64,000 bases of DNA from Chloroflexota bacterium (lineage in GTDB: Bacteria > Chloroflexota > Dehalococcoidia > FW602-bin16). The DNA is taken from the NCBI GenBank assembly GCA_004297765.1, contig SCTZ01000129.1, forward strand, positions 5,113-69,112. Reading direction: 5' to 3'. The first letter of the stretch is position 1, and the number at the start of each line of letters is the position of its first letter. Shown here piece after piece: positions 1-64,000 of this stretch. A model generated the notes under the pieces. It had not been told where the DNA came from, searched no databases, and saw only the letters and a program-made list of their open reading frames with translations. The translations under genes were made by a program, and so were the position numbers.

Positions 1-263
1 ACGACATCACCGCGCTGGGGCGAGCCAAGGGGAAAGAACACCTGGTTCGCGGGTAGCTGTAAGAAGGGCAGCAGACGGTTTATGTCATCCGTGTCGACGT
101 TGAAATAAACAGCCTTGTTGACGAGGAGGTATTGGCCGCTATGCAAGCTGGGTTCCATGCTCGAGCCTTCGACTCGGAAGTTCTGAACGACCATCCGCAC
201 CGCGAAGAAGATGAGCAGGGTTAGGAGGATGGTTTCAAGAACTTCTTTTACTGCTGATTTCAT
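1..263 (-). CDS. lepB: Signal peptidase I, N-terminal part (the gene runs off the window start)
   Basis: Reverse-strand translation from the ATG at 263-261 gives MKSAVKEVLETILLTLLIFFAVRMVVQNFRVEGSSMEPSLHSGQYLLVNK...GSPQRGDVV. It has an N-terminal TM helix, the catalytic-Ser box SSMEPSL and the RGDVV box typical of type I signal peptidases. It is absent from the ORF track because it is truncated by the window edge. Confidence 0.8.
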   Translation of the reverse strand, partial: MKSAVKEVLETILLTLLIFFAVRMVVQNFRVEGSSMEPSLHSGQYLLVNKAVYFNVDTDDINRLLPFLQLPANQVFFPLGSPQRGDV

Positions 264-494
264 TCTCGGTACTCAGCCTGCACTGTTCTCCCACGTCCCC
301 CCGGGATCGGTCGCTCGTGCCATACGAGCCGCTGAAATTCATTATACCGGATAGCAACCCACAATTCTAGCAAGCTTCCCCACGGCGTCATCTTAGTCGA
401 TCAGCGTTGACAGGCTGAGCTTCGGTTCGTAAGATGTCGACGGCAGCGAGTCCCCATCGATCGGACAAGGCTTCTGCCGAAGGAGAACGGTTTC

Positions 495-1328
495 ATGCGG
501 CCACCCATCGACCAGCAAAAAGCCTCTGTTGCCTGGCGAAGCGTCGAGTTGGCACGACACCCCGAGCGCCCGCTTACGCTCGACTATATTCGGCTCATTC
601 TCTCCGATTTCGTCGAGCTGCACGGCGATCGCCGCTATAGCGACGATGCCGCACTGGTCGGAGGGCTGGCGCGCTTCGGCAATCGGACCGTTGTGGTCAT
701 CGGACATCAAAAAGGCCGTGACACGCAGGAAAACGTCCGTCGCAACTTCGGCATGCCACACCCGGAGGGATTTCGGAAGGCGGCGCGCTTGATGGCGCAC
801 GCCGAGAAGTTCGGCTTCCCCATCATCTCCTTCATCGACACGCCCGGGGCCAGTCCCGATATGGAGGCCGAGGAAAGAGGGCAGGCCCAGGCCATCGCCG
901 AGAATCTGCTGCTAATGGCTCAACTGCGTGTTCCTATCATCGGCTGCGTCATTGGCGAGGGCAACAGCGGCGGTGCGCTGGCCATCGGCGTGGCGGATCG
1001 TCTGCTTATGCTGGAGCACGCCTACTTCTCCGTTGTGTCGCCCGAGGGGTGCGCCTCCATCCTGTGGCGCGACACCGCCTTCGCCCCACAGGCAGCCCAG
1101 GCCATGCGCATCACGGCCGGCGACCTCCTGGAGCTGCGGGTCGTCGACGAAGTGATCGCCGAGCCCACGGGTGGAGCCCACCTGAGTCCAGAGACCACGG
1201 CCGCCGCCCTCAAAGAGGCGCTTTCCCGCCACCTGACCGAGCTGACTCAGCTCGATGCCGACGGGCTGATCGCCGCTCGACACGAGAAGTACCGACAGCT
1301 GGGCACGGTCCTCCAGGAGCTGTCCTGA
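495..1328 (+). CDS. accA: Acetyl-CoA carboxylase carboxyltransferase alpha subunit
   Basis: 277 aa. [71 protein letters not shown] and [14 protein letters not shown] are near-identical to the conserved AccA blocks of E. coli and B. subtilis. Confidence 0.9.
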
Positions 1329-1356
1329 GTAGCACAGAAACCTTCTCAGGCACCCT

Positions 1357-2391
1357 CTACGCGTAGAACACGCGGGCAAGGTCGTACAGGCTCATGTCCA
1401 CCGTTCGATTGTGTGCCACGGCCTCGCGTAGTCGCACTGCCGTAATGCGGTTGTCCTTCAGCACCGGCAGGTAGCCCCATCGCTTTTCGTGGACCAGGTC
1501 CACAGCCGCCACCCCCACACGCGTGGCCAGTAGGCGATCGAAAACCGTCGGCGATCCCCCACGCTGCAGGTGCCCCAGCACTGTAACGCGGGACTCCAAC
1601 CCGGTGCGGCATTCGATCTCTCGGGCAACCCGATCGCCGATGCTCCGGCGGTCCAGCCGCATGTGCCCAAACGCATCCGTGGCACCCAGGTCGAACTCCT
1701 CGGGTAGATCGGTGATCTTGGCCCCCTCCGCCACCACGATGATGTTGAACGGCTTGCCGCGCTGGCGACCGCCGGCGATTTGTTCGCACATCTGGGCGAT
1801 AGTGCACGGCATCTCGGGAATGGCGATGAAATCCGCTCCACCAGCTAGCCCGCCAACGACGGCCACCCACCCCGCGTCGCGGCCCATCACCTCCACCACC
1901 ATCACGCGCCGATGGGCACTCGCCGTCGTGTTCAGCTTGTCAAGCGCAAACACTACCGTCGAAACCGCAGTATCAAAGCCGATGCAGTAGTCGGTCTCCG
2001 CTATATCGTTGTCCATGGTCTTTGGCACACCGACCGCGGGTATTCCCATCTCCGCCAGTGCCGCGGCCACGCTCAAGGTGTCGTCGCCGCCAATGGCCAC
2101 CAGCGCATCGATCCCGAACTTCTTGAGATTAGCCTGCAACTCCTTCCGGTGCTGCTCCGTCTTCAGCGGGTTGGTCCGGGTCGTGCCGAGAATCGTGCCA
2201 CCGAGGGGCATGATATACGCGACGTCATCGCGACGAAGGGGTCTGACGTTCCCCTCGCCCAGCAACCCAGCCCAGCCATCCACGATTCCCAGGACCTCAT
2301 ATCCGTAGAACTCGGCCCGGTACACCACGGCCCGGATGGCCGCATTCAGACCGGGTGCGTCACCGCCGCCGGTCAATACTCCGATACGCAT
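1357..2391 (-). CDS. pfkA: 6-phosphofructokinase (ATP- or PPi-dependent; not distinguished)
   Basis: 344 aa. The N-terminus MRIGVLTGGGDAPGLNAAIRAVV plus GGDDTL, PKTMDNDI and the MGR...G motifs are characteristic of the PFK family. Confidence 0.9.
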   Translation of the reverse strand: MRIGVLTGGGDAPGLNAAIRAVVYRAEFYGYEVLGIVDGWAGLLGEGNVRPLRRDDVAYIMPLGGTILGTTRTNPLKTEQHRKELQANLKKFGIDALVAIGGDDTLSVAAALAEMGIPAVGVPKTMDNDIAETDYCIGFDTAVSTVVFALDKLNTTASAHRRVMVVEVMGRDAGWVAVVGGLAGGADFIAIPEMPCTIAQMCEQIAGGRQRGKPFNIIVVAEGAKITDLPEEFDLGATDAFGHMRLDRRSIGDRVAREIECRTGLESRVTVLGHLQRGGSPTVFDRLLATRVGVAAVDLVHEKRWGYLPVLKDNRITAVRLREAVAHNRTVDMSLYDLARVFYA

Positions 2392-2654
2392 CTACCTACT
2401 CCTTCCCAGACCTACGCCCTTCCCTCGCCCAAGAGAAGCAGATGACAAGCACCCAGCGCGATTTTGGTCCGGCTCGAGGCTCCGCTCGGGAGCCTCACTG
2501 TGTTATACCCATATAATATTATGGAAACAAAAGCGGCTGCCGTCAAGGACATCCAGACGAGCGCTGTTCAGGCCGCCCTCGTAGGCCCTCGCGAAGCGTT
2601 GTGTTACTATGGAGGCACCACAATTCATGCCGGCTCCTTCCGGACCGAGGCGCG

Positions 2655-3254
2655 ATGGACGAAAACGAGCTCATAGCGCGCAGCCAGAAGAAAGACGTGG
2701 CAGCGTTCAACGTCCTGGTGGAACGCTACCAACAACTGGCCTACAACGTGGCACTCCGCATGCTGGGAGACGTCCAGTCCGCCGAGGATGCCACGCAGGA
2801 GGCTTTTGTTTCCGCCTTTGAGCACGTGAAGCAGTTCCGCGGCGGCAGCTTTCGCAGCTGGCTTCTCCGCATCGTCTCAAACGCCTGTCTGGACATGTTA
2901 CGATCGCGCAAGCGCCGTGCCAGCGTGCCGCTGGACGATCTCCCTGCCGACTGGGATTGCTCGCCGCTAGTGGCCGATCCCGACACGCCGGAGGAGTTCG
3001 TCCTACGCCGAGAGCTCAGCGCCCAGATCCAGCGCGCGCTCCTGGAGCTCCCTCCAGACCAGCGTGCCGCCGTCATCCTCTGCGACCTGCAGGGGCTGAG
3101 CTACGACGAGATCGCCATCATCACCGCGAGCTCTCTTGGCACGGTCAAATCGCGTATCAGTCGCGGACGAGCGCGCCTGCGCGATGTGCTACTCCGGGAC
3201 AGGGAACTTTTGGCCCCATCCCAGCGTCTTATCAACGAAGGGCAAGAAACATGA
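2655..3254 (+). CDS. ECF-type RNA polymerase sigma-70 family factor
   Basis: The internal ATG at 2655 gives MDENELIARSQKKDVAAFNVLVERYQQLAYNVALRMLGD..AEDATQEAFVSAF (region 2). Region 4 is DQRAAVILCDLQGLSYDEIAIITASSLGTVKSRISRGRARL. The stop overlaps the next start (ATGA at 3251-3254). Confidence 0.9.
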   Translation: MDENELIARSQKKDVAAFNVLVERYQQLAYNVALRMLGDVQSAEDATQEAFVSAFEHVKQFRGGSFRSWLLRIVSNACLDMLRSRKRRASVPLDDLPADWDCSPLVADPDTPEEFVLRRELSAQIQRALLELPPDQRAAVILCDLQGLSYDEIAIITASSLGTVKSRISRGRARLRDVLLRDRELLAPSQRLINEGQET

Positions 3255-4075
3255 GCTCAGCGTGTATCGAGGTCAGGGAGCTTCTCTCCCCCTATATTGA
3301 CGATCAGGTGACCCCGACGGAGCGAAGCACCGTGGAAACTCATCTGCGGGGATGCTCGGCGTGTGCGCGCGAGCTAGACACTCTGCGGGAGACGACGGCT
3401 CTGCTGCGACGCGTGCCCCAGGTGACCGTGCCGCGCTCCTTCACGCTGGAAGCGCCCCGACGGCAGCCCTCCGCGCTCTTCGCGTTCCTACGCGCTGGAT
3501 CCGCCCTGGCCACGGCCGTCTTCCTGGTGCTGCTGACTCTCGATGTCGTAACCTCGGGTGTCCTTCCCGTGGGCGGAGGATTCCTATCGTCTGCACCCAT
3601 CGCGAGCGAAGCGAATAGACCATCACCACCCGCCCCGCAGGCCGTGACTAGAAAAGAAGCTGCGTCGAAGGCTGACGATGGCCCCGCGGCCGCCCCGAGT
3701 CTTCGGTCCGCCCAACAGGAACAACTCGGAGCCGGTCAAGCTGCGAGTGCCGCGGCACCACAGGCGCAAGAGCTGAGCCCTGTGGCTCCCGCCGCTGCGC
3801 CACAGCCGCAAGGAGCGCCACCACTCCAATCCGATTCGGCCCTGAGCCGCCCGAATACCCAGCCGATGGCACCGTTCGGCTCTCCTACGAGCCCCGCGCC
3901 CGAGCCGGCAACGTCGGGTGATTCGGCGGCTTCCTCCGGCCCGACCCAACCCGAACAGGCGCTACGACTGGTGGAAGCCGCTGCTCTAGGCTTGGCCCTG
4001 GCGACGGGGATCGGCGCGCTCTGGTTTAGACGCAATACGACTCCAACAAGCAGCAGACGAAGCCAAAGGAGCTGA
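3251..4075 (+). CDS. Anti-sigma factor (zf-HC2 type), membrane-spanning
   Basis: MSSACIEVRELLSPYIDDQVTPTERSTVETHLRGCSACARELDTL carries the H-x3-C-x2-C zinc-finger anti-sigma motif. A TM helix follows (ALFAFLRAGSALATAVFLVLLTL), then an A/P/Q/S-rich low-complexity region and a second C-terminal hydrophobic helix. It is translationally coupled to the ECF sigma gene. Confidence 0.75.
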   Translation: MSSACIEVRELLSPYIDDQVTPTERSTVETHLRGCSACARELDTLRETTALLRRVPQVTVPRSFTLEAPRRQPSALFAFLRAGSALATAVFLVLLTLDVVTSGVLPVGGGFLSSAPIASEANRPSPPAPQAVTRKEAASKADDGPAAAPSLRSAQQEQLGAGQAASAAAPQAQELSPVAPAAAPQPQGAPPLQSDSALSRPNTQPMAPFGSPTSPAPEPATSGDSAASSGPTQPEQALRLVEAAALGLALATGIGALWFRRNTTPTSSRRSQRS

Positions 4076-4078
4076 CCG

Positions 4079-4519
4079 ATGACGAGAATCGTTGCCACCG
4101 TCCTTTTGCTGACCGGCGTGCTCGTGATGTCCTGTCAGACCACGTCCTCGGGACCCCCGTCAGATGACCAGGGGAAGTCAAAACCGGCCGCTAGCCCATC
4201 CCCGCAATCGACTCCCCCCTCCAGCCCGATTGCGGGCACGCCTGCGCAACCCACGGACAGCCCAAGCCAAGGGGAGACGCAGGTGGCAAACGTGGCCAGC
4301 AAGCAGCTTGCCGCCGATAGGGGCATCCCGATAGACCAGATCCAGGTAGTCAAAGTAGAGCAAGTGGAGTGGTCGGATACCAGCCTGGGCTGCCCGAAGC
4401 CCGGGTTCTTCTACGCCCAGGTGGTAACTCCCGGCTACAGGGTCATTCTATCTGCCCAGGGGACGACCTACGAGTACCACACGGCGGGGACGGAACGAGC
4501 GGTGTTGTGCGAGATGTAG
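4079..4519 (+). CDS. Predicted lipoprotein of unknown function
   Basis: 146 aa. The signal peptide has a lipobox-like LVMSC, followed by a P/S-rich linker and a C-terminal globular domain with two Cys (SLGCPKPG...AVLCE). It lies 3 nt downstream of the anti-sigma gene, so it is probably in the same operon. Confidence 0.55.
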   Translation: MTRIVATVLLLTGVLVMSCQTTSSGPPSDDQGKSKPAASPSPQSTPPSSPIAGTPAQPTDSPSQGETQVANVASKQLAADRGIPIDQIQVVKVEQVEWSDTSLGCPKPGFFYAQVVTPGYRVILSAQGTTYEYHTAGTERAVLCEM

Positions 4520-4542
4520 CAAGAGGAGCGAGACACCAGCAG

Positions 4543-4728
4543 TTACCTTAGCAGCCCTAGCCGCCGCATGTCTTCCTGCATCCAGCCAGCATCGGCAATT
4601 ATCCGGCTCAAAGTGCCAAGTGGTATGGTAGCACCCGATGAATGGATAGCCACCATTACCTTGCGGTCACCACGACGGTACATAGCATGGCTACCAGTCT
4701 GATGAGTTCTCTGAAAGCCATCTCGCAC
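4543..4728 (-). CDS. hicA: HicA-family mRNA interferase toxin
   Basis: The GSH motif (THQTGSHAMYRR) and C-terminal IPLGTLSRIIADAGW match the HicA/YcfA pattern. The ORF-track start is a GTG, and the conserved N-terminal residues extend upstream of it (see finding). Confidence 0.7.
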   Translation of the reverse strand: MRDGFQRTHQTGSHAMYRRGDRKVMVAIHSSGATIPLGTLSRIIADAGWMQEDMRRLGLLR

Positions 4729-4776
4729 CAGGGCGGCAATAAGACGCCGGGTAGAGACGTTGCGTGGCTTAGGGGC

Positions 4777-5007
4777 TCACAGTGTGACAGCGGCCACCGG
4801 GGCATCCACGACCTCGACATCGGGCGGCAGAGGCTCGCCATGAGCGAGGAGGTCCTCAACGCAGCAACGCACAGCATCCTGGATGTGGATGAGGGCTTCT
4901 TCCTTGGTGTTGCCCCAAGTATAGCAGGCCGGCAAGCTTGGAACGACAGCGTTCCAGCGGCCGTCTTCGTCCTGGCTCAAGTCAACTCTGAAGATATAGG
5001 ATTTCAT
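4777..5007 (-). CDS. hicB: HicB-family antitoxin (UPF0150-like, short form)
   Basis: The ATG at 5007 is preceded by GGTAGGAG. MKSYIFRVDLSQDEDGRWNAVVPSLPACYTWGNTKEEALIHIQDAV matches the HicB N-terminal domain pattern. Its TGA (4779-4777) abuts the hicA reading frame. Confidence 0.75.
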   Translation of the reverse strand: MKSYIFRVDLSQDEDGRWNAVVPSLPACYTWGNTKEEALIHIQDAVRCCVEDLLAHGEPLPPDVEVVDAPVAAVTL

Positions 5008-5196
5008 TTGTACGACTCCTACCCCACCTATTGTAGCATGCACGCGAGGGTCGCGGGTAGGTCTTCATCGCGTCCGATGAGGAGATCCGTCCAAGATCAC
5101 GTGGCACAGTTCAGCGGCTGGCGTCCTTCCATAACCCACAGGGGCGACCATGTGGTCGCCCCTGCGCTCAGTCTGCAGCCGTATTGTCGTCGTCCG

Positions 5197-7206
5197 CTAC
5201 CGTCTTCCCGCCGTGGGCGTGGCCGTGGGGACCGCGGCCGCCTTCGTGGGCGTGGGTGGCGGCGAGGTTGGCTGAGGGGTCGGGGTCTCCTCGGCCGGCT
5301 CGGCCGTCGCGACCGGCGTGGGGGTGACCGTCATGATCTCCTGCGGCGGGGCCGGTGCGCCGCCAGTGCCGATAAGAAGCACGTTGCGCTCCGGCCGGAA
5401 GCGAGTAAAGACCTTATCCTGACTGACGACCTGGCTGACACGCTGCACCGTTCGGTAGAACGTGATGTCTACGCCATCGATCGCGGTCTCCACCCAGACC
5501 TCGCGCCCCTTGGCCATCGCCGGGGTATACTGCTTGATGATGGAAGGATCGGCCTTCACGACGTTCGCCAGCTCTGGACCCTTGGTGGTGACTGTCCAAT
5601 CCGGCTTCGTGCCATACAAGCTGACGTACATATACTGGCCGTCGGTGCGCGTCTGGATCAGGAGGTAGTTGTCCGTATTGTTGCGGAACTTGAAGTCCAC
5701 GTCCGGCGGGTAGATCGTGGCATCCAGACCGGTCATTGTCGGCTGGCCGGCCATCGGCGCCTCATAGCGCAGGATACGATAGGCGTGCGGGATCCGTTCC
5801 ACGATCTCGTAGCCCGCTAGGAAGATGCTCTGGAAGGTGGTGGTCGAGACCTGGCAGATCCCGCCTCCGGGATCAGGCAGAGTATCGGCGCCGATGATGG
5901 CGAAACCCAGCTTGTAGCCGTTCTCTTCGGTCACGTCGCCGACCTCATCGACGAAGCTAAAGACGTCACCCGGCGCCACCACCACGCCATGGATGCGGGA
6001 GGTCCCCAACTCGACGTTGTAGCGGCGCTCTGCCGCGCCTCCGCTATAGTCAGTGCGTCGTTGTACGATCAACTCCTTGATGCCCAGCTTGGCCCCATCG
6101 TTCGGTCCGACCGCGGGCTTGGCAACCTTCATCGGCACTTCCAGTTTCCTGTCGCCCGAGGACACCGCCACAGTTTGGAGGCTCTGCACGAACTGATCCG
6201 CGTCCAGCTCTCGCCCTTCGCGCCCCTGTGTGATGGCCTTCAGATTGCCGCCGCTGTAGTCAAAGCGAGCGTTCAAACCCTTCTGAAGCACTTCTTCCCC
6301 GATCTTGTCGGCCAGTTCGCGCACCGCATCTGGGTTGAGCGCAGCGGAGACCTGGTGCTTGCCATTGACCTGCGTACTCTGAAAGGTTACCATGCCGACC
6401 AGCTTGTCCGGTGGCAAAGTCCATTTGTCCACTACCTTCCCATCGAACGTGAACTGGATCGGAGCCGCGATCATCTGCTGAGCCATCGCCCTGGCTGGCG
6501 CCAGATCCTGTTCGGTGATCTGCGGCGCAGCTCGGGTGACGGGGATAGTGATGGGATTCGAGGAGAGCGCCCGCACCTCCTTCTCGATCTCATCCCGCAG
6601 CTTGGCCTCATCGAGCGCGAGCCCCTCTTTAGGAGGCAACAGACGCACCTGGTCCCCGTCGATCTTCAAGGCCCCGTTGACAACGCTCTGATCGATCTGC
6701 AGTGAAAGCCGCTTGGCGAAGGCGGCGAACTTATCTCCGTCCAGACTGTAAATCGGCTCCAGGCTCACGCCAGCGCCGAGCGCCCCGACCTGGGCGATGA
6801 GCTTATCCAGCGGGTTCCCTTCCTTGCCGGACTGCAAAGCCTTGTCGATCGTCTTCTGCGTGTCGAATCGCACCCCCATCTGCGCGGGCGAGGATTTGAA
6901 CTCCTGACCACCCTGCCGCAACACAATGGTGCCAGCCTCATACGAGGTCAGCTTGGCCTGCAGCACCTTGCTGGCATCATCGCGATCGAGCCCGCCCACG
7001 TCGACTCCATGCACCTTGAGACCCAGGATCACCCGATCTCTATACACCACCTGGTAGGCGATCACCCCAGCCACGGCAACTACCAGTATGGCAAGCCCCA
7101 GCAGGATCATCATCTGTAGCGAGCCCGGCCCGGTCGTCTGGAGCGTGTCCGCCCCCGGTCCCTCCGGTCTCTTGCCTCTACCCTCAATATCCCCTCTGGT
7201 CCTCAT
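5197..7206 (-). CDS. VanW-domain protein with N-terminal membrane anchor and C-terminal Pro/Thr-rich tail
   Basis: 669 aa. It has a TM helix MMILLGLAILVVAVAGVIAY. The VanW core is GVVVAPGDVFSFVDEVGDVTEENGYKLGFAI...GGGICQVSTTTFQSIFLAGYEIVERIPHAY. The tail is PTPVATAEPAEETPTPQPTSPPPTPT. The exact start (7206 or an internal Met) is uncertain. Confidence 0.85.
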   Translation of the reverse strand: MRTRGDIEGRGKRPEGPGADTLQTTGPGSLQMMILLGLAILVVAVAGVIAYQVVYRDRVILGLKVHGVDVGGLDRDDASKVLQAKLTSYEAGTIVLRQGGQEFKSSPAQMGVRFDTQKTIDKALQSGKEGNPLDKLIAQVGALGAGVSLEPIYSLDGDKFAAFAKRLSLQIDQSVVNGALKIDGDQVRLLPPKEGLALDEAKLRDEIEKEVRALSSNPITIPVTRAAPQITEQDLAPARAMAQQMIAAPIQFTFDGKVVDKWTLPPDKLVGMVTFQSTQVNGKHQVSAALNPDAVRELADKIGEEVLQKGLNARFDYSGGNLKAITQGREGRELDADQFVQSLQTVAVSSGDRKLEVPMKVAKPAVGPNDGAKLGIKELIVQRRTDYSGGAAERRYNVELGTSRIHGVVVAPGDVFSFVDEVGDVTEENGYKLGFAIIGADTLPDPGGGICQVSTTTFQSIFLAGYEIVERIPHAYRILRYEAPMAGQPTMTGLDATIYPPDVDFKFRNNTDNYLLIQTRTDGQYMYVSLYGTKPDWTVTTKGPELANVVKADPSIIKQYTPAMAKGREVWVETAIDGVDITFYRTVQRVSQVVSQDKVFTRFRPERNVLLIGTGGAPAPPQEIMTVTPTPVATAEPAEETPTPQPTSPPPTPTKAAAVPTATPTAGRR

Positions 7207-7545
7207 GGATTATCCCTTCCCTAGTGCAGGATCAGCGGACCTACTCGGGAACACCCCGCGCCACCCCGCATTCAGTCGGGGTTCTCGGTCGCCCATGGCG
7301 ACCGGACCCCGGTCTGACGACGCACTTGATCAACCACAGCCAGGTCAGAGGCTCGACGTCCCCGGCAAAACTTGCCGATCTCTCACCTCCATGCTTAGCC
7401 TGTTCCCTGTCACTTTGCACCGGATTATAACGCAGCCCTAGCGACGAAGCAACCCAGGGTCCGCGCCAGAATGACGATCTTCGAGGAGCCTTGTTTTCTC
7501 TTTCTCCAGAGTCTATCCTTTAACGTAGTGGGGAGGGGGAGGAGT

Positions 7546-8028
7546 ATGAACGTCATGCGCTTCACTATCGTCGATTCTTCAGGAACCGTCAGCTTCGTGG
7601 GACCCTGCGAGGCGATGCAGCCGCTGGTTGCCGCCTGCGCGGAGAACCCGGAGACTCTGGAGGATCTGCTAGCCATCGTCGATCGCTACTTCCCCCAGTT
7701 GAGAGACGAGGTACTGAGTGGACTGGCCGTCTTCGACGAGCACAACTCCAACCGCGTCTTCGACGATATCCACGCGGCCCTGGACCTTCTCAAGCCATAC
7801 GAGCTTCCGACTTTTCGTGTAGTCGACAAACGAACGTCGAGCGCGAGTCTGCAGCCGGTGAAGGCCGGATTGATTATCTTCAACCTGCCCGCCAGGCGTA
7901 TCATACAAGTCCAGAACAGCTACGTCGAGATCCAGCGCTCCGGACGTCTCATAACACATCCCACCGCGGCGTCAACCTCGCGGATGCTCCACTACGAGCT
8001 ACCCAAGGAGTGGTCACTCGTGCCGTAG
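7546..8028 (+). CDS. Hypothetical protein
   Basis: The ATG at 7546 directly follows a strong GGGAGGGGGAGGAG Shine-Dalgarno stretch. The 160-aa product has non-repetitive composition and I recognise no family. Its 3' end overlaps the convergent ligase gene by 37 nt. Confidence 0.45.
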   Translation: MNVMRFTIVDSSGTVSFVGPCEAMQPLVAACAENPETLEDLLAIVDRYFPQLRDEVLSGLAVFDEHNSNRVFDDIHAALDLLKPYELPTFRVVDKRTSSASLQPVKAGLIIFNLPARRIIQVQNSYVEIQRSGRLITHPTAASTSRMLHYELPKEWSLVP

Positions 8029-9005
8029 TTTTGCAGCAGCTCCATCTCTTCAATCTCGCATTCCTGGACCGGCTTGTCCTTGCGAAGGGATAGAAAGCGT
8101 GGACCGCGCAGCTTGAGGTCCGGGGTCCACTCGATGTACTGGACTTCGGCCACCAGTTCCGGCCGCAGCCAGTGGGTCGGTCTGGCGGTGCGCGGCATCT
8201 CGGCGAATGGGCAGATCGGTGACTCCCTTTGGACGAGCTTGGCGTGCAAGGCTGCCAGGGTCTCATTGTCGAATCCGCTGCCAACCTGCCCCACGTGGAG
8301 AAGCGAAGAGCCCCTATAGGTCCCAAGAACCAGCGAACCCAGCAGGCCGGCGCGCCGCCCCTGCCCTTCGGTGAAGCCGCAGACGACGCAGTCCTGCACC
8401 TTGGTCTTCAGTATCTTGAGCCAGAGCGCACTGCGCTGGCCCGGTAGATACTGGCTAGATTTCTCTTTGGCGACCACGCCGTGTAATCCCAGATGGTTGA
8501 TCTTTTTGAAGAATGCGCTGCCGCGCTCGTCGATCCAGGTGCCCAGAACCAGATGGTTGCCCTGCTGCACCATCCGACACAGCATATCCTTGCGCTCAAG
8601 CAAGGGAAACCGCGTCAGTAGCCTTCCATCTGTGCGAAGGACGTCGAAGGCAATGAAGAGGGCCGGCTGGCTACGCGCGAGAACGGCGCTGGTTCTTTCA
8701 TCGGACTGATTGCGACGTGCCAGCGCACGGGCATCGGGCTTGCCCGATATAGAGACGATGATCTCACCGTCTAGAACCACCTCGGAAGCAGTGTTAATCT
8801 GACGATGTAGCGACAACAGCTCGGGATACCGGCCGGAAATGTCGTCCCCGGTCCTGTCCAGCAGCCGCGTTCCCTCTTCGCTCAGGTAGGCCATACAGCG
8901 AATGCCATCCCATTTGGCTTCGAAGATATGTTTGGGTGAATCAAACACCTGTGTTGTCAAACAGGCCAGCATCGGTCGGATCTCGGTTTCGAGAGACGAA
9001 CTCAT
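7992..9005 (-). CDS. ATP-dependent DNA ligase (stand-alone adenylation plus OB domains, LigC/LigD-ligase-like)
   Basis: 337 aa. The motif I lysine box is FEAKWDGIRCMAYL (KxDG). Downstream blocks are LDGEIIV, FIAFDVL and GVVAKEKSSQY, and the C-terminal OB domain carries LRGPRFLSLRKDKP. Confidence 0.85.
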   Translation of the reverse strand: MSSSLETEIRPMLACLTTQVFDSPKHIFEAKWDGIRCMAYLSEEGTRLLDRTGDDISGRYPELLSLHRQINTASEVVLDGEIIVSISGKPDARALARRNQSDERTSAVLARSQPALFIAFDVLRTDGRLLTRFPLLERKDMLCRMVQQGNHLVLGTWIDERGSAFFKKINHLGLHGVVAKEKSSQYLPGQRSALWLKILKTKVQDCVVCGFTEGQGRRAGLLGSLVLGTYRGSSLLHVGQVGSGFDNETLAALHAKLVQRESPICPFAEMPRTARPTHWLRPELVAEVQYIEWTPDLKLRGPRFLSLRKDKPVQECEIEEMELLQNYGTSDHSLGSS

Positions 9006-9088
9006 CGCGCTTCTCTCCTATCCCTCGCTCAGAGAGCCCCCACCGCCCAGTTTGCCCCTCCTCTCAGGTGGGATGATCTCAGTTGACC

Positions 9089-11077
9089 TCATGGGGCGGA
9101 CGATGGCGCAGGCGATTCTTGGTTGATATCCTGCGTCGCCGGCGTCGAGCTCGCCCCCTTGGATGGAGCAGGCGTGGACGCGCTCGACGTTGGTGCCGGG
9201 ACAGCCGGCGTGGGCATTGGTATCACCGGTGTGGCCGTTGGTGGAGCAGGTGTCGGTGCTACCGGCGTTGGCGTGGGGGCAGCCGGGGTAGGGGACGCGG
9301 GCGCTGGAGTCGGCGTCACGGTCCGCGGCGTGTTCGTGGGGCTGGGAGTGGGTGGCGCTGAGGTGGGCGTGGGCGCACCGGCGCTGATCACCACATCCAC
9401 GCGCGAGTCCCGCGCGACCACCGCGTTGGCCGGTGGGCTCTGCTCGATAATCCTCCCGGCCGGCACATCGGAGCTGAGCCGCGTTGCAGAACCACCCAGG
9501 CTCAAACCCACGTTGCGTAGAGAGTCCTCGGCCTCGCCACTCGTGCGCCCGAGCAGCCCCGGGACCTGGACCAGTTGAGGATTCGTCACCACATCCGGCC
9601 CGGTACTAATCACTACGACCAGTCGATCACCCGTCGTCACGCGCTCTCCCCGCGCGGGATGCTGCTCCACAACCGAGTTCACGGGAGCCCGTTGATCCGC
9701 CCTACTGCCGCCCACGACCAGCATCAGTCCGGCCTGCCGTGCCCTGTCCTGGGCCGCCGCTAGGTCGAGCCCTAGAACGCTGGGTACGTCGACGCGAGGG
9801 TTGGGCGGAGCAGGCGTGTTCTGAGTTATTGGCGTGGGCGACGGCATCGGCGTGGAAGTTGGCGTTCGCGTTGGCGTTTGAATCAAGAGCGTCGACACGC
9901 CAGGGGCGGAAGACAGTAGGTCGCTGGACTGAAGCACAGGCCAGGCGCGCAGCGCACCGTATCCCATCGCGACGAGCAGCCCCACACCGATCAGTGACCA
10001 GACGAGACGAGAGAGGAGCTTCCCTTTTCCCCTGCCCGACGCCGCTGCCATCTCCAGTCGTGCGGACTGCTCCAAGCCATCGTCTCGGGCCCAGAAATCC
10101 TGATCCGCCATCGACCAGACCGTCGTCGCCCCCTTGTCCCCGACCGCATTGTCATGCGTCGTCGCGTCGGGGCCGAGCGGCTCCGGCGACTCGGTCTGCA
10201 TTGCCGGGAGCGGGGCAATCGGCACGAGCCGCGTCGTGCCCTCATCCTGGCGATCGACGTCGACCAGGGCTCCCCGCATCTCAGCGGCGTTGGCGAACCG
10301 ACGCGCTGGGACTTTATCCAGCGCTCGGGCGATGACCGCGTCAAGAGCGGCCGGGAGCGCCGGTGCCACCTGCGCCAAGCGCGGGGCTGGCTCCTGAATA
10401 TGCTTCAAGGCGATCTCCAGCGGCGTGGAGCCATTAAAGGGGAGTCGGCCCGTCAGCATCTCGAAGAGGACCACCCCGATGGCGTAGACGTCAGAGCTTG
10501 GAAGCACACTATCGCCGCGGGCCTGCTCGGGCGAGATATATTGAGCGGAGCCCAGAGCCACACCCGTCGTGGTGAGCCCCACGGCGTTCATGGCCCGAGC
10601 GATGCCGAAATCGACGACTTTGACCCGCCCATCCTCGGTGAGCAGGATGTTCTGCGGCTTGATGTCCCGGTGAATCAACCCCTTCTGGTGGGCCGCCTGC
10701 ACCCCAGCGCAGATCTGACGCGCCAGGGCCATGGCCTCGCTGGACGACAGAAACTTTTTCTGGCGCAGGTAGCTCTTCAGATCGAGGCCGGCGACATACT
10801 CCATGACGATGAAGTAGCTCTCGCCGGTCGATCCGTGATCGTACACGGACACCACGTTCGGATGAGACAGGCTGGCAATGGCAAGTGCTTCCTGTCTGAA
10901 CCGTTCCACGAAGCTGGCATCCTGAACCAGCTCCTCTCGCAATATCTTGACGGCCACGTGCCGTTGCATCTTGCGGTCAAAGGCGCGATAGACCCGGGCC
11001 ATGCCGCCCTGGCCGATCCTATCGAGGATGTCGTAGCGGTCCTGAAAGAGCTCTCCCTCCAACTTCCCATCCCACAC
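9089..11077 (-). CDS. Ser/Thr protein kinase with extracellular PASTA repeats (PknB-like) and a long Pro/Thr tail
   Basis: 662 aa. The kinase motifs are IGQGGMARVY, VAVKIL, HRDIKPQNILL, DFGIA and SPEQ. A TM helix follows (LVWSLIGVGLLVAMGY), then PASTA-like units (VPSVLGLDLAAAQDRARQAGL, VQVPGLLGRTSGEAEDSLRNVGL) and about 100 aa of PT-rich tail. Confidence 0.9.
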   Translation of the reverse strand: MWDGKLEGELFQDRYDILDRIGQGGMARVYRAFDRKMQRHVAVKILREELVQDASFVERFRQEALAIASLSHPNVVSVYDHGSTGESYFIVMEYVAGLDLKSYLRQKKFLSSSEAMALARQICAGVQAAHQKGLIHRDIKPQNILLTEDGRVKVVDFGIARAMNAVGLTTTGVALGSAQYISPEQARGDSVLPSSDVYAIGVVLFEMLTGRLPFNGSTPLEIALKHIQEPAPRLAQVAPALPAALDAVIARALDKVPARRFANAAEMRGALVDVDRQDEGTTRLVPIAPLPAMQTESPEPLGPDATTHDNAVGDKGATTVWSMADQDFWARDDGLEQSARLEMAAASGRGKGKLLSRLVWSLIGVGLLVAMGYGALRAWPVLQSSDLLSSAPGVSTLLIQTPTRTPTSTPMPSPTPITQNTPAPPNPRVDVPSVLGLDLAAAQDRARQAGLMLVVGGSRADQRAPVNSVVEQHPARGERVTTGDRLVVVISTGPDVVTNPQLVQVPGLLGRTSGEAEDSLRNVGLSLGGSATRLSSDVPAGRIIEQSPPANAVVARDSRVDVVISAGAPTPTSAPPTPSPTNTPRTVTPTPAPASPTPAAPTPTPVAPTPAPPTATPVIPMPTPAVPAPTSSASTPAPSKGASSTPATQDINQESPAPSSAP

Positions 11078-11394
11078 TGCTCGTCCAGCCCGAGGCTACG
11101 GAAGCATGACCACGATTGCTCCCGCCGGGCGGCCGGTTCGAATACTTGAGGTAGCCCAGTATAACATATCTTTGCGCCCCTTGTGGTGTGCTGATAATTC
11201 GGAATGTGTCACCATGTCGCAGCGCAGGACAGCGGTCCAAACTCGGGGCTTGCATCTCAAATCGGCGGGCGTATGTCATCAAGGCGGGAGATCTCGGTCA
11301 TGGGGAGATAGAGGCGATTCTTGTGGTCCTCGAACGGTCTGAACTGATGATGCAGGCGCCCTCGCGCAACTGCGCCCGCAGGAACTATCGCCAG

Positions 11395-11850
11395 CTATCC
11401 TGCGCCGACGAAGTCGTCCAGGAGGAGAACCGGAGCTTCGCTTATGCGGCGCAGGTCCCGGTCGTTGGTCAGAAAGGCGTTTGCGCCCGCGCGAAGGCAG
11501 GCCGATACTTGTAGCGCATCGGCGGGCCGCAGCCTGTAGGTAGCTCGCAGGTCGGCGGCTCCTCTCGCAACCGCCCTATCGAGCGGAACGATCGTGAGGT
11601 TCGGGTAGTTCGACAGCAACACCTCGTACTCGTCGGCCACGTCAGGTCGCCCCAACTGCAGTGGTTTTACCGCCAATTCCATGAGAGTGAGAACCGAGGT
11701 CACCCCGCGAAACGCGCCGTTCGCTAGCCCAGTGAGGACAGAACCGGCTAAAGCAGCCCGGCGAGAGGTAGCCTCCAGGTGATAGATGAAGATGGCGGTA
11801 TCCAGGCCGACGACCGAGTGTTCACGCAAGACGTCCGCTATTCCTGCCAA
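11395..11850 (-). CDS. vapC: PIN-domain toxin (VapC family)
   Basis: VVGLDTAIFIYHLE (first acidic residue), TSVLTLMELAV, LRPADALQVSACLRAGANAFLTNDRDL. The start is uncertain: TTG at 11850 or TTG at 11829, either way overlapping or abutting the antitoxin stop at 11838. Confidence 0.8.
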   Translation of the reverse strand: MAGIADVLREHSVVGLDTAIFIYHLEATSRRAALAGSVLTGLANGAFRGVTSVLTLMELAVKPLQLGRPDVADEYEVLLSNYPNLTIVPLDRAVARGAADLRATYRLRPADALQVSACLRAGANAFLTNDRDLRRISEAPVLLLDDFVGAG

Positions 11851-12080
11851 GCTTCGCGCTCTCCTCGAACGTACTCCTGTGGCTCGATGCCCTGCCATAT
11901 GTCGCTATGCAGGCCCCGCAGACGCTGGCTGTAATCGCTGGGCTCCGGGATCAGCACAATGTAGCCGTCCCGCACATCGACCAGCAAGCTGTCGCCAGCC
12001 TGGAGGTGCAGCCGTCTTCTCGCATCCGCGGGAACCGAGATCTGAAACTTGCTACTTACTTTGACCCGTGCTGTCATCAT
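11838..12080 (-). CDS. vapB: AbrB/MazE/SpoVT-fold antitoxin (VapB-type)
   Basis: The internal Met gives MMTARVKVSSKFQISVPADARRRLHLQAGDSLLVDVRDGYIVLIPEP, a swapped-hairpin AbrB-type DNA-binding pattern. It lies directly upstream of the PIN gene. Confidence 0.8.
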   Translation of the reverse strand: MMTARVKVSSKFQISVPADARRRLHLQAGDSLLVDVRDGYIVLIPEPSDYSQRLRGLHSDIWQGIEPQEYVRGEREAWQE

Positions 12081-12276
12081 CCATCCTCCGTATTTATCAC
12101 GCGTGACCTTGATCCAGCACCCACGATATGTGGCTCGAGGCTCACTAAGCATCTTAGCTCATTTGCCAAGCAGGAGCAAGCTGAAGTGTTGCAAAGAGTG
12201 GTGGCAGCAACTCGCTCCTATGGAGGACAGGGAGCGGATTGACTTGAGTCCCTCTCGTCCCGGGCCGCAAGGTACG

Positions 12277-12762
12277 CTACCTCCGATGCAGCAGCTTGGA
12301 TAGCGCTCGTGGCGAGGGCGCCGCAAGCCCCTTCTCCAGCGCGCCACTCCGCCACAGCGCACCCTTCAGCCAGAAGAGACCGATGACTCCGGCCGTGATG
12401 GCCGCCAGATAGATCTGACCCATGTCGAGGATCGGGCGAACGTGAACTCCTTCCGGTCCCACTACGATCGCGGCCACGGGGCGACTGCGCGCTCCACCGC
12501 CGCCGCCACCACCGGCCCCGGAGCCGGAGCCGGACACGCCGCCGGGAGAGCTACCCTCACCACTGCCCATCCCAAAGCCGAAGCCACACATCACCTCGGC
12601 CACCGGGATCACAGTGCGCCCGTCCAGACTGTGAGGCTCGCCGAACGCGGCGCTAGCCCGGGCCGTGGACGCTAGCTGTCCCAATGCTTTGACGATACTC
12701 TCCGGCAGCGCCGCGTCGACAGTGATGCGATCTGGCTGCTCGCCTTCGTGCTTCTCGACCAT
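12277..12762 (-). CDS. GerW/YtfJ-family protein with C-terminal TM helix
   Basis: The ATG at 12762 has AAGGAG 7 nt upstream. FGEPHSLDGRTVIPVAEV, a Gly-rich stretch GSGSGAGGGGGGG, then RPVAAIVVGPEGVHVRPI resemble sporulation protein YtfJ/GerW family members. This call is from memory of that family. Confidence 0.6.
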   Translation of the reverse strand: MVEKHEGEQPDRITVDAALPESIVKALGQLASTARASAAFGEPHSLDGRTVIPVAEVMCGFGFGMGSGEGSSPGGVSGSGSGAGGGGGGGARSRPVAAIVVGPEGVHVRPILDMGQIYLAAITAGVIGLFWLKGALWRSGALEKGLAAPSPRALSKLLHRR

Positions 12763-12776
12763 GATTGCTTTCTCCT

Positions 12777-13082
12777 TCACCTATGATTCGAGCTAGCGTC
12801 CCTTCGGAAGATGTGCGCCAGAATCACCAGCACACCGACCAGCATCGCCGAGAGGGTAACCCTCATCCCGATGTCTGGGATCGGCACGCGCTGTATACCG
12901 TCGGCATCCTCGACCTCTACCGCGATGGGCCGAGTCCAGACAAAACCAGCGACCAGCGCCTCCGACCGACGCAGGGTCACCGACACGGTGCGCGCAATCG
13001 GGACGAGGCGCTTACCCGCCACGTTCAAGGGCACGCCACGCACCACACCTGCTTCAACAACACGACCGATCTTGAAAGTCAT
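12777..13082 (-). CDS. Hypothetical small membrane-anchored protein, possibly a distant GerW-like half-domain
   Basis: 101 aa, MTFKIGRV...VAGKRLVPIARTVSV...TRPIAVEVEDADGIQRVPIPD, with a C-terminal TM helix LSAMLVGVLVILAHIF. It lies immediately upstream of the GerW-like gene. Confidence 0.45.
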   Translation of the reverse strand: MTFKIGRVVEAGVVRGVPLNVAGKRLVPIARTVSVTLRRSEALVAGFVWTRPIAVEVEDADGIQRVPIPDIGMRVTLSAMLVGVLVILAHIFRRDASSNHR

Positions 13083-13118
13083 AGACGTCCCCTATCTCGC
13101 AGAGACCCTGGTGACCAC

Positions 13119-14747
13119 CTATGCCAGCTCGCGAGCCATCCTCCGGATCTCCGATGCATTGTCCGTCCCCAGACGCACCCGCGCCACGCGCCGTCCTTGC
13201 GCTTGCAAAGCCTGCAAATCTCCCAGCGCCTGCGCGTCGCAGAGCGTGCCGAACGTATACTGCTCCCCGGGAATTGGGATATTCTGAGTTCGGTCGGCTA
13301 CAAGCTGGAGGTACAATCCATTGCCCGGTCCGCCTTTGTGAAGCTGGCCGGTGGAGTGGAGAAAGCGCGGCCCGTAGCCCAGGGTGGTTGCCACCCGGAA
13401 CCGCTCCATCACCGCACGGCGAAGCTCAGTGAGCGCCGCCTCCACCTCGGGCGTCGGGCGCAGGTAGGCCATGATAGCAAGATAGTCCCCAGCCTGAGAC
13501 TGCAACAGCAAATCCCGCGGCGAGCTGGGCGCCGCTATCTCCGGAAACCGTCCCGATTGCTGGTACTCGCGCAGAACGGCCGAAGTCACGTCTTTGGACT
13601 GCTGCACGTTGGGCTGATCGAAGGGCTGGATGCCCAGGACCGCCCCGGCTACGGCCGTAGCGAGCTCCCAGCGGAAGAACTCGGCGCCAAGATCGAGGCG
13701 ATCCGGCAGATCCAGCCTGACCACGGGCTGTCCCGACTCCGCGATCCCCTCCACGGCCGCGTCGGGGGAAGTATTGTCGTCGCCCTCCAGCCGCAGGTAG
13801 ACGAAGACTCGGTCGTCGCCGTAGAACTGTGGGTCCATGAGAGGCTCGTCCGCTATTGGGATGATGCCTTTGCCCTCCTTGCCCGTACTTTCCGCGATGA
13901 GCTGCTCGACCCATAGGCCGAAGCTTCCGATAGAGGACGAGGCGATGAGTGTGAGCTTGGAGCGGCCACTTAGAGCGAACGCGCCCATAGCCGCTCCGAG
14001 CCATGCACCCGGATTCTGGCGGATCGGCACGCTTGCGGCGCACGCGTCGTGGATAGCACCGGCTCGCTCCAGCAGCGTCGCGACGTCGAGACCGGTCAGA
14101 GCGGCCGGCACTAGCCCAAAATAGGAGAGAACGGAGTAGCGTCCGCCGATGTCATGGGGATTCAGGAACACACGCCGGAACCCCTGCTCCCGGGCCAGTT
14201 TTTCGAGCGACGTCCCGGGATCGGTCACGGCCACGAAGTTCTGGCCGAACGTTTCTCTGCCAACAGCCTGCTCTACCAGGCTGCGGAAATACTTGTACAG
14301 AGACATGACCTCGATCGTGCCGCCAGACTTGGAGGAGACCAGAAACAGGGTGCGCGCCGGGTCGATGGACTCCTGCACCGCCAGCACCCAGGCGGGAACT
14401 GTGGAGTCCAGGACCATCAATTCAGGAAATGAGGCAGCACTGCCAAAGGTCTGCCGCAACACCTCCGGACCCAGGCTGCTCCCCCCCATGCCCAACAGCA
14501 CCACGTGGCGAAAACCCGCCTCTCGCACCTGCCGGGCAAAGCCGACCAACTCTGGAACCTGGCCGCGCATCGCGTCGATGACATCAACCCAGCCCAGCCG
14601 GTTGGTGATCTCGGTGGGGTCAGGCTTCCAGACAGTGTGATCCTTGCGCCACATCCTCCCGACCACGTCGCGCTGTTCCAGGTCGGCCAGGGCTGTTTCT
14701 ACCAGGAGCAGGTCCGGTCCCTGGAACTTCTGCATGCTCATCCCCAT
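13119..14747 (-). CDS. pgi: Glucose-6-phosphate isomerase (of the type also found fused to transaldolase)
   Basis: The ATG at 14747 is preceded by AGGAGGA. VVLLGMGGSSLGPEVL and LFLVSSKSGGTIE (SIS/PGI signature blocks) are followed by GGRYSVLS and FDQPNVQQSK. The ORF-track N-terminal extension to 14954 is Arg-rich and unlikely to be real. Confidence 0.85.
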   Translation of the reverse strand: MGMSMQKFQGPDLLLVETALADLEQRDVVGRMWRKDHTVWKPDPTEITNRLGWVDVIDAMRGQVPELVGFARQVREAGFRHVVLLGMGGSSLGPEVLRQTFGSAASFPELMVLDSTVPAWVLAVQESIDPARTLFLVSSKSGGTIEVMSLYKYFRSLVEQAVGRETFGQNFVAVTDPGTSLEKLAREQGFRRVFLNPHDIGGRYSVLSYFGLVPAALTGLDVATLLERAGAIHDACAASVPIRQNPGAWLGAAMGAFALSGRSKLTLIASSSIGSFGLWVEQLIAESTGKEGKGIIPIADEPLMDPQFYGDDRVFVYLRLEGDDNTSPDAAVEGIAESGQPVVRLDLPDRLDLGAEFFRWELATAVAGAVLGIQPFDQPNVQQSKDVTSAVLREYQQSGRFPEIAAPSSPRDLLLQSQAGDYLAIMAYLRPTPEVEAALTELRRAVMERFRVATTLGYGPRFLHSTGQLHKGGPGNGLYLQLVADRTQNIPIPGEQYTFGTLCDAQALGDLQALQAQGRRVARVRLGTDNASEIRRMARELA

Positions 14748-15101
14748 GTATAGTCCTCCTTGTCGTCGGCCACGTCGCGACCTTCTCTCTGGATCGCGCG
14801 GGGCGGCTATAGAGGGACGCAGATGGGCGCCCACTATGATCCATTGTGGCACAGATATGGTACCGACCGCCAATTGGGCAGACCGTGACATGGGCCAAAC
14901 CTGCGGCTGGACCAGAATCGATCGCCCGACGCTTTGGTTTGGGCGAGAACGCATGAGCCCCCGATTGCCGATTCCCGATCGAACAGCATTTCGGCAGAAC
15001 AGCTCTCCATGCTATAATGGCGCACCGAAGCGTTCGGCCGGCGTCGTCCTCGATAAGCATGACAGGCGAGCGCAAGACGCCAACACGGTGAGGAGGAGCA
15101 G

Positions 15102-15437
15102 ATGTCGGATCAGCCCCTGACCCCCAGGAGGATCTTCGAGCGAATTCCCGAGGTCTTCGATGGTGAGAAGGCCCGAGGGATCAACGCCTCAGTCCAGTTC
15201 GTGCTGACCGGCGCGGACGGCGGAGAGTGGTGCGTGAACATCGCGGACGGCGCCTGTCAGGTGACAGAGGGCCGCACCACCAACCCCAGAGTCACGATCA
15301 CCACGGACGCGCAGGTCTACGTCGACCTCGTATCCGGAAAGCTCAATCCCATGACGGCCTTCATGTCCGGCAAGGTGAAGCTGGACGGCGACCTCGGTCT
15401 GGTCATGCGCCTCGGCCCGCTGTTTCAGGCGCCGTAA
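15102..15437 (+). CDS. SCP2 sterol-carrier-like domain protein
   Basis: 111 aa. ...VQFVLTGADGGEWCVNIADGACQVTEG...ITTDAQVYVDLVSGKLNPMTAFMSGKVKLDGDLGLVMRL is the classic SCP-2 C-terminal pattern. Confidence 0.8.
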   Translation: MSDQPLTPRRIFERIPEVFDGEKARGINASVQFVLTGADGGEWCVNIADGACQVTEGRTTNPRVTITTDAQVYVDLVSGKLNPMTAFMSGKVKLDGDLGLVMRLGPLFQAP

Positions 15438-15854
15438 CCGGCGCTGTCATCGTGCGCCCACTTGTTATTGACAAGTGGGGCGCCGAGTGGTAGTATTACA
15501 CTGTCCTAAGCTGATGCCGCTCGGGAGAGCGCCACCATGATGGTTGGCGCCAGGGCGGCGGGGGTCTTGGGATTTTTTTGTGCTCGCAAAACCGGCGGAC
15601 GCCACACCCAGCGCCGGTGCCGATTGTGGTCGCCTTCTGGGTCTGGAGACATAGAGATGGCCCCGCGTGGCTGGGACCCACCGGGGCCGTGGCATGAGGA
15701 GCGTCTGCTACTCCTGCACGCGTATTATAGCGTCGTGCAAGGGGCTAGTCTAGCTTGGCCGGGCTAGCCCTTTTCTCCTAGCTGCGGCAGCGGGCGCCCT
15801 CGTGCATAGCGTCTCAGCGAGTGCCCACTAATTCGCTCTCGGAGAAACAAGACC

Positions 15855-18800
15855 GTGAACAAGCGCACGCTCACAACACTCGCGATACTCCTCTTTTCCT
15901 TCGCGCTGCTCCTGATGCCGCGCGGCGCTACTCCTATCAGCGCCGTCGCTCCGCCTCCCAGCGTCGATCTCCTCGGTCAGATCGGCGGTGGCGCGGTGGC
16001 CTTCGCCCTGCAAGGGAACTACGCCTATGTCGGCGTCGGCCCGCGGCTTGTCACGGTGGATATCACCGACCCAGCCCACATGACCGTGATCGGCCAGAGT
16101 GACGTACAGTCGAGTTACATCAGAGGCGTCGCGGTCTCCGGCAACTACGCCTACGCCGCCTCCGGCACTAGGCTGAACGTCTTCGACATCTCGAACGCCT
16201 CCCATCCGACAGCAGTCGCCGTCTGGGTTAGACCCACCAACACGCCCGGGCTCGCAGCCGGCATCACGGTAGTGGGCAGCTATGCCTATCTGGCCGATGG
16301 GGCGAGCGGTCTGAGGATCATAGACATCTCTGACCCATTGAATCCGAGTCAGGCCGGACACTACGTTACCCCGGGCGGCCAGGGCGGCGGCCAGGCCGTG
16401 AAAGTCGTCGGCAGCCTCGCCTACGTGGCCGATGGCCCGGGTGGTCTCCAGATCATCGACGTCTCTAACCCCAGCGCCCCCACATGGGTAGGTTCCTTCG
16501 CCAACTACGCCGAGCCCGCTCCCTCTACGCTGACGGGGAAGGCGCTCGGCGTCTTCGTGAACAACGGCCTCGCCTACGTGGGCGATGACCTGGGCTTGCT
16601 CATCGTCGACGTGAGCACACCGTCGAGCCCGAGCTTCGTCAGCTTCATCTCCACGGAGCAGTGCGGGCAGCACGGCGTCGGGCCCGGCGCCACGGACGTC
16701 TTCGTGGTCGGTGGTCGCGCCTACGTTGCCAACCAGGGCACCTGGGGTGACGTCCAGTCTGGACTCTACGTCCATTCCGGACTCTACATTGTCGACGTCA
16801 GCGCCCCAGCCACTCCTCAGTTTGTGGCCCAATGGGGTACTGATGTCAGGGATACAGGAACGGCGCACGGCATTGCCGTCTCCGGCGGCCACGCCTTCGT
16901 CGCGTTTAACGCCGGGCTGTTCCGTGCCGTCGACGTGGTGAACCTGCAGCCTTCCCATTATGCTGCCTGTCCGCCCGGCACGCCCAACCTGCTGCAGGCC
17001 GGCGACTACGTTCCGAAAATCGGCTCCTTGAATGGAGTCGTGGTGGAGAACGGGTATGCCTACGGCGCCAGTCCCTGGAACGGCCTCCGGGTCATGGACG
17101 TCTCGAACCCGGCCAGCCCATCCTGGGTCAGCACATTCGTGATGCGCCAGGCCTTTGGCATAGCCAAGAAAGGCGCCGATGTCTACATAGCCGGCAACGC
17201 ATGGCATCCGGACAGCTTCGCGGACGGACCCGGGCTCTGGATCCTGGACGTCGCCAATCCGGCCAATCCCACCGTGAGATCCAGCTTACTAACGCCAGGG
17301 ACCCCGAATGGCATCGCCCTCTCCGGCAGCTACGCCTACCTCGCGGAAGCCGCGTACGTGGACACGGGCACCGGGACTACCCGGGGCGTGAGCGGTCTGC
17401 GCATCGTCGATATCTCTAGCCCGGCCAACCCCACGCAGGTCGTGCTCGTGGCCACACCGGGTTCACCCAAAGCCGTCGCGGTGGTCGGCAACTACGCCTA
17501 CGTCGCCGCGGGAACCGCCGGTCTCCAGATCGTCGACGCCACAGTCCCCGCCAGCGCCAGTCTTGTCGCATCCTACCCACTGGCTGGCGGCGCGAATGCG
17601 GTCGACGTCGCGGTCGTGGGCAGCCGTGCTTACGTCGCCGGGGGATCTAACCTGCACGTCATCGACGTTTCCAACCCGCAATCGCCCAGCCTTGTTCGGG
17701 CTCTACCGGTGCGCAATAACGCGCTTGCTGTGAGCGTTGTGGACGACTACGCATACGTGGTAGACGGCACGAGCGGTCCGTCGAACAGCAGAGTCAGCGT
17801 CTTCGATCTCCTCTCCTCGAACACGACCCCGGTTGTTTCCTGGTTTGGCGCCGGAACCGGCGCCGACGTGGTCGTGACCGGCGGCCTGACCTATGTCCCT
17901 GGAAACTCGTCGGGTCTGTATATCGTCCGCTTCAACTTGCCAGTCCGGAACCAGCCCCCAACCGCCCAGGCCGGCACCTACAGCGTGCCCGAGGCCGGCT
18001 CGGTACAGCTCGCGGGCACGGGCACCGATCCGGACAACGACCCACTCACCTTCGCCTGGGACCTGGATAACGACGGGACATTCGAGACCTCAGCGCAGAA
18101 TGTGACCTTCTCCGCCGCCAACCTGGACGGTCCTGCCAGCCGAACAGTCGTGCTGCAGGTCTGCGACGGCAAGGGCGCCTGCACAACGTCCAACGGCGTC
18201 GTCAATGTTACCAACGTGCCGCCCATGGCAACGCTGAGCAACAACGGACCGGTCGACGCTGGCAGCCCTGCGACCATCAGCTTCAGCAACCCGTCTGATC
18301 CCTCCGGCGTGGACATCGCCGCCGGTTTCCACTACGCCTTCGCCTGCGACGGCGGGTCTCTGGACACAGCTCGATACGCCACCAGCGGCGCGTGGACCTC
18401 GACTCAGTGCACCTACGCCAGCGTCCCCAGCGATCACACCGTCCGGGGTCGCATTATCGACAAGGACGACGGCTTTGCCGAGTACACGACGGTCGTCCAC
18501 GTTAACAATGCCCCCGCGCCCGCTCCGACCGTCAATTACATCAATCAGATAGGTGGAGCGGCGCTCGCAGTTGCCATCCAGGGCAACCACGCCTATGTCG
18601 GCGTCGGTCCGCGACTCCACGTCGTGGACATCTCCGCCCCCGCGAACATGACCGTGGTAGGCATAAGCCAGGTCCTGCCGGCCGTCATCCGGGGTGTCGC
18701 GGTGTCGGGCGATGGCAACCGGGCGTACCTCGCGGCGGGCCAGCGCGGTCTGTACGTGTTCGACACCTCCAACCGTGCCCAGCCGGTGTTGATGGGCAAC

Positions 18801-21800
18801 TGGGATTCCCCGGGCTGGGCGACGGGTATCGCGGTGTCAGGCAGCTACGCCTTCGTCGCCGACGCCTCCAGCGGTCTGCGAATCGTCAACGTGGCCGACC
18901 CGTATCAGCCCGGCGAGGTCGGCTTCTACGACACACCGGGCAACGCCAACGCCGTCAAGGTGGTCGGCAACTATGCCTACGTCGCCGACGGCTCGGGTGG
19001 GCTGCAGATCATCGACGTCTCCAACCCCTCCGCTGCCGCATGGGTGGCCTCCTTTGCCAACTACGCCGAGCCCGCCCCCTCTACGCTAACAGGACAGGCG
19101 CTCGGCATCTTTGTCGATGGCGGCAAGGCCTACGTAGCGGATGATCTGGGTCTGCTCATCGTCGACGTCTCGAACCCCGCGGGCCCCAGCTTCCTCAGCT
19201 TCCAGTCCACGGAGCTCTGCGGGCAGCACGGCCTCAAGCCCGCCGCCACGGATGTGTTCGTGATGGGCACACGCGCCTACGTTGCCAACAGCAGCGGCTG
19301 GACTGGTGTGCCCGGTGGGTTCTACATCATGGACGTCACTACTCCCACCAGCCCTCAACTCGTCGCTCAGTGGGGCGGAAATCTGCCCGGCAGAGGGTCG
19401 ACGGACGCCATCGCGGTGGCCGGAGACTATGCCTTCACCGCCAACACCGACGGGCTGTTCCGCGCCGTCGATATCGTCAACCTACAGCCGGCCGACAACT
19501 GGATGTGCCCATGGGGTCTGCCCAACCTGCTACAGATGGGCGACTACGTCCCGAAGGTCGGCATATTCCGCGCAGTGGTGGTCGAAAATGGCTACGCTTA
19601 CGGCGCGAGCACGAACAAGGGTCTCCGCATCATGAACGTATCGAATCCGGCGGACCTGTTCTGGGTCAGCACGTTTGAGATGCGCCAGGCCAACGGAATC
19701 GCCAAGAAAGGCAGCGACGTCTACATCGCGGGCTCTAAGAACTACCAGAACGGCGATCTGGTCGACTACATGCCGGGGCTCTGGATTCTGGACGTCTCCA
19801 ACCCGGCCAGCCCCACCTATAAGTCGGGCCTCCAGACCCCGGGGACGCCCAACGGTATCGCTATCGCCGGCAACTATGCGTACCTGGCCGAGTCGACGTA
19901 TCAGGACCTTCTCGGCGCCAGGGGCACGGCCGGGCTGCGCGTTGTCGACATCACCCAGCCGCTGAATCCTGTCGACGCGGGTTTTGTTAGTACGCCGGGG
20001 GCCTACCCCAACGCCGTTAAGGTGGTCGGCAACTACGCCTACATCGCGGCAGGCTCAGGCGGGTTGCAGATCGTCGATATCACCAACCCACTCGCCGCCA
20101 TCCTTGTCAGCTCCTTCCCAGTGCCCGGCCAGGCCACCGACGTCACGGTGGTCGGCAGCTACGCATACATCGCGGCAGGCTCAGCGGGATTGCAGATCGT
20201 CGACGTATCCAACCCGCAGCAGCCGGCTATTGCGCGGGCGATTCCGACATCAGCTCCCGCTATGGCGGTGGCGGTCTCGAACAACCTGGCCTACGTGACG
20301 GATGGCGCCTCCCGCAGCGAGAACGCCGGACTGCGCATGTTCGACCTCTCCTCGCCGAGCACATCCCCTGTCGTGTCCTACGAGCTCGGCGTGGGCTCGA
20401 ACGACATCGTGGTAACAGACGGCAAGGCCTACCTGGTTGGCTTCGGTGGGCTGTACGTCTTCTCGACCAGCGGCGGCAACCAGCCGCCCTCGGCCCAAGC
20501 CGGTACCTACAGTGTGCCCGAGAGCGGCTCCGTTCAACTGGTGGGGACGGGCTCCGCCCCGAACAACAGCCCCCTGTCCTTCAGTTGGGACCTGAACAAC
20601 GACGGAACGTTCGAGACGTCCGGACAGAGCGTCACGTTCTCGGCCGCCGGTCTCGACGGGTCCTCCAGCCAGATCGTGACACTGCAAGTCTGCGACGGCA
20701 GGGGCGCCTGTGCCACCTCCGAAGGCGTCATCAGCGTCACCAACGTGGCCCCCACGGCGACACTCAGCAACGATGGACCCATCAACGAAGGCGGCGTCGC
20801 GAACATCATCTTTAGCAACCAGTTCGATCCCGGACGGACCGACACGACCACCGGCTTGCACTTCGCCGTCTCCTGCTACGGCGTCTTCACGACCACAGTC
20901 ACGTACGCCGGTAGCGGTGCCAGTCCTTCCATCCCCTGCTCGTTTCGCAACGGGACCCAAAATCGCACCGTCTACGGCCGCATTATCGACAAGGACGACG
21001 GGTACACCGAGTACACCACGGTGGTCGTCGTCAACAACGTCGCCCCGACGGTGACGCCACCGGCCGATCAGAGCTCCAACGAGGGCTCCTCGGTCGTCTT
21101 CTCCCTGGGCTCCTTCGCAGATCCCGGCACAGTCGATTACCCCTGGACCGTCGACGTCGACTGGGGCGACGGCTCGGCCCATACCGCTTTCACCACCAGC
21201 ACCCAGGGACCGCTGGGCATGCAGCCACACACCTTCGCAGACAACGGCGTCTACCTCGTCACCGTCAAGGTGACCGACAAGGACGGCGCTCCTGGTGCGG
21301 CAAGCTTCCACGTGACCGTGTCTAACGTGGCGCCCACCGGTACCCTGAGCAACAACGGGCCGATCAACGAGGGCAGCGCCGCCACCGTCGGCTTCACCAA
21401 CCAGACCGACCCGTCCAGTGTCGACCTCACAGCCGGCCTGCACTACGCCTTCACCTGCGACGGGGGCTCGTTGGCTGCCGCAACCTATGCCAGCAGCAAT
21501 ACCAGCGCCTCCACCATCTGCCCGGCCGTCGACAATCCGGGCTACACCGTCAGGGCACGCATCATCGACAAGGACGGTGGATTCAGCGAGTACACCGGCA
21601 CGGTCGTCGTCAACAACGTCCGACCGACTATCGGCGTGATCAGCGGTCCGGTGGCCCCGCTGCAGGTGAACACGATCGTCACCACCACCGCGTCCTTCAC
21701 CGACCCCGGCATTCTGGACAATCACACGGCGGTCTGGGACTGGAATGACGGTCAGACCTCGACCGGCGCAGTGACAGAGATCAAAGGCTCAGGGAGCGTT

Positions 21801-22361
21801 CTGGGCAGCCATACCTACACTGCCGCTGGTGTCTACACCGTCCGCCTGACTTTGACGGACAAGGACGGCAGCTCCGACCAGGCCGTATACCAGTCCTACG
21901 TCGTGATCTACGATCCAGGGGCTGGCTTCGTCACTGGCGGCGGCTGGATCAATTCGCCAGCCGGGGCTTACGCCCTCGACGCATCGCTCACGGGTCGGGC
22001 CAACTTTGGGTTCAACTCCAAGTACCTGCCGGGACGAACTGCGCCGAGCGGACAGACCGAGTTCCAGTTCAAGACCGCCAATCTGAACTTCCACAGCGAA
22101 GACTACGAGTGGCTGGTCGTCTCGGGTCGCAAGGGTCAGTATCGGGGCACCGGCACCGTCAGCGGACAGGGGAGCTACGGCTTCCTGCTGACCGTTATCG
22201 ACGGCGATCTGAGCGGCGGTGATGGCATCGACCGGTTCCGCATCAAGATCTGGGACAAGAACAAGGGCAACGGTCTGGTCTACGACAACCAGAGCGGGGC
22301 CGACGACACGGCCGACCCGACCACGGCCCTGGCGGGAGGCAGCATCGTCATCCACAAGTAG
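15855..22361 (+). CDS. Giant secreted LVIVD-repeat beta-propeller / PKD-domain protein (adhesin-like)
   Basis: 2168 aa from a GTG start, with signal peptide MNKRTLTTLAILLFSFALLLMP. It has dozens of LVIVD-type units (GLRIIDISDP, GLQIIDVSNP, GLLIVDVS, LHVIDVSNP). PKD-like domains are also present (DPDNDPLTFAWDLDNDGTFE; WDWNDGQTSTG...HTYTAAGVYTVRLTLTDKDG). A C-terminal domain reads GGGWINSP...DRFRIKIWDK. Confidence 0.9.
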   Translation: MNKRTLTTLAILLFSFALLLMPRGATPISAVAPPPSVDLLGQIGGGAVAFALQGNYAYVGVGPRLVTVDITDPAHMTVIGQSDVQSSYIRGVAVSGNYAYAASGTRLNVFDISNASHPTAVAVWVRPTNTPGLAAGITVVGSYAYLADGASGLRIIDISDPLNPSQAGHYVTPGGQGGGQAVKVVGSLAYVADGPGGLQIIDVSNPSAPTWVGSFANYAEPAPSTLTGKALGVFVNNGLAYVGDDLGLLIVDVSTPSSPSFVSFISTEQCGQHGVGPGATDVFVVGGRAYVANQGTWGDVQSGLYVHSGLYIVDVSAPATPQFVAQWGTDVRDTGTAHGIAVSGGHAFVAFNAGLFRAVDVVNLQPSHYAACPPGTPNLLQAGDYVPKIGSLNGVVVENGYAYGASPWNGLRVMDVSNPASPSWVSTFVMRQAFGIAKKGADVYIAGNAWHPDSFADGPGLWILDVANPANPTVRSSLLTPGTPNGIALSGSYAYLAEAAYVDTGTGTTRGVSGLRIVDISSPANPTQVVLVATPGSPKAVAVVGNYAYVAAGTAGLQIVDATVPASASLVASYPLAGGANAVDVAVVGSRAYVAGGSNLHVIDVSNPQSPSLVRALPVRNNALAVSVVDDYAYVVDGTSGPSNSRVSVFDLLSSNTTPVVSWFGAGTGADVVVTGGLTYVPGNSSGLYIVRFNLPVRNQPPTAQAGTYSVPEAGSVQLAGTGTDPDNDPLTFAWDLDNDGTFETSAQNVTFSAANLDGPASRTVVLQVCDGKGACTTSNGVVNVTNVPPMATLSNNGPVDAGSPATISFSNPSDPSGVDIAAGFHYAFACDGGSLDTARYATSGAWTSTQCTYASVPSDHTVRGRIIDKDDGFAEYTTVVHVNNAPAPAPTVNYINQIGGAALAVAIQGNHAYVGVGPRLHVVDISAPANMTVVGISQVLPAVIRGVAVSGDGNRAYLAAGQRGLYVFDTSNRAQPVLMGNWDSPGWATGIAVSGSYAFVADASSGLRIVNVADPYQPGEVGFYDTPGNANAVKVVGNYAYVADGSGGLQIIDVSNPSAAAWVASFANYAEPAPSTLTGQALGIFVDGGKAYVADDLGLLIVDVSNPAGPSFLSFQSTELCGQHGLKPAATDVFVMGTRAYVANSSGWTGVPGGFYIMDVTTPTSPQLVAQWGGNLPGRGSTDAIAVAGDYAFTANTDGLFRAVDIVNLQPADNWMCPWGLPNLLQMGDYVPKVGIFRAVVVENGYAYGASTNKGLRIMNVSNPADLFWVSTFEMRQANGIAKKGSDVYIAGSKNYQNGDLVDYMPGLWILDVSNPASPTYKSGLQTPGTPNGIAIAGNYAYLAESTYQDLLGARGTAGLRVVDITQPLNPVDAGFVSTPGAYPNAVKVVGNYAYIAAGSGGLQIVDITNPLAAILVSSFPVPGQATDVTVVGSYAYIAAGSAGLQIVDVSNPQQPAIARAIPTSAPAMAVAVSNNLAYVTDGASRSENAGLRMFDLSSPSTSPVVSYELGVGSNDIVVTDGKAYLVGFGGLYVFSTSGGNQPPSAQAGTYSVPESGSVQLVGTGSAPNNSPLSFSWDLNNDGTFETSGQSVTFSAAGLDGSSSQIVTLQVCDGRGACATSEGVISVTNVAPTATLSNDGPINEGGVANIIFSNQFDPGRTDTTTGLHFAVSCYGVFTTTVTYAGSGASPSIPCSFRNGTQNRTVYGRIIDKDDGYTEYTTVVVVNNVAPTVTPPADQSSNEGSSVVFSLGSFADPGTVDYPWTVDVDWGDGSAHTAFTTSTQGPLGMQPHTFADNGVYLVTVKVTDKDGAPGAASFHVTVSNVAPTGTLSNNGPINEGSAATVGFTNQTDPSSVDLTAGLHYAFTCDGGSLAAATYASSNTSASTICPAVDNPGYTVRARIIDKDGGFSEYTGTVVVNNVRPTIGVISGPVAPLQVNTIVTTTASFTDPGILDNHTAVWDWNDGQTSTGAVTEIKGSGSVLGSHTYTAAGVYTVRLTLTDKDGSSDQAVYQSYVVIYDPGAGFVTGGGWINSPAGAYALDASLTGRANFGFNSKYLPGRTAPSGQTEFQFKTANLNFHSEDYEWLVVSGRKGQYRGTGTVSGQGSYGFLLTVIDGDLSGGDGIDRFRIKIWDKNKGNGLVYDNQSGADDTADPTTALAGGSIVIHK

Positions 22362-22640
22362 TAGCTTGAATCAATAGGACCGCAGCTTCTCAGGAGCGCG
22401 TACAGAGCAGGGTCGACTCTACTGCGATTTGCGCGCTCCCTCATTGGTATTCGACACGGCAGGCCACGACGCGGTTGGGGCGATTTGACCGCTAGCAGAG
22501 TCGTGTGTTAGACTGCGCCCAGATACGCTATCTTGCTCTCGACGCCTCAGCGTGGTGCCAGGTCGTGCCTTCTTCACTGCCTGGTCAGCCCTCCTCGATG
22601 ACTGTGCACCACCCAACGCCGAGATCCCACGTGACGGAAC

Positions 22641-23897
22641 ATGGACGAGCTACTGCACGACGAAGCCCTGCTCGCGGGGAAGACGGGCCCGATCTATCAA
22701 GTCTTCGGCTCTCTCTTCATTCGCAATTACCGCCTTCTGTGGCTGGGCAATCTCCTCTCCTCCACCGCGGTGTGGATGGAGCAAGTTGCGGCCGGCTGGC
22801 TAATGCTGCTGCTGTCCGGCTCGCCTTTCATGGTGGGGTTGGCCTCGTTCGCGCGCGGCATCCCCTTGCTGCTGGTCTCACCCGCCAGTGGAGTACTGGC
22901 CGACCGTCTGGATCGCCGTCGTCTTCTGATCACCAACCAGGCCATTCTCGTCACCGTCGCTCTGATCCTAGCTGTCCTGATCGCGACCGGGTGGATCACC
23001 CCCTGGCAGCTTCTGGCCGGCGCGGTAGTGAGCGGCATCACCTCCGCCATGCTCCTCCCCACACGACAGACGCTCGTATCGAGCTTGGTGGGACGCGCCC
23101 ACTTGACCAATGCCATCGCGCTGCAATCCATGGGCAACAGTACTACCCGAATACTGGGTCCATCCTTGGCCGGAGCGCTGATCGGCGTCATCGGCGTCAT
23201 GGCCTGCTACTTTGTGCAAGCCGCCAGCTATGTCTCTGCCCTGTGTCTGACCGTATCGATGAGGACGCCGCCCAACGGCCGGGACGCCGCCGGCGAGACG
23301 ATGTGGCAAAACCTGCGCGCGGGGTTCAGCTACATCAGGGCAGACAGGTCCGTCCTGAGCATCCTGATCATGGCATCGGTGACCAGCGTATTCGCCATGC
23401 CCTACACTTCGATGCTGCCCGTGCTGGCCCGAGACGTTTTCAAGGTCGATGCATCGGGGCTGGGTATCCTGATGACTACCATGGGCGTCGGCTCGCTCGT
23501 GGGCTCACTAGCTCTGGCTGCCTGGACTGCACCTCCCCGCCGTGGACCGATGGTGCTCGTTTCCGTTCTTGTCCTCAGCCTGGGGACTGTGGCCCTGGCA
23601 CTGGCCGACTCCTATTTCACCGCCTGCGTGGTCATGGCCGTGATCGGGTTGGCCAACTCCTTCGCCTTGGCTCTCTACAATACGCTGATTCAGGTGCTCG
23701 TCCCCGACGCTCTGCGGGGCCGCGTGATGAGCGCCTACATGATGACCTTCGGACTGACGCCGTTGGGCGCCCTGGTAGTCGGCGCAATCGCCGAGGTCGG
23801 CGGCGCTCCGCTGGCCATCGGCCTGGGCGGCGGCATTAGCGCCGTCGCGGCTATCCTGGTCGCTATCTATTTCCCCGAGCTACGCGCGCTGGAGTAA
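22641..23897 (+). CDS. MFS transporter (12-TM, EntS/MFS_3-like)
   Basis: 418 aa and hydrophobic throughout. The loop 2-3 motif is GVLADRLDRRRLL, and a second-half repeat is present. Confidence 0.85.
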   Translation: MDELLHDEALLAGKTGPIYQVFGSLFIRNYRLLWLGNLLSSTAVWMEQVAAGWLMLLLSGSPFMVGLASFARGIPLLLVSPASGVLADRLDRRRLLITNQAILVTVALILAVLIATGWITPWQLLAGAVVSGITSAMLLPTRQTLVSSLVGRAHLTNAIALQSMGNSTTRILGPSLAGALIGVIGVMACYFVQAASYVSALCLTVSMRTPPNGRDAAGETMWQNLRAGFSYIRADRSVLSILIMASVTSVFAMPYTSMLPVLARDVFKVDASGLGILMTTMGVGSLVGSLALAAWTAPPRRGPMVLVSVLVLSLGTVALALADSYFTACVVMAVIGLANSFALALYNTLIQVLVPDALRGRVMSAYMMTFGLTPLGALVVGAIAEVGGAPLAIGLGGGISAVAAILVAIYFPELRALE

Positions 23898-23995
23898 CGA
23901 GCCACAATGCCGGGCGAGAGCTTATCCACCACCCGGCATTAGGATGTGAGCATTTCTCGCGCAGATCCTTGAGTCCGCCACGAGTTGTTGTCCTG

Positions 23996-24685
23996 TTAGG
24001 CTGCCTTCTTGGCCCTCTGGCTCGGCTCCGTCACCATAGCGTGAGCGTAGACCAGCCCAAGTCCGTAGGCTCCCCCATGCGCCTCGATGATATCGAGGAC
24101 AGGCTGATAGGTCTCCTGGCGCGCCCAGTCGCGTTGCCATTCGAGCATCAGTTGCATCCAGGTCAGCGGGACCACGCCCTTCTGGATCATGCGCTGCATC
24201 GCCATGTCATGAACCACCGTGCTCACGTCGCCGCAGGCGTCGGTGACCACGTAGACTTCGTAGCCGTCGGCCAGCGCCGTGAGCGCTGGGAAAGCGGCAC
24301 AGATCTCTGTCCAGAGGCCGGCAATGATCACCTTCTTTCGGCCGGTCCGCTTCACTGCCTCGACCACACGCTGGTCTTCCCAGGCATTCATCGTCGTGCG
24401 ATCGATCGGCTCCTGCTGGGGGAAAACCGCCTGGATCTGTGGGAAAAGCGGCCCGCTGAAGGTCTCGGCCGCAATGGTCGTCAGAATCGTCGGGACATTG
24501 AAGAGCTTCGCCGCCTTCGCCAGGCCGACCACGTTACTGATCAACAACTGCCGATCGATCGACTGGACGCCAAAGGCCATCTGAGGCTGGTGGTCGATCA
24601 ACAACAGCACGCAGCTACCTGCATCAAGTAGGGGAATGTTCTGAGGACCCATCCCGGTCGCGGACGTCTCCCTTGTTTCAGCCAT
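23996..24685 (-). CDS. Isochorismatase-family cysteine hydrolase (YcaC-like)
   Basis: 229 aa. LLLIDHQPQM (catalytic Asp region), KKVIIAGLWTEICAAFPAL (catalytic Cys) and YVVTDACGD. Confidence 0.85.
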   Translation of the reverse strand: MAETRETSATGMGPQNIPLLDAGSCVLLLIDHQPQMAFGVQSIDRQLLISNVVGLAKAAKLFNVPTILTTIAAETFSGPLFPQIQAVFPQQEPIDRTTMNAWEDQRVVEAVKRTGRKKVIIAGLWTEICAAFPALTALADGYEVYVVTDACGDVSTVVHDMAMQRMIQKGVVPLTWMQLMLEWQRDWARQETYQPVLDIIEAHGGAYGLGLVYAHAMVTEPSQRAKKAA

Positions 24686-25014
24686 CGCTTACCTCCATCT
24701 TGGTGCGACTCTGTCGTACGGCGAGGTTCATGCAGGAGGTGTGCCAATTCGGGCGGGTGCCGTGTTGATGGCCGTACGCCCTCCAGCTGGGCAGACTCAA
24801 GAAGAAAACGTCCTTCCCAGCCTTGTCTCGCCCTATGCTAACCTGCTACAATCGCGAGCAAGCTATCCGGCGTTATCGCGTCTCTGCGTTGGCCGACAGG
24901 ACGAGACCCTTTTGTTTTCCGAGTTGTGCGAGCATTGCGCCGGCTTGTGCAAGTTCGGAGAGGACTATCGCGCTCTGTTGAAGATAGCGAAGTCGAAGTA
25001 AAGGAGGACACAAC

Positions 25015-25530
25015 ATGGCCACACGAAAAGGGTCCAAGCAAGAGCCTCAGCTCATCGAGATGCCGGCCCAGAAGATGGCCGTCGTCTACACCCAGGGCGA
25101 CCCGAACGTCGTTGGAGGGCAGGCCATCCCTGCGCTGTATGGCTCGGCCTACACGCTCAAGTTCGATCTCAAGAAGAAAGGCGTCGAGTACAAAGTAGGA
25201 GTTCTGCGGGCGCGCTGGCCCAGCTCGCTGGATACGCCCAAGGACCAATGGATCGGCATCTGGGGCTTGCCCCTCCCTGACGACACCTCTGCCGTGCCCC
25301 AGAAAGAGCCGGCCGTAGAGGTCAAGCTGGAGACGTGGGAGTACGGCACGGTGGCTCAGATCCTCCACGTGGGTCCCTACGCCGACGAGGAGCCCACAGT
25401 CCAGCGCCTCCACGAGTTCATCGCCCAGAATGGCTACGAAATAGCCGGTCATCACGAAGAGGAGTATCTCACGACCCCGAAGGCCAAGGTGCAAAAGACC
25501 CTCATCCGCTACTCGGTCAAGAGGAAGTAG
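25015..25530 (+). CDS. GyrI-like small-molecule-binding domain protein
   Basis: 171 aa. A pseudo-twofold beta-alpha-beta-beta pattern is suggested by IEMPAQKMAVVYTQGDP... and ...GTVAQILHVGPYADE...FIAQNGYEIAGHHEEEYLTTP. Confidence 0.65.
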   Translation: MATRKGSKQEPQLIEMPAQKMAVVYTQGDPNVVGGQAIPALYGSAYTLKFDLKKKGVEYKVGVLRARWPSSLDTPKDQWIGIWGLPLPDDTSAVPQKEPAVEVKLETWEYGTVAQILHVGPYADEEPTVQRLHEFIAQNGYEIAGHHEEEYLTTPKAKVQKTLIRYSVKRK

Positions 25531-25536
25531 ACCGGA

Positions 25537-26064
25537 ATGCAGCCGATCGCTATGCCGACCTCGCCGGCTCGGCTCATTCTGATCGGGCTTTTGTCCTGGC
25601 TATCCATGCTCGGCTTCGACTTTCTACTGCACGGCGGAGTGCTGGCAGGGCTTTACGTTGAGCCAAGCCCGTTCCTGCTATCACCGGCCGAAGCGTTCAA
25701 GCGGATACCGTTGGGATACCTGGCCTTTCTTGTTCTCGCGATCATGCTCCTGTGGCTTATGCACCGTCTCAGAATCGTCGGATGGCGGCCCGGCTCTCGC
25801 TTTGGACTGACGTTGGGTGGTCTCCTCTGGTCCGCACAGACACTTGCCCTGCTATCCATCTCCACGGCCGATTGGGCGTTGCTCGTCGGCTGGTTTGTCG
25901 GTCAAACGCTGCAATTCGGGATCGCCGGCGCGGTCGTCGGCAGCGGACTGGCCGGGGTCAGTCTGCGGCATCTGTCCTTTGTTGTGGCAGCATTTGTCAT
26001 CGTCACCCTGGTATTGACAGTGGTCCTGCAATCTCTCGGACTGGCGCCGGCCGTCCGGATGTGA
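25537..26064 (+). CDS. Hypothetical integral membrane protein (about 4 TM)
   Basis: 175 aa with a hydrophobic profile. It starts 6 nt after the GyrI-like gene. No family recognised. Confidence 0.5.
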   Translation: MQPIAMPTSPARLILIGLLSWLSMLGFDFLLHGGVLAGLYVEPSPFLLSPAEAFKRIPLGYLAFLVLAIMLLWLMHRLRIVGWRPGSRFGLTLGGLLWSAQTLALLSISTADWALLVGWFVGQTLQFGIAGAVVGSGLAGVSLRHLSFVVAAFVIVTLVLTVVLQSLGLAPAVRM

Positions 26065-26088
26065 GAGGCAAGTAGACTTTAGCAACTA

Positions 26089-26372
26089 TTACCGTCGTGG
26101 CCGTTTCCTCCGCAGGTAGATTGCGGTCCCAATGGTCGGAATGCTGATAAGCGTCGCGATCACATTGGCTACCACGACCGGCACCGAATGATTCACGACG
26201 CCATAGGCCAACCAGAGGGGTAGCCGATGGTGAGCACGGTCAGGAAGGGCAGCGACACGTTGTGCGCCGACCGGGTTTGGACCATGCGCTTCAGTTGGAA
26301 GAGAGGACCGCAGTCCATGACGATGCCCCAGACGGTCACTACGACACCGATGATATCCGCAAATGACAACAC
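26089..26372 (-). pseudogene. SemiSWEET (PQ-loop, 3-TM sugar transporter) gene interrupted by a 1-nt frameshift
   Basis: Frame a reads VLSFADIIGVVVTVWGIVMDCGPLFQLKRMVQTRSAHNVSLPFLTVLTIGY and then stops. The offset frame continues LWLAYGVVNHSVPVVVANVIATLISIPTIGTAIYLRRKRPRR*. Joined, they match the SemiSWEET pattern (PQ..K...TRSA..(V/I)SL...LWL.YG...P...N). The length of 284 nt is not a multiple of 3. The break is at a GGGG run on the plus strand (26217-26220). Confidence 0.7.
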
Positions 26373-26674
26373 ACGTACGGACCTCCCACCCAACGCTCGA
26401 TACCGACCGGAAGCTCCGTGCGAGCTCACGCCCTCAGACGATCCAGCCTGCCGATGTACTCCCCAAGTACGGGCGTCTTCGCCAGCACCGCTCCGCGGTG
26501 ATGCGCACCGCCTGTCGGACGACTTGAAGGCGCAATCCGCGAAGAGCGCGAGCCAGACTGAGCATACATCTTCCGTATTGTACGATCAGCGCGGCCGTCC
26601 CGGATAGCTCCAAACGACGGTTTCGCGACGCTTCTCCCCCATGGCGAGTTGCCGATGTGCGCTGAAAAAGGGTA

Positions 26675-26697
26675 CAATAGGTCATGATGACCTATTG
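26675..26697 (+). promoter_or_regulatory. Perfect 9-bp inverted repeat (CAATAGGTC-ATGAT-GACCTATTG) overlapping a TACAAT -10-like box; candidate Phd/VapC operator
   Basis: Read directly from the sequence, 26-50 nt upstream of the phd start. Type II TA operons are typically autoregulated at such palindromes. Confidence 0.5.
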
Positions 26698-26723
26698 GTC
26701 AATACTTGGCGTAGGAGGGCGTG

Positions 26724-27026
26724 ATGGCGAGGAGAGTGAGCGCGGCAATGGCGAAATCTCACCTTTCCGACCTAATGGCCAGCGTTGCTCATCAGGGCCA
26801 GCACTACATCATCGAACGGCGCGGCAAGCCGGTGGCCGCGCTTGTAACCGTAAACGAGCTGGAGAAGCTGGAGCAAGAGAGCGCGAAGTCAGACCGCCCG
26901 CTGGGCGCCCTTGCGCTGGTTGGCGCGTGGCGCGAAATCGAGGAAGACGAATTCGATCGGATACTGGCCGACATCTACAGCGAACGCGAGCGTGATACCG
27001 GGCGGCAAGTGGACCTTGGCAACTGA
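26724..27026 (+). CDS. Phd/YefM-family antitoxin
   Basis: MARRVSAAMAKSHLSDLMASVAHQGQHYIIERRGKPVAALVTVNELEKLE is the canonical Phd/YefM N-terminal fold pattern. GTAGGAGGG lies upstream. Confidence 0.8.
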   Translation: MARRVSAAMAKSHLSDLMASVAHQGQHYIIERRGKPVAALVTVNELEKLEQESAKSDRPLGALALVGAWREIEEDEFDRILADIYSERERDTGRQVDLGN

Positions 27027-27450
27027 TTATCTGCTCGACACCGACATCTTGAGCGATCTGCTAAAAAGGACGCCCTCGACCAGGCTCATCACGAAGCTGG
27101 CGGCGATTCCGCCGGAGCACCAGTTCACCTCCAGCATCACGCTGGGCGAGTTGATCTACGGAGCCAGCCGCGTCAGGGAACGTGGTCCGCTTTTGCTCAA
27201 ACGAATCGAGGACAACCTGTTGCCGAACTTGCCCATCCTCCCGTTCGACGCCGTGGCCGCGCGCCGCTACGGCGAGCTGAGGGCAACTCTTGAGCGACAG
27301 GGAATCCTGATCGGCGACGCCGACCTTAGAATCGCAGCAATCGCCCTTTCAAGAAATCTTGTAATAGTAACCGGCAACGTCCGCCACTTCCAGCGGATCG
27401 CGGAGGCCGGTGGTTTGGTGGTGGAAAACTGGCTCGAAGAAAGAGACTGA
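27016..27450 (+). CDS. vapC: PIN-domain toxin (VapC family)
   Basis: The TTG start overlaps the phd stop. YLLDTDILSDLLK, TSSITLGELIYG and LIGDADLRIAAIALSRNLVIVTGNVRHF supply the PIN acidic residues in canonical positions. Confidence 0.85.
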   Translation: MATDYLLDTDILSDLLKRTPSTRLITKLAAIPPEHQFTSSITLGELIYGASRVRERGPLLLKRIEDNLLPNLPILPFDAVAARRYGELRATLERQGILIGDADLRIAAIALSRNLVIVTGNVRHFQRIAEAGGLVVENWLEERD

Positions 27451-27542
27451 AAATGCCCGGGCCTGGACCTTCGTAATCTGATGTGCTAGCATTAAGCATC
27501 AGATGCGCACCGCTGGCGTGCCACCGAGTTGGAGGAAAAAGC

Positions 27543-27770
27543 ATGCGCACGACCCTAGATGTTGAAGATGATGTTCTCCTAGCAGCCAAGGAAATCGCTA
27601 AACAGCGAGGCGTTGGGGTCGGCAAAGTACTATCTGACCTGGCCCGACAATCATTGACCCGCCGGGTTTCGGGTCCCACCAGAGATGGGCTTCCGCTGTT
27701 CCCGATCCAGCCGGACGCAGGCGTCGTCACGTTGGAGCTGGTCAATCGGCTACGAGACGAAACCCCATGA
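27543..27770 (+). CDS. vapB: VapB-type antitoxin (MRTTLDxDD family)
   Basis: The ATG at 27543 follows GGAGGAAAAAGC. MRTTLDVEDDVLLAAKEIAKQRGVGVGKVLSDLARQSL is the typical N-terminus of this VapB class. The stop overlaps the next gene (ATGA). Confidence 0.75.
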   Translation: MRTTLDVEDDVLLAAKEIAKQRGVGVGKVLSDLARQSLTRRVSGPTRDGLPLFPIQPDAGVVTLELVNRLRDETP

Positions 27771-28201
27771 CAACCTATCTGTTGGATGTCAACCTCCTGC
27801 TTGCATTGGGTGATCCAATGCACGTGCATCATGAAACGGCTCACCGCTGGTTCGCGAGCACGGGCCATCATTCCTGGGCCACCTGTCCGATTACCGAGAA
27901 CGGCTTTCTCCGCGTCGCCAGTCATCCAAGCTACCCTAACCGGCCTGGAGACGTCCTCGCTGTGCTTGCCATGCTCGGCCGGCTATACAAAGCGGAAGGC
28001 CACGAGTTTTGGCCAGAAGATATCAGTATTCTCGACATCCTGGAGCCCGGCACGATCATCACACACGCTCAGATCACAGATGTTTACCTGGTTGGATTGG
28101 CGGTTCACAGGAAAGGCAAACTGGCCACGCTGGATCAGCGCATCCCGGTCCATGCTGTTCGCGGCGGACAGGAAGCGGTGGAACTCATTCGGGGACAATG
28201 A
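27767..28201 (+). CDS. vapC: PIN-domain toxin (VapC family, second copy in tandem module)
   Basis: MTTYLLDVNLLLALGDPMHVHHETAHRWF...ITENGFLRV...ITDVYLVGLAVHRKGKLATLD is the TIGR00028-like VapC pattern. Confidence 0.8.
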   Translation: MTTYLLDVNLLLALGDPMHVHHETAHRWFASTGHHSWATCPITENGFLRVASHPSYPNRPGDVLAVLAMLGRLYKAEGHEFWPEDISILDILEPGTIITHAQITDVYLVGLAVHRKGKLATLDQRIPVHAVRGGQEAVELIRGQ

Positions 28202-28247
28202 GTTCCACAATTGAAGCCGGTGACAACGAAAGGAAGAAGGCAACCCC

Positions 28248-28787
28248 ATGCGTTACCAGTTCTCCGAGAAAGGGACGTTCTTTTCGACCCGCCAGCGCGG
28301 AGATGAGGTGCGCGGAGACATTGAGGCGCGGCTACAGGGACTTGAGCCGAATGAGCCTTTGATCCTGGACTTCGCTGGCGTGGAAATGATCAGCTTCTCT
28401 TTTGCGGATGAGGTCGTTGGGCGCCTCTTGGAAAGCAGCAAGGCAGGCGGTCTAGGCGACCGTGTCATCCTTCTCGCGAATTTGAACGCTGAGACCAGTG
28501 ATCCGATCGAGAGATCGCTTGAGCGAAGGGAGCTCATTGCGGCCTACCTAGACGTTGACGGAAGCGTGCGCCTAATGTGTGCGCCACAGCATCTGGAGCA
28601 AACCTTCACTGCCGTGCAGGCGCACCAGCAGTTCAGAACTCCTGAGTTGGCCACAGAACTAAACATAAGTGTGCAGGCGTGCAACAACCGGTTGAAACCG
28701 CTCCTCGCCGCGGGCTTGCTCAGACGGAAGAACACAACAGGCAAGTCGGGTGGGCGACAGTTCGTATATTCTCCGACTATGTCGTGA
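28248..28787 (+). CDS. DUF4325 (STAS-like) domain fused to a C-terminal winged helix-turn-helix
   Basis: 179 aa. FSTRQRGDEVRGDIEARL...PLILDFAGVEMISFSFADEVVGRLL matches the DUF4325 pattern. The C-terminus ELATELNISVQACNNRLKPLLAAGLLRR...GGRQFVY looks like a MarR/ArsR-type wHTH. Confidence 0.6.
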   Translation: MRYQFSEKGTFFSTRQRGDEVRGDIEARLQGLEPNEPLILDFAGVEMISFSFADEVVGRLLESSKAGGLGDRVILLANLNAETSDPIERSLERRELIAAYLDVDGSVRLMCAPQHLEQTFTAVQAHQQFRTPELATELNISVQACNNRLKPLLAAGLLRRKNTTGKSGGRQFVYSPTMS

Positions 28788-28887
28788 CATAGCAAAGAGC
28801 TGGCGTTCGACCGTCAGATGTCGCCTCTCCACAGAAACGGGCCTTCGACTGTGCAACAGAGGGGTCTGCTGTAGACGGTCACTGATA

Positions 28888-29715
28888 CTAGCAATCACCG
28901 AAAAAAGGGGACGATCCGATATTTGCATGTATTGCGGCACCCTCTAGATCAGGGAACAGCCTGCCATAAGTAATGCCCATAAGCTCAAGATCCCGCAAAG
29001 CACGAAGCGCTTCCCGTGCAGGTATTTCATATCGTTCGAGGTTTGCTGCAAGCCCCCGACTGATCAAGTATGATTCGAGGTCTTGAAACTCATCGTGTGT
29101 TAGACAAGTGAAGCGGCCCTGCTGGGCCCGCTGCCGATGGTAGTCATCTCGTCGCGCATCGATTATCCGGAACTCTCCCGGCACTTCCAGGTCGCTTGTG
29201 AGCACGAGGGCCCAGATAACAACCGTGCCTTTAGGGAAGAAAAGTGCTCCCAAAGTTCCGGGTCCAGATCTCATACCGATCTTGAAGCCCTTGTTGCTTT
29301 CTTCGACGGCATCCAAGAACGCGAAGAATGCAGCGATATACGGGCTCTCGGTCCAATCAAGTAGTGGTGTGATTAGACCGTGATGTCTGCCAAGAGCCCA
29401 CCATTCGTTTTCGTCAGCCCGCCCGTCGCTCGTCTGTCCGGGCAGTCCCTTCACCTGTTCCTTGAACGCGGCCAAATAACTTCTGAGCAGGGGTTTGTAT
29501 CGCCTCACGACGGAGCGATCATCCTGCGCCTCCAAAGCGAACAAAAGCCTGCGCTCCCATAGCGATGACAACGTCCAGTCCGGATTGCCATGACCTCTAT
29601 AGAGGCGCATCCCAAGCCGCTTACCTACCATTCTGCGTACTTCAGGGCCAAACTCCTCCCACCTCTCACACCTGAAGACCGTTACTCCCCCTTCGGGATC
29701 CTGCGTCTCTTCCAC
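28888..29715 (-). CDS. FRG-domain protein
   Basis: 275 aa from a GTG start with GGAGAGG upstream. LYRGHGNPDW, ALGRHHGLITPLLDWTESPYIAAFFAF and RQRAQQGRFT correspond to the FRG-family conserved blocks ((F/Y)RG, QH.G.PT.LLDWT, Q.G.F). Local GC is visibly lower than in the flanks. Confidence 0.7.
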   Translation of the reverse strand: MEETQDPEGGVTVFRCERWEEFGPEVRRMVGKRLGMRLYRGHGNPDWTLSSLWERRLLFALEAQDDRSVVRRYKPLLRSYLAAFKEQVKGLPGQTSDGRADENEWWALGRHHGLITPLLDWTESPYIAAFFAFLDAVEESNKGFKIGMRSGPGTLGALFFPKGTVVIWALVLTSDLEVPGEFRIIDARRDDYHRQRAQQGRFTCLTHDEFQDLESYLISRGLAANLERYEIPAREALRALRDLELMGITYGRLFPDLEGAAIHANIGSSPFFGDC

Positions 29716-29730
29716 AATCCGTTACCTCTC

Positions 29731-30060
29731 CTAAGATCGATGGCTGATACCGCATGAGCAGTCCATTGCTTTATAATGCTCCGCTGAACTGCTCGCACAA
29801 TAGACAGCGCATTCTACCATGCAAGCTCCAACTCGTGCTATTTCGAAGATCGGTTTCGTTTGGGAATGAACAGCCTTGCTCACCACGCCCGCCTGCGCTG
29901 CAAGCCACGTCGACCGGTCATCCCTCTTTGTTCCATCGTCAGCGAGTATTGCCAGCACGCCAACGAAATCTGTCGGGACACACCCAGGGCATGAGAACTC
30001 AAGCGCACTTTTCTTCGGCTCCAAAACGCACGATAATTGACGAGAATCGGAGGTGAACAT
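29731..30060 (-). CDS. Hypothetical Cys-rich small protein, possibly co-transcribed with the FRG gene
   Basis: The open frame ends 15 nt before the FRG start. The composition is protein-like in places (DFVGVLAILADDGTKRDD...KPIFEIARVGACMVE) but I recognise no family. The start is uncertain and would abut the divergent alkD-like start. It could be non-coding. Confidence 0.25.
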   Translation of the reverse strand: MFTSDSRQLSCVLEPKKSALEFSCPGCVPTDFVGVLAILADDGTKRDDRSTWLAAQAGVVSKAVHSQTKPIFEIARVGACMVECAVYCASSSAEHYKAMDCSCGISHRS

Positions 30061-30736
30061 GCAATACGAAGATCTCTTGGAGAAGCTACACTCCCTATCC
30101 GACCCCCAGGGCAAGGCGGGCATGGCCCGCTACGGCATCAACACCCAGAGCGCACTGGGCATCTCCCTCTATACCCTCAGGCCCCTGGCCAAAGAGACGG
30201 GCAAAGATCATCTCCTTGCCCAGCAGCTATGGGACTCCGGCATCCATGAGGCGCGCATTCTGGCCAGCATGGTGGACGACCCGCGCCTGGTGGACGAGGA
30301 GCAGATGGAGAGCTGGGTAAGCGACTTTGACTCTTGGGACATCTGTGATCAGACGTGCAGCAATCTCTTCGACAAGACGGCCTTGGCCTACCAGAAGACC
30401 GCGGAGTGGAGCGAAAGAACCGAAACCTTCGTGAAGCGGGCTGGCTTCGCTCTCATGGCCGCTCTGTCGGTGCACGACAAGAAGGCATCCGACGAGAAGA
30501 TCGCGGCATTCCTCCCCGTCATCCTGCGCGAATCTACCGACGACCGCAATTTTGTGAAAAAGGCCGTCAACTGGGCCCTGCGGCAGGTCGGAAAGCGCAA
30601 CCTGGTCCTGAACGCGCTGGCCATCGAGACAGCTCAGGAGATCAAGAACCTGGACGCGCGAGCTGCGCGCTGGATTGCGTCCGACGCGCTGCGCGAGCTG
30701 ACGAGCGACAAGGTTCAACAGCGACTGCGAAAATGA
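30059..30736 (+). CDS. DNA alkylation repair protein (AlkD-like HEAT-repeat family, PF08713-type)
   Basis: The ATG at 30059 follows GGAGGTG. ...MARYGINTQSALGISLYTLRPLAKE..LAQQLWDSGIHEARILASMV...WVSDFDSWDICDQTC...FVKRAGFALMAAL...NFVKKAVNWALRQVGKRN is the characteristic DNA_alkylation family pattern. Confidence 0.85.
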   Translation: MQYEDLLEKLHSLSDPQGKAGMARYGINTQSALGISLYTLRPLAKETGKDHLLAQQLWDSGIHEARILASMVDDPRLVDEEQMESWVSDFDSWDICDQTCSNLFDKTALAYQKTAEWSERTETFVKRAGFALMAALSVHDKKASDEKIAAFLPVILRESTDDRNFVKKAVNWALRQVGKRNLVLNALAIETAQEIKNLDARAARWIASDALRELTSDKVQQRLRK

Positions 30737-31614
30737 GCCTCATCGAACCTGTCGGCACAGAGCTTGTCTTCGCCGGCCAGCCTTACCGCGATCTTCAACC
30801 GCGTCCGCGCCGGATCCATGGCGTCGACTTCAGCGGCGCGGTGGACGCCGGGTGGAAGATCTGGATCGCCAGCGGTAGCGTAGACGAGGACTGCTTGCGG
30901 ATCGAGGACTGCCGACGAGCCGAGGATCTGCCAGGATCGGGCAAGCCACTCGATCGTTGCTTGCCAGCCCTCCGGGAACTCATCGCCGGTGAGACACACG
31001 GCGTCTTCGGGCTCGACTTCCCCTTTGGGCTGCCCGACGATCTCGTCAGGAACTATGGCGACTGGGACCAGTTCGTCCTGGACTTCTCCAAGCGCTACCC
31101 CGGTCCCAAGGATTTTAGGCAGGACTGCTTCGAGCAAGCAGACCATCATGAGCGAAAGCGGGCGACAGACCGCGAAAACGCTGCTCCGTTCGCGGCCTAT
31201 AATCTCAAGCTATATCGTCAGACCTACTACGGGATTCGAGACGTGCTCGCTCCCCTGGTGCGCGAGAGGCGGGCCTATGTCCTGCCCATGCAGAGCGCTC
31301 ATTCCGGTCGGCCCTGGCTGGTAGAAATCTGCCCGGCATGCACGTTGAAGAAAGAGCATCTCTATTTGTCGTACAAGGGAACGAGCATGGACCGCCGGGA
31401 GGCTCGCGCATACATCCTGGCAGCGATCGAGAGGATCGCCCCGCTGGTCATCCCTGACAAGGACCTGCGCGCGCGGATCATCGCTGACGCGGGAGGAGAT
31501 GCCCTGGATAGCGTCATCGCGGCCGTTGCGACGTTCCGCTCCATTCCACGAATGATCGATGGATACACCGGAAAGCAGATGCCCTATCCGCTGGAGGGGT
31601 TCATCTTCGTCTGA
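30733..31614 (+). CDS. DUF429-family protein (predicted RNase H-fold nuclease)
   Basis: The ATG at 30733 overlaps the upstream stop (ATGA). IHGVDFSGAVDAGWKIWIA (N-terminal acidic residue), FGLDFPFGLP and GGDALDSVIAAVA (C-terminal acidic residue) match the DUF429 pattern as I remember it. Confidence 0.65.
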   Translation: MSLIEPVGTELVFAGQPYRDLQPRPRRIHGVDFSGAVDAGWKIWIASGSVDEDCLRIEDCRRAEDLPGSGKPLDRCLPALRELIAGETHGVFGLDFPFGLPDDLVRNYGDWDQFVLDFSKRYPGPKDFRQDCFEQADHHERKRATDRENAAPFAAYNLKLYRQTYYGIRDVLAPLVRERRAYVLPMQSAHSGRPWLVEICPACTLKKEHLYLSYKGTSMDRREARAYILAAIERIAPLVIPDKDLRARIIADAGGDALDSVIAAVATFRSIPRMIDGYTGKQMPYPLEGFIFV

Positions 31615-31737
31615 TCCACCCTACGTTCGCCCTGCTTTTCGTTGAATGGCTGCACGTGATTGGCGTATACTGGAACGGAAGCCATGGGCAGAGGCTCAGG
31701 ACGGTAGGAGAGATTGGCCATCAGGCGCACAGTCAGA

Positions 31738-31941
31738 ATGGGCCAGCGGTTCTGGCAACAGGCCGAGCGCGACGTTGAAAGCCGCTACCCATCGGACGAC
31801 GAAAGCGAGCCGATCCCAGCCGATCTGATAAGCGAGGAGGATGCGCTCACGTCGGTCGGACGCGCCGAGGAGATAATGGCATGGGTGCAGACACTGCTGC
31901 AGCAACCGCCGGGCAAAACCCGGCCCAAAACGAGCTACTGA
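31738..31941 (+). pseudogene. HEPN-like remnant (first helix and C-terminal RYP-containing helix only)
   Basis: MGQRFWQQAERDVESRYPSDDESEPIPADLISEEDALTSVGRAEEIMAWVQTLL resembles the first helix (W..A..D...A) joined directly to the C-terminal ..RYP....ea...l..Ae.i..wv..l segment of PF05168-type HEPN proteins. The central roughly 70 aa are missing. Low-confidence call. Confidence 0.3.
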
Positions 31942-32261
31942 TCAGATTCGCCCGCCTCATGCGCGAGCGATATGGGGCTCGTCTGTACCTCTTTGGCTCT
32001 CGTGCCCGCGGGACCGCTCATTCTGAGAGCGATTATGATATTGTGGCTGTGGCGCACGCATTTGAAGGTGAACGCAAGATAGAGCGCGCACTAGATCGAT
32101 TCGAGTTATGGGTCGAGGCAGGTGGCTGGGCCATCGGGCTGGACCTGCATTGCTACACGCCTGATGAATTCCGTAGGGAATCGGCTGGGCTTGGCTTCAT
32201 AGGGCAGTCCAAGAGGCGTGGCGAGCTGATCAGAATCCTTACGTCGCGGCGTGCGGCCTAG
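31881..32261 (+). CDS. Nucleotidyltransferase-domain protein (MNT-type, minimal NTase)
   Basis: LIRFARLMRERYGARLYLFGSRARGTAHSESDYDIVAV carries the G[SG]x9-13Dx[DE] polymerase-beta-type NTase signature. The only canonical start (31881) overlaps the HEPN-like ORF by 61 nt. Confidence 0.75.
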   Translation: MGADTAAATAGQNPAQNELLIRFARLMRERYGARLYLFGSRARGTAHSESDYDIVAVAHAFEGERKIERALDRFELWVEAGGWAIGLDLHCYTPDEFRRESAGLGFIGQSKRRGELIRILTSRRAA

Positions 32262-32268
32262 CATCACA

Positions 32269-32385
32269 ATGCCAACTACCCTCATGCAAGCCTCCGCGTT
32301 CATCGCGGCTGCTTTGCTGCTCTACTCCTACGCCGTCTGGGGAGAGCAGATCACAAGGCGGTTGAGTCGTCCATCAAGCTATTGA
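32269..32385 (+). pseudogene. 38-codon stub resembling the N-terminus of an HsmA-family membrane protein
   Basis: MPTTLMQASAFIAAALLLYSYAVWGEQITRRLSRPSSY* has a first TM helix followed by (V/I)WxE....(R/G)L, as in HsmA-family proteins, and then terminates. Call from memory; low confidence. Confidence 0.3.
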
Positions 32386-32584
32386 CAGAAAGCCCCAGAA
32401 CTGGTTCCCTTATGGGAGGCGTCTGCCGATTGGCAATCCCAATAGCGGTGGGAACCGAAAGCTAATATGACCATCGATGGGTCGAAAGCTGCAAAGTCGC
32501 GTTACAGGTAAGGGGACCCTTGGCGTAAGGCGTGGGCGCGTTCCTGCTCGCGTGTGTTTGTCCGCCATTCAACCCAGGGGGTGA

Positions 32585-34177
32585 GTGATGACAAGAGGTA
32601 AGCTCTGGCTGGGAGTCGGGGCAATCGTGATCGTGTTGGGGGCGCTCTCGATTGTCGGGTACGCGTTCGCGGCCCAGAACAAGGGCTCGGACGCCGCGAG
32701 CGACCGGCATCCGGTTTCGACCGCTCAGGCCGTGCCGGTCAAGGTCGCGCCGGTGGTCAAGACGGAGGTGGGCACCTCCCTGGACCTCAGTGGCGAGGTG
32801 CGCGCAAGGTCCACCGTCATGGTTCTGCCCAAGGCCGGCGGCCGCATCCTGAACATGTCGATGGACGTCGGCTCCAGAGTGCAAGCCGGCGATCTACTGG
32901 CCGAACTCGAGACCAGCGCGGCCTCCGTGCAGGTGCAACAGGCCCGGGCGGGACTGGCAGCCGCGGAGGCCAAGCTAGCCGCGGTCAAGGACGGCGGACG
33001 AGCCGAGCTGGTCGCCCAGGCCCAGGCCAACCTGGACATCGCCAAAGCCAAGCTTGCCACGCTCGAAGCCGGGCCGCGCCCGGAAACGATCTCCCAAGCC
33101 GCGGCCAATCTTCAGATAGCCGAGGCCAAGCTGGACGCGCTCAAGAAAGGCCCCACCCCTGAGCAGATCGCTGTAGCGGAGACACAGGTGCGTCTGGCCA
33201 AGGATCAGATGTACAGCGTGCAAACTCAGGCCGATGCCGTGCTGGGGAGCCGAGCCACGGCGATGGGAGCCACTGTCTACACCGAGGACATGAAGGAAGC
33301 CCAGTCGGGCGCGGCGTACGAGCAGGTCAAGCTGGCCGAGGCTCAATTGGACCTACTGAAGGCTCCGCCCACTCCCGAGATGCTGGCCCAGGCCGAGGCC
33401 GGGGTCGAGCTGGCCCGCCAGCAATTGGAGCTGGCCAAGAAGCCCTTCACCGATAACGATCTGGCCCAGGCCCGCGCTGGCGTTCAAGCGGCTGAGCAGG
33501 CTGTTGCGCTCGCCCAGAACCCGGCCTCGCCCAATGACCTGAAGGCTCTGGAAGCAACAGTGGATCAGGCCAGAGCCGCCCTGGACCTGGCCAAGCTGCA
33601 GATGGACGAGAGCAAGATCGTGGCGCCGATCGACGGAGTAGTGGTCGATCGCCAGCTCAGCGAGGGCAGCCTGGCCGCGCCAACCACGCCGATTCTCACC
33701 CTGGCTTCCACGTCCCTCGAGATCGCGGTCGGTGTCGAGGAGGTCAAAGCCGGGATGATCGCCGTCGGTCAATCTGTGCAGATCACAGCCTCCGCCTATC
33801 CGGATGCTCCCTTCGATGGGACCGTCAAGTCGATTGCACCCAGCGTGGACACCCGCAGCCGAACGGTAGCGGTGAAGATCGAGCCCAAGGATTCGGATGG
33901 CAAGCTCAAGCCCGGCATGTTCGCCCAGCTCTCCATCAAGACGCAGGGCCGACAGGCAGCCCTCGTCGTGCCACGCAACGCCGTGGTTGGCAGCGGCAGT
34001 CAGGCCTCCGTGTTCGTCCTGTCCCAGGATCGGATCTATAAGCGCTCCATCAAGATCGGCGCCAACCGGGATCAGAGCATCGAAGTGCTCAGCGGCGTCG
34101 CGGAGGGCGATCAGGTCGTGGTCGACGGTCAGTCTGGTCTGTTCGATGGTCAGCTCGTCACGGTGGCCGGGAGGTAG
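32585..34177 (+). CDS. Efflux RND transporter periplasmic adaptor (HlyD/MFP family) with extended coiled coil
   Basis: 530 aa. It has an N-terminal TM anchor and a biotinyl-lipoyl-like segment (GGRILNMSMDVGSRVQAGDLLAELE). Long A/Q/L-rich coiled coils follow, then a beta-barrel and MP domain (IVAPIDGVVVDRQL, ...VVPRNAVV). Confidence 0.85.
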   Translation: MMTRGKLWLGVGAIVIVLGALSIVGYAFAAQNKGSDAASDRHPVSTAQAVPVKVAPVVKTEVGTSLDLSGEVRARSTVMVLPKAGGRILNMSMDVGSRVQAGDLLAELETSAASVQVQQARAGLAAAEAKLAAVKDGGRAELVAQAQANLDIAKAKLATLEAGPRPETISQAAANLQIAEAKLDALKKGPTPEQIAVAETQVRLAKDQMYSVQTQADAVLGSRATAMGATVYTEDMKEAQSGAAYEQVKLAEAQLDLLKAPPTPEMLAQAEAGVELARQQLELAKKPFTDNDLAQARAGVQAAEQAVALAQNPASPNDLKALEATVDQARAALDLAKLQMDESKIVAPIDGVVVDRQLSEGSLAAPTTPILTLASTSLEIAVGVEEVKAGMIAVGQSVQITASAYPDAPFDGTVKSIAPSVDTRSRTVAVKIEPKDSDGKLKPGMFAQLSIKTQGRQAALVVPRNAVVGSGSQASVFVLSQDRIYKRSIKIGANRDQSIEVLSGVAEGDQVVVDGQSGLFDGQLVTVAGR

Positions 34178-34180
34178 ATC

Positions 34181-37100
34181 GTGGAGCTCACCCGCATCTC
34201 GATTCTGCGACCGCTCTTCATCACGATGGCCGTTCTCGCCCTGGTCATCTTCGGGCTGGTCTCCTACACGCGGCTGGGCGTCGACCTCTGGCCGAACGTC
34301 AGCTTCCCCGCGGTCACCGTCGTGACCGTCTACCCGGGCGCGGGTCCGGAGTCCGTGGAGGAGCTGGTCACCAAGCCGATTGAGGACGCCTTGGCCGGCG
34401 TGACCGATCTGGACTACCTGCAATCGTCCTCGACGGAGGGCGTCTCCTACGTCGCGGCGATCTTCACCGAGCGCGCCAATGCCGATACGGCCGCCCTGGA
34501 TGTCGAGCGCAGGGTCAGCTCCATTCGCTCCACATTGCCTCAGGACGTGCGACCGCCCAGCCTGGTCAAGGCTGACCTGCAGTCCCTGCCGATCATGAAC
34601 ATCTCCCTCTCGGGGCCCCTCCCGCTGGAGGACCTGTTCCGCCTGGCCGACGACAAGATCGCCAACCAGTTAGCAACCGTACGTGGCGTCGCGTCGGCTA
34701 AGGTGGTCGGCGGGTTCAACGACGAGGTGGTCGTCAAGATCGACCAATCTCAGCTACGGGCCCGCGGACTCTCGATTCTGCAGATCAGCGCGGCACTGGC
34801 TCAGGAAAACGTCAATCTGCCCAGCGGTTCGGTCGAGCAAGGCGGGCTCGACTACGACGTCCGACTCAACGCCTACGTCCAGAAGCCCGAGGAGCTGCAG
34901 AATCTGATCGTCTCCATGTCCCCAACCGGCGTGCCCATCTATCTGCGGGACGTGGCGAGCGTCGAGGTCGCCCACAAGAAGCAAACACAAATCAACCGCA
35001 CCGACGGTCGGGACAGCGTGGGGCTCGTCATCACCAAGCAGTCCGGCGCTAACACCATTCAGGTCGCTGACGCCGTGAAGAAGGCCCTCAAATCGCTCGA
35101 GCCCAGCTTTCCAGCCGGGGTCGAGGCCAAGGTCGCCACGGACGAGTCCATCTTCACGCGGCAATCGCTCAACGACCTGCAAAGGAACCTGATCGAGGCG
35201 GTGGTACTCACGGCGCTGGTGTTGCTGCTGTTCCTGCACACCTGGCGCAGCACAATCATAGTGCTGCTGTCCATTCCGACGTCGCTGATCTCTACCTTTG
35301 CCGTGATGAACCTGCTCGGCTTCTCGCTGAATATGATGTCAATGATGGCCCTAGCCCTGACCGTCGGCATCCTGGTCGATGACTCCATCGTGGTGCTGGA
35401 AAACATCTTCCGCCACCTGCACCTGGGCGAGACGCCCTGGACCGCCGCCCTGAACGGGCGCAATGAGATCGGTCTGGCGGCCATCGCTATCACGCTGGTG
35501 GACGTGGTGGTCTATACGCCTGTGGCCCTGATGTCCGGCGTGGTGGGTCAGTACTTCCGCCAGTTCGGTCTCTCAGTCACGGCCGCCACGCTTTTTTCGC
35601 TGCTCATCTCGTTCACGCTAGTGCCCATGCTCTCCTCGCGCTGGCTGCGCGTCACCGCGGGCAACTCGCTGCTCGATCGGTTCGGGCGCGTCTGGGAGGC
35701 GGGTTACGACAGATTGATCGCAACGTATCGTGGAGTTCTGGCCTGGGCGCTGCGCTGGCGCTGGCTGGTGATCGGAGCCGGCGTGGCCGCGTTTGTCCTC
35801 GGACTAGCCCCCATCTTCCTCCAGATTCTGCCAACGGAGTTCATGCCGGAGGCGGACGCGGGTGAGGTGGTAGTCTACCTGGAGATGCCGCCGGGAACCA
35901 CCCTGGATGGGACGAACCAGGTGATGCGCACGATGGAGGACCGAGTGAGCCAGTGGTCTGAGGTCAAGACAGTGTTCGCCTCGGTAGGCGTTTCGGATGG
36001 CATGACGCCGGATCAGTCCCGTTTCGGGCGCCTCTACCTCCGTTTGGTCCCCAAGAACGAGCGCGGCGTAACGGCTCAGCAGTTGGCGGCGCGCGGGCGG
36101 ACTCTGGGCGAGGGCATAGCGGGTGCGCACGTCCGCGCTCAGGTCCCGAGCTTCCTCGGCATGGGAGGCCAGGCCATCATGCTGCAGATCCAGGGTCCGG
36201 ACAGTGACACGCTCACTGCCGTGTCCAAGCGTGTGGCCGACATCATGCGCAACACACCAGGGACGGTGGATGTGACGGATAGCGGCGCGACCGGTCAGCC
36301 CGAGCTGGTGGCCAGCGTGGATCGCCAGAAAGCGGCCGATCTCGGCTTGAGTGCTACGCAGATCGCGGCCACCATGCGGGCTAGCATCGACGGCGTGGTC
36401 GCTACCCAGTTGAGACCAACCGGACAGAAGTCCATGGATATCCGCGTCATCTCGGCGGAGACAGACCGGGCCACTGTGGACAAGGTACTGTCCATCCCGT
36501 TGGTAACGCCGCGCGGTACGCTGGTGAGCCTGGGACAGGTGGCGACCGTCAAGGAGTCCAGCGGCCCGCCGGAGATCGACCGCCGCAACCGCCAGCGCCT
36601 GGTGACCGTGGGGGCCGACGTCGTGGGACGGGCCTCCGGAGACGTCTCGCGCGATATCGAAACGGCGCTGAAACAACTCGAGCTGCCGGCGGGCTACAGC
36701 ATCTCGTACGGGGGCATGACCGAGGCCCAGACCGAGTCGTTTACGCAGCTTGGGCAGGCGCTGGCCCTATCTATCGTACTGATGTACATGCTCATGGTGG
36801 CTCTCTACGAATCGCTGCTGTATCCCTTCGTCATCATGCTTTCCCTGCCCCTGGCCATCGCCGGGGCCATCGGCGGCTTGCTCGTGACTGGCAACACGCT
36901 GAACATGACCTCCATGATCGGCATGATCATGCTGACCGGTCTCGTTGGCAAGAACGCCATTCTGCTCATCGATTACACGAACACCCTCCGCAAGGGAGGT
37001 CTCGGGCGCAACGAGGCCTTGATCGAAGCCGGCAGCACGCGCCTCCGGCCGATCCTGATGACCACGGCCGCGCTGGTGGTAGCCATGTTCCCGCTGGCCC

Positions 37101-37309
37101 TCAAGCTGGGCGAGGGCGCGGAGATGCGCGCGGGCATGTCCGTAGTGGTGATCGGCGGACTACTCACGTCGACCCTGCTCACTCTGCTGGTCATTCCCTC
37201 GGTCTATACGGTGGTTGACGATGCCCAGGCACGCCTATTTCGGTGGCTGCGCCGTGGAACCGCCGATAGCGCCACGGCCGGACGCGAGGCGACCGATCTG
37301 GCGCATTGA
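34181..37309 (+). CDS. Efflux RND transporter permease (AcrB/HAE family)
   Basis: 1042 aa. The N-terminus is RISILRPLFITMAVLALVIFGLVSY. The architecture is the classical 12-TM with two large loops. The TM4 region is ALTVGILVDDSIVVLENI and the TM10 region is GLVGKNAILLIDY. Confidence 0.95.
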   Translation: MELTRISILRPLFITMAVLALVIFGLVSYTRLGVDLWPNVSFPAVTVVTVYPGAGPESVEELVTKPIEDALAGVTDLDYLQSSSTEGVSYVAAIFTERANADTAALDVERRVSSIRSTLPQDVRPPSLVKADLQSLPIMNISLSGPLPLEDLFRLADDKIANQLATVRGVASAKVVGGFNDEVVVKIDQSQLRARGLSILQISAALAQENVNLPSGSVEQGGLDYDVRLNAYVQKPEELQNLIVSMSPTGVPIYLRDVASVEVAHKKQTQINRTDGRDSVGLVITKQSGANTIQVADAVKKALKSLEPSFPAGVEAKVATDESIFTRQSLNDLQRNLIEAVVLTALVLLLFLHTWRSTIIVLLSIPTSLISTFAVMNLLGFSLNMMSMMALALTVGILVDDSIVVLENIFRHLHLGETPWTAALNGRNEIGLAAIAITLVDVVVYTPVALMSGVVGQYFRQFGLSVTAATLFSLLISFTLVPMLSSRWLRVTAGNSLLDRFGRVWEAGYDRLIATYRGVLAWALRWRWLVIGAGVAAFVLGLAPIFLQILPTEFMPEADAGEVVVYLEMPPGTTLDGTNQVMRTMEDRVSQWSEVKTVFASVGVSDGMTPDQSRFGRLYLRLVPKNERGVTAQQLAARGRTLGEGIAGAHVRAQVPSFLGMGGQAIMLQIQGPDSDTLTAVSKRVADIMRNTPGTVDVTDSGATGQPELVASVDRQKAADLGLSATQIAATMRASIDGVVATQLRPTGQKSMDIRVISAETDRATVDKVLSIPLVTPRGTLVSLGQVATVKESSGPPEIDRRNRQRLVTVGADVVGRASGDVSRDIETALKQLELPAGYSISYGGMTEAQTESFTQLGQALALSIVLMYMLMVALYESLLYPFVIMLSLPLAIAGAIGGLLVTGNTLNMTSMIGMIMLTGLVGKNAILLIDYTNTLRKGGLGRNEALIEAGSTRLRPILMTTAALVVAMFPLALKLGEGAEMRAGMSVVVIGGLLTSTLLTLLVIPSVYTVVDDAQARLFRWLRRGTADSATAGREATDLAH

Positions 37310-37318
37310 GGTGTCAAT

Positions 37319-37601
37319 GGCGAGGGTGAGGACGCGCCAATCCCCTCTCCCTTTGCGAAGGGAGAGACCCACCGTTCCCTTTCCCTTTCACAAAGGCTGA
37401 AGCACGGTTCCCTCTCCTTTCCGCAGCAGGGAGAGGGCGAGGGTGAGGGTCCGGCCCCTGACGCCGATGGACCACCGGCCGAGACCGATGCTGACGTGCG
37501 GATCAGATCCCTGGGTGGGATCTGTGGTGGAGGCGTCGCTTCTCATAGGCAGCGGCCGGTGGACCCTCACCCTAGCCCTCTCCCTTTGCGAAGGGCGAGG
37601 G
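37319..37601. repeat. Cluster of three related GC-rich hairpin repeats (GACCCTCACCCT.GCCCTCTCCC-loop-GGGAGAGGG family), two in inverted orientation
   Basis: Copy 1 is 37319-37366 (CTCTCCCTTTGCGAAGGGAGAG hairpin). Copy 2 is 37410-37451 (...GGGAGAGGGCGAGGGTGAGGGTC). Copy 3 is 37562-37601 (GACCCTCACCCTAGCCCTCTCCCTTTGCGAAGGGCGAGGG). Copies 2 and 3 form a 23-bp inverted repeat with one mismatch, flanking about 110 bp. Confidence 0.7.
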
Positions 37602-37806
37602 AATAGTGGGCTAACTATCTCTACGTCATCAACTCCAGAACCTGCCCGGTCCCGCGGGGAATGCGGGGCTCCATGTCGCGGCTGGCTTGTCTGAACTGTA
37701 TTGGGCGTACTCGCCCGCGCCCACTCCATGATTCACCTCCCGTTGGTTTGCGTTGGCCAGGGTGTGCTACAATTCACGTTGACACAACCGCGCTAAAGGA
37801 AGGCTC

Positions 37807-39876
37807 ATGTCCCGAGGCGAGTTGCCAGGAGTTTCTGGACCTCCAACGGAGGAATGCTCCAACCCCATCGAGAGATTGGCCGCATGCCGTCCCATGCTGG
37901 ACGCCATTGACGAGGAGATCCTCGTCATCGACAGGTCCCACAGGGTACTGCTGGCCAATCGTCGTTTTCTCAGTGCGAGCGGCTGGACGGACGACCAGGT
38001 TGTCGGACGCCCCTGCTATGAGGTCTCCCATGCCCGCCAGACACTCTGCGAGCATCCCGATCATCACTGTCCACTGAACGCCGTTTGGAGCTCGGGGAAG
38101 CCGACGCGCACCCTGCACATCCATTCGGGCAAGGACGGACGGGAGAGCTACGTCGATATCGTGGCCTCCCCGATCCTGGACGCCCGCGGGGAGATGGTGG
38201 CGGTCATCGAGTCGATGCGTGACGTCACGGCCGAGAAGCGCCGCGAGCACAGTTTGGCCTTCCTGGCCGAGCTGGCCAACGCGGTCAACTCGTCGCTCGA
38301 GCCCCAGGAGGTTGTGCGCTTCTCCCTGGATCGACTGGAGAAGATCGAGAGAGCTAGCTTCCTGCTCATGTGCACTGTGGACCCAGAGCAAGAGGTCCTG
38401 ACCGCGATAGGACACCGCGGCGCAGGGATCGATGAGCTGCAGTGCTCCAACTTATGGCCACGTATACCCCTGTGTGATCTTCCGGTCGCGGCCGCGGCCA
38501 TGTGTACGGGACTGATCCGGATGGCACAGAGCGCGGACAAGCAGAAGGATAGCATGTCAGCCGATTGCGCGGAGATAGCCAAACTCATTGGGCATCAAGC
38601 CATCGTGGCTGTCCCGTTGATAACGCGCAATAGGCGCGTGGGGTTGCTGCTGCTGGGATTCCAGGAGCCGCGTGGGCTTGATGAGGATGAGCAGCGCTTC
38701 CTGCGTGCTGCCGCCGATCAGGTAGCCATCGCCCTCCACAATGCCCACCTGCACCGGCAAGCCCAGCAACAAGCGACCGAGGTGGAAGAGGCACGCCGCT
38801 GGCTGCATACTGTCATCTCCAGCATGGCAGACGGTGTCTTCATCGCCGACGCGGACGGCAACGTCGTGGAGACCAACAACACCGCCCTGCAGATCATGGG
38901 CATGACGGACCCCGAGCAAGCCCTCCGCCCAGCCGACGATTACCCCTCTCTCCTGCAGTTACGCTGGGCCGATGATCGCCCGCTCGAGCCCAGAGAATCG
39001 CCCATGGCCAGGTCACTGGCCGGCGAGGTCTTCATGAACGCCGAGCTTCGCATGCGCAGGCTCGACACGCGGCGGGAGCGATGGGTCCGCGTCAGCGGGG
39101 CCCCCATCCTGGACGGACAGGGGCAGGTGATCGGAGCCGTCAACGTCGCCGACGACGTCACGGAGATCAAGCAGGTCGAGTTACTGCGCGCAGAGTACGT
39201 TTCGCTGATCTCGCACGATCTGCGCACGCCACTGACCGTCATCATGGGACAGGCCGACCTCCTGCGCCGTCTGCTCAGACGCGGGCAAACCGAGACGATG
39301 GAACGCGGACTGGAGTCGATCTTCTCCAACAGCAAGCGCATGAACGGCATGATTCAAGACCTGGTGGACTCTGTCCGACTGGAAAGCGGGCAGCTTCAGT
39401 TGCGCACGCAGATGACCTGGCTGCCACAACTGGTCGAGACCGTTGTCGACAACCTGCCGGACGCAGAGGATCGTGTTCGGGTGGAAGTCGAGCCGGATCT
39501 CTCCGTGATTCACGCCGATCCCGACAGGCTGCATCGGGTACTGGCCAACCTGATCAGCAATGCTTTGAAGTACTCGGACGACCACATCATGGTACGCATC
39601 TCCCGCCAGGGAGACCAGATCACTGTGGCGGTGATGGACCGCGGGATCGGAATACAGACAAAGGATCAGCCTCACATCTTCGAGCGATTCTATCGTTCGG
39701 ACGATCAGAGTCAGACCGAGGGCTTGGGTCTGGGCCTCTACATTTCGAAGATGTTGGCCGAAGCGCATGGCGGCACGATCTGCCTTGAAAGCAAACCGGG
39801 GGTCGGCAGCACTTTCACGCTCGCGCTGCCCATCAGGCAGCGGGCGCCGGATGAGGAACAAGCGCCCGCGCACTAA
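37807..39876 (+). CDS. Sensor histidine kinase, cytoplasmic PAS-GAF-PAS-HisKA-HATPase_c
   Basis: 689 aa with no TM segment. It has PAS (ILVIDRSHRVLLANRRFLSASGW...RPCYE), a GAF-like middle and a second PAS (DGVFIADADGNVVETN). The H-box is EYVSLISHDLRTPLT, the N-box NLISNALKY and the G-boxes DRGIGI and GLGLGLYISK. No response regulator is adjacent. Confidence 0.9.
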   Translation: MSRGELPGVSGPPTEECSNPIERLAACRPMLDAIDEEILVIDRSHRVLLANRRFLSASGWTDDQVVGRPCYEVSHARQTLCEHPDHHCPLNAVWSSGKPTRTLHIHSGKDGRESYVDIVASPILDARGEMVAVIESMRDVTAEKRREHSLAFLAELANAVNSSLEPQEVVRFSLDRLEKIERASFLLMCTVDPEQEVLTAIGHRGAGIDELQCSNLWPRIPLCDLPVAAAAMCTGLIRMAQSADKQKDSMSADCAEIAKLIGHQAIVAVPLITRNRRVGLLLLGFQEPRGLDEDEQRFLRAAADQVAIALHNAHLHRQAQQQATEVEEARRWLHTVISSMADGVFIADADGNVVETNNTALQIMGMTDPEQALRPADDYPSLLQLRWADDRPLEPRESPMARSLAGEVFMNAELRMRRLDTRRERWVRVSGAPILDGQGQVIGAVNVADDVTEIKQVELLRAEYVSLISHDLRTPLTVIMGQADLLRRLLRRGQTETMERGLESIFSNSKRMNGMIQDLVDSVRLESGQLQLRTQMTWLPQLVETVVDNLPDAEDRVRVEVEPDLSVIHADPDRLHRVLANLISNALKYSDDHIMVRISRQGDQITVAVMDRGIGIQTKDQPHIFERFYRSDDQSQTEGLGLGLYISKMLAEAHGGTICLESKPGVGSTFTLALPIRQRAPDEEQAPAH

Positions 39877-39887
39877 TCTTGATCCGC

Positions 39888-40056
39888 GTAAGGGCGCGAT
39901 TCATCGCGCCCGAACGGCCGTACCCATATGCACACGCAGGTTTCAGGTTCGCGACCCCGGGCGTCATGAGAGTGTTCAACAGAAACGTGGTACATGGGCG
40001 GGCGCTGTCCCCGCCACCCCCCTGGGCGTCATGAATGCCGCCCCTACGGGAGACGA
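39888..40056. repeat. Short GC-rich hairpin repeats (GGGCG..ATKMAT..CGCCC type)
   Basis: GGGCGCGATTCATCGCGCCC lies at 39892-39911. A related CCTGGGCGTCATGAATGCCGCCCCTACGGG lies at about 40021-40050, and a partial CCGGGCGTCATGA at about 39957-39969. Confidence 0.5.
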
Positions 40057-40133
40057 TTATTGGCCGGTGCTGAGGTTATTTGTCGAGTTATGGTAGACTC
40101 GTCGCATTCGATGGCACCAGCGGGTGCCCGTTA

Positions 40134-40142
40134 TGGTATAAT
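40134..40142 (+). promoter_or_regulatory. Extended -10 promoter element TGGTATAAT, candidate ppdK promoter
   Basis: TGnTATAAT read directly. It would give a leader of about 185 nt before the ppdK ATG. No clear -35 box. Confidence 0.4.
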
Positions 40143-40329
40143 AGAACAGTTTTGCTTGAAAGCAAGGACCGAAAAACTGCGTCATCACAGTTCGCGTATT
40201 CTTCTTCTGCGCCTCCCAGGATTCATCCGGTCTGATCCTCGACCGAGATGCAGCTTATTGCTCTCACGTTCCCCTGGAAGGTGCAAGCCCCAATCCAAAC
40301 ATCGCTAGTACGTCAGAAGGAGGTTGTCT

Positions 40330-43149
40330 ATGGCCACGACGACGGGGGCCAAGAAGTGGGTCTTCCTGTTTCCCGAGGGCAACGCGCAGATGCGCGACAC
40401 CCTCGGCGGCAAGGGCGCAGGCCTATCCGAGATGACCAACGCCGGTCTTCCGGTCCCCCCGGGATTCACCATCACCACCGACGCGTGTCGAGCGTTTTAC
40501 ACCGAGGGTCGTCAATTCCCACCCGGCATGTGGCAGCAAGTTCTGGACGCCATGCAGGTCGTGGAGAAGGAGACCGGCAAGAAATTCGGTGATCCGGCCA
40601 ATCCGCTGCTGGTCTCGGTGCGATCCGGAGCCAAGTTCAGCATGCCCGGCATGATGGATACGGTGCTCAACCTGGGTCTCAACGCGGAGACCTTGCACGG
40701 GTTGATCAAGCTCACCGGAAACGACCGCTTCGCCTATGATGCTTACCGTCGCTTCATTCAGATGTTCGGCAAGATCGTGTTGGACATCGAGGGAAGCAAA
40801 TTCGAGAAGATATTCGACAGCTACAAAGAGCGTGTCGGCGCCAAGTACGACACGGACCTGACGGCCGACGACCTGAAGAAGATCGAGGTCGAGTACAAAG
40901 AGCTGGTCCGCCGCGAGACGGGCCGCGAGTTCCCCGAGGATCCCTACGAGCAGCTCCGCCTGTCCATTCAGGCCGTGTTTGCGAGCTGGATGAACAAGCG
41001 GGCCATGGACTATCGCAATTTCCACAAGATCCCGCATGACCTGGGCACAGCCGTGAATATCGTGACCATGGTCTTCGGCAACATGGGCACGGACAGCGGT
41101 ACCGGCGTGGCTTTCACGCGCGACCCGGCCACGGGCGAGGACAAGCTCTACGGCGAGTACCTGGTGAACGCCCAGGGCGAGGACGTGGTGGCGGGCATTC
41201 GCACCCCGCAGAAGATCGCTACTATGGGCAACGAGATGCCCGGCCTCTACAAGGAGCTCGAGCAGATCGCGGAGAAGCTGGAACGTCACTACCGTGACGC
41301 GCAGGACATGGAGTTCACTATCGAGCGCGGCAAGCTCTACATGCTCCAGACGCGCTCGGCCAAGCGCACCGCGCAGGCGGCCGTCAAGATCGCCGTCGAC
41401 ATGGTGCGTCAGGGACTCATCTCGAAGGAAGAGGCGCTCCAGCGCGTGGAGCCCAACCAGATCTATCAGCTCCTGCTGCCGCGCTTCGATCCGGCGGCCA
41501 AGACTCGCGCCGAGAAGGAAGGTCGATTGGTGGCCAAGGGTCTCAACGCCTCGCCCGGCGCAGCCATGGGCAAAGCCATCTTCGACGCTGACAAAGCTGA
41601 GGAGCTGGGCAATGCGGGGCAGGCCGTGATCCTGACGCGGCCGGAGACCAACCCGGATGACGTCCACGGCATGCTGGTGGCCCGCGGCATCCTGACGGCG
41701 CGCGGAGGCGCCACCAGCCACGCAGCGGTAGTGGCCCGCGGCCTCGGCAAGCCATGCGTGGCGGGCTGCGAGGCCCTCAAAGTCGACATGGAGCGTCGCC
41801 AGTTCACCGTGGACGGCGTGACCGTCCGCGAAGGGGACGAGATCAGCATCGACGGCAGTACCGGCGAAGTCTTCGTCGGCGCCATCCCCACCATCGAGCC
41901 CAACCTGGCGGAGGAGAAGGACCTGTCTCAACTGTTGGAATGGGCCAACGAGGTGAAGAGGCTGGGTGTCTGGGCCAACGCCGACTACCCGCGCGACGCG
42001 CAGAACGCGGTCAACTTCGGCGCCGAGGGCATCGGGCTGTGCCGCACCGAGCACATGTTCTTCGAGGAAGACCGACTGCCGGTCGTACGCCAGATGATCC
42101 TGGCCGCTTCTGAGGCCACCATCCTGGAGGAGCAACTGGCCCGGGTTCAGGAGGAGTACGACAAGGCCTCTCCAGACAGCCGCGCGGCCATCGACAAGCG
42201 ACTGGCCGAGGCACGCGGCAAGGTGGAAGGCTCCGAGTCCGTCCGACGCTACCGCGAAGCCTTGAACACCCTGGAGCAGACCCAGAAGAGTGACTTCAAG
42301 GGCATCTTCAAGGTGATGGCCGGGCGACCGGTAGTCATTCGATTGCTGGATCCCCCGCTGCACGAGTTCCTGCCCAGCTATGAGGAGCTGCTGGTGGAGA
42401 CTACCGAGCTCCGTATGCAGGGCAAGACCAAAGAGCTAGCTGAGAAGGAGCCGCTGCTCCGCGCCGTAGCGACCATGCGTGAGGCAAATCCAATGCTCGG
42501 TCTGCGTGGCTGCCGCCTGGGCATCATGTTCCCGGCTATTTACGAGATGCAGGTACGCGCCATCCTAACGGCCGCGGGAGAGCTCGAGGCCGAAGGGGTT
42601 CCCGTGCATCCGGAGATCATGATTCCGCTGGTCGGGCACATCAACGAGCTGAACATCGTGCGCGACTCCACCCAGAAGGCGGCCGCGGCGGTCACCGAAA
42701 AGCTGGGGCGCACGGTGAGCTATAAGTTCGGGACGATGATCGAGATCCCGCGGGCCGCACTGACGGCCGACCAGATCGCCGAGACGGCCGAGTTCTTCAG
42801 CTTCGGCACCAACGACCTGACCCAGACCGTCTTCGGCTTCAGCCGCGACGACGCGGAGGGCAAGTTCCTGCTCCAGTACGTGGAGCGGGGCATCCTGCCC
42901 GAGAACCCGTTCCAGGTACTGGACCGGGGAGGTGTGGGCAAGCTGCTGCGGATGGGCGTCGAGGCCGGGCGCAAGACGCGCCCCGACCTCAAGGTCGGCA
43001 TCTGCGGCGAGCACGGCGGTGAACCCAGCAGCGTCGAGTTCTGCCACCAGGCCGGACTCAACTACGTCAGTTGCTCGCCGTTCCGCGTCCCCATCGCCCG
43101 CCTAGCCGCCGCTCAAGCCGCGCTGGCCCAGGTGGAACGCGACAGATAG
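40330..43149 (+). CDS. ppdK: Pyruvate, phosphate dikinase
   Basis: The ATG at 40330 lies 7 nt after AGAAGGAGG. The ATP-grasp domain carries LGGKGAGLSEMTNAGLPVPPGFTITT. The phospho-His domain is GGATSHAAVVARGLGKPCV. The PEP/pyruvate domain has GLCRTEHMFF and the catalytic Cys GICGEHGG. Confidence 0.95.
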   Translation: MATTTGAKKWVFLFPEGNAQMRDTLGGKGAGLSEMTNAGLPVPPGFTITTDACRAFYTEGRQFPPGMWQQVLDAMQVVEKETGKKFGDPANPLLVSVRSGAKFSMPGMMDTVLNLGLNAETLHGLIKLTGNDRFAYDAYRRFIQMFGKIVLDIEGSKFEKIFDSYKERVGAKYDTDLTADDLKKIEVEYKELVRRETGREFPEDPYEQLRLSIQAVFASWMNKRAMDYRNFHKIPHDLGTAVNIVTMVFGNMGTDSGTGVAFTRDPATGEDKLYGEYLVNAQGEDVVAGIRTPQKIATMGNEMPGLYKELEQIAEKLERHYRDAQDMEFTIERGKLYMLQTRSAKRTAQAAVKIAVDMVRQGLISKEEALQRVEPNQIYQLLLPRFDPAAKTRAEKEGRLVAKGLNASPGAAMGKAIFDADKAEELGNAGQAVILTRPETNPDDVHGMLVARGILTARGGATSHAAVVARGLGKPCVAGCEALKVDMERRQFTVDGVTVREGDEISIDGSTGEVFVGAIPTIEPNLAEEKDLSQLLEWANEVKRLGVWANADYPRDAQNAVNFGAEGIGLCRTEHMFFEEDRLPVVRQMILAASEATILEEQLARVQEEYDKASPDSRAAIDKRLAEARGKVEGSESVRRYREALNTLEQTQKSDFKGIFKVMAGRPVVIRLLDPPLHEFLPSYEELLVETTELRMQGKTKELAEKEPLLRAVATMREANPMLGLRGCRLGIMFPAIYEMQVRAILTAAGELEAEGVPVHPEIMIPLVGHINELNIVRDSTQKAAAAVTEKLGRTVSYKFGTMIEIPRAALTADQIAETAEFFSFGTNDLTQTVFGFSRDDAEGKFLLQYVERGILPENPFQVLDRGGVGKLLRMGVEAGRKTRPDLKVGICGEHGGEPSSVEFCHQAGLNYVSCSPFRVPIARLAAAQAALAQVERDR

Positions 43150-43157
43150 TTTTGTAA

Positions 43158-43183
43158 GGGGAGGCCCGCCAGGCGGGCCTCCC
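43158..43183 (+). terminator. GC-rich hairpin after ppdK (GGGAGGCCCGCC/GGCGGGCCTCCC)
   Basis: A perfect inverted repeat lies 9 nt after the ppdK stop. No clear U-tract follows (TAGTTGAG), so intrinsic-terminator function is uncertain. Confidence 0.5.
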
Positions 43184-43215
43184 TAGTTGAGATGTGGTCA
43201 CAAATCGTGGTCGGG

Positions 43216-43250
43216 CCTGGGAGCGCGGGCGTCTCGCCCGCGCTCCCAGG
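43216..43250. repeat. Palindromic repeat CCTGGGAGCGCGGGC-GTCTC-GCCCGCGCTCCCAGG (family also at 58483-58528 and 62261-62294, with a half copy at 40209-40228)
   Basis: A perfect 15-bp stem read directly. The other copies share the arms CTGGGAGCGC..GGCG / CGCC..GCGCTCCCAG. Confidence 0.8.
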
Positions 43251-43375
43251 ATTCATCCCCGCACCTACGATCACGTCTCACTCAAATACGCATTCCATTA
43301 GATCCATTGATCACAGAATAATGGTTCCTGGTCCCATCCTCCGCACTCGTATCGTTGGCGAAGGAAGCGTCCCGT

Positions 43376-44419
43376 ATGGCTCTATCCGATATACGTCTGC
43401 ATTCCGAAGAGAACGAAGAGCAACTGGCCCCCTTCGCGGCGCGCAGTCGTCTCTCGCGCGGTCGGGAACGACCGGAAGAGCCCTGCCCGGTGCGCACAGC
43501 GTACCAGCGGGACCGGGACCGGATCCTCTACTCCAAGGCCTTCCGCCGTCTGAAGCACAAGACCCAGGTTTTCATTGCTCCGCAGGGCGATCACTACATC
43601 ACACGCCTCACGCATACGCTGGAGGTAGCGCAACTGGCCAGGACCATCGCGCGCGCCCTCCGGCTGAACGAAGATCTAACCGAGGCGATCTCTCTTGGGC
43701 ACGACCTGGGACACACGCCCTTCGGCCACGCCGGAGAGGAGGCCCTAAATGCCGTCTGCCCCAGCGGCTTCCGCCACCAGGAGCAGAGCCTGCGCGTAGT
43801 AGACCATCTGGAGAAGGACGGCCGTGGACTCAACCTGACCTGGGAGGTTCGCGAGGGCATCCTAAAGCATTCGAAGCCCCGCGTCAGCATTATGGCCCAT
43901 TTCGCCGGCCCGCCCAGCACCCTGGAGGCGCAGGTGTGCCGGCTGGCCGACTCGATCGCGTACATCAACCACGACGTGCCGGATGCCATACGGGCCGGCA
44001 TCATCGCCGAGGAGGATCTGCCGCCGCGCGCAGTTCAGACGCTGGGACACACGCCCCGGGAGCGCATCAACACCCTGGTCTGCGATGTGATCGCATACTC
44101 GCTACCCAGCCTTGAGCCCGGCAGCCAACAACCGCGCATCGAGATGAGCCCGCAGGTTCTCGAAGCGGCTAACCTGTTGCGCGAGTTTCTTTTCCAGCGC
44201 GTCTACACCAGCGAGGCCATGCGCAAGGAGAGCGACGAGGCCCGCAAGCTCATCGCTGGCCTGTACGAGCATTTCCTGGCCCATCCGGAAGAGTTACCAC
44301 CAGAGCTGCTCCGCGCCGGCGAAGTCGAGCGCGCCGTCGTCGATCACATCGCGGGCATGACCGATCGCTACGCTCTGGAGACGGCGCGGGAGCGGGGGCT
44401 GGGAGCAACACCGCCATGA
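43376..44419 (+). CDS. dgt: dGTP triphosphohydrolase-like HD-domain protein
   Basis: FQRDRDRILYSKAFRRLKHKTQVF and ...DHYITRLTHTLEVAQLAR...LGHDLGHTPFGHAGE are canonical Dgt-family motifs. The start is either the ATG at 43376 or the TTG at 43355. Confidence 0.85.
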   Translation: MALSDIRLHSEENEEQLAPFAARSRLSRGRERPEEPCPVRTAYQRDRDRILYSKAFRRLKHKTQVFIAPQGDHYITRLTHTLEVAQLARTIARALRLNEDLTEAISLGHDLGHTPFGHAGEEALNAVCPSGFRHQEQSLRVVDHLEKDGRGLNLTWEVREGILKHSKPRVSIMAHFAGPPSTLEAQVCRLADSIAYINHDVPDAIRAGIIAEEDLPPRAVQTLGHTPRERINTLVCDVIAYSLPSLEPGSQQPRIEMSPQVLEAANLLREFLFQRVYTSEAMRKESDEARKLIAGLYEHFLAHPEELPPELLRAGEVERAVVDHIAGMTDRYALETARERGLGATPP

Positions 44420-46278
44420 GCGCCATCGAGGAGATCAAGGAGCGCATCGACATCGTCGAGCTGGTTGGTCAGTATACCCAGCTCAAGAAGTCTGGGCGCA
44501 CCTTCAAGGGCCGTTGTCCGTTCCACAACGAACGCACAGCTTCTTTCGTCGTGTATCCGGACGACTGGAGCTATCATTGCTTCGGCTGCCACGTCCACGG
44601 CAACGGCTTCGACCTAATGATGTCCCTGGAGAAGCTCAGCTTCAGCGAGGCTCTGCAGCGTCTAGCTGAGCGGGCCGGGGTGGCCGTCACCCCGCGCCGT
44701 TCCAAAGAAGAGGATGCCTCACGACAACAGATCGACCGCCTACGTCAGATGCACGAGGCCACTGCGCAGTATTATCATCACCTGCTCCTGAACAGCAGCC
44801 AGGCTAGCGCGGCCCGGGCCTACGTGGAGAAGCGCGGCTTCCTGGAAGCCACGGTGAAACAGTTCCAGCTCGGCTACGCTCCAGCCTCCTGGGAGGCGCT
44901 GCTGGGCTATCTGCACGAGCGCGGCTACGGGGAGGAGGAGCTGCTCCGCGGCGGGTTGGTCGTGTCGCGTGAATCGGGCGGCTGCTACGATCGCTTTCGC
45001 GATCGTCTGATCTTCCCGATTCGCGATCGCGACGGACATATGCTGGGCTTCGGCGCACGCGCGCTGGATAACTCAGTTCCCAAGTACCTGAACTCGCCCC
45101 AAACGCCGCTTTTCGACAAGAGCGCGATCCTGTATGGCATTCAGCTGGCCCGCCCCTTTATGGAGAAGCAAAATCAGGTTATAATAGTAGAAGGTTATGT
45201 CGATGTTATTACCGCGCATCAGCATGGCGTACAAAACGTCGTCGCCGCGATGGGCACAGCTCTGACCGAGAGGCAGGTGGGAATCCTGAAGAGGTTAACC
45301 AAATCCGTCGTGCTCGCTCTCGATGCGGACGCGGCTGGAGAGGGAGCGACCCTGCGCGGCCTGGACGTGGCCCGCGGCGCCCTGGATCAAAAAGTTGTTC
45401 CCGTGCCAACCTGGCGCGGCATCATTCGTTATACGCGCGCCCTCGACGCGGACATCAAGATCGCGGCGCTTCCGCGTGGTCAGGACCCCGACGACGTCAT
45501 CCGCGCCGATCCCACCACCTTTACGCGCCTGATCGATCAGTCCTTGCCGATCATGGATTTCCTGCTGACTACAAAGACCGCCGATCTCGACCTCAGTCGC
45601 TCCCGGGACAAGGCCAAGGCGGCAGAGCGCTTGTTGCCTTACATCGGCGATCTGCCCGATCCCGTGGAGCAGGCTCACTATCGTCAGAGATTGGCCCGTC
45701 TGCTGCAGGTGGATGAGCGCGCGCTGGAACAGGCCGCACGCCAGTCCGCCGATGAAAGCGCGGCAGGGAAAGGGCGCCCCGCGACCCGCGAGCAGGCTCA
45801 GCCCGCCATGACATCCCCGGGAGATGCCCAGGAGGAATACTGCCTGGCGCTGCTGCTGCAACGGCCCACGCTAAAGCCATGGTTGCTCCAGATCCGGGCT
45901 GAAGAGTTCCGCCAGGTAGAGAACCGGCAGCTCTTTTTCGCCTTGAAGGAGGTCAGGCAGATCGAGAAGCTGAGAGAAGACCTGGATCCGGTGCTGCATA
46001 AGCACCTGGACCACCTGCTTGCCTTGCCTTTGCCAGCTGGAGCTCCCCCGGAGAAGGCTATGGCCAGCACGGTACAGCGACTGCGTCTGCGTAACTTGCG
46101 TCAGGACATGCTGCGCATCGCCCACCTGCAGCGGGAGTCGCTGGAGGGGGGAGACGCGGTTCAGACCGAGGAGCTTCAACAGCGCTCGGCCGAGTTGGCC
46201 TCGGCCATCCACGCCGCCGAGAGAGCATCTCCCGCGGCCGCGCCGATGGGAGACATCGAGACCGATCAAAGCGGCTAG
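44416..46278 (+). CDS. dnaG: DNA primase
   Basis: The zinc-binding domain is GRCPFHNERTASFVVYPD...YHCFGCHVHGN. RNA polymerase core and TOPRIM motifs are present (IIVEGYVDVI, LALDADAAGEGA). The ATG overlaps the dgt stop (ATGA). Confidence 0.95.
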   Translation: MSAIEEIKERIDIVELVGQYTQLKKSGRTFKGRCPFHNERTASFVVYPDDWSYHCFGCHVHGNGFDLMMSLEKLSFSEALQRLAERAGVAVTPRRSKEEDASRQQIDRLRQMHEATAQYYHHLLLNSSQASAARAYVEKRGFLEATVKQFQLGYAPASWEALLGYLHERGYGEEELLRGGLVVSRESGGCYDRFRDRLIFPIRDRDGHMLGFGARALDNSVPKYLNSPQTPLFDKSAILYGIQLARPFMEKQNQVIIVEGYVDVITAHQHGVQNVVAAMGTALTERQVGILKRLTKSVVLALDADAAGEGATLRGLDVARGALDQKVVPVPTWRGIIRYTRALDADIKIAALPRGQDPDDVIRADPTTFTRLIDQSLPIMDFLLTTKTADLDLSRSRDKAKAAERLLPYIGDLPDPVEQAHYRQRLARLLQVDERALEQAARQSADESAAGKGRPATREQAQPAMTSPGDAQEEYCLALLLQRPTLKPWLLQIRAEEFRQVENRQLFFALKEVRQIEKLREDLDPVLHKHLDHLLALPLPAGAPPEKAMASTVQRLRLRNLRQDMLRIAHLQRESLEGGDAVQTEELQQRSAELASAIHAAERASPAAAPMGDIETDQSG

Positions 46279-46488
46279 GCGCCGAAACCGATCCCTCGAT
46301 CTGCAGCCTGGTGCAAGCTATCTCATAGCCCGAAGGCCAGACAGGGGGAAACACATCACAAAATCCTGCGTTCGGTCCCCAGGGGGGCCGCAAGCAAGTC
46401 TGGCCAACGGGCGACAATACGTGGTCGACGACGCTACCTGGTTCTGACCGTCGCCCGCACACCGATGGCCCATGGAGGGGGAGGAGAG

Positions 46489-47784
46489 ATGACCCACGGA
46501 CTGGAGGAAAAACCGGAGGTTGATCAGCTGTTCATTAAGGCGAGAGAGCAAGGCTATGTAACTCCCGACGATATCCTCCAGGCGATCCCGGCGCCCGAGG
46601 CAGACGTGGAGGCCGTCGACGAGCTGTACATCCAACTGGCCGACCTCAACATTCCAGTCATGGAAGAGACGGCAACTCCGGCCTGGGCGGCCGTCGTAAC
46701 GGCTTTGCCGCACGCCGATGAGGCCGAGCCCAAGCTGGATGAGCTCGAGGAGATAAAGATCGAGCCGATCCTGGAGATCGACGATCAGGACGCCATGGAC
46801 GATCCCGTCCGCGTCTACCTGCGCGAGATCGGGCGCGTCTCGCTCCTGACCGGTCCCGAGGAGGTGGTCCTGGGCAAGGCCATGGAGCGCGGACTCGTCG
46901 CACGCCAGCGCCTGGCCGCCGGGACCTACAACTTCGACGAGCGGGTCCAACTGGAGTCTGAGATGCGCATGGGTGTCATTGCACGCAGGCGCCTCACCGA
47001 GGCCAATTTGCGCCTGGTGGTCAGCGTGGCCAAGAAGTACATCGGTCGCGGCATGTCCCTCCTGGACCTGATTCAAGAAGGGAACATCGGGCTAATTCGC
47101 GCTGTCGAGAAATTCGACTACCACAAAGGATACAAGTTCAGCACCTACGCCACCTGGTGGATTCGCCAGGCCATCACGCGCGCCATCGCCGATCAGGCCC
47201 GCACCATCCGCATCCCCGTCCACATGGTCGAGGCCATCAACAAGCTGGTGCGTGTGACGCGCCGCCTGGTCCAGGAGCTAGGGCGCGAGCCCACCAGCGA
47301 GGAGATCGCGCTGGAGATGGGGCTACTCCCCGAGCAGACCGAGGCGGAGATTCGCGAATGCCTATCCATGCGCATGCCTCTTCACCCGCACCTGGCCACC
47401 GAGCTGGAGCGCTGCGCGGTCAAGGTGCGCGAGATCATGAAGGCCTCGCAGGAGCCCGTGTCCCTGGAAACGCCCATCGGCGAGGAAGAAGATAGCCATC
47501 TGGGCGACTTTATCGAAGACCATGCCGCCCAGGCCCCCGCGGACGCAGCATCGCACCAACTACTCAAGGAGCAGGTAGAGGGCGTGCTGGACTCGCTGAC
47601 CTACCGCGAGCGCCGCGTGCTCCAGCTCCGCTTCGGGCTGGACGACGGCCGCAGCCGCACGCTGGAGGAGGTCGGTCGCGAGTTCGGCGTCACCCGCGAG
47701 CGCGTCCGCCAGATCGAGGCCAAAGCCCTCCGCAAGCTCCGCCACCCCAGCAGAAGCAAGAAGCTCAAGGACTATTTGGACTAG
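46489..47784 (+). CDS. rpoD: Primary RNA polymerase sigma factor (sigma-70/SigA)
   Basis: Region 2 is [74 protein letters not shown]. Region 4 is [30 protein letters not shown]. The ATG at 46489 follows a GGAGGGGGAGGAGAG RBS; an alternative ATG is at 46465. Confidence 0.95.
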
Positions 47785-47790
47785 GGCGCT

Positions 47791-47826
47791 AGGGGTTGGG
47801 GGTTGGTCCTCCAACCCCCAACCCCT
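47791..47826. terminator. Perfect 16-bp stem hairpin (AGGGGTTGGGGGTTGG-TCCT-CCAACCCCCAACCCCT) between the convergent rpoD and the HEAT-repeat gene
   Basis: Read directly. It starts 7 nt after the rpoD stop and is positioned to terminate both convergent transcripts. Confidence 0.75.
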
Positions 47827-47865
47827 ACCAGAGCGTACTGTTAGATGAAACGGCAGCCCGTCGTG

Positions 47866-48591
47866 CTATGTTTCCTTTGCCGTCTTCTTGTCTATCTTGG
47901 CGAGCGCGCGCTTCGCCTCGTTACGAATCCAGGTCGTGGGGTGATTGACGAAGCGCTCGATGTAGGATCGCGCCCGCGGGGGCGCCAGTTTCCGGAGCGC
48001 CATCAGGGCATGGCCCGCCACCTCCTCATCGTCTAGAAGCTCGATGAGCACGTCCACTGCCCGGGGGTTCTTCATGTTAGCCAGCGCAAGAGCCACCATC
48101 TCGCGCGCTTTTCCGTGCTGCCGGTCCCGCACCAACTCGACGATCTCATTGAATACACTGTCGTCGGCCACCACAGACAGGGCGTTGCCAACCGTCCATC
48201 GCATGTCTGAAGCGGGAAAGGTGGGCACTCGACGATATTCCTGAATGAGCACCGGGGCTGCGATGGGTTTCGCCCACTTCACCGAAAGAGCGCGCACAAT
48301 GTCGCTCTTGACGCGGAGGTTCTCCATGCGGGGAAGCCACCGTAGCAAGATGGGAATGACGGGCTCGTAGTAAAGCGGTGTTCCGTATAGCTCGCCAATC
48401 GTTTCCACTGGAAACCCGGTCTCCGCCAGTTCTGCTAGCACGGGAGCCGCCGCCAGGGCATATTCCCTCCTGGCCTCCTGCTGTCTTATCTCCCGTTCTG
48501 CCTGGCGGGCGATGTAGGCTGGGTCTTGCTCCAGTTCGGCGAGCAGCTCGCCAGCGGTTATGCGCCCCTTGCGCGCACGACGAGCCGTCAT
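47866..48591 (-). CDS. HEAT/armadillo-like repeat protein, candidate immunity protein for the upstream toxin tip
   Basis: 241 aa, all-helical. HEAT-like units are present (VRALSVKWAKPIAAPVL, REMVALALANMKNPRAVDVLIELLDDEEVAGHALMALRKL, TWIRNEAKRALAKI). Its ATG overlaps the toxin ORF stop (ATGA at 48588-48591). Confidence 0.6.
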   Translation of the reverse strand: MTARRARKGRITAGELLAELEQDPAYIARQAEREIRQQEARREYALAAAPVLAELAETGFPVETIGELYGTPLYYEPVIPILLRWLPRMENLRVKSDIVRALSVKWAKPIAAPVLIQEYRRVPTFPASDMRWTVGNALSVVADDSVFNEIVELVRDRQHGKAREMVALALANMKNPRAVDVLIELLDDEEVAGHALMALRKLAPPRARSYIERFVNHPTTWIRNEAKRALAKIDKKTAKET

Positions 48592-49136
48592 GGTAGGAGC
48601 CTATTCAAAGTGATGACGCCCTGTTCGATAGCGTCTTCAAGCGGTCCAGACAGGCTAGTATCCTGTCGCACGATAAGCTCGAAATCATACCCTTTCGTCT
48701 GCGCGTAGGTGGCAATATCCCGCAGCTGTTTGGTGTACGATAGGCTTCCCACGTTCTTTACCTCTCTGATCAAATTGCTTCCCTGCACTATCTCGTCGGG
48801 AATACGATAGCCGCCTCCTGGCGTGACGATGCGCCGCGTGTTCCTGGTTATCCCGGCGAGTTCCTCACCCGCGTGCCCCAATTGCCGGACCTTGGCCATC
48901 TTGGTGGCCATTTTGGCCCCGGTTGCGTATCCCCCGCCCGGCCCAGCCGCTCCCACGAGGAAGAGCCCGGTCACACCAACCTTCTCTTTGAGGCTGGCCT
49001 CTGGGTCCTGCCACGTCTGAACGGTGGTCACGGCATCCAGGACCGACGAGCCGATCTCGAAGGCCACCCAGGCGGCCATGACACAGACCGGACAATGTCC
49101 CGTTGGATCGGTCAGCGTCGCCGTATTCGACCTTCG
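48588..49136 (-). CDS. Polymorphic-toxin C-terminal tip with a PD-(D/E)xK (restriction-endonuclease-fold) motif, preceded by an RHS junction motif
   Basis: The frame is open from 49136 and reads RRSNTATLTDPTGHCPVCVMAAWVAFEIGSS...GGYRIPDEIVQGSNLIREVKNVGSLSYTKQLRDIATYAQTKGYDFELIV. TLTDPTGH resembles the DPxGH end of RHS cores. RIPD...IREVK is a PD...ExK nuclease signature. The first ATG is at 49079. Confidence 0.65.
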   Translation of the reverse strand, partial: RRSNTATLTDPTGHCPVCVMAAWVAFEIGSSVLDAVTTVQTWQDPEASLKEKVGVTGLFLVGAAGPGGGYATGAKMATKMAKVRQLGHAGEELAGITRNTRRIVTPGGGYRIPDEIVQGSNLIREVKNVGSLSYTKQLRDIATYAQTKGYDFELIVRQDTSLSGPLEDAIEQGVITLNRLLP

Positions 49137-50325
49137 TCACGGCCGTCCGCTGTCCGAGATCAGGGTCGGTATACCGAGCGGTCGTGGACTCCAGCTTGGT
49201 CTGAGTGGCCGCGTCGTAGGTCATGTCGGTCGCGTGGAGCAGGTTGACGCTGCCGCTCAAGTTCGTGCCGCAGTCAACGCTGACACCACTACTGACGCCG
49301 CGCGGCGGGACCACCTGGATCAGGTTGTTCTTACCGTCGTACTGATACAAGGTTACCGGACGGAAGGCGCCAACGGATGGCACTGGCTCGATCTTCCTAG
49401 TCAGGTTGCCCTTGCTGCCGGCGATGGCCACACCGGCGTAGTCGACGTCGTAGCAGAAGTTGGTGATCTGGCCACTCCCATCGGTGATCGAGGTGAGCCT
49501 GGCACTGGCATCGTAGCCAAACTGTTGAGTGACGTCCTCTGCCGAGCTCGCAGTTGGCCGGGCAATACGCCGAATCATCCGGCCATTGCTGTCATAGGTG
49601 TCCTCGACCTTGGGATTCCATGATGGATCAGCCGAGGCGGGCGGGTACGTGACAATGGTCGTGGTCGTGCCGTCACCGTTGGTCGTGTACGTGAAGCTGG
49701 TTTGATTTCCCATCGCCAGTCCCTGAGCATCTTTCTGCGCGGAGACCCGGCCCTGCGCATCGTAGATATTGGTCACTGCCACGTTGCCACGGGCATCGGT
49801 GATAGTCGTCAGACGACTGCTGGTGCCATCGTACGCGTAGGTGGTCACCTTGCCCTCGCGGTCAGTCACGGTCGAGAGCCGGCCGCTGGCATCGTACCCG
49901 TACTGCACCGTCCTGGTCGGCGTCATCCAGTCGCTCACGCTGATGAGGCGTCCACTCCCCGAGTCGTAGCCGAAACTGAGCGCACCGCGCCCCGCCGGAT
50001 CGCTCACAGAGACCAGTTGGCCGCCGGCGTTGTACGTCAGCGTCGACTGGTTGCCGTAGCGGTCCTTGATCGCCGTGAGCCTGCCGCCGCTGTCGAAGCT
50101 CCAAGTAGTCTGGTCCTTATGGGTGACCGTGTAGGTAGCATCAACGTTCTTGACCAGGGTGGTGTTTACCCCGAGGGCCGGCGTGAAGCTGCCGTCCGGA
50201 TTACGCGTGTAGCGATCGCTGCGCCCCTGTGGACCGACGAGGATTACGTCGCCCGTTCCGCCGCCGGCGCTGTTCACCTGCGCGTTGTAGCTGTCCGTCC
50301 AGCCGGGACCGAGCCGCCCGCTCCA
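49114..50325 (-). pseudogene. RHS/YD-repeat segment (about 400 aa), in frame with the upstream RCC1 ORF but separated from it by a TGA, and out of frame with the toxin tip
   Basis: The segment opens WSGRLGPGWTDSYNAQV.. and continues with about 15 YD-type repeats (GRLTAIKDRYGNQSTLTYNAGGQLVSVSDPAGR, YGYDASGRLSTVTDREGKVTTYAYD, TNIYDAQGRVSAQKD...). After ...TKVEYGDA the frame becomes Arg/Gly-rich nonsense. Confidence 0.8.
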
Positions 50326-51882
50326 TCAGTCGTTGCTGTTGTACGCGCGGGCAAAGGCCGGACTTGGCCCTCGTCCGGGGATGGCCAGATCCCCGTGGTC
50401 ATAGGTGTAGCTACCATTAGAGGTATTGACGGGATCCTGGCTCAATCCGGTCCAGGATTGGCGATTATCCGCGATGGTCTGCCAATTGGTGCGCACTGCA
50501 GGAGTCGATGCAGCTATCGCCAGGCTGTGGCCACCACGGCCTGCCGCCACAGCTGTTACTCCATTAAGGCCAAGTGCCCGCACCGGCACGGTCCGATTAT
50601 CTTGGGAGCCATCGCCCAACTGATCGCTGCCGTTGGCGCCCCAGGTCCAGACAGTTCCGTCGCTCTTCAAGGCCAAGCTGTGCGTCCAACCGCCCGCGAT
50701 CGCCACCACCCCGGTTAGATGGTCGACACCTTCGGGTCCCAATACCTGGACGGGTAGGAGCTGATTCGGTGCCGTGGTGCCGTTACCGACCGCTCCGAGC
50801 CAATTCTGTCCCCAGGCCCAGACGGTGCCATCGCTCTTCAGGGCCAAGCTGGTCCCATCCCCGGCCGCAATCGCTACCACGTCGCTCAGATAGCCGGTAT
50901 CCTCAGGATTCCTCACTTTGACCGGCGTGTGACGCTCCGTCCGCGTGCCATCGCCCAACTCGCCCCCATTGTTGTACCCCCAGGCCCAGACGCTGCCATC
51001 GCTCTTCAAGGCTAAGCTGTGCCCGTCCCCACCCGCGATCGCTGTCACGCCCTGTAGATAACTGCTGGGATCATTAGGATCGCTTACCTGAATCGGAGTG
51101 TAACTACCCGAAGTCGAATTGTTGCCGAGCTGCCCCCAATTGTTTCGCCCCCAAGTCCAGACGGTACCATTCCCTTTGACTGCGATGCTGTGGTATGACC
51201 CTGCCGCGATGGCGGTAACATCGGTTAGGCTGCTGGTCACTGTGATAGGCGTGGTACTATTGCTTGTTGAACCATCACCCAACTGACCATAGGCGTTTGA
51301 GCCCCAAGCATGGACCATACCGTCCGGCGTGAGAGCCAGGCTATGATCGCCATGCGCCGCTACTGCAGCCACCTCGCTCAGGAGAGTTACGGTCACCGGT
51401 GTAAGGCTGCCATTGTAACTGCCGATACCCAGTTGTCCGTAGGTGTTGTTGCCCCAGCTCCAGGGGTGCATCGTCGAAGGCACCGACTCGAATGTAGCCA
51501 CGGCTTGGGCTGGCTGGGTACCGGGCACTACCAGCCCCGTGGCAGGGCTGCCCGAGCGGTCCGTCAAGCCCTGTTGACTCCTTGGACGGGAAACTGGCGC
51601 CTGTGTCGTGGACATAGCGGTCAGGGACAGAGCCGCCGAGCTAGATGCAGGCGTGGGGTCTAACCCCCCAGCCACGGCTGCCGATGCCGCTCCGAGCCCC
51701 GCAGGCATCTGCGCCCATAGGATCGCCATCACGATTAAGATGGTCAAGCTGTTCAAACCCAATCTCCGCCGCACCGTTCCAGCCTCCTGCTCCATAACTC
51801 GCAGCCATCCTGGACTTCCCCATTGTGCATAGCTGCTTACCAACAATGGAGTGATACCAAGCAAGTATGCACGGATGATCAA
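50326..51882 (-). pseudogene. Signal peptide plus RCC1-repeat beta-propeller, N-terminal part of the RHS toxin, ending at an in-frame TGA
   Basis: A likely start at 51795 gives MEQEAGTVRRRLGLNSLTILIVMAILWAQMPAGLGAASA. Six to seven RCC1 blades follow (WSWGNNTYGQLGIG, HAWGSNAYGQLGDG, WTWGRNNWGQLGNN, WAWGYNNGGELGDG, WTWGANGSDQLGDG). The C-terminus DPVNTSNGSYTYDHGDLAIPGRGPSPAFARAYNSND* is the conserved RHS-associated N-terminal region and continues in the same frame after the stop. Confidence 0.8.
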
Positions 51883-52048
51883 CAGGCTGGATAGGACATC
51901 CTCTTCTCAAAAACGCCCTCATGCGCTAGTACGTATGGTCTATTTACGGATGTACCGCGGTCGCCTACTCTGACAGACGTCGGTTTCGTCTGGTCCAGAT
52001 CACACAAGAGCCCACCGTCGCTGTCTTTGGTGGCCTACAGGAGGAGAA

Positions 52049-54217
52049 ATGCACAAACTCAGGTACATCTTGCCCGCACTAATCGTCTCACTGCTGTTGT
52101 TCAACCTGCCCGCCGGAATGGTCTCCGCGCTGGCGGCCGACAACTCAGCCCGCGTCGGCGCCAATGTGTCGGTGCCCGTCGCCCCTCCCGACTTCGGTTA
52201 TGGTGTGAACTTCGGCAATCCGAGGGGATGGTATAACCCCGGCCTCGCCACCGTCGCGGCCGCCGCGGGTGCCAACTCCGCTCGGATCAAGCTCCCGGAG
52301 TACCACTTCGCCCGCTGGGGCTACGACATCGAGTTCGCTAACGGCGACATGGCGGCTTACAGGTCTAACGGGTTAACCAATCTGACGGGTATGTTGATCG
52401 GTCCCACAGCCGCCCACTCCAATTCCCCTACAGGTGGCAGACTTGACCAGTACTCGCCCAAGAACCTGTACCAGCCGATCTGGTCGAGCCCCGGTGTGGT
52501 CAACCCCAACAACTATTGGGCGAACCACGTCTACCAGACCGTAAGCAGGTACAAGGGGTACGTCAAGATCTGGGAAGTCTGGAACGAGCCGGATAACACC
52601 CCGAACTGGCAACTCACCCAGAGCTCCTGGTGGACATCACCCCCGCGCCCACAGGATCTGCCCTGGTGGAATGATACGATCTTCGCCTACATTCGCATGC
52701 TGCGCGTCACCTATGAGGTCGCCAAGGCGGTCGATCCGAGTAGCTTCGTGGCAGTCGGCGGTCTGGCTTACGAAAGCTTCCTGGACGCGATCCTGCGCTA
52801 CACCGACAATCCGGCCGACGGGTCGGTCACCGCGGCCTATCCGGCCCGCGGCGGCGCCTGGTTCGACGCGGTCAGCTACCATCACTACCCGCAGTACGCG
52901 ACCTATGACCAGGCGAACCAGACCTGGCTGCGCGGCACTGATTCCGACGCCATGGCCACCAGCTTCGTCGCCCATAAGAACACCATGCAACTGCAACTGG
53001 ACCGCTGGGGATATAACGGAACGACCTATCCAAAGAAGCTGTGGCTAGTGACCGAGACCGGCGTTAGCTCTAAACCGATCAGTGGGCTGGCGGGTGGACC
53101 GGAATTGGCACGCAATTACCTGCTCAAAGTGCCGATCCTGGCCCAGGCCAACGGCGTATCCCAGATCGACTGGTACATGCTTACCGACACCGAAGCGGAT
53201 AGCTACGCTAGCAGCCCGTTCGCCCACATGGGGCTCTACTACAACCTGGCCGGCCAGACGGTCGCTACCGCGCGAATGAAGCCGTCAGGAGTGGCCTTCG
53301 ATACCTTCGGCACGGTCACGCGCGGCGCTCGTTTCGATGCGGCGGCGACAGCGGCGTTGGCTCTCCCCGCCAGCGCGCGCGGCTATGTCTTCCGCCTGCC
53401 AGACGGCCGCAAGATCTACGCCCTGTGGGCCAAGACCAGCGGCAACAGCGAGGCCGCGAGCGCGACGGTGCAATTGCCTACAGGAGTTCCGCTGCAGAAG
53501 CGGCTGTGGGATTCCTCTGCCACCGGGGCAACCAGCCTGCTCACACCCACGGGAGGCAATGTATCCATCACCCTGACGGCCGCCCCGCTCTTCCTGACCG
53601 AGACAACCAGCAGTGGGGGCTCCATCATACTTCCCCCCAGCCCGACTGCCACGCCACCTGTCGCCACGACGACGCCTACCGTGCCGCCGGCGACGGCGAC
53701 GCCCACCGTGCCACCCGCGACGGCGACGCCCACACCCACGATCACACCGGTGCCCACGATCTCGCCGGCTGGGCAGCTACTGACAAACGGAGGCTTCGAG
53801 AGCGCGCTGGCGAGCTGGTTCGTGCCAGCGTGGTTCTCTGCCACCGCCAGCATTACGAGCGCCGTGCCCCATGGCGGCGCGAAGGCGCTGCAGTTCAAGG
53901 GCAACGTTATGGGGCCCTACACCTTTCAAGAGGTGGTCGCGCGGCCCGGTCAAAAGATCGACTTCTCCGGTTGGATGAACGTCACGGAACGATACAACGA
54001 CAGCACGGTGGCGGTGGAATTGGTGGCCCGAAACTCTTACAACGGCGTTCTGGCGACCTTCCCGATCACTACCAACTCCAGCATGACCGCTGGATGGGTC
54101 CCGATCAGTGGCTCGGCAGTGATGCCGGCTAGAACAGCCAAGGTCCGGCTTCAGATCCGCTTTTCGAGGCTGCACGGAACCTTCTTGTTCGACGACCTAT
54201 CTCTTCGGGGGAACTAG
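52049..54217 (+). CDS. Secreted clan GH-A (TIM-barrel, cellulase-like) glycoside hydrolase with PT linker and C-terminal carbohydrate-binding-module-like domain
   Basis: 722 aa with a signal peptide. The acid/base motif is KIWEVWNEPDN and the nucleophile motif is LWLVTETGVS. The PT linker contains a tandem TPTVPPATA. The C-terminal LLTNGGFESALASW...GGAKALQFKGN... is CBM4_9/CBM22-like. The GH family was not assigned. Confidence 0.75.
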   Translation: MHKLRYILPALIVSLLLFNLPAGMVSALAADNSARVGANVSVPVAPPDFGYGVNFGNPRGWYNPGLATVAAAAGANSARIKLPEYHFARWGYDIEFANGDMAAYRSNGLTNLTGMLIGPTAAHSNSPTGGRLDQYSPKNLYQPIWSSPGVVNPNNYWANHVYQTVSRYKGYVKIWEVWNEPDNTPNWQLTQSSWWTSPPRPQDLPWWNDTIFAYIRMLRVTYEVAKAVDPSSFVAVGGLAYESFLDAILRYTDNPADGSVTAAYPARGGAWFDAVSYHHYPQYATYDQANQTWLRGTDSDAMATSFVAHKNTMQLQLDRWGYNGTTYPKKLWLVTETGVSSKPISGLAGGPELARNYLLKVPILAQANGVSQIDWYMLTDTEADSYASSPFAHMGLYYNLAGQTVATARMKPSGVAFDTFGTVTRGARFDAAATAALALPASARGYVFRLPDGRKIYALWAKTSGNSEAASATVQLPTGVPLQKRLWDSSATGATSLLTPTGGNVSITLTAAPLFLTETTSSGGSIILPPSPTATPPVATTTPTVPPATATPTVPPATATPTPTITPVPTISPAGQLLTNGGFESALASWFVPAWFSATASITSAVPHGGAKALQFKGNVMGPYTFQEVVARPGQKIDFSGWMNVTERYNDSTVAVELVARNSYNGVLATFPITTNSSMTAGWVPISGSAVMPARTAKVRLQIRFSRLHGTFLFDDLSLRGN

Positions 54218-54289
54218 CTGAGACGCGCCCGCAGTGGCGAAACAGCGCCATCCAGAGGCTCAAGCGTCTCGCCTGCGAATGAATGAGAG

Positions 54290-54326
54290 CCAGACCGACT
54301 CGGTCTTCGAGACCGAGTCGGTCTGG
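54290..54326. terminator. Perfect 16-bp inverted repeat CCAGACCGACTCGGTC-TTCGA-GACCGAGTCGGTCTGG between convergent genes
   Basis: Read directly. It lies 73 nt after the GH gene stop and 231 nt after the stop of the minus-strand membrane-protein gene. Confidence 0.65.
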
Positions 54327-54556
54327 CGCACTCGCAAACCCCCGCGGTCTGCGCTGTCCAAGCCAATCGTCCTCCAGCCTCGGAAGGATTACATCGATCA
54401 GGTTCTCTGGCAGCAGGTAGATCTGCAAGCCGACGGGCAGAGGTTCGTACTGAAGGATCAGCTATCTTCTGATTGGCCTGCCTGCCGCTACAGATAGGCC
54501 ATCGATGCCGCCCATGCGTCTTCGCGCGGCTTCCAGGCTCCAAGTCTAGAGCGAAA

Positions 54557-55723
54557 TCAGCAGGCCTTGCTTTCACGCCAAGCCAAAGCGCCCAAAGCGA
54601 CGATTATCACCACGGCCGACAAGAGCAGAGGTCGCAGGCGGCCTGGGCGCGATGGAATGCTACTATAATCGACCTTCTCGGGAGGAGCGTTGGCCGGCTC
54701 GCGGGGCCTCTCGGCGATGCCGGCCATCATGCGGAGGACACCTCTCTCGACTAATAGCATCTCTCGGAACAGCACCTCCCACTCAGTGTATTCGATCTTG
54801 GCGCTTCTCATGTCACGCTGGATGCTCCCCAACATGGAAACGGACTCATGGCGTGATGCATTTGTACCAGTCTCCAGCGTGTGCCATACACTCCGGATGC
54901 GATCCTCTAGCTGGTTGGCCTCCTTGCTCCAGGTCAGGTACGCTTCCGAGAAGGCTAGTTGCTCGGCAACCGTCGCTCGGGCGTGTACGACCTCGGATTC
55001 CTTACCCCTGACGAGCATGTCCGCCGGATGCAGAGCGACCTCAAGCTTGTCCGATCTGAGAACGACCAGCCGCTCGGCAATGAAGCTCTTCAAAGACCCG
55101 CCCGCTAGAAACGTGACCAACGTGGTGGGCAATCGGATCATCCAGCTTTCCCGATGCCGCTCGGTATGCCAGTCGGCATTCCCGAGAGCGCTCTGAATCT
55201 CCGCGACCACGGACAGATAGTCCTTCGGCTCCACGATCACCGGTACATGCTGGCTGCTCCAACGACGCAGCAGAGTCTGGATCTTGATGATCGGCGCGAA
55301 GACGAGCAGCATCAGTAAGGTCACGGCCAGCCCCAGCGTCAGAGCGTAGCCACGGAGCACAACCCTAGCCGTATCCAACATGCCCTGTGGGCGCTCCTCC
55401 GGATCCACGATCAGGAGTGATACCACGCCCATGACGGCCGGAAGCACGATGGCCGCTGCTGTCATGGCAAGCCTGATCCAGGTTCGGTCGACCCAGCCCG
55501 GTACTGTGACAAGAGCGAGCAGGAAAGTGGCGGCAGACGGGAAGGCAATTCCGATCAGAACGACCAGCCAGAACACCGATCCAAAGGCCAGAATCGAGAG
55601 ATAGATCTGCCGATTCTGCGGAACCTTTCCGAATAGCAGCACGGTCGCCCAGCCAAAGGCCGTGTTCAGTATCTTGCCCAGCGACCTACCGATAGCGGCG
55701 AACAGTGCTTGAAGGATAGCCAC
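54557..55723 (-). CDS. Hypothetical membrane protein (N-terminal multi-TM block, large soluble region, C-terminal TM)
   Basis: The GTG at 55723 is preceded by GAGGGAG, giving VAILQALFAAIGRSLGKILNTAFGWATVLLFGK... No family recognised. The ORF-track extension to 55909 runs through repeat/pseudogene debris. Confidence 0.55.
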   Translation of the reverse strand: MAILQALFAAIGRSLGKILNTAFGWATVLLFGKVPQNRQIYLSILAFGSVFWLVVLIGIAFPSAATFLLALVTVPGWVDRTWIRLAMTAAAIVLPAVMGVVSLLIVDPEERPQGMLDTARVVLRGYALTLGLAVTLLMLLVFAPIIKIQTLLRRWSSQHVPVIVEPKDYLSVVAEIQSALGNADWHTERHRESWMIRLPTTLVTFLAGGSLKSFIAERLVVLRSDKLEVALHPADMLVRGKESEVVHARATVAEQLAFSEAYLTWSKEANQLEDRIRSVWHTLETGTNASRHESVSMLGSIQRDMRSAKIEYTEWEVLFREMLLVERGVLRMMAGIAERPREPANAPPEKVDYSSIPSRPGRLRPLLLSAVVIIVALGALAWRESKAC

Positions 55724-55768
55724 TGCATCTCCCTCTGTACAGGTGTTAGCACCTGCACAGAGGGCAAA

Positions 55769-55880
55769 GGATATGCCACTACGGCTAGGAAGTCTCGGTG
55801 AGTGCCATCCGTGGCGTCCGGTGGAGAGGACCGGTATATCGGTTGGATATGCCGTTATGGCCAGGAAGTCTCGGTGAGTG
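55769..55880. repeat. 36-bp imperfect direct repeat (GGATATGCC..T..GGC.AGGAAGTCTCGGTGAGTG) with 76-bp period; the last 18 bp are identical
   Basis: Copy 1 is 55769-55804 and copy 2 is 55845-55880. AGGAAGTCTCGGTGAGTG is identical at 55787-55804 and 55863-55880. Confidence 0.8.
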
Positions 55881-56132
55881 GGGTAACGATCACCTCCTGA
55901 ACAGCGCACTCGGGCGGCTGCGAAAGGGCAAACAGGATGACATTGGCCACGTTGCGCGGGTCCTGTAGAAACGCCGGGTCAGGCGCCCCCCCGCCCCTTT
56001 GCCCCGATAGCCCTCCGACCTATCGTTCTTGACTGGCAAGTAGAAGTCGTGCGGAGCTTGCACGAGATAATTCAGATAGCTTCCGTGAATGTGCCAGACA
56101 AGCACCCTGTACCGTTTCAAGCCGCACCTCAT
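55855..56132 (-). pseudogene. Juxtaposed gene fragments: a GT1-like glycosyltransferase N-terminus (about 40 aa) followed, in another frame, by an SDR oxidoreductase C-terminus (about 43 aa)
   Basis: Frame 1 from 56132 reads ..YRVLVWHIHGSYLNYLVQAPHDFYLPVKNDRSEGYRG. This resembles the N-terminus of actinobacterial-type GT1 enzymes, and it is followed by nonsense. The shifted frame reads LQDPRNVANVILFALSQPPECAVQEVIVTPLTETSWP* and matches the canonical SDR C-terminus (L.PEDVA.AV.FAL.QP..V.I.E..I.P). A G-rich run at about 55985-55995 separates the two. Confidence 0.55.
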
Positions 56133-56162
56133 CGTCGAGATTGTCTCTGCAGACGCGCCATA

Positions 56163-57269
56163 TCAACCGGCACGTTCGAGTCTATCGAAGGCACCTCTCA
56201 AGACCGGCTGCTCACCCAATCGCGCGAGGAGATTCAGCGAGGCAACCACAACATCTCCGGGCTCGATCCACGTAAGGCAACGATGGTCGCAAGGGCATTC
56301 CCAGTGGGGGCAAGGACTGCAGTCTGCAGCGGCGTACATGACCACGTGCCTGGTTTGATCCAGAGGCGCCCACCGCCGCGGATCAGCGCCACCGAACAGG
56401 ATGACGCTTGGCGTGCCCATGGCCGTCGCAAGATGGGCCGGTCCGCTATCGTTCGTCACGAGCACGGACATCTTACCAATCAGAGCAGCCAGAACCCCTA
56501 GGCTGGTTCGGCCCGCAACATTGATGCAAGGGCCGCCGATGTGGTCGGCGATATATGTGGCCATCTCCTGTTCAGCTGCCACTCCGGTGACAACCACGAG
56601 GCCGCCTAGCGCTAACACCAAGCCTTTGGCTACTTCGGCGAACCGCTCCGCCGGCCAGCGTCGAGCCGGCGGACGTGCGCCGGGGCTAATCCCGACAATA
56701 GGCCGGCCCACGCGCCAGCCAGCGCTTGTGAGGATGCCGGTAGCCTCTGTCCGCTCCTCCTGTGTCACGGGAAACTCATAGTGCATGCCTTGAGCTTGAC
56801 AGCCCAGAGATGTCATCAATTCGAGCACCCGCAGTATCTCCGGATAGCGCGGTGGATAGGGCAAATTGATGTCAAGCAGCGGCTCACCGCGTCCTGGCAC
56901 GAAGTACCCTGCGGCACAACGGGCTCCGAGCTCCAGGGTGAAGAAATTGCTGACGCTTCCGTCACCATGCAGCTGAATGGACAAGTCGTAGCGGCGATCT
57001 TGAGCTTGCTCCAGGAACGCCTGCGTGCGGCGCGATGAGTAGGGAACTTCGGAAATCCCCGGATATCCTGGAAACTCCAGTAGTTGATCCAAGTATGGAA
57101 GACGAGACACCAGATCCTCGGCCCAGGGCAATCCTATAAGCGTGATCTCGGCCCGGGGCCACGTCTCACGCAGCGCGCGCAGACCCGGGACGGCCGTGAG
57201 CAAGTCGCCCAGATGGAGCGCGCGCACGACCGCGATGCGTCGAACCTCGTCGGGAAGCTTAGAATGCAT
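56163..57269 (-). CDS. Glycosyltransferase family 9 (heptosyltransferase-like)
   Basis: The internal Met at 57269 gives MHSKLPDEVRRIAVVRALHLGDLLTAVPGLRALRETWPRAEITLIG... The C-terminal half has LVTNDSGPAHLATAMGTPSVILFG (GT9 nucleotide-sugar binding block). Confidence 0.8.
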   Translation of the reverse strand: MHSKLPDEVRRIAVVRALHLGDLLTAVPGLRALRETWPRAEITLIGLPWAEDLVSRLPYLDQLLEFPGYPGISEVPYSSRRTQAFLEQAQDRRYDLSIQLHGDGSVSNFFTLELGARCAAGYFVPGRGEPLLDINLPYPPRYPEILRVLELMTSLGCQAQGMHYEFPVTQEERTEATGILTSAGWRVGRPIVGISPGARPPARRWPAERFAEVAKGLVLALGGLVVVTGVAAEQEMATYIADHIGGPCINVAGRTSLGVLAALIGKMSVLVTNDSGPAHLATAMGTPSVILFGGADPRRWAPLDQTRHVVMYAAADCSPCPHWECPCDHRCLTWIEPGDVVVASLNLLARLGEQPVLRGAFDRLERAG

Positions 57270-58392
57270 CGATGGGACCTCCAGCGGTAGCTTGATCTCG
57301 GCTAACCTCGACAAACTTCTGCCCCATGCTGACTGAGAGCAGTCCTGAAGCTGCGGCAACAACCTCGGTCGGCGCGACCCCTTGCAGACAGGCGTGATCG
57401 CGTGGGCAGATCCGGCTGTAACAAAGACCGCAGGACACCGGGTGATTCAACACCCGACATGGCACCTGCCATGGCCCCCATTGCTCGGGAGGGTTGGTCA
57501 GAGCGAAGAGATCGACTACAGGCGTCTGAACGGCCGCGGACACGTGGGCCGGTCCAGTGTTGTTGGTAATGACAAGATCGCCCTCCGCGATCAAAGCCAC
57601 AAACTCCCTGAAGCTCAGTAGCCCGACGAACGAATGGAGGGGAACCGTGACCCGGTCCTCAATGCGCCGGCACAGTTCTTCCTCATTTGCAACGCCAGTC
57701 AAAGCCACCTGGCAATCCAATTGTCGCACCAACATCTCCACCACTTCTGCGTAGCTCTCCCAAGGGTAGGTTCGCGCTGGCATCGAGCAGCCGGGATGAA
57801 CAATCACCAGTCTCCGGGATGGATCGATTCCCGATTGGTGAAGGATCTGGCTTATCCGTCTGCGCATCGCCGCACCCACAGACAGAACGAGCCGCGTATC
57901 GTCTGTGGCGAAGCCTTCGGCGCCGACAAGATTCAAAGCGCGCTCCACTTCGTGCATCATGCGGTCCGGATGTCGATGGCGAGTAGTCAGAAGCGACCCC
58001 GACCCATCGATAGAAGCGCCCAGACGTAAGTGGATGTCCGCCAGATAGCACAGGTATGCTGCCGGCAGCGAGCTCTGCCGAAAGCTCGTGAAAATGATAG
58101 CCGCGTCGAAACGGCTGGCACGCAGGTGCCGAATCAGATCTTGCTCGCGAGCGCTGTCCTGGGCCGCGGTCTGCCAAACATCCATCCATGGCGCGGCGTA
58201 GACGATCACGCCGCTCAGATCTGGGTTCAGCTCCGCAGCTTGTGCTCCAACCGAGCTGGCCAGAAGAACCAGCTCGGCGTGGGGCAAGGTTTGCCGAACA
58301 GCGTGAAAAGCGGGAGTGCAGAGTAGCACGTCGCCGAGATTATCCAACCGCACCAGCAGAACTCTCTTCGCCTCGTGCCATCGTGAATCCAC
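57259..58392 (-). CDS. Glycosyltransferase family 9 (heptosyltransferase-like), second paralog
   Basis: RVLLVRLDNLGDVLLCTPAFHAVRQTLPHAELVLLA and ...VITNNTGPAHVSAAVQTPVVDLF. It overlaps the downstream GT9 gene by 11 nt. Confidence 0.8.
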   Translation of the reverse strand: MDSRWHEAKRVLLVRLDNLGDVLLCTPAFHAVRQTLPHAELVLLASSVGAQAAELNPDLSGVIVYAAPWMDVWQTAAQDSAREQDLIRHLRASRFDAAIIFTSFRQSSLPAAYLCYLADIHLRLGASIDGSGSLLTTRHRHPDRMMHEVERALNLVGAEGFATDDTRLVLSVGAAMRRRISQILHQSGIDPSRRLVIVHPGCSMPARTYPWESYAEVVEMLVRQLDCQVALTGVANEEELCRRIEDRVTVPLHSFVGLLSFREFVALIAEGDLVITNNTGPAHVSAAVQTPVVDLFALTNPPEQWGPWQVPCRVLNHPVSCGLCYSRICPRDHACLQGVAPTEVVAAASGLLSVSMGQKFVEVSRDQATAGGPIDAF

Positions 58393-58482
58393 AACCTACC
58401 TCTGTACCGATGAAGCTACTTGGTCCGCCAGACCATGCACGCGTGGTGCAAACCATCTGGGAGGGGTATAGGCGTGTCTCTT

Positions 58483-58528
58483 CTGGGAGCGCGGGCGTCC
58501 TTCCCCAGAAGGACGCCCGCGCTCCCAG
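58483..58528. repeat. Palindromic repeat CTGGGAGCGCGGGCGTCC-(10 nt)-GGACGCCCGCGCTCCCAG (same family as 43216-43250)
   Basis: A perfect 18-bp stem read directly, in the GT9/gmhB intergenic region. Confidence 0.8.
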
Positions 58529-58596
58529 AAGGAACGTCCCTCTCGATAACTCGCATCACGCGATATGTGTCGTCCGCACCGTTGGCTAGCTCACCC

Positions 58597-59172
58597 TCAC
58601 AGCAAGTCATCACTTGCCAGGATGAACCTCACCGCGGCGAGGAAATCTCTCGCTACGTAAGCAGGCGTTCTGCTAGGAACCGTGGGTAGGGTCTCCGTTC
58701 CTACATTCAAGAGGATGCTTCGACAACCAGCCTGGTTCCCAGCCTCTACATCATCCAGGATGTCCCCGATCAACCAGGAGCGCGGCAAGTCGATCTGATG
58801 CTCTTCGGCTGCTTTGAGGAGCATGCCTGGAGCGGGCTTACGGCAGGTACAGTCAAAGGCGTATTCGGCCACGGCGCCGCGAGGGTGATGTGGACAATAG
58901 TAGAACGCACCAATGCGCACGCCTTCCTCGGCTAGGAGCTGAGCAAGGCGTTCATGCATCCGATGCAGCTCGGGCTCGGTGAAATAGTCGAGTGCAATGC
59001 CCGATTGGTTTGTCACGACGATCAACTGATAGCCCGCGGTTTCGAGTAGTCGCAGTCCTGCACATACACCACCCAGCAAGACCATCTTCTCCGGATCATG
59101 CGCGTAGCGACCGTCGGCTACGAGCGTGCCATCTCTGTCCAAGAAGACCGCTCTGTTCACGGTTGCGTCCAT
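58597..59172 (-). CDS. gmhB: D-glycero-D-manno-heptose 1,7-bisphosphate phosphatase-like HAD-IIIA hydrolase
   Basis: AVFLDRDGTLV (DxDxT), IVVTNQSGI, the zinc-binding YYCPHHP...CTCRKPAPGM, and GDILDDVEAG. Confidence 0.8.
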   Translation of the reverse strand: MDATVNRAVFLDRDGTLVADGRYAHDPEKMVLLGGVCAGLRLLETAGYQLIVVTNQSGIALDYFTEPELHRMHERLAQLLAEEGVRIGAFYYCPHHPRGAVAEYAFDCTCRKPAPGMLLKAAEEHQIDLPRSWLIGDILDDVEAGNQAGCRSILLNVGTETLPTVPSRTPAYVARDFLAAVRFILASDDLL

Positions 59173-59342
59173 TCAGAGTCCTTCTGATTACGGCCAAACG
59201 ACCAATACAGTGATCGGTCTACTGCAGGAATCATGCCAGGGATTTATCCGTCTGCTGGCATGAATGCTGCTACACTGCTACATGCTATTGCGGAGCTGAC
59301 ATCCAGCCAAGGGCGTTCATCCATCAAATCCCTTGCGCTTTC

Positions 59343-60056
59343 GTGGTGGCGGATGCACCGCCAAAGGTGTTTATGCCTGCTTCAAATGGGCACAGGCTGG
59401 TGGTCATATCACCGCACTTGGACGATGGGGTCTTCGGGTGTGGACAGCTATTGTCCGCCTGCCCTGAATCGATCGTGCTAACCGTATTTGCTGGGCGACC
59501 TGAGAGCTATGCTGAGCTCACCTCCTGGGATGCGGCCGCGGGATTCCAACCCGGCGAGGATGTCGTTTCGGCTCGCCGCGAAGAGGATCGCTCCGCCCAG
59601 GCGGCACTAGGCTGCCATCCCATCTGGCTCGATTTCTGCGATAGCCAGTACGGCCGCTCTCCGACTATCAGAGCGATCTCCAATGCCCTGGCCACAGTGA
59701 TCTCGGAGATCGGAGCGGAGATCGTCTTCCTGCCCCTGGGACTGTTCCATAGCGACCACAAACTTACCCATGTCGCGGCTCTGCGCATCTCGCGAGACCA
59801 TCAGAATCTGCTGTGGTTTGCCTACGAAGACGCCATCTACCGACGCATTCCGAATTTGACGAGGAAGCGCCTCCTGTCGCTTCAAAGACAAGGCATCGCT
59901 GTCACTCCTGCCGGCTCGTCGTCGGACCACGGCCGCCAGGAGAAATGGCAAGCTATCCAGGAATACCGATCACAGCTTCGTGCCCTTGCTGCCCCCGGCC
60001 ACCCAGGGTATGAGGACGCGCTCGAAGCCGAACGCTACTGGAGGCTTTCCATCTGA
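59343..60056 (+). CDS. PIG-L/LmbE-family N-acetylglucosaminyl deacetylase
   Basis: RLVVISPHLDDGVFGCGQLL (PHxDD motif) and ...LGLFHSDHKLTH (HxxH-type metal ligands). The start may instead be the ATG at 59373. Confidence 0.75.
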   Translation: MVADAPPKVFMPASNGHRLVVISPHLDDGVFGCGQLLSACPESIVLTVFAGRPESYAELTSWDAAAGFQPGEDVVSARREEDRSAQAALGCHPIWLDFCDSQYGRSPTIRAISNALATVISEIGAEIVFLPLGLFHSDHKLTHVAALRISRDHQNLLWFAYEDAIYRRIPNLTRKRLLSLQRQGIAVTPAGSSSDHGRQEKWQAIQEYRSQLRALAAPGHPGYEDALEAERYWRLSI

Positions 60057-60099
60057 CCAGCACATACTTACAACTTACGAACTACAACTGGAAAGAGCC

Positions 60100-61005
60100 A
60101 TGTCTGAACGCGGTTTCCGCCCTGTACCATCGCCTGATCCGCGAGTGGGCGTTGTGGTTCTGACACACAATCGCGCTGACGAAGTGTCTGGAACAATCGA
60201 GCGGCTTGCCGCGCTTCCAGAACGCCCGAAGGTGGTGGTTGTGGACAACGCTTCGTCGGATGGCACTTCGGTGCTGCTGCAGAGGCGCTTTCCGAAAGCT
60301 CAGATCGTCCGGCTTGACATGAACGTCGGTGCAGCGGGCCGCAACATCGGCATACGCCTATGCGATCGACCGTACATAGCGCTGTGCGACGACGACACAT
60401 GGTGGCAACCCGGATCGTTGAGCCGAGCCGCCGACCTCATGGACCGACATCCATCGCTGGCCGTTATCACGGGCAAAGTGCTCGTCGGGGAACAGGAGCG
60501 AATCGACTCAACATGCGTACTCATGTCCCAGAGCCCCCTGGGAATTCCAACTGGGCTACCAGGGCCCGCCTTGCTGGGGTTCCTGGCCGGTGCATCCCTC
60601 GCACGACGAATAGCCTTCCTTCAGGTGGGAGGATTCGAGCCACGCTTCTTTCTGGGCGCTGAAGAGCAGATGCTGGCGCCCGATCTCGCCAGCGCGGGAT
60701 GGGCGCTCGTATACATCGAAGCCGTGGTCATTCACCATCACCCGTCACCCCACCGTGATGCCAGGGCGCGGCGGCGACTGCTCATACGCAACGGCCTTTG
60801 GACAGTGTGGCTACGTAGACCAGTAGGACGAGCGGTGGCAATAACAGCAGACGTCCTGCGACAATGCACACGCGACCGGGCGGCTCGCGCGGCCCTCATT
60901 GAAGCAATTCAGGGGCTACCTTGGGTGATACGAAACCGGCGCGTCATCCCGACTCGTATCGAGCGGCAGCTTCTACAAATTGAGCGACAGCGCCGTGAAC
61001 CTTAA
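60100..61005 (+). CDS. Glycosyltransferase family 2
   Basis: VGVVVLTHNRADEV...VVVVDNASSDGT...NVGAAGRNIG...ALCDDDTWW (DxD) are the GT-A fold signatures. Confidence 0.8.
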   Translation: MSERGFRPVPSPDPRVGVVVLTHNRADEVSGTIERLAALPERPKVVVVDNASSDGTSVLLQRRFPKAQIVRLDMNVGAAGRNIGIRLCDRPYIALCDDDTWWQPGSLSRAADLMDRHPSLAVITGKVLVGEQERIDSTCVLMSQSPLGIPTGLPGPALLGFLAGASLARRIAFLQVGGFEPRFFLGAEEQMLAPDLASAGWALVYIEAVVIHHHPSPHRDARARRRLLIRNGLWTVWLRRPVGRAVAITADVLRQCTRDRAARAALIEAIQGLPWVIRNRRVIPTRIERQLLQIERQRREP

Positions 61006-61138
61006 TCGGCGAGGACCTATCGACATCAGGGGACGGCAGGACCTGAGGACTGCCCACACGTCAATCCAAGCGGCGTGCCGGCTCTTTCGCGTCACGCGAG
61101 CATCACCGGCACGCCAGCTGTCCGCACAGATGCCGACG

Positions 61139-61624
61139 CTATTCGCCCGCGTAGTGCTCTGGCGGCTGCTCCTTTTCGAAGATCTGCCCGCGCCAGGCGC
61201 CGGTCTCTTTCCCACGTGACTCGATGAACTCCTTGAAGTCCTTGAGTTCGGTCTCCACGTGGCGGGAGAGGAAGCCTAGCTTGTCAGCGACGTTTTCGAG
61301 GAGGCCCTGCGGATCGTACTGGACCTCCATCGTAACGCGGCAGCGATCGCCGTCGATGGACTCGAACATCACGAGGCCGTTGTTCGTCGGGCCACTGGTG
61401 CTGCGCCAGGCGATCCGCTTATCGGGCATTTGCTCGATGATCTCAGCGTCCCACTCGCGCTTGACACCTGCGAACTCGGCCCGCCAATGCAGCCTTCGGT
61501 CACTCAGTTGGCGAACCTCCTCCACCCCCTTCATGAACTTGGGGAACTCCTCAAACTGGGTCCACTGGTTATAGGCCGTGCTCACCGGCACGTCGACCTC
61601 GATGGATTTCTTGACAGTATCCAC
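61139..61624 (-). CDS. SRPBCC-superfamily protein (polyketide cyclase/dehydrase-like)
   Basis: The GTG at 61624 follows AAAGGAGGAGG. VDTVKKSIEVDVPVSTAYNQWTQFEEFPKFMKGVEEVRQLSDRRLHWRAEFAGVKREWDAEI...RIAWRS matches the cyclase/dehydrase family pattern. Confidence 0.75.
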   Translation of the reverse strand: MDTVKKSIEVDVPVSTAYNQWTQFEEFPKFMKGVEEVRQLSDRRLHWRAEFAGVKREWDAEIIEQMPDKRIAWRSTSGPTNNGLVMFESIDGDRCRVTMEVQYDPQGLLENVADKLGFLSRHVETELKDFKEFIESRGKETGAWRGQIFEKEQPPEHYAGE

Positions 61625-61999
61625 GTATACCTCCTCCTTTGCCAGGTGCGCCGAGGCTTCGCGTTGCGAACACATAGCATTAAGAACACGCCCGAATCTC
61701 GATACCGCGTCGGTAACAGCGCATTCCTGGCAGCATCTGCACCTCTCCTAGTGCTGTGTGATCTTGCTCACAGCATTACTGGCGCGACCAGAAAGCTGGA
61801 GCACGGAGCGTGCCAGATGGAAATACCCGACCGCATCACGAATCTGGCATAGATGCTGCTGAATTCCTCAGTGTCGGCGCTTATGTCTACTACGGCAGCG
61901 CCGACTGGGGGTACGGCGTGTGGCTGGTCATCGGCCGTCGTCAGACGGCCGCCGACTAGCACACGACGTGCCGTCTCTCGTCTGCAAAGGAGGGCAGAA

Positions 62000-62155
62000 A
62001 TGGCCAGCATACTGTGGTTCCTGGTGGTATTGCTAGTTGTCCTCTGGCTGCTTGGCCTCGTCGCCAACATCGGAGGCAACCTGATCTACATCCTGCTCGT
62101 TCTGGCCGCCGTCGCGCTGATCTTCAACCTACTCTTCGGTCGCCGGTACGTCTGA
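62000..62155 (+). CDS. Small two-TM membrane protein (lmo0937-family-like)
   Basis: The ATG at 62000 follows AAGGAGGG. MASILWFLVVLLVVLWLLGLVANIGGNLIYILLVLAAVALIFNLLFGRR matches the pattern of this small-protein family. Confidence 0.6.
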   Translation: MASILWFLVVLLVVLWLLGLVANIGGNLIYILLVLAAVALIFNLLFGRRYV

Positions 62156-62260
62156 GTAACGCCAGCGGCGCTACCCGATGGCAACCGGACTGGTAAAGAA
62201 GAGACGCCTACGATCAAGAGGTCTCAGCTAGATGAGATCCGGTCATGAACCGAGGCCGGT

Positions 62261-62294
62261 CCTGGGAGCGCCCGCCTGAGGCGGGCGCTCCCAG
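62261..62294. repeat. Palindromic repeat CCTGGGAGCGCCCGCC-TGAG-GCGGGCGCTCCCAGG (variant of the 43216 family)
   Basis: A perfect 15-bp stem read directly, between two convergent small membrane-protein genes. It may act as a terminator. Confidence 0.75.
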
Positions 62295-62328
62295 GCAGCA
62301 TCGTCTCACAATTATGACCACGTCTCGG

Positions 62329-62478
62329 CTAGATGAGCATTGCGAGAGCCAGGGCGATCACGGCCAGGGCCAACATCAGGGTCGTCGAAAACCCCAGCAA
62401 CGCCACAATGCCCAGAATCAGTCCTATGATCGCCAGCACCGTATTGATAGTAATCCCCGCGGCAAAGGGTCTTCTCAT
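62329..62478 (-). CDS. Small hydrophobic protein (49 aa, two TM; DUF1328/UPF0391-like)
   Basis: It is below the ORF-track length cut-off. The ATG at 62478 follows GAAAGGGG. MRRPFAAGITINTVLAIIGLILGIVALLGFSTTLMLALAVIALALAMLI*. Confidence 0.5.
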   Translation of the reverse strand: MRRPFAAGITINTVLAIIGLILGIVALLGFSTTLMLALAVIALALAMLI

Positions 62479-62571
62479 CTTCTAAGCCCCTTTCTTCAAC
62501 TCGGGCCGGGCCCAACCGTGTCGCGCGCCCGACAGTCCGAACTACCAGCACGTTTCATGCCCCCGACAAAC

Positions 62572-62600
62572 TTGACCGCGATAGTCAACCGGTTTATTAT
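62572..62600 (+). promoter_or_regulatory. Sigma-70-type promoter TTGACC-17 nt-TATTAT overlapping the palindrome TTGAC-N7-GTCAA; candidate marR promoter/operator
   Basis: The hexamers and the 17-nt spacer were counted directly. The marR ATG begins 6 nt after the -10 hexamer. Confidence 0.5.
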
Positions 62601-62606
62601 ATAGAT

Positions 62607-63122
62607 ATGGATAATATCGTGGATCGCGAATCGGACGCCGTATGCCGAGCCGCGAAGTCGCTCGGGCGACAGTACCCCGGGGCAGACTTGACGACTATCG
62701 AGACGGTAGTTACGCTCCTGCGCATGCAGGGACGGCTGGTGCGAAGCCTGGACGAGCGGTTCCGCCCGTTCGGGCTGACGGCCGCTAAGTTCGACCTCCT
62801 GATGGTTCTGCATCGGGCGCCCAGTCGGCGACTGACTATGTGGGAGATCGGTCGGCATCTGGGCGTCACGCGCACCAACGTGACCGGACTGGTGGACGGA
62901 CTGGAGCGGGACAACCTGGTGCGACGGCTGCCACACCCGGAGGACCGCCGCTCGCTGCTGGCCGAGCTGACAGCAGAAGGCGAGGAGCTGGTGCATCGCG
63001 TGCTGCCGGAGACCTGGAGCTGGATGGACGATCTGCTGGACGATTTCAGTCTGGACGAGAAGCATCAGATGCTGCGGCTGCTGAGAAAAGTGCAGGCCCG
63101 GCTAGGAGCGCGCGCGGAATAG
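62607..63122 (+). CDS. MarR-family transcriptional regulator
   Basis: 171 aa. FGLTAAKFDLLMVLHRAP..RLTMWEIGRHLGVTRTNVTGLVDGLERDNLVRRLPHPEDRRS is the canonical MarR wHTH plus wing. Confidence 0.9.
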   Translation: MDNIVDRESDAVCRAAKSLGRQYPGADLTTIETVVTLLRMQGRLVRSLDERFRPFGLTAAKFDLLMVLHRAPSRRLTMWEIGRHLGVTRTNVTGLVDGLERDNLVRRLPHPEDRRSLLAELTAEGEELVHRVLPETWSWMDDLLDDFSLDEKHQMLRLLRKVQARLGARAE

Positions 63123-63281
63123 GGAACGCAAGACGCCTCTTTTCTTGAGACGAGGAACCGGTTCATCGTCGTCAGGGAACGGAACGACAGCAACGCAACC
63201 CACAGTGCGGGCCACTGGCATGTCCCATGCGCTATGCACGGGTATAGCGCGGTATAGCATAGAAAGACGTGATAGAGACAA

Positions 63282-64000
63282 ATGAACGAACGAAGATTTA
63301 CGATTGTGGAATCGGACTCCACGCATGGCTCGGAGATGCCGCAGGTGCCTCAGGACGCTACCGAGGTGCTGGACGCCTACTCTGAAGCCGTCATGCAGGT
63401 GGCAGAGCGGGTCGGTCCGGCTGTAGTACAGGTCGGCGTGGTACACGAGGGACGGGCGCGCACGGAGCGAGGCATAGTGCCCTTCAAGGAGCAGGGCGTG
63501 GGCTCCGGCGTGATCATCGCCCCGGACGGCTACGTGGTGACGAACAGTCACGTGGTTCATAAGGCTACCCAGATCACCGTCACATTGGCCGACGGTCGGG
63601 AGATGGTGGCCGCTCTGGTGGGCGAAGACCCCATCACCGACACGGCCGTGCTGCGAATCTCGCCCGACCTCGACGAGAAGCTGCCCGTGGCGGAGCTGGG
63701 TGACTCCGACCGTCTGCGCGTGGGGCAACTGGTCATCGCCATCGGCAACCCGCACGGCTTCCAATCCACGGTAACGGCCGGCGTCGTCAGCGCCCTGGGA
63801 CGCAACCTGCGGGGTTATGGCGGCCGTCTTATCGAAGGCATCATCCAGACGGACGCGGCCCTGAACCCAGGCAACTCCGGTGGACCGCTGGTCGATAGCC
63901 GGGGACGTGTCGTAGGCATCAATACGGCCGTGATTCAGCACGCCCAGGGTCTCTGCTTCGCGGTGCCCATCAACACCGTCAAATGGGTGGTGGGGATGCT
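63282..64000 (+). CDS. HtrA/DegP-family trypsin-like serine protease, N-terminal part (runs off the window end)
   Basis: It is absent from the ORF track because it has no stop within the window. MNERRF...GVGSGVIIAPDGYVVTNSHVV (His), ITDTAVLRI (Asp) and TDAALNPGNSGGPLVDSRGRVVGINTAV (Ser) supply the catalytic residues. The 279-aa minus-strand ORF 63102-63941 is its antisense shadow. Confidence 0.85.
   Translation, partial: MNERRFTIVESDSTHGSEMPQVPQDATEVLDAYSEAVMQVAERVGPAVVQVGVVHEGRARTERGIVPFKEQGVGSGVIIAPDGYVVTNSHVVHKATQITVTLADGREMVAALVGEDPITDTAVLRISPDLDEKLPVAELGDSDRLRVGQLVIAIGNPHGFQSTVTAGVVSALGRNLRGYGGRLIEGIIQTDAALNPGNSGGPLVDSRGRVVGINTAVIQHAQGLCFAVPINTVKWVVGM

Follow-up and report, generated by a model that had tools for sequence, protein, structure and literature searches.

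A predicted orphan CapS-family regulator next to an apparently stand-alone FRG candidate defence gene in a low-GC patch of a Chloroflexota genome

CapS is a repressor composed of a STAS domain and a winged HTH (wHTH) that regulates immune operons. CapK-CapS pairs were described in 2026, for the most part in Proteobacteria. In the characterised pairs, CapS sits on palindromic operators as a dimer formed through its STAS domain and represses its own promoter together with the adjacent immune operon. A GHKL kinase activated by ssDNA phosphorylates a conserved CapS serine, whereupon the dimer breaks and the adjacent operon is de-repressed (Chambers et al., EMBO J 2026, PMC13373217). VapKSC is a three-gene operon encoding VapK (STAS-GHKL), VapS (STAS plus a short C-terminal helix) and VapC, and in this system the role of antitoxin to VapC falls to the STAS protein (PMC13373217). 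The Frg clade has been placed in the ART superfamily by the Aravind lab (PMC9503650), and the defence candidate family PDC-S15 has been called uncharacterised, with an activity or a phage phenotype demonstrated for no member (PMC12482510).

The window analysed here is a stretch of 64,000 nucleotides from a Chloroflexota (Dehalococcoidia) genome, and all positions are counted from its first nucleotide. The initial annotation had described a low-GC patch that directly follows two toxin-antitoxin (TA) modules and holds three ORFs, for which it proposed an undescribed conflict or regulatory module. Its ORF coordinates and domain calls, the GGAGAGG RBS of the FRG gene and the 15-nt gap upstream of that gene proved exact when compared with the sequence, and both TA modules are present. 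The first consists of a Phd/YefM antitoxin (PhdYeFM_antitox, E 6.4e-10; 26724-27026, + strand) and a PIN toxin (E 7.7e-15; 26992-27450, + strand), assigned by Pfam and by the gene calls of an independent assembly and spanning 26724..27450; the second consists of a VapB-like antitoxin and a VapC toxin. The drop in GC content is real but modest. The segment 28800-30050 has 54.3% GC, compared to a genome mean of 60.7% (standard deviation 3.0, 1250-nt windows), and belongs to the lowest 3.4% of the 1250-nt windows of the genome. GC3 is lowered across the whole 27.5-30.06 kb (0.67 in the capS-like gene and 0.57 in the FRG gene, against 0.74 in long genes of the genome). Searches for traces of an inserted element revealed only short, chance-level direct or inverted repeats at the flanks, and the window contains no tRNA gene that could mark an integration site. 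An Rfam scan of 28700-30200 gave nothing above noise, and promoter and terminator scans of the patch performed no better than on shuffled sequence.

The gene at 28248..28787 (+ strand) encodes a protein of 179 aa which, as judged from Pfam, AF2, Foldseek and its family profile, is a CapS-family STAS + wHTH protein. Pfam assigned DUF4325 (E 9.7e-8) and HTH_24, and the AF2 model (pLDDT 95.2) comprises a STAS domain and a wHTH. In Foldseek searches, the wHTH matched ArsR/MarR-type regulators and the STAS domain matched RsbS (6jhk_B, probability 1.0, E 0.013), in line with the earlier description of a STAS-like DUF4325 fused to a winged HTH. The family profile matched PDB entry 9z71_A (184 aa) with an E value of 2e-10 over positions 22-181/23-180 and entries 9z72/9z73 with an E value of 1.4e-7; the single sequence matched solved CapS with an E value of 9.1e-5. 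These three entries were taken as CapS from their chain lengths and from the residue positions given in PMC13373217. The window protein thus shares with CapS the combination of STAS and wHTH within about 180 aa and profile similarity over the full length. Comparison of conserved residues revealed that all 19 of the 19 family-invariant residues are kept. Among them is S51, located at the N-terminus of helix 50-65, which aligns with the phospho-acceptor S54 of CapS (numbering in PMC13373217 equals chain numbering minus 2). The DNA-contact lysine (K150, corresponding to K151 in CapS) and the Gly-Gly wing (G168-G169, corresponding to G169-G170) are conserved as well. The subfamily differs from CapS at the position of N145, where it has an alanine (A144 in the window protein), and possesses the invariant N146-N147 instead.

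Inspection of the neighbourhoods of capS-like relatives revealed a co-oriented gene of about 285 aa directly upstream in 43 of the 46 loci with enough flanking sequence, corresponding to 34 of 37 non-redundant locus groups. This partner carries the GHKL N, G1 and G2 motifs and matched a HATPase_c profile built from the window's own genome (hhalign, probability 97%, E 6.5e-11); its profile gave no significant match to PDB sequences. A relationship of the partner to FRG was ruled out, as it showed no Pfam FRG match and possesses the GHKL motifs. The partner is shorter than CapK, with about 285 aa, and apparently has no N-terminal HTH. An N-terminal STAS domain is only weakly indicated; hhalign found no similarity between the partner's N-terminus and the CapS-like STAS. 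The kinase/STAS module is similar to the N-terminus of a PADLOC DrmA model, and some capS-like relatives adjoin E1/ubiquitin-like (Bub-type) operons.

The window gene differs from these relatives and from CapK-CapS in that no kinase gene lies upstream of it; vapC2 is found there, and a search of the 5.6-Mb assembly for homologs of the ~285-aa kinase gave nothing better than ordinary histidine kinases (best E 0.03). The lack of a kinase gene beside the capS-like gene is common to two independent assemblies, the canonical VapBC pair lying in its place, and kinase-less copies account for about 8% of the non-redundant loci (3/37). On this genomic evidence the gene is classified as an orphan CapS regulator whose CapK-type kinase has been lost. 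The logic of a GHKL serine kinase and a STAS substrate is shared with SpoIIAB-SpoIIAA and RsbW-RsbV, and the window STAS resembles RsbS structurally. The difference is that the CapS-type STAS protein is itself the DNA-binding output, with no sigma factor involved, and that the kinase is absent in the window. The orphan protein might act as a kinase-independent (constitutive) DNA-binding protein, or it might be the relic of a broken CapKS locus; the fully intact protein argues against decay.

The gene converging on the capS-like gene (28888..29715, - strand) encodes an FRG-domain protein of 275 aa. The two stop codons are separated by a spacer of 100 nt (28788..28887) that contains neither a terminator-like nor a palindromic site. 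The protein matched Pfam FRG (PF08867) with 64.8 bits (cut-off, 25), and the PADLOC search that the initial annotation had suggested returned a full-length match to PDC-S15 (HMM PDLC04937, E 9.7e-50, residues 6-266 on positions 7-246 of 254). Y39-R40-G41 represents the N-terminal (F/Y)RG motif, and an alignment of 26 sequences revealed that all 23 of 23 invariant columns are kept. In total, 576 homologs were found, the closest being about 50% identical; among 41 genomes of the same class, only the window's own genome contains a full-length copy. Analysis of 80 genomic loci of FRG homologs revealed no recurrent partner. The neighbours vary, are unrelated to one another even around close homologs and are frequently R-M or Abi genes: among 143 immediately neighbouring ORFs were 13 HsdS, 8-9 HsdR, 4 Abi_2 and 2 Mrr, and in 24 of the 80 loci FRG is embedded in a type I R-M operon. 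This variability, with type I R-M and Abi genes common among the neighbours, suggests that the FRG gene is a candidate defence gene that stands alone and was acquired horizontally, in agreement with other members of PDC-S15/Pfam FRG, which are single genes with no conserved partner in R-M/Abi contexts.

The FRG gene would be translated from its own RBS (GGAGAGG, 9 nt before the GTG start codon) behind a leader of 343 nt with 52% GC (29716..30058), which extends to the divergent AlkD-DUF429 operon. From the published placement of the family, the protein may be an ART-superfamily enzyme acting on NAD+, either an NADase or an ADP-ribosylating effector, during phage infection. Foldseek searches with the AF2 model (pLDDT 88.9) against PDB and BFVD gave no match with an E value below 0.2, and the FRG profile matched no PDB sequence; the top specific PDB matches of the model were the ART toxins TreTu/TreX, which are weak (E 1.1-1.8, TM on target 0.49/0.39). 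In our reading of the alignment, the FRG family differs from the R-S-E ARTs in having no invariant glutamate at their Glu position.

To follow up the proposed three-gene module, the gene-neighbourhood comparison of FRG and DUF4325 homologs was carried out on the 80 FRG loci and on 82 loci of DUF4325-wHTH homologs, and the two families were never found together. Searches by tblastn and HMM and clustering of upstream ORFs detected neither a DUF4325-wHTH gene nor a relative of the small ORF within 5 kb of the FRG homologs in any of the 80 loci. Likewise, neither FRG nor PIN or VapB genes occur near the DUF4325-wHTH homologs (0/82 loci each). The three ORFs do not form one module, since co-occurrence, whose lack the initial annotation had named as a refuting result, is absent from these loci, the usual partner of the capS-like gene is a kinase and the small ORF shows no signs of a gene. 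The conflict association that had been ascribed to the two families stands, as the FRG protein is a PDC-S15 member and the DUF4325-wHTH protein has the CapS architecture. We therefore read the patch, with a probability of roughly 70%, as a mosaic whose pieces are independent of one another and lie in an accessory island: a stand-alone FRG gene, a CapS-type repressor and a small ORF that is most likely untranslated. The combination of a stand-alone FRG gene, a kinase-less CapS-type repressor and a likely non-gene would therefore make this an ordinary patch of a defence/toxin-antitoxin island. A point against independent pieces is that the adjacency of a CapS-type regulator and a candidate immune gene may matter functionally in this particular genome even if other genomes do not conserve it.

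In a rival reading, the orphan repressor still regulates a neighbouring conflict gene, either FRG through its leader or the operon vapB2-vapC2-capS through an upstream palindrome, with another GHKL serine kinase or none. The palindrome (27476..27504) was found in a palindrome scan as an inverted repeat with perfect 8-bp arms, ATCTGATG-N13-CATCAGAT, and is probably the operator of the transcription unit that follows. This unit starts with a 75-aa ORF (vapB2, 27543..27770, + strand) that has no Pfam match and was called as a gene in an independent assembly; from its position and its N-terminal MRTTLDVEDD, a motif that we take to be typical of VapB antitoxins, it presumably encodes VapB. The vapB2 stop overlaps by 4 nt the start of vapC2 (27767..28201, + strand), whose product matched NCBIfam TIGR00028 (E 1e-25, above cut-off) as well as Pfam PIN. 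The capS-like gene follows on the same strand after 46 nt, no promoter of its own was detected, and it is most likely co-transcribed with vapBC. An inverted repeat upstream of the operon that probably carries the capS-like gene, the intact protein with its phospho-acceptor serine, the FRG candidate 100 nt away and the repression by CapS proteins of their own promoter and of the immune operon beside it (PMC13373217) all favour local regulation. As possible kinases, the genome encodes 19 HATPase_c_2-type proteins, including one SpoIIAB/RsbW-like protein of 138 aa. Against it, the FRG gene is convergent and not a co-oriented downstream operon as in CapKS loci, no operator-like palindrome is present in the FRG leader or the capS-FRG spacer, and the 162 loci show no co-occurrence. 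Also against it, TA operators are usually bound by the antitoxin itself. Regulation of a neighbouring conflict gene is considered unlikely. An operator common to the upstream region of the capS-like gene and the FRG leader was rejected, the two regions sharing a single 9-mer (0.14 expected by chance). A more elaborate version, in which the kinase-less repressor was captured behind the VapBC operon and now connects the TA module with the FRG candidate, regulating without a kinase or after cross-phosphorylation, appears improbable; if true, the CapKS circuit would here have been rewired into a form blind to DNA damage.

It is also improbable that the small Cys-rich ORF (29731-30060, - strand; 109 aa, or 130 aa if the ATG at 30123 is used) represents a genuine gene specific to this lineage and transcribed together with FRG, with a product that might bind zinc and restrain a toxic FRG enzyme as its immunity or antitoxin partner. 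Its location on the FRG strand, 15 nt before the FRG gene, would suit such a role, as would 8 Cys in 109 residues with CxxC and Cx3Cx3C spacings, although we estimate that base composition alone would give about 3.8 Cys. An open frame of 130 codons is expected by chance in about 0.1% of frame starts in 52%-GC DNA, which leaves room for a young orphan gene. The codon score of -0.12 is the best among the six frames, yet it lies below the 5th percentile of real genes, and the GC content at the three codon positions is flat (0.54/0.51/0.52), with no codon periodicity. PADLOC, Pfam, NCBIfam and PHROGs gave no match. An exhaustive phmmer search of 1.84 billion (1.84e9) representative proteins revealed no credible homolog; two matches were judged spurious because they are tandem-repeat proteins matched in several stretches. 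The ORF was not found in a collection of 15e9 proteins either. No related ORF precedes FRG in the 80 loci, and in the copies within type I R-M operons the flanking R-M genes are the nearest large ORFs. Gene callers placed no gene here in either assembly, neither ATG is preceded by a Shine-Dalgarno sequence, unlike the starts of FRG, capS-like and AlkD, and the AlkD start would fall within the 130-aa form. Of the two-gene minus-strand unit in the initial annotation, the 15-nt spacing and the RBS of FRG hold, whereas a coding role of the small ORF is improbable. From these features the 109/130-aa ORF is probably non-coding, and the region is most likely untranslated leader and promoter DNA common to FRG and the divergent AlkD operon.

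That vapB2-vapC2-capS-like is a kinase-less VapKSC-type variant, with the downstream protein using its STAS domain to bind and modulate the PIN toxin, is very unlikely: a PIN toxin gene does lie 46 nt from a gene for a STAS protein of CapS/VapS type, VapS (9z7o_A, E 0.015) is a weak match of the family profile and the PIN subfamily PIN.4 has been reported to be transcriptionally coupled to DUF4325 genes (PMC5499597), but VapC2 is a canonical TIGR00028 member with its own overlapping VapB-like antitoxin and no detectable similarity to solved chains, including VapC of the VapKSC structure, the window has no VapK and the order B-C-S instead of K-S-C, its STAS protein carries a full wHTH in place of the short C-terminal helix of VapS, and PIN and VapB genes are missing from the neighbourhood of the capS-like gene in all 82 loci.

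The reading of the patch as a mosaic of independent pieces removes a false lead, that of an undescribed module made up of the three ORFs, and gives two of these, FRG and the capS-like gene, precise identities. The FRG/PDC-S15 family remains a defence candidate that is often embedded in type I R-M operons, and the copy described here forms, together with its leader, a compact, clonable unit of 1.2 kb. The capS-like gene points to a widespread relative of CapK-CapS with a shorter kinase of about 285 aa in the sampled Chloroflexota and Actinomycetota.

Analysis of the low-GC patch revealed a gene encoding a DUF4325-winged helix-turn-helix (wHTH) protein (capS-like; 28248-28787, plus strand; 179 aa; Pfam DUF4325, E 9.7e-8; HTH_24, E 3.3e-5). 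It is followed in the opposite orientation by an FRG-domain gene (28888-29715, minus strand; 275 aa; Pfam FRG, 64.8 bits with a cutoff of 25). A small Cys-rich open reading frame (ORF) on the minus strand (29731-30060; 109 aa, or 130 aa if the ATG at 30123 is used) ends 15 nt before the GTG start of the FRG gene, which has GGAGAGG 9 nt upstream. These coordinates agree exactly with the initial annotation. The two toxin-antitoxin (TA) modules that it had placed ahead of the patch were both found by family matches (Phd/YefM with a PIN protein; a VapB-like ORF with a VapC of family TIGR00028, E 1e-25, here vapB2-vapC2), and the GC drop was reproduced: the GC content of 28800-30050 was 54.3%, compared with a genome mean of 60.7% (standard deviation, 3.0), which is among the lowest 3.4% of equal-size windows. 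Third-position GC (GC3) was lowered across the entire TA-capS-FRG block (FRG, 0.57; capS-like, 0.67) compared to long genes (0.74). The downstream AlkD/DUF429 genes (30059-31614), with native-like GC3 values of 0.80 and 0.74, mark the right-hand edge of the block. The AlkD-like DNA_alkylation gene, whose ATG lies at 30059 behind a strong GGAGGTG ribosome binding site, shares 4 nt with the DUF429 gene. Further along, an MNT-type nucleotidyltransferase (31881-32261) matched models of the PADLOC candidate PDC-S09 (best E, 1.9e-8). Gene calls were identical in a second, independent assembly (Logan contig) of this DNA.

The initial annotation had proposed that the three ORFs could form an undescribed conflict or regulatory module. 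In 80 FRG homolog loci (one genome per species), a tblastn search within 5 kb of FRG found relatives of neither the DUF4325-wHTH protein nor the small ORF, and the only match to the DUF4325-wHTH family profile was one marginal wHTH. The same-strand ORFs directly 5' of FRG in these loci formed no family, and none resembled the small ORF. Conversely, none of the 82 DUF4325-wHTH homolog loci assembled contained an FRG gene or relatives of the window VapC or VapB. By the co-occurrence criterion that the initial annotation itself had set, the module hypothesis is refuted. Its interpretation is partly supported: the FRG and DUF4325 families are each related to conflict systems, but the 162 loci gave no sign of a shared module.

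The small ORF is very probably non-coding leader and promoter DNA. Its GC content is flat across codon positions (0.54/0.51/0.52), and its codon score (-0.12) falls under the 5th percentile for real genes in the genome. A Shine-Dalgarno motif is absent at both ATGs and present for FRG, capS-like, and AlkD; the longer, 130-aa form would run over the start of AlkD. No gene was called in the 343-nt FRG-AlkD gap of the Logan contig, and the ORF was not found in a 15-billion-protein collection that has both neighboring proteins with identical boundaries. Its 8 Cys residues are marginally unusual (about 3.8 expected, as estimated from base composition). A search of 1.84 billion representative proteins gave two matches, both tandem-repeat proteins, which were treated as spurious since several stretches of each were matched.

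The FRG protein matched PADLOC candidate PDC-S15 over its full length (E 9.7e-50) and keeps every invariant residue. Its 576 homologs are distributed over many phyla, the closest having about 50% identity. Type I restriction-modification (R-M) proteins headed the families found among the 143 immediate neighbors of FRG in the 80 loci (HsdS, 13; HsdR, 8-9), followed by Abi_2 (4) and Mrr (2). In about 24 of the 80 loci, FRG lies inside a type I R-M operon, between hsdS/hsdM and hsdR (L030, L032, L033, L042, L045, L056, L060, L064, L066, L072, L085, L088-L090, and others); these homologs are mostly proteobacterial, with about 30% identity. This context points to defense islands. The closest homologs have unrelated neighbors (a Type ISP enzyme, ThiC, ThrRS), and the window's own genome was the only one of 41 of the same class to carry a full-length copy. 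The PDC-S15 match, R-M/Abi context, unrelated neighbors, and restricted occurrence fit a mobile single-gene defense candidate. The Aravind laboratory placed Frg in the ADP-ribosyltransferase (ART) superfamily and suggested NADase activity (PMC9503650). For the confident AlphaFold model (pLDDT 88.9), Foldseek found nothing significant; among specific PDB hits, the ART toxins TreTu and TreX ranked highest, but at E about 1. No PDC-S15 phenotype was found in the published literature.

[quoted passage not shown] The CapS dimer then leaves its palindromic operators, and the adjacent immune operon is de-repressed. CapKS loci are also reported to be associated with operons of the Bub ubiquitination-like kind. 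The window-family profile matched three solved chains, 9z71_A (184 aa; E 2e-10, over nearly its full length) and 9z72/9z73 (E 1.4e-7), whose lengths and residue positions are consistent with those of the two CapS proteins in that paper. The match to Escherichia VapS (9z7o_A) was weak (E 0.015). In the alignment, which uses a +2 offset of chain numbering, the family-invariant S51 corresponds to CapS S54, K150 to K151, and G168-G169 to G169-G170; the N145 position, in contrast, is Ala in the window subfamily. The AlphaFold model (pLDDT 95.2) shows STAS plus wHTH, with S51 at the N terminus of helix 2. Given these profile matches, aligned residues, and predicted fold, the gene is assigned to the CapS family. 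All invariant family residues are kept, so the protein is not visibly decaying.

Of the 46 loci of capS-like relatives whose upstream sequence spans 950 nt or more, 43 carry a gene of about 285 aa without Pfam annotation directly 5' on the same strand; once the loci are grouped at 90% identity, the figure is 34 of 37. These loci are from Chloroflexota, Actinomycetota, and soil metagenomes (L005-L010, L094-L169; e.g., L006:4036-5552). The partner is a GHKL-type protein: its consensus carries an N box (ExxxNAxxH) and DxGxG and GxxGxG-type motifs, and it matched a HATPase_c profile made from kinases of the window's own genome (hhalign probability, 97%; E 6.5e-11) as well as phrog_3364 (E 5e-27). 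The family is a CapK/VapK-like kinase that seems to be without the N-terminal HTH, and the conserved pair, with the STAS-wHTH protein of about 185 aa second, appears related to CapK-CapS. At L125:216-2593 and L129:3072-5465, kinase-like ORFs flank a capS-like gene on both sides in a K-S-K arrangement. On a Janibacter melonis plasmid (NZ_CP046475.1; L183, 1122-5468), the pair is oriented divergently to a small operon whose last gene encodes a ThiF/E1 adenylyltransferase, which fits the Bub association. Partner proteins P0241-P0243 also matched positions ~30-240 of one 1750-position PADLOC model of DrmA from DISARM (PDLC02567; E 7.5e-9), and the window STAS domain weakly matched positions 318-360 of that model (E 0.0034), suggesting that some DrmA proteins may bear a fused kinase-STAS sensor module at the N terminus.

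The kinase gene is missing in the window, where capS-like is preceded at 46 nt by the vapC2 stop codon. No kinase homolog was detected in the entire 5.6-Mb assembly (listed completeness, 99.9%; best E, 0.55 in single-sequence and 0.03 in profile searches); one weak profile match falls in an ORF that also bears a HATPase_c_2 match. In close relatives, the interval separating the kinase gene from capS contains short repeats and a clear promoter (TTGAC-N17-TAnnnT). Since neither is present here, capS-like is probably transcribed from the vapBC2 promoter. That promoter bears a perfect 8-bp inverted repeat (ATCTGATG-N13-CATCAGAT, 27476-27504), about 40 nt 5' of vapB2, which is a likely operator for vapB2-vapC2 and probably for capS-like as well. 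It is tempting to link capS-like to VapC2 by analogy with the VapKSC system. However, VapC2 is a member of canonical family TIGR00028, is paired with its own overlapping VapB-like antitoxin, and did not resemble the VapC solved for VapKSC; moreover, VapS has a short inhibitory helix, whereas the window STAS protein carries a complete wHTH.

The patch is an ordinary part of an accessory TA/defense island, containing a new FRG/PDC-S15 family member together with a protein of the recently characterized CapS family that has no kinase partner. The mildly interesting point is the regulatory target that the orphan CapS-like repressor may still have.

Follow-up and report, generated by a model that had tools for sequence, protein, structure and literature searches.

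The minus-strand genes between positions 47866 and 49136 of the window (the whole 64-kb stretch of DNA that was analysed) are best read as the decayed 3' end of an RHS-type polymorphic toxin gene in a Chloroflexota MAG, formed by a Tox-REase-7 toxin tip and an immunity gene of the Imm-HEAT type, a reading to which we give a probability of about 0.8. The tip is made up as follows:

48588..49136, minus strand: toxin-tip open frame, 182 codons plus stop, comprising in translation a core-end remnant, a pre-toxin linker and Tox-REase-7.
49095..49118, minus strand: TLTDPTGH, where the RHS core finishes, with the DPxGH motif for demarcation and autoproteolysis; all that remains of the core.
48879..49094, minus strand: pre-toxin linker, CPVCVMAAWVAFEIGSS...GPGGGY...KVRQ, helical and of low confidence in the AF2 model.
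48639..48878, minus strand: Tox-REase-7 (PF15649) PD-(D/E)xK nuclease domain, assigned with Pfam.
48878-48864, 48803-48795, 48764-48756 and 48731-48717, minus strand: the Tox-REase-7 motifs GHAGE, IPD, EVK and KQLRD, respectively.

On the minus strand the tip frame begins after a TGA (49139-49137), its translation reading RRSNTATLTDPTGHCPVCVM..., and this same frame, whose start is RRSNTATLTDPTGHCPVCVMAAWVAFEIGSS..., runs to the TGA at 48590-48588. The first-pass annotation had described a frame opening at 49136 with TLTDPTGH and followed by a tip of about 165 aa; both the coordinates and the strings were right, and the distance from DPTGH to the stop of the tip is about 168 aa. It had also taken DPxGH as the motif demarcating the end of RHS cores, and this was matched in the intact relatives L004, L022 and L050, where the boundary between core and tip runs ...YAYVNNxPxxxxDP[ST]GHC (also given as ...NDP[SG]GHC). 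Since the cores of these intact relatives finish in a like DPxGH motif, TLTDPTGH is taken as a genuine remnant of the core end. The linker that follows was modelled by AF2 with a pLDDT of 31-62 only, and neither PT-TG (PF14449) nor any other Pfam family was found in its 79 aa, even at E values up to 10.

The identity of the nuclease domain is observed directly, with the tip matching PF15649 over profile positions 1-84 of 84 (E 2.9e-20; 72.7 bits, with a cut-off of 25), and the PD-(D/E)xK signature which had been noticed from the sequence, RIPDEIVQGSNLIREVKNV, is present at 48806-48750 (minus strand). The motifs given for the family are GxxxE, IxD, ExK and Q (Zhang, de Souza, Anantharaman, Iyer and Aravind 2012, Biol Direct 7:18, PMC3482391), and the tip carries all four, as GHAGE, IPD, EVK and KQLRD; their conservation is equally plain, as they align with conserved columns of 31 relatives from other genomes. 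In the AF2 model, the nuclease part has a pLDDT of 78-94 and consists of helices alternating with beta-strands. When this model was compared with the PDB by Foldseek, nothing was found at E<=1e-3, the best E being 0.06; the weak list is enriched in PD-(D/E)xK enzymes (MspJI, AspBHI, Ecl18kI, arenavirus and bunyavirus cap-snatching endonucleases, and CdiA-CT 4g6v). Moreover, a sequence search of the PDB with the tip gave no chain at E<=1, and an NCBIfam search matched no family. Because neither Foldseek nor the PDB sequence search gave a significant match, the fold assignment rests on Pfam and the motifs, and these support the tip as a predicted toxin domain of the PD-(D/E)xK family, namely Tox-REase-7.

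Downstream of the tip lie two further features:

47866..48591, minus strand: 241-aa HEAT-repeat gene of the Imm-HEAT type, on the basis of HEAT_2, AF2 and its conserved place downstream of Tox-REase-7.
47790..47827, no strand: perfect 17-bp inverted repeat with a 4-nt loop, located where rpoD and the HEAT gene converge.

The two genes overlap by the ATGA at 48591-48588, with the TGA of the tip (48590-48588) lying over the ATG of the HEAT gene (48591-48589). Both this overlap and the all-helical nature of the 241-aa product had been recognised beforehand, and both are borne out, since the protein matches HEAT_2 in Pfam (E 2.4e-13), with HEAT_PBS matched as well, and its AF2 model (pLDDT 93.4) is an all-helical solenoid of 13 helices. 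The closest solved folds found by Foldseek for the protein are alphaRep/HEAT-like binder scaffolds. The likeness of these alphaRep and PBS-HEAT proteins (PDB 3ltj, 6gwc and others) to the immunity protein is limited to the HEAT-like solenoid scaffold, and none of them is related to toxins, being either artificial binders or phycobilisome-related; solenoids of the alphaRep type bind their protein targets on the concave face. As regards sequence, 584 relatives of the HEAT protein were found. The inverted repeat at its downstream end looks like a bidirectional terminator hairpin. In the NCBI annotation, the 241-aa product is 100% identical to a protein from the same MAG contig as the one annotated for the tip, and the product names in use are 'HEAT repeat domain-containing protein' for the former and 'hypothetical protein' for the tip ORF.

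The association of both genes was surveyed with a profile built on 27 relatives of the HEAT protein, aligned and 50-64% identical, with which one genome per species was scanned. In total, 60 loci were obtained, spanning Chloroflexota, Planctomycetota, Verrucomicrobiota, Actinomycetota, Armatimonadota, Acidobacteriota, Proteobacteria and Patescibacteria; those of the Actinomycetota include isolates (Arthrobacter, Streptomyces, Kibdelosporangium and Amycolatopsis), and those of the Acidobacteriota include Acanthopleuribacter. A nuclease domain, recognised with an HMM built from relatives of the tip, was observed directly upstream of the HEAT gene, in the same orientation, in 34 of the 60 loci, and the toxin stop and the HEAT start share a 4-nt overlap, (A/G)TGA, in 21 of the 33 loci scored. 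Therefore, the arrangement of toxin followed by immunity gene, as put forward in the first-pass annotation, is well supported by conserved adjacency and overlap, and the HEAT gene can be named, with good support from this comparison, as the predicted cognate immunity gene of the tip. Conversely, the prospect that homologues of the two genes might never be adjacent in other genomes is clearly at odds with these counts. As for the rest, HEAT genes stand alone in about one third of the loci (~22 of 60), in unrelated contexts (kinase, DAG kinase, PIN, DMP19 and others), they lie beside eroded tip fragments in 4-5 of the 60, and at three loci they form tandem arrays of 2-3 copies behind a single toxin. 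Such orphan, tandem and remnant-adjacent genes are the standard behaviour of polymorphic-toxin immunity genes.

The search for the same tip on other delivery scaffolds, which had been proposed as a check, was also carried out, and the domain was confirmed with Pfam at the C-terminus of a DUF6531-RHS protein (L040), of a SpvB/TcdB/FG-GAP-RHS protein (L007), of two RHS proteins (L008 and L029), of an RHS protein with PT-HINT (L033) and of a protein with ALF repeats and PT-HINT (L060). Furthermore, stand-alone cassettes were found (L062-L064), each with a 104-aa Tox-REase-7 ORF and a HEAT gene located between primase-integrase elements, and with the toxin ORF preceded by stop codons.

Upstream of the tip, the former delivery gene is present in pieces:

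50329..51882, minus strand: N-terminal part of the former toxin, whose N-terminus is hydrophobic and which, from Pfam, contains an RCC1-like beta-propeller and the beginning of DUF6531.
50326..50328, minus strand: in-frame TGA which splits a once-continuous RCC1-DUF6531-RHS frame (...AYNSND, stop, WSGRLGPGW...).
49125..50325, minus strand: truncated RHS/YD-repeat shell, of which about 400 aa are left, out of frame with the tip.

The broken state of the RHS body, already claimed from the sequence, is a direct observation, since the frame is interrupted by the TGA at 50328-50326 and changes at about 49125, and no hit to an RHS core model was obtained. In the N-terminal part, Pfam finds WD40_RLD (E 5.4e-75), RCC1 (E 2.4e-74) and DUF6531, the latter at 3e-05 and just over its threshold (24.7 bits, with a cut-off of 24.1); in the shell it finds RHS_repeat (E 3.9e-27) and also YD_repeat_2x, so that the locus holds YD/RHS repeats preceded by DUF6531. 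The ORFs 51882..50326 and 50277..48865, the second of which encodes the YD repeats, lie in a common frame with the one TGA (50328-50326) between them, and this body is in frame 1, while the tip, which meets it at about 49125, is in frame 2. The TGA at 50328 was also considered as a recoding event and rejected, TGA being an ordinary stop in the window, including at the end of the tip itself.

When the two halves of the body are joined, they are colinear by BLAST, across the TGA, with the 1485-aa Arthrobacter RHS toxin L040 over its residues 267-625, and also with L019 over residues 893-1275; the truncated shell corresponds to the ~360 aa that come immediately after DUF6531 in an intact relative. 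In L040 the core ends with DPFGM near residue 1275 (a position estimated from the 130-residue stretch ahead of the nuclease domain) and the Pfam match to the nuclease begins at residue 1389. Given that only the equivalent of L040 residues 267-625 is present here, some 650 aa of shell and, in addition, the core domain are absent, and within the 64-kb window neither the missing RHS half, nor a second copy of the tip or HEAT gene, nor an intact rhs gene was found. In this context, the related contig L061 is informative, with 81% DNA identity to positions 49124-48846 of the window only. Its homology begins at 49124, six bases 5' of TLTDPTGH, and in it the 'T[T/A]TLTDPTGHCP...KVRQ' linker adjoins part of an RCC1 repeat and breaks off ahead of the nuclease. 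Judged on its sequence, L061 is a second relic, more eroded than the present one, with homology to the window from the same boundary onwards. The favoured conclusion is that the delivery part is dead, owing to the TGA, to the loss of ~650 aa together with the core and to a tip left out of frame, and that what is left is an orphan toxin/immunity relic. Orphan rhs-CT/rhsI modules are known from Enterobacteria, where displaced C-terminal tips with their immunity genes are found downstream of rhs genes. They resemble the present locus in having a few core-end residues (DPxG..) and an immunity gene without a functional N-terminal body, and they differ from it in lying downstream of an intact main rhs, whereas the relic described here is still joined to its truncated body.

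An explanation to be weighed against decay is that the locus is an intact and functional RCC1-RHS-Tox-REase-7 gene, whose TGA, frame change and short shell were introduced during assembly by collapse of the YD repeats and by base errors. The sequence comes from a MAG and RHS repeats assemble poorly, so that the YD repeats may have been collapsed in the assembly, giving the deletion, and the TGA or frameshift could be errors; in addition, neither the tip nor the immunity gene is damaged and every catalytic motif has been kept. Nevertheless, this would require that each of three independent lesions be an artefact, and other long genes of the window are uninterrupted and fit their models over the full length (AcrB, covering positions 3-1020 of the 1021 in its model, as well as PPDK, DnaG and RpoD), which is the reason why real decay is preferred over assembly error. 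Moreover, what the junction brings together is a YD repeat and the sequence just 5' of TLTDPTGH, the same boundary as in the independent relic L061, and this common boundary fits a real recombination or deletion at the edge of the cassette. For these reasons an intact gene is considered unlikely. As a separate observation, a fully intact tip ORF is slightly unexpected in a long-dead gene.

A different proposal is that the tip and the HEAT protein work as a self-contained intracellular toxin-antitoxin module, for addiction or abortive infection, with the toxin translated from the ATG at 49079. This codon had been pointed out in the first-pass annotation as a start from which the tip might still be expressed, and in this regard the ATG does exist, the frame from it is open, with the immunity gene coupled to it, and NCBI calls from it a 163-aa ORF (protein P0001, locus tag EPO21_11645) whose product is 100% identical. 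The expectation of expression fared less well. In fact, the Met is an internal linker residue which is not conserved, as can be seen by comparing CPVCVMAAW in the window with CPICIVGLV in the relative P0002, which has Gly/Val; no Shine-Dalgarno-like sequence was seen before the ATG in a scan tuned to E. coli, and a scan for promoters and terminators around the tip, tuned to sigma-70 and E. coli, gave nothing beyond the expectation from shuffled sequence, with no promoter-like site nearby. Independent expression from 49079, although possible, is unsupported by these data and must be considered doubtful. The existence of the stand-alone Tox-REase-7 and HEAT cassettes speaks for a module of this kind, but the polymorphic-toxin literature (PMC3482391) already accounts for such cassettes as silent reservoirs for recombination. 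All in all, a module expressed from 49079 is very improbable, and the wider proposition, by which the decapitated pair and the L062-L064 cassettes alike would be expressed intracellular toxin-antitoxin (addiction or anti-phage) modules, is quite improbable; if true, it would provide a documented route from polymorphic-toxin tips to toxin-antitoxin systems. As for the HEAT protein being a housekeeping protein, for instance PBS-lyase or NblB-like, that stands beside the toxin by coincidence, it draws on a weak NCBIfam likeness to NblB and CpcE which is far under the cut-offs (24 against 300 bits), and it has to face a same-strand adjacency to Tox-REase-7, usually with the 4-nt overlap, that recurs across Chloroflexota, Planctomycetota, Verrucomicrobiota, Actinomycetota, Acidobacteriota, Patescibacteria and others, together with loci having 2-3 tandem HEAT genes after one toxin. 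Such a coincidence is given next to no credence, and assignment as an NblB/CpcE-type lyase was rejected on these scores and on gene context.

The decayed polymorphic toxin, which is thus retained as the main reading, belongs to a pair which the first-pass annotation had called uncharacterised. This was not so as regards its recognition, the toxin domain being in Pfam as Tox-REase-7 and the pair having been tabulated in PMC3482391, where the immunity proteins of Tox-REase-7 are given as 'ImmHEAT, Imm23, Imm54' and the partner of 'HEAT repeats' as 'Tox-REase-7'; hence the pair is not new. In the literature searched, the terms 'Imm-HEAT', 'ImmHEAT' and 'HEAT repeat immunity' were found in Zhang 2012 alone, and so no experimental work on an immunity protein of the HEAT type was found, the sense in which the description does stand. 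The pair of Zhang 2012 is like the present one in its toxin domain (full-length and with the four motifs) and in the HEAT immunity gene directly downstream, and its delivery scaffolds (RHS, HINT) match those of the relatives surveyed here. It differs in that the lists of that study, both for Tox-REase-7 and for HEAT immunity proteins, are without Chloroflexi/Chloroflexota, the phylum of the pair described here, and in that the delivery body is pseudogenised here. The earlier pair was a prediction by comparative genomics. With respect to function, the Tox-REase-7 CdiA2-CT of A. baumannii DSM30011 breaks DNA beyond repair, and its cognate CdiI neutralises it (Roussin et al. 2019, PMC6831553). 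This toxin is of the same Pfam family as the tip, with its immunity gene likewise downstream, but its delivery depends on the type V CdiB/CdiA system of a proteobacterium, instead of on an RHS shell, and the immunity type of CdiI2 may differ. In addition, two T6SS effectors of C. jejuni with Tox-REase-7 contribute to killing (bioRxiv 10.64898/2026.03.25.714310).

Taking these elements together, the original gene would have encoded an RCC1-propeller-DUF6531-RHS shell protein with a C-terminal Tox-REase-7 tip, which would be released after the DPxGH motif. The tip would most likely be a metal-dependent DNase, killing the recipient cell by chromosome breakage. The Imm-HEAT gene is translationally coupled to the tip through the ATGA overlap, and its alpha-solenoid product may bind the tip 1:1 in the cytoplasm of the producer, blocking either the DNA-binding or the active-site face. 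The TGA, the loss of shell and core and the frame change would then have turned the gene into an orphan toxin cassette beside an intact immunity gene, the latter being kept probably as protection against the Tox-REase-7 toxins of neighbours.

In conclusion, the locus is a pseudogenised Chloroflexota example of the known Tox-REase-7/Imm-HEAT pair and no new kind of system. For annotation purposes, 'Tox-REase-7 toxin remnant' and 'Imm-HEAT immunity protein' are suitable names for the two genes, and 'RHS pseudogene' for the ORFs upstream. To our knowledge, the adjacency, overlap, orphan and tandem-array counts obtained in the survey are the first explicit numbers on the linkage of Tox-REase-7 with Imm-HEAT. 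We know of no structure of a Tox-REase-7 domain and of none of a complex with a HEAT-type immunity protein, and the pair is a clean candidate for structural work. Finally, the survey places the Tox-REase-7/Imm-HEAT pair in Chloroflexota and Patescibacteria.

The toxin relic, a decayed RHS locus consisting of a body, a Tox-REase-7 tip and a HEAT immunity gene, is chromosomal and has no obvious island around it, since three consecutive ORFs, whose identities were assigned by eye, directly adjoin it. The GC content across the relic is 0.60-0.62, versus 0.62-0.66 for the neighbouring genes in 43355-47784. The features of this setting and the other large ORFs of the window are the following:

15855-22361, plus strand: 2168-aa ORF with 14 LVIVD repeats (E 1.6e-158) and PKD and Big_9 domains
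43355-44419, plus strand: ORF assigned by eye, dGTPase-like HD protein
44416-46278, plus strand: ORF assigned by eye, DnaG primase
46465-47784, plus strand: ORF assigned by eye, RpoD sigma factor
47790-47827: perfect inverted repeat of 17 bp with a 4-nt loop, arms TAGGGGTTGGGGGTTGG and CCAACCCCCAACCCCTA
50329-51882, minus strand: N-terminal RCC1-like beta-propeller of the dead RHS toxin, before DUF6531 (WD40_RLD, E 5e-75)
52049-54217, plus strand: 722-aa ORF with a hydrophobic N-terminus, pointing away from the toxin locus

The rpoD gene (end 47784) and the HEAT gene (end 47866) are convergent and separated by a gap of 81 nt, which holds the inverted repeat, probably a bidirectional terminator. 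On the other side of the relic, the N-terminus of the 722-aa ORF resembles, by eye, a signal peptide, and the protein contains a Pro/Thr-rich linker, TPTVPPATATPTVPPATATPTPTITPVPT; a Pfam search at E<=1e-4 assigned it to no family. The 2168-aa ORF encodes a giant beta-propeller protein, either surface-located or secreted.

As regards the RCC1 propeller, a relic on a related contig (L061, 1-430) carries an RCC1 repeat fragment joined directly to the same tip linker, the pre-toxin segment ahead of the nuclease domain, as the window toxin. In three metagenome contigs (L062, 7081-8914; L063; L064), a 104-aa Tox-REase-7 ORF stands alone, with stop codons just upstream, and overlaps a 200-aa HEAT gene at ATGA. 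This pair is preceded by an ORF for a Tox-HDC protein (228 aa) and by one of 65 aa, and the whole set is flanked by two near-identical units, each of a primase (~1030 aa) and an integrase.

Among the loci encoding relatives of the HEAT protein, three have one Tox-REase-7 toxin followed by a tandem array of 2-3 HEAT immunity paralogues (L033, 8007-10048; L045, 6349-8594; L047, 7923-9603), the hosts being Fimbriimonadia, Holophagae and Acanthopleuribacter pedis. Moreover, RHS-Tox-REase-7 toxins with a HEAT immunity gene are encoded in Patescibacteria (CPR) MAGs (L029, 5201-8567; L042, 1-4339), representing an RHS weapon in episymbionts with reduced genomes.
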